DNA from: a virus
Lineage: Duplodnaviria > Heunggongvirae > Uroviricota > Caudoviricetes
IMG/VR virus record: IMGVR_UViG_2671180695_000012
Length of the DNA: 5,816 nt
Strand: one strand, 5' to 3'
Shown in pieces: positions 1 through 5,816 of this stretch. The notes below the pieces were generated by a model. That model was not told the origin of the DNA, searched no databases, and saw nothing but the letters and a program-made list of their open reading frames with translations. The position numbers and the translations under genes were made by a program. Numbering within the stretch: position 1 is the first letter of the stretch; the number at the start of each line of letters is the position of its first letter.

Positions 1-4273: not shown

Positions 4274-5095
4274 TTACCTAGTTACCTTTTTTAACTGCCG
4301 CTCAGCCCATGCTTCTTCAATATCAAACCGGGTCACCAGCGCATCATAGAATTTCTTAACTGTTTTTTCCCATGACGCGCGTGTTATCTGGTTTGTCACC
4401 TCGCATATAGCATTAAATGCCTCCGTTGATGGTAGTCTTTCATAGCCACGACCACCACAACGCTGGCAGTCTCTGATAACAGGCATACCACGTTTTACCG
4501 ACTCTTCACGATGAATGGCGACACCACGCCCACGGCAATCCTTACAGGCGGTGGAAACCTCACCCTTTCCGCCACACTCCGGACAGGCAACTTTTACCAC
4601 CTCCCTGACTTTTTTCCATTCTTCCCAGTAAGACGGATACACACCTTTCGTACACTTTGCCCATACCGGCGGCTTACCATCCGGATACTGGACCTTGTTT
4701 GTAAAAACTACGCTTTCAATAAATTTTTCCCCATAGCAACAAGGGCACTGCTTTTTACTCGCTGCGCTGCGGGCATAATCCTCAAAAGCGTACGAAGCCA
4801 TAATGCGCATCACTAACGGTTTTATTTCTGCCGGAAGTTTTCTCAACGCCGCCACACGATCGCACCGACTGAGTGCATAATCTGCCAGTAATTCTGTTGC
4901 CCGCGCCCTGTCATTCATACTGATGCCCATTTTCCCCAGGAACGCAGAAAACCCCATCTCAGCCCGATTCTGTGTCATGCCCTGCGCGGCCATCACATCA
5001 GTGATACTCAGCGCATCTTTTGACGTTGAGGCCGATGCATCGGTCAGGCCAGGGGATTTTGGGGAGTAGTATTTCGGTAAATCTTCCAGTTTCAT
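4274..5095 (-). CDS. Q: lambda-family late-gene antiterminator Q, with an expanded Cys-rich (CxxC) region
   Basis: 273 aa. The N-terminus KYYSPKSPGL...ITDVMAAQGM and the C-terminus TVKKFYDALV...KVTR align with recalled lambda Q (KFHSPKSPMM...GTDVMAAMGM...TVKPLYDALV...AVTR). It contains four CxxC motifs where lambda Q has two. The start overlaps the rusA stop (ATGA). Confidence 0.85.
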   Translation of the reverse strand: MKLEDLPKYYSPKSPGLTDASASTSKDALSITDVMAAQGMTQNRAEMGFSAFLGKMGISMNDRARATELLADYALSRCDRVAALRKLPAEIKPLVMRIMASYAFEDYARSAASKKQCPCCYGEKFIESVVFTNKVQYPDGKPPVWAKCTKGVYPSYWEEWKKVREVVKVACPECGGKGEVSTACKDCRGRGVAIHREESVKRGMPVIRDCQRCGGRGYERLPSTEAFNAICEVTNQITRASWEKTVKKFYDALVTRFDIEEAWAERQLKKVTR

Positions 5096-5466
5096 TTTTT
5101 GACCTGCTCTTCATGCATTATGGGGTAAATCTTCACCCCCATACGTCCACCAGATACTGGCTGACCACGAACGATATTGATTTCATCAAACTGCTCATCG
5201 TCCATTAACACTCCCGCATGCGTCAGCGCATCCAGCGGTGCTTTCAGGATATTGTCCAGGTCGCGACGACGCTTATCCGGTGGCTCTGCAATCACCTTTA
5301 TCGCCAGCCTTCCGGACAGGCTTAATTTCAGCCGCTGCTGGCGAACAATAAGCGCCACAGCCCGGCGATAACGCTTTCCCTCCTCCGAGATAAAATATGT
5401 GCTGCCACGGCGTCGCCAGTAAGTGTTCACCGTCGGCGGGTAAGGTAAAACCAAATCTATGAGCAT
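5092..5466 (-). CDS. rusA: crossover junction endodeoxyribonuclease RusA (Holliday junction resolvase)
   Basis: 124 aa with Shine-Dalgarno AGAGGTGA. LPYPPTVNTYWRRRG...PDKRRRDLDNILKAPLDALTHAGVLMDDEQ matches the RusA family, including the DxxN/DD catalytic acidic residues (compare recalled E. coli RusA LPWPPSNNRYY...[30 protein letters not shown]). Confidence 0.9.
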   Translation of the reverse strand: MLIDLVLPYPPTVNTYWRRRGSTYFISEEGKRYRRAVALIVRQQRLKLSLSGRLAIKVIAEPPDKRRRDLDNILKAPLDALTHAGVLMDDEQFDEINIVRGQPVSGGRMGVKIYPIMHEEQVKK

Positions 5467-5478
5467 CAGTCACCTCTT

Positions 5479-5769
5479 TTACCCAAGCACGCCAGTTGCA
5501 AAGGCGTGATCAAGAAAACGAAAAATTAAATCAACCTGAGAACCATGCTTTTCTTCGAACGCCAGCGGATCCGCATGAAGCTCGTTGTGATGCTCCCGAC
5601 ACAGCGGTAGCGTGAAAATATCGTGAGATTTTGTCCCCATTCCGCCCTGACCATGACCAATCAGGTGATGGGGATCGTCGGCTGGCTTACCACAACACGC
5701 ACACGGCTGTGTCTTCACCCAGCGTGTGTATTTCTCGTTAACCCAGCGGCGACGTTTAGGTCGTTTCAT
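5479..5769 (-). CDS. YbcO-like small protein (DUF1364-type), Cys/His-rich putative metal-binding nuclease-like protein
   Basis: 96 aa from the ATG at 5769 (MKRPKRRRW...); the ORF track extends to a GTG at 5811, so the start is uncertain. It contains CACCGKP...HHLIGHGQGGMGTKSHD...LPLCREHHNELH, consistent with the family that precedes rusA in DLP12-like nin regions. The family name is from memory. Confidence 0.5.
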   Translation of the reverse strand: MKRPKRRRWVNEKYTRWVKTQPCACCGKPADDPHHLIGHGQGGMGTKSHDIFTLPLCREHHNELHADPLAFEEKHGSQVDLIFRFLDHAFATGVLG

Positions 5770-5816
5770 GAAAGATTCCGGAGACTCAGGATCAACGGCA
5801 ATGCTGACCACCGTCT

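Follow-up and report, generated by a model that had tools for sequence, protein, structure and literature searches.

The window, by which we mean the whole stretch of 5,816 nucleotides of viral DNA that was analysed, carried a Q antiterminator gene next to a late promoter, a pause element, a terminator, four tRNA genes and a lysis cassette. The features were located as follows.

4274-5095, minus strand: Q antiterminator gene, 273 amino acids plus stop, long four-motif form of the lambda family
4916-5095, minus strand: residues 1-60, N-terminal segment, counterpart of the lambda Q residues that refold to give the nozzle of the RNA-exit channel (from alignment and low pLDDT)
4757-4915, minus strand: residues 61-113, first half of the four-helix 'body' (from helices of the AlphaFold2 model)
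4553-4756, minus strand: residues 114-181, segment absent from lambda Q, proposed proximal zinc ribbon (not aligned to lambda Q)
4724-4747, minus strand: motif 1, CPCCYGEK (C117, C120), read from the sequence
4562-4585, minus strand: motif 2, CPECGGKG (C171, C174), read from the sequence
4442-4552, minus strand: residues 182-218, distal zinc ribbon, equivalent of the lambda Q arm (lambda 116-152)
4523-4546, minus strand: motif 3, CKDCRGRG (C184, C187)
4445-4468, minus strand: motif 4, CQRCGGRG (C210, C213)
4277-4441, minus strand: residues 219-273, second half of the body with the helix-turn-helix region (aligned to lambda 153-207)
4241-4268, minus strand: PR'-like late promoter, read from the sequence
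4263-4268, minus strand: -35 element TTGATT
4247-4262, minus strand: 16-nt spacer TTTCCGGAATCTGTGG, candidate Q-binding element
4241-4246, minus strand: TGn-extended -10 element TAAATT
4229-4234, minus strand: putative sigma-dependent pause element AACGAT, followed by GGG (hexamer and position identical to lambda PR')
4174-4193, minus strand: tR'-like intrinsic terminator, AACCCGCCGCCGAGCGGGTT then TTTTTATT (terminator scan)
3821-4130, minus strand: four tRNA genes, Met-CAT, Lys-TTT, Thr-TGT and Gly-TCC (ARAGORN)
3598-3613, minus strand: second terminator-like hairpin, GCCCGC-TTTT-GCGGGC with a T-run (terminator scan)
1235-3528, minus strand: lysis cassette, presumed target of antitermination (Pfam PF04971, PF07041, PF00959, PF03245, PF06085)
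3313-3528, minus strand: P21-type holin
2994-3308, minus strand: DUF1327 gene
2405-2938, minus strand: lysozyme
within 1235-1786, minus strand: Rz
1297-1482, minus strand: embedded Rz1

The protein encoded at 4274-5095 was a member of the lambda Q family, and every defining feature that could be tested was found in it. The Pfam Antiterm profile (PF03589) matched with 185 bits and an E-value of 2.6e-55 (cut-off 26.7), which confirmed the family proposed in an earlier note on this DNA. PHROG 127, 'anti-termination protein Q-like', matched over the whole 273-residue ORF. In a phmmer search of all PDB chains, lambda Q (7ubm_Q) was matched at E = 3.4e-40 in two collinear blocks. Query residues 1-113 corresponded to lambda residues 1-113, and query residues 182-273 to lambda residues 116-207. 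These results bore out the collinearity with lambda Q at both ends that the earlier note had described. Residues 114-181, a segment of 68 residues, were without a lambda Q counterpart, and the net surplus of 66 residues in this pairwise alignment agreed with the insertion of about 65 residues that had been claimed. The profiles of the Q82 family (PF06323) and the Q21 family (PF06530) gave no match at E-values up to 1. Q82 and Q21 are separate families whose sequence similarity to the lambda family is not obvious (PMC9388147). Phage 82 Q was considered as a long lambda-type Q and was rejected, as PMC9388147 places it in PF06323.

The exact protein had already been deposited under the name 'antitermination protein [Escherichia coli]'. 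It was found on 140 contigs, and its 90% cluster had 3739 members. Genes identical at 99.5-99.6% were found in records named as phages (vB_EcoS-640R1, mEp460_ev081), which argued that the gene is functional. The Q gene was located after the nin/rusA region, with RusA and DUF968 genes upstream, and before the late promoter, pause element, terminator and late genes, which is the position typical of the family. The 110-aa ORF at 5479-5811 on the minus strand covered only the C-terminal part of DUF968 (profile positions 66-171 of 171), with a weak hit to an HNH-like nuclease. In K-12 and 55989 the corresponding gene encodes about 350 aa (ydfU type), and the DUF968 gene probably runs off the edge of the window.

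The domain layout was described with reference to lambda Q. The body of lambda Q consists of residues 61-113 and 153-207 with a helix-turn-helix at H4-H5, and its arm is the zinc ribbon of residues 114-152 (PMC9388147). A model of the full protein was predicted using AlphaFold2 with 67 homologues, and the mean pLDDT was 81.6. The block of residues 1-113 aligned to lambda Q at E = 2.4e-22 (phmmer) and covered the nozzle-forming residues 1-60 of lambda Q. The pLDDT was low at residues 14-26, as expected of a segment that is disordered when free. By analogy with lambda Q, residues 1-60 may form a nozzle (PMC9388147). Helices at 60-80, 82-85 and 92-108 made up the first half of the body, and helices at 223-233 and 239-272 made up the second. 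The four-helix body with its helix-turn-helix was superposable on solved lambda Q.

The distal part of the arm corresponded to the arm of lambda Q. C184, C187, C210 and C213 aligned to the zinc ligands C118, C121, C144 and C147 of lambda Q, so that by alignment a Cys4 zinc-ribbon arm equivalent to that of lambda was present, with metal binding predicted. Between motifs 3 and 4, strand 192-195, helix 196-202 and strand 206-209 of the model reproduced the lambda arm (B1-H3-B2). Within residues 199-203 (4487-4501), V200 took the place of lambda E134 and was flanked by K201 and R202; this tip was more basic than that of lambda Q. In lambda Q, the arm-tip mutation E134K raises DNA binding, and E134 matters for the contact with sigma region 4 (PMC9388147).

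All four CxxC motifs that the earlier note had listed (CPCC, CPEC, CKDC and CQRC) were present. Motifs 2, 3 and 4 had the exact CxxCxGxG form, as stated there, and motif 1 was CxxCxGxx, where phi80 Q and most relatives have exact CxxCxGxG. Conservation was assessed across 67 homologues. C184, C187, C210 and C213 were invariant, as were C171, C174 and G176, and C117 and C120 were nearly invariant. Motifs 1 and 2 were also kept in phi80 Q and in QuuQ of E. coli K-12. This meant that the four-motif pattern was not due to chance. The number of eight extra cysteines in the earlier note had to be corrected to four extra motif cysteines; C119 and C148 are additional, and C148 was not conserved. The extra segment had been placed at residues 125-209 (4469-4723). 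The segment is real, but these bounds leave out motifs 1 and 4, and the alignment gave residues 114-181 (4553-4756). The segment was mildly basic, with 12 K/R against 8 D/E. The residues R109, S110, A111 and A112 (RSAA) that flank it were invariant in a four-way alignment.

The extra segment was predicted to be ordered, which went against the alternative, raised in the earlier note, of a disordered stretch. The pLDDT was about 70-86 over the segment and about 69-74 at its tip. The model placed a strand at 114-116, motif 1, a long hairpin with strands 125-136 and 159-170, motif 2 and a strand at 179-181, in this order. The tip of the hairpin held two small helices (144-148 and 154-157). Motif 1 directly preceded the first hairpin strand and motif 2 directly followed the second. 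A model of the arm only (residues 108-222) showed the same elements with a pLDDT of 75. Motifs 1 and 2 enclosed one hairpin and motifs 3 and 4 a second one, and the model was most simply read as two tandem zinc ribbons with the motif pairs 1+2 and 3+4. The same pairing was suggested by the family, because motifs 1 and 2 were present or absent together and motifs 3 and 4 alone make up the solved zinc site of lambda Q. The pairing was thus drawn from predicted secondary-structure topology and indel logic only. The most likely fold of residues 114-181 is that of a further zinc ribbon, self-contained and with its zinc at the base of the hairpin. To our knowledge, the solved structures of the PF03589 family are all of lambda Q, and long-form members are without one.

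We also considered the insert as a tandem duplication of the lambda-type ribbon. The similarity found by hmmsearch and hhalign was limited to the knuckles, with 11 columns and a probability of 18%. An origin by tandem duplication was neither shown nor excluded by this similarity.

The prevalence of the long form was then determined. From a search of 1.84 billion 50%-identity representatives, the best 150 of 237 hits were aligned when near full length, and 39 diverse full-length representatives were kept for a tree. Motifs 1 and 2 were both present in 33 of the 39; the survey was seeded with a long form, so this ratio of long to short forms is biased upward. In this set, the insert varied from 29 to 78 aa with both motifs kept, and motif 3 was often CxC, as in phi80 Q. 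This CxC knuckle (e.g. CRCHGKG of phi80 Q; L003:11138-11947) is one residue shorter and aligns to lambda C118/C121. In the 39-sequence set, the extra segment was present or absent as a unit. In the neighbour-joining tree of these sequences (shared regions, midpoint-rooted, no support values), short forms were found at at least four separate places, and the short P0163 was sister to the long P0132. Judged from these sequences, short forms arose more than once.

Phage records and host genomes were also surveyed. When 60 phage records were sampled evenly down the ranking, 32 had long forms (714-828 nt matched) and 27 had the 621-nt short forms of the lambda/P22 type. The long-form records included SfV, ES18, Fels-1, mEp237, phiEt88 and Stx2c phages. 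In 5426 complete E. coli genomes, the gene type of the window was present in 2495 (46%), the QuuQ type in 2471 and the lambda type in 1361 (25%). Among the 120 matches listed, the close homologues were all from Enterobacteriaceae, the full-length ones were mostly 260-277 aa, and most carried precomputed PF03589 and PF00684.26 hits. One close homologue was labelled 'chaperone protein DnaJ' by its source. The module was seen in phages of Escherichia, Salmonella, Klebsiella, Enterobacter, Citrobacter, Serratia and Erwinia. In the sequences surveyed, most family members have the four-motif arm, and the short form of lambda is the minority. The insertion as a special feature of this protein, as the earlier note had it, did not survive these comparisons, because the same motifs were found in phi80 Q, in K-12 QuuQ and in the 33 representatives. 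No description of a four-motif arm or a second zinc module was found in the literature that could be searched, and the Gifsy-1 AntQ paper and the Pas sRNA preprint contained nothing bearing on the insert.

The closest studied relative of the window protein is phi80 Q (gp17, AFV29194.1, JX871397; 269 aa), which was 41% identical and collinear over the full length. Phi80 Q is named in PMC9388147 as the subject of Guo & Roberts 2004 (J Bacteriol 186:3599). It shares motifs 1 and 2, and its hairpin (FTNKVSYPWGKPPYW...PSDWESW) is similar and likewise long. The gene occupies the same position, and the sequence after it holds an annotated pR', a Q-binding site, AACGCT and, about 55 nt downstream, a terminator. 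However, its motif 3 is CxC (CRCHGKG) where that of the window is CxxC, and its promoter spacer is TTCGCGGAAAAACTGGA. QuuQ (YdfT; 250 aa) of the cryptic Qin prophage of E. coli K-12 was 44% identical and has four CxxC motifs in the same order. It has a DUF968 gene upstream, lysis genes downstream, and a PR'-like promoter with AACGAT-GGG and a terminator. It differs in its motif 1-2 hairpin, which is about 19 residues shorter (insert of 50 against 69), in its promoter spacer and in its host prophage, which is defective. Lambda Q (207 aa; PDB 4MO1, 7UBJ-7UBN) has no equivalent of residues 114-181 with motifs 1 and 2 and the hairpin. It also differs from the window in its promoter spacer and in its terminator, which is further downstream.

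The promoter region was compared among the same systems. The layout of the window, 3' of the Q stop codon, was TTGATT-N16-TAAATT-N6-AACGAT-GGG, and that of lambda PR' is TTGACT-N17-TAAATT-N6-AACGAT-GGG. The annotated pR' of phi80 also matched this arrangement. The promoter was not listed by a consensus promoter scan. The AACGAT hexamer was identical in lambda, the window, Qin, SfV and mEp237, and its role as a pause element would follow that described for lambda (PMC9388147). A terminator was found at the equivalent place in phi80, K-12 Qin, SfV, ES18 and mEp237. The nearest phage Q relatives of the window protein were those of mEp237 and phiEt88; the spacer TTTCCGGAATCTGTGG was nearly identical to TTTCCCGAATCTGTGT of mEp237 and close to TTTCCCGAAACTGCGC of phiEt88. 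The PR' spacer tracked the relatedness of the Q proteins, and Qin and SfV shared TTTTCAAAAAATATGGA. The spacers of phi80, Qin/SfV and ES18 differed from that of the window despite the same extra module. The geometry of the promoter (-35, spacer, -10, N6-7, AACxxT) was the same for long and short forms.

These comparisons bear on the proposal that the extra module is an added interaction surface that alters DNA or RNA-polymerase specificity relative to lambda Q. The earlier note had placed the insertion in the part of Q that contacts DNA and RNA polymerase. This placement was correct, as the insertion site is the junction of body and arm, and the arm of lambda Q makes contact with DNA, with sigma region 4 and with the beta' zinc-binding domain (PMC9388147). 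Sigma region 4 is touched by the tip of the lambda arm (133-137), positions 11-13 of the binding element by residues near the zinc, and the beta' zinc-binding domain, in the loading complex, by residues 110-112, 117 and 122-126 (PMC9388147). The module falls between lambda residues 113 and 116, which is the hinge of body and arm inside the beta' contact stretch. An auxiliary contact role is conceivable from this position and from the invariant RSAA that flanks it. The mildly basic segment, the hairpin sequence partly conserved with phi80 Q (FTNKVxYPxGKPPxW, PSxWExW) and a promoter spacer unlike that of lambda are also consistent with a change in specificity. However, long forms with the same module had clearly different spacers (window/mEp237, phi80 and Qin/SfV types), and the geometry of their promoters was that of short lambda. 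This meant that specificity varies among long forms with the same module at constant geometry, which argues that the module alone is not the specificity determinant. In addition, the tip of the hairpin was the most variable and least confident part. We therefore consider an altered specificity possible and, on balance, rather unlikely. A further reading, that the proximal ribbon with its partly conserved aromatic- and proline-rich hairpin makes a contact that lambda Q lacks, is likewise possible but rather unlikely. Partners could be the beta' zinc-binding domain, the flap, sigma region 4, NusA or upstream DNA.

The zinc knuckles may also be read as a DnaJ-type interleaved domain, in which motifs 1 and 4 hold one zinc and motifs 2 and 3 the other. 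The cysteine-rich domain of DnaJ (PF00684) and B. subtilis anti-TRAP both contain repeated CxxCxGxG knuckles and show weak sequence and fold similarity to the window protein. PF00684 (DnaJ_CXXCXGXG) gave 28.4 bits over residues 171-218, which is under the curated cut-off of 32.7, and the DnaJ model TIGR02349 aligned to residues 163-218. Anti-TRAP aligned to residues 167-195, covering motifs 2 and 3; in anti-TRAP, two adjacent CxxCxGxG motifs share one zinc. Profile comparison also found motif 1 to be most like motif 4. However, lambda Q has only motifs 3 and 4 with a solved zinc site, and if the domain were interleaved, neither site would survive the loss of motifs 1 and 2. In the AlphaFold2 model, the hairpins between motifs 1 and 2 and between 3 and 4 reunite each pair, whereas single strands bridge the two sites in DnaJ, and the predicted topology of the window protein was that of tandem ribbons. 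No hit to a J domain or DnaJ_C was obtained in the window protein at E-values up to 1. The likeness to DnaJ is a shared motif and not family membership, and an interleaved domain is unlikely. That the segment is a rare insertion of recent date, or the gene a dead remnant of a prophage in decay, is highly improbable: many E. coli copies do lie in cryptic Qin-like prophages, but here the reading frame was intact with all motif cysteines conserved, the downstream promoter, pause element and terminator were intact, near-identical genes were found in phage-named records, and the module was spread over phages of seven genera.

Based on these results, we consider the protein very probably to be a functional, common long-class member of the lambda Q family, in which residues 114-181 would be a second zinc ribbon with a structural or auxiliary role rather than one that sets specificity. 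A second zinc would be held by motifs 1 and 2 at the base of the long beta-hairpin. The insertion of this ribbon at the junction of body and arm would turn the 'arm' into two tandem zinc ribbons, and the module would most likely support the arm structurally or provide it with an auxiliary contact, without determining promoter specificity. If the homologous lambda Q is taken as the model, the candidate Q-binding element in the PR'-like spacer would be bound by the helix-turn-helix body together with the distal zinc ribbon. Q would then engage RNA polymerase paused at the sigma-dependent pause element AACGAT, after which its N-terminal 60 or so residues would build the nozzle at the RNA-exit channel. 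Polymerase modified in this way would pass the terminators at 4174-4193 and 3598-3613 and transcribe the four tRNA genes and the lysis genes. Antitermination by the window protein, its zinc content and its Q-binding element are thus those that sequence and analogy with lambda Q predict.

The presumed target region had several features of its own. The tRNA genes were tightly packed between the Q-controlled terminator and the lysis genes. An Rfam scan at gathering score found three of the four, missing the Lys gene (3977-4053), and nothing besides these three tRNAs. The strong hairpin at 3598-3613 separated the tRNA genes from the holin gene. E. coli 55989 has a Q gene that is 99.8% identical, but with tRNA-Ile, tRNA-Arg and TolA-like genes 3' of it, which makes the tRNA slot mosaic. 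In the lysis cassette, a P21-type (class II) holin and a lysozyme were encoded at 2405-3528 on the minus strand with the DUF1327 gene between them. The N-terminus of the lysozyme, MSAKIKYGLSAAVLALIAAGASAPQ, resembled a signal-anchor-release segment. The sequences suggested a pinholin/SAR-endolysin system.

The gene is an ordinary prophage late-gene switch of the lambda family, and both the protein and its architecture were already known. Its discovery value is little, as about half of the complete E. coli genomes carry this prophage antiterminator and it is annotated as a matter of routine. Its meaning lies in the family. The structurally characterised lambda Q is a reduced, minority form, and in the common form a further zinc ribbon is predicted right at the contact of lambda Q with the beta' zinc-binding domain. 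The family includes the Q proteins of some Stx-converting phages. A long-form structure or a deletion analysis would bear on whether the loading mechanism of lambda holds family-wide. If the extra ribbon does make a contact of its own, most Q proteins of the lambda family would load onto RNA polymerase in a way that departs somewhat from textbook lambda.
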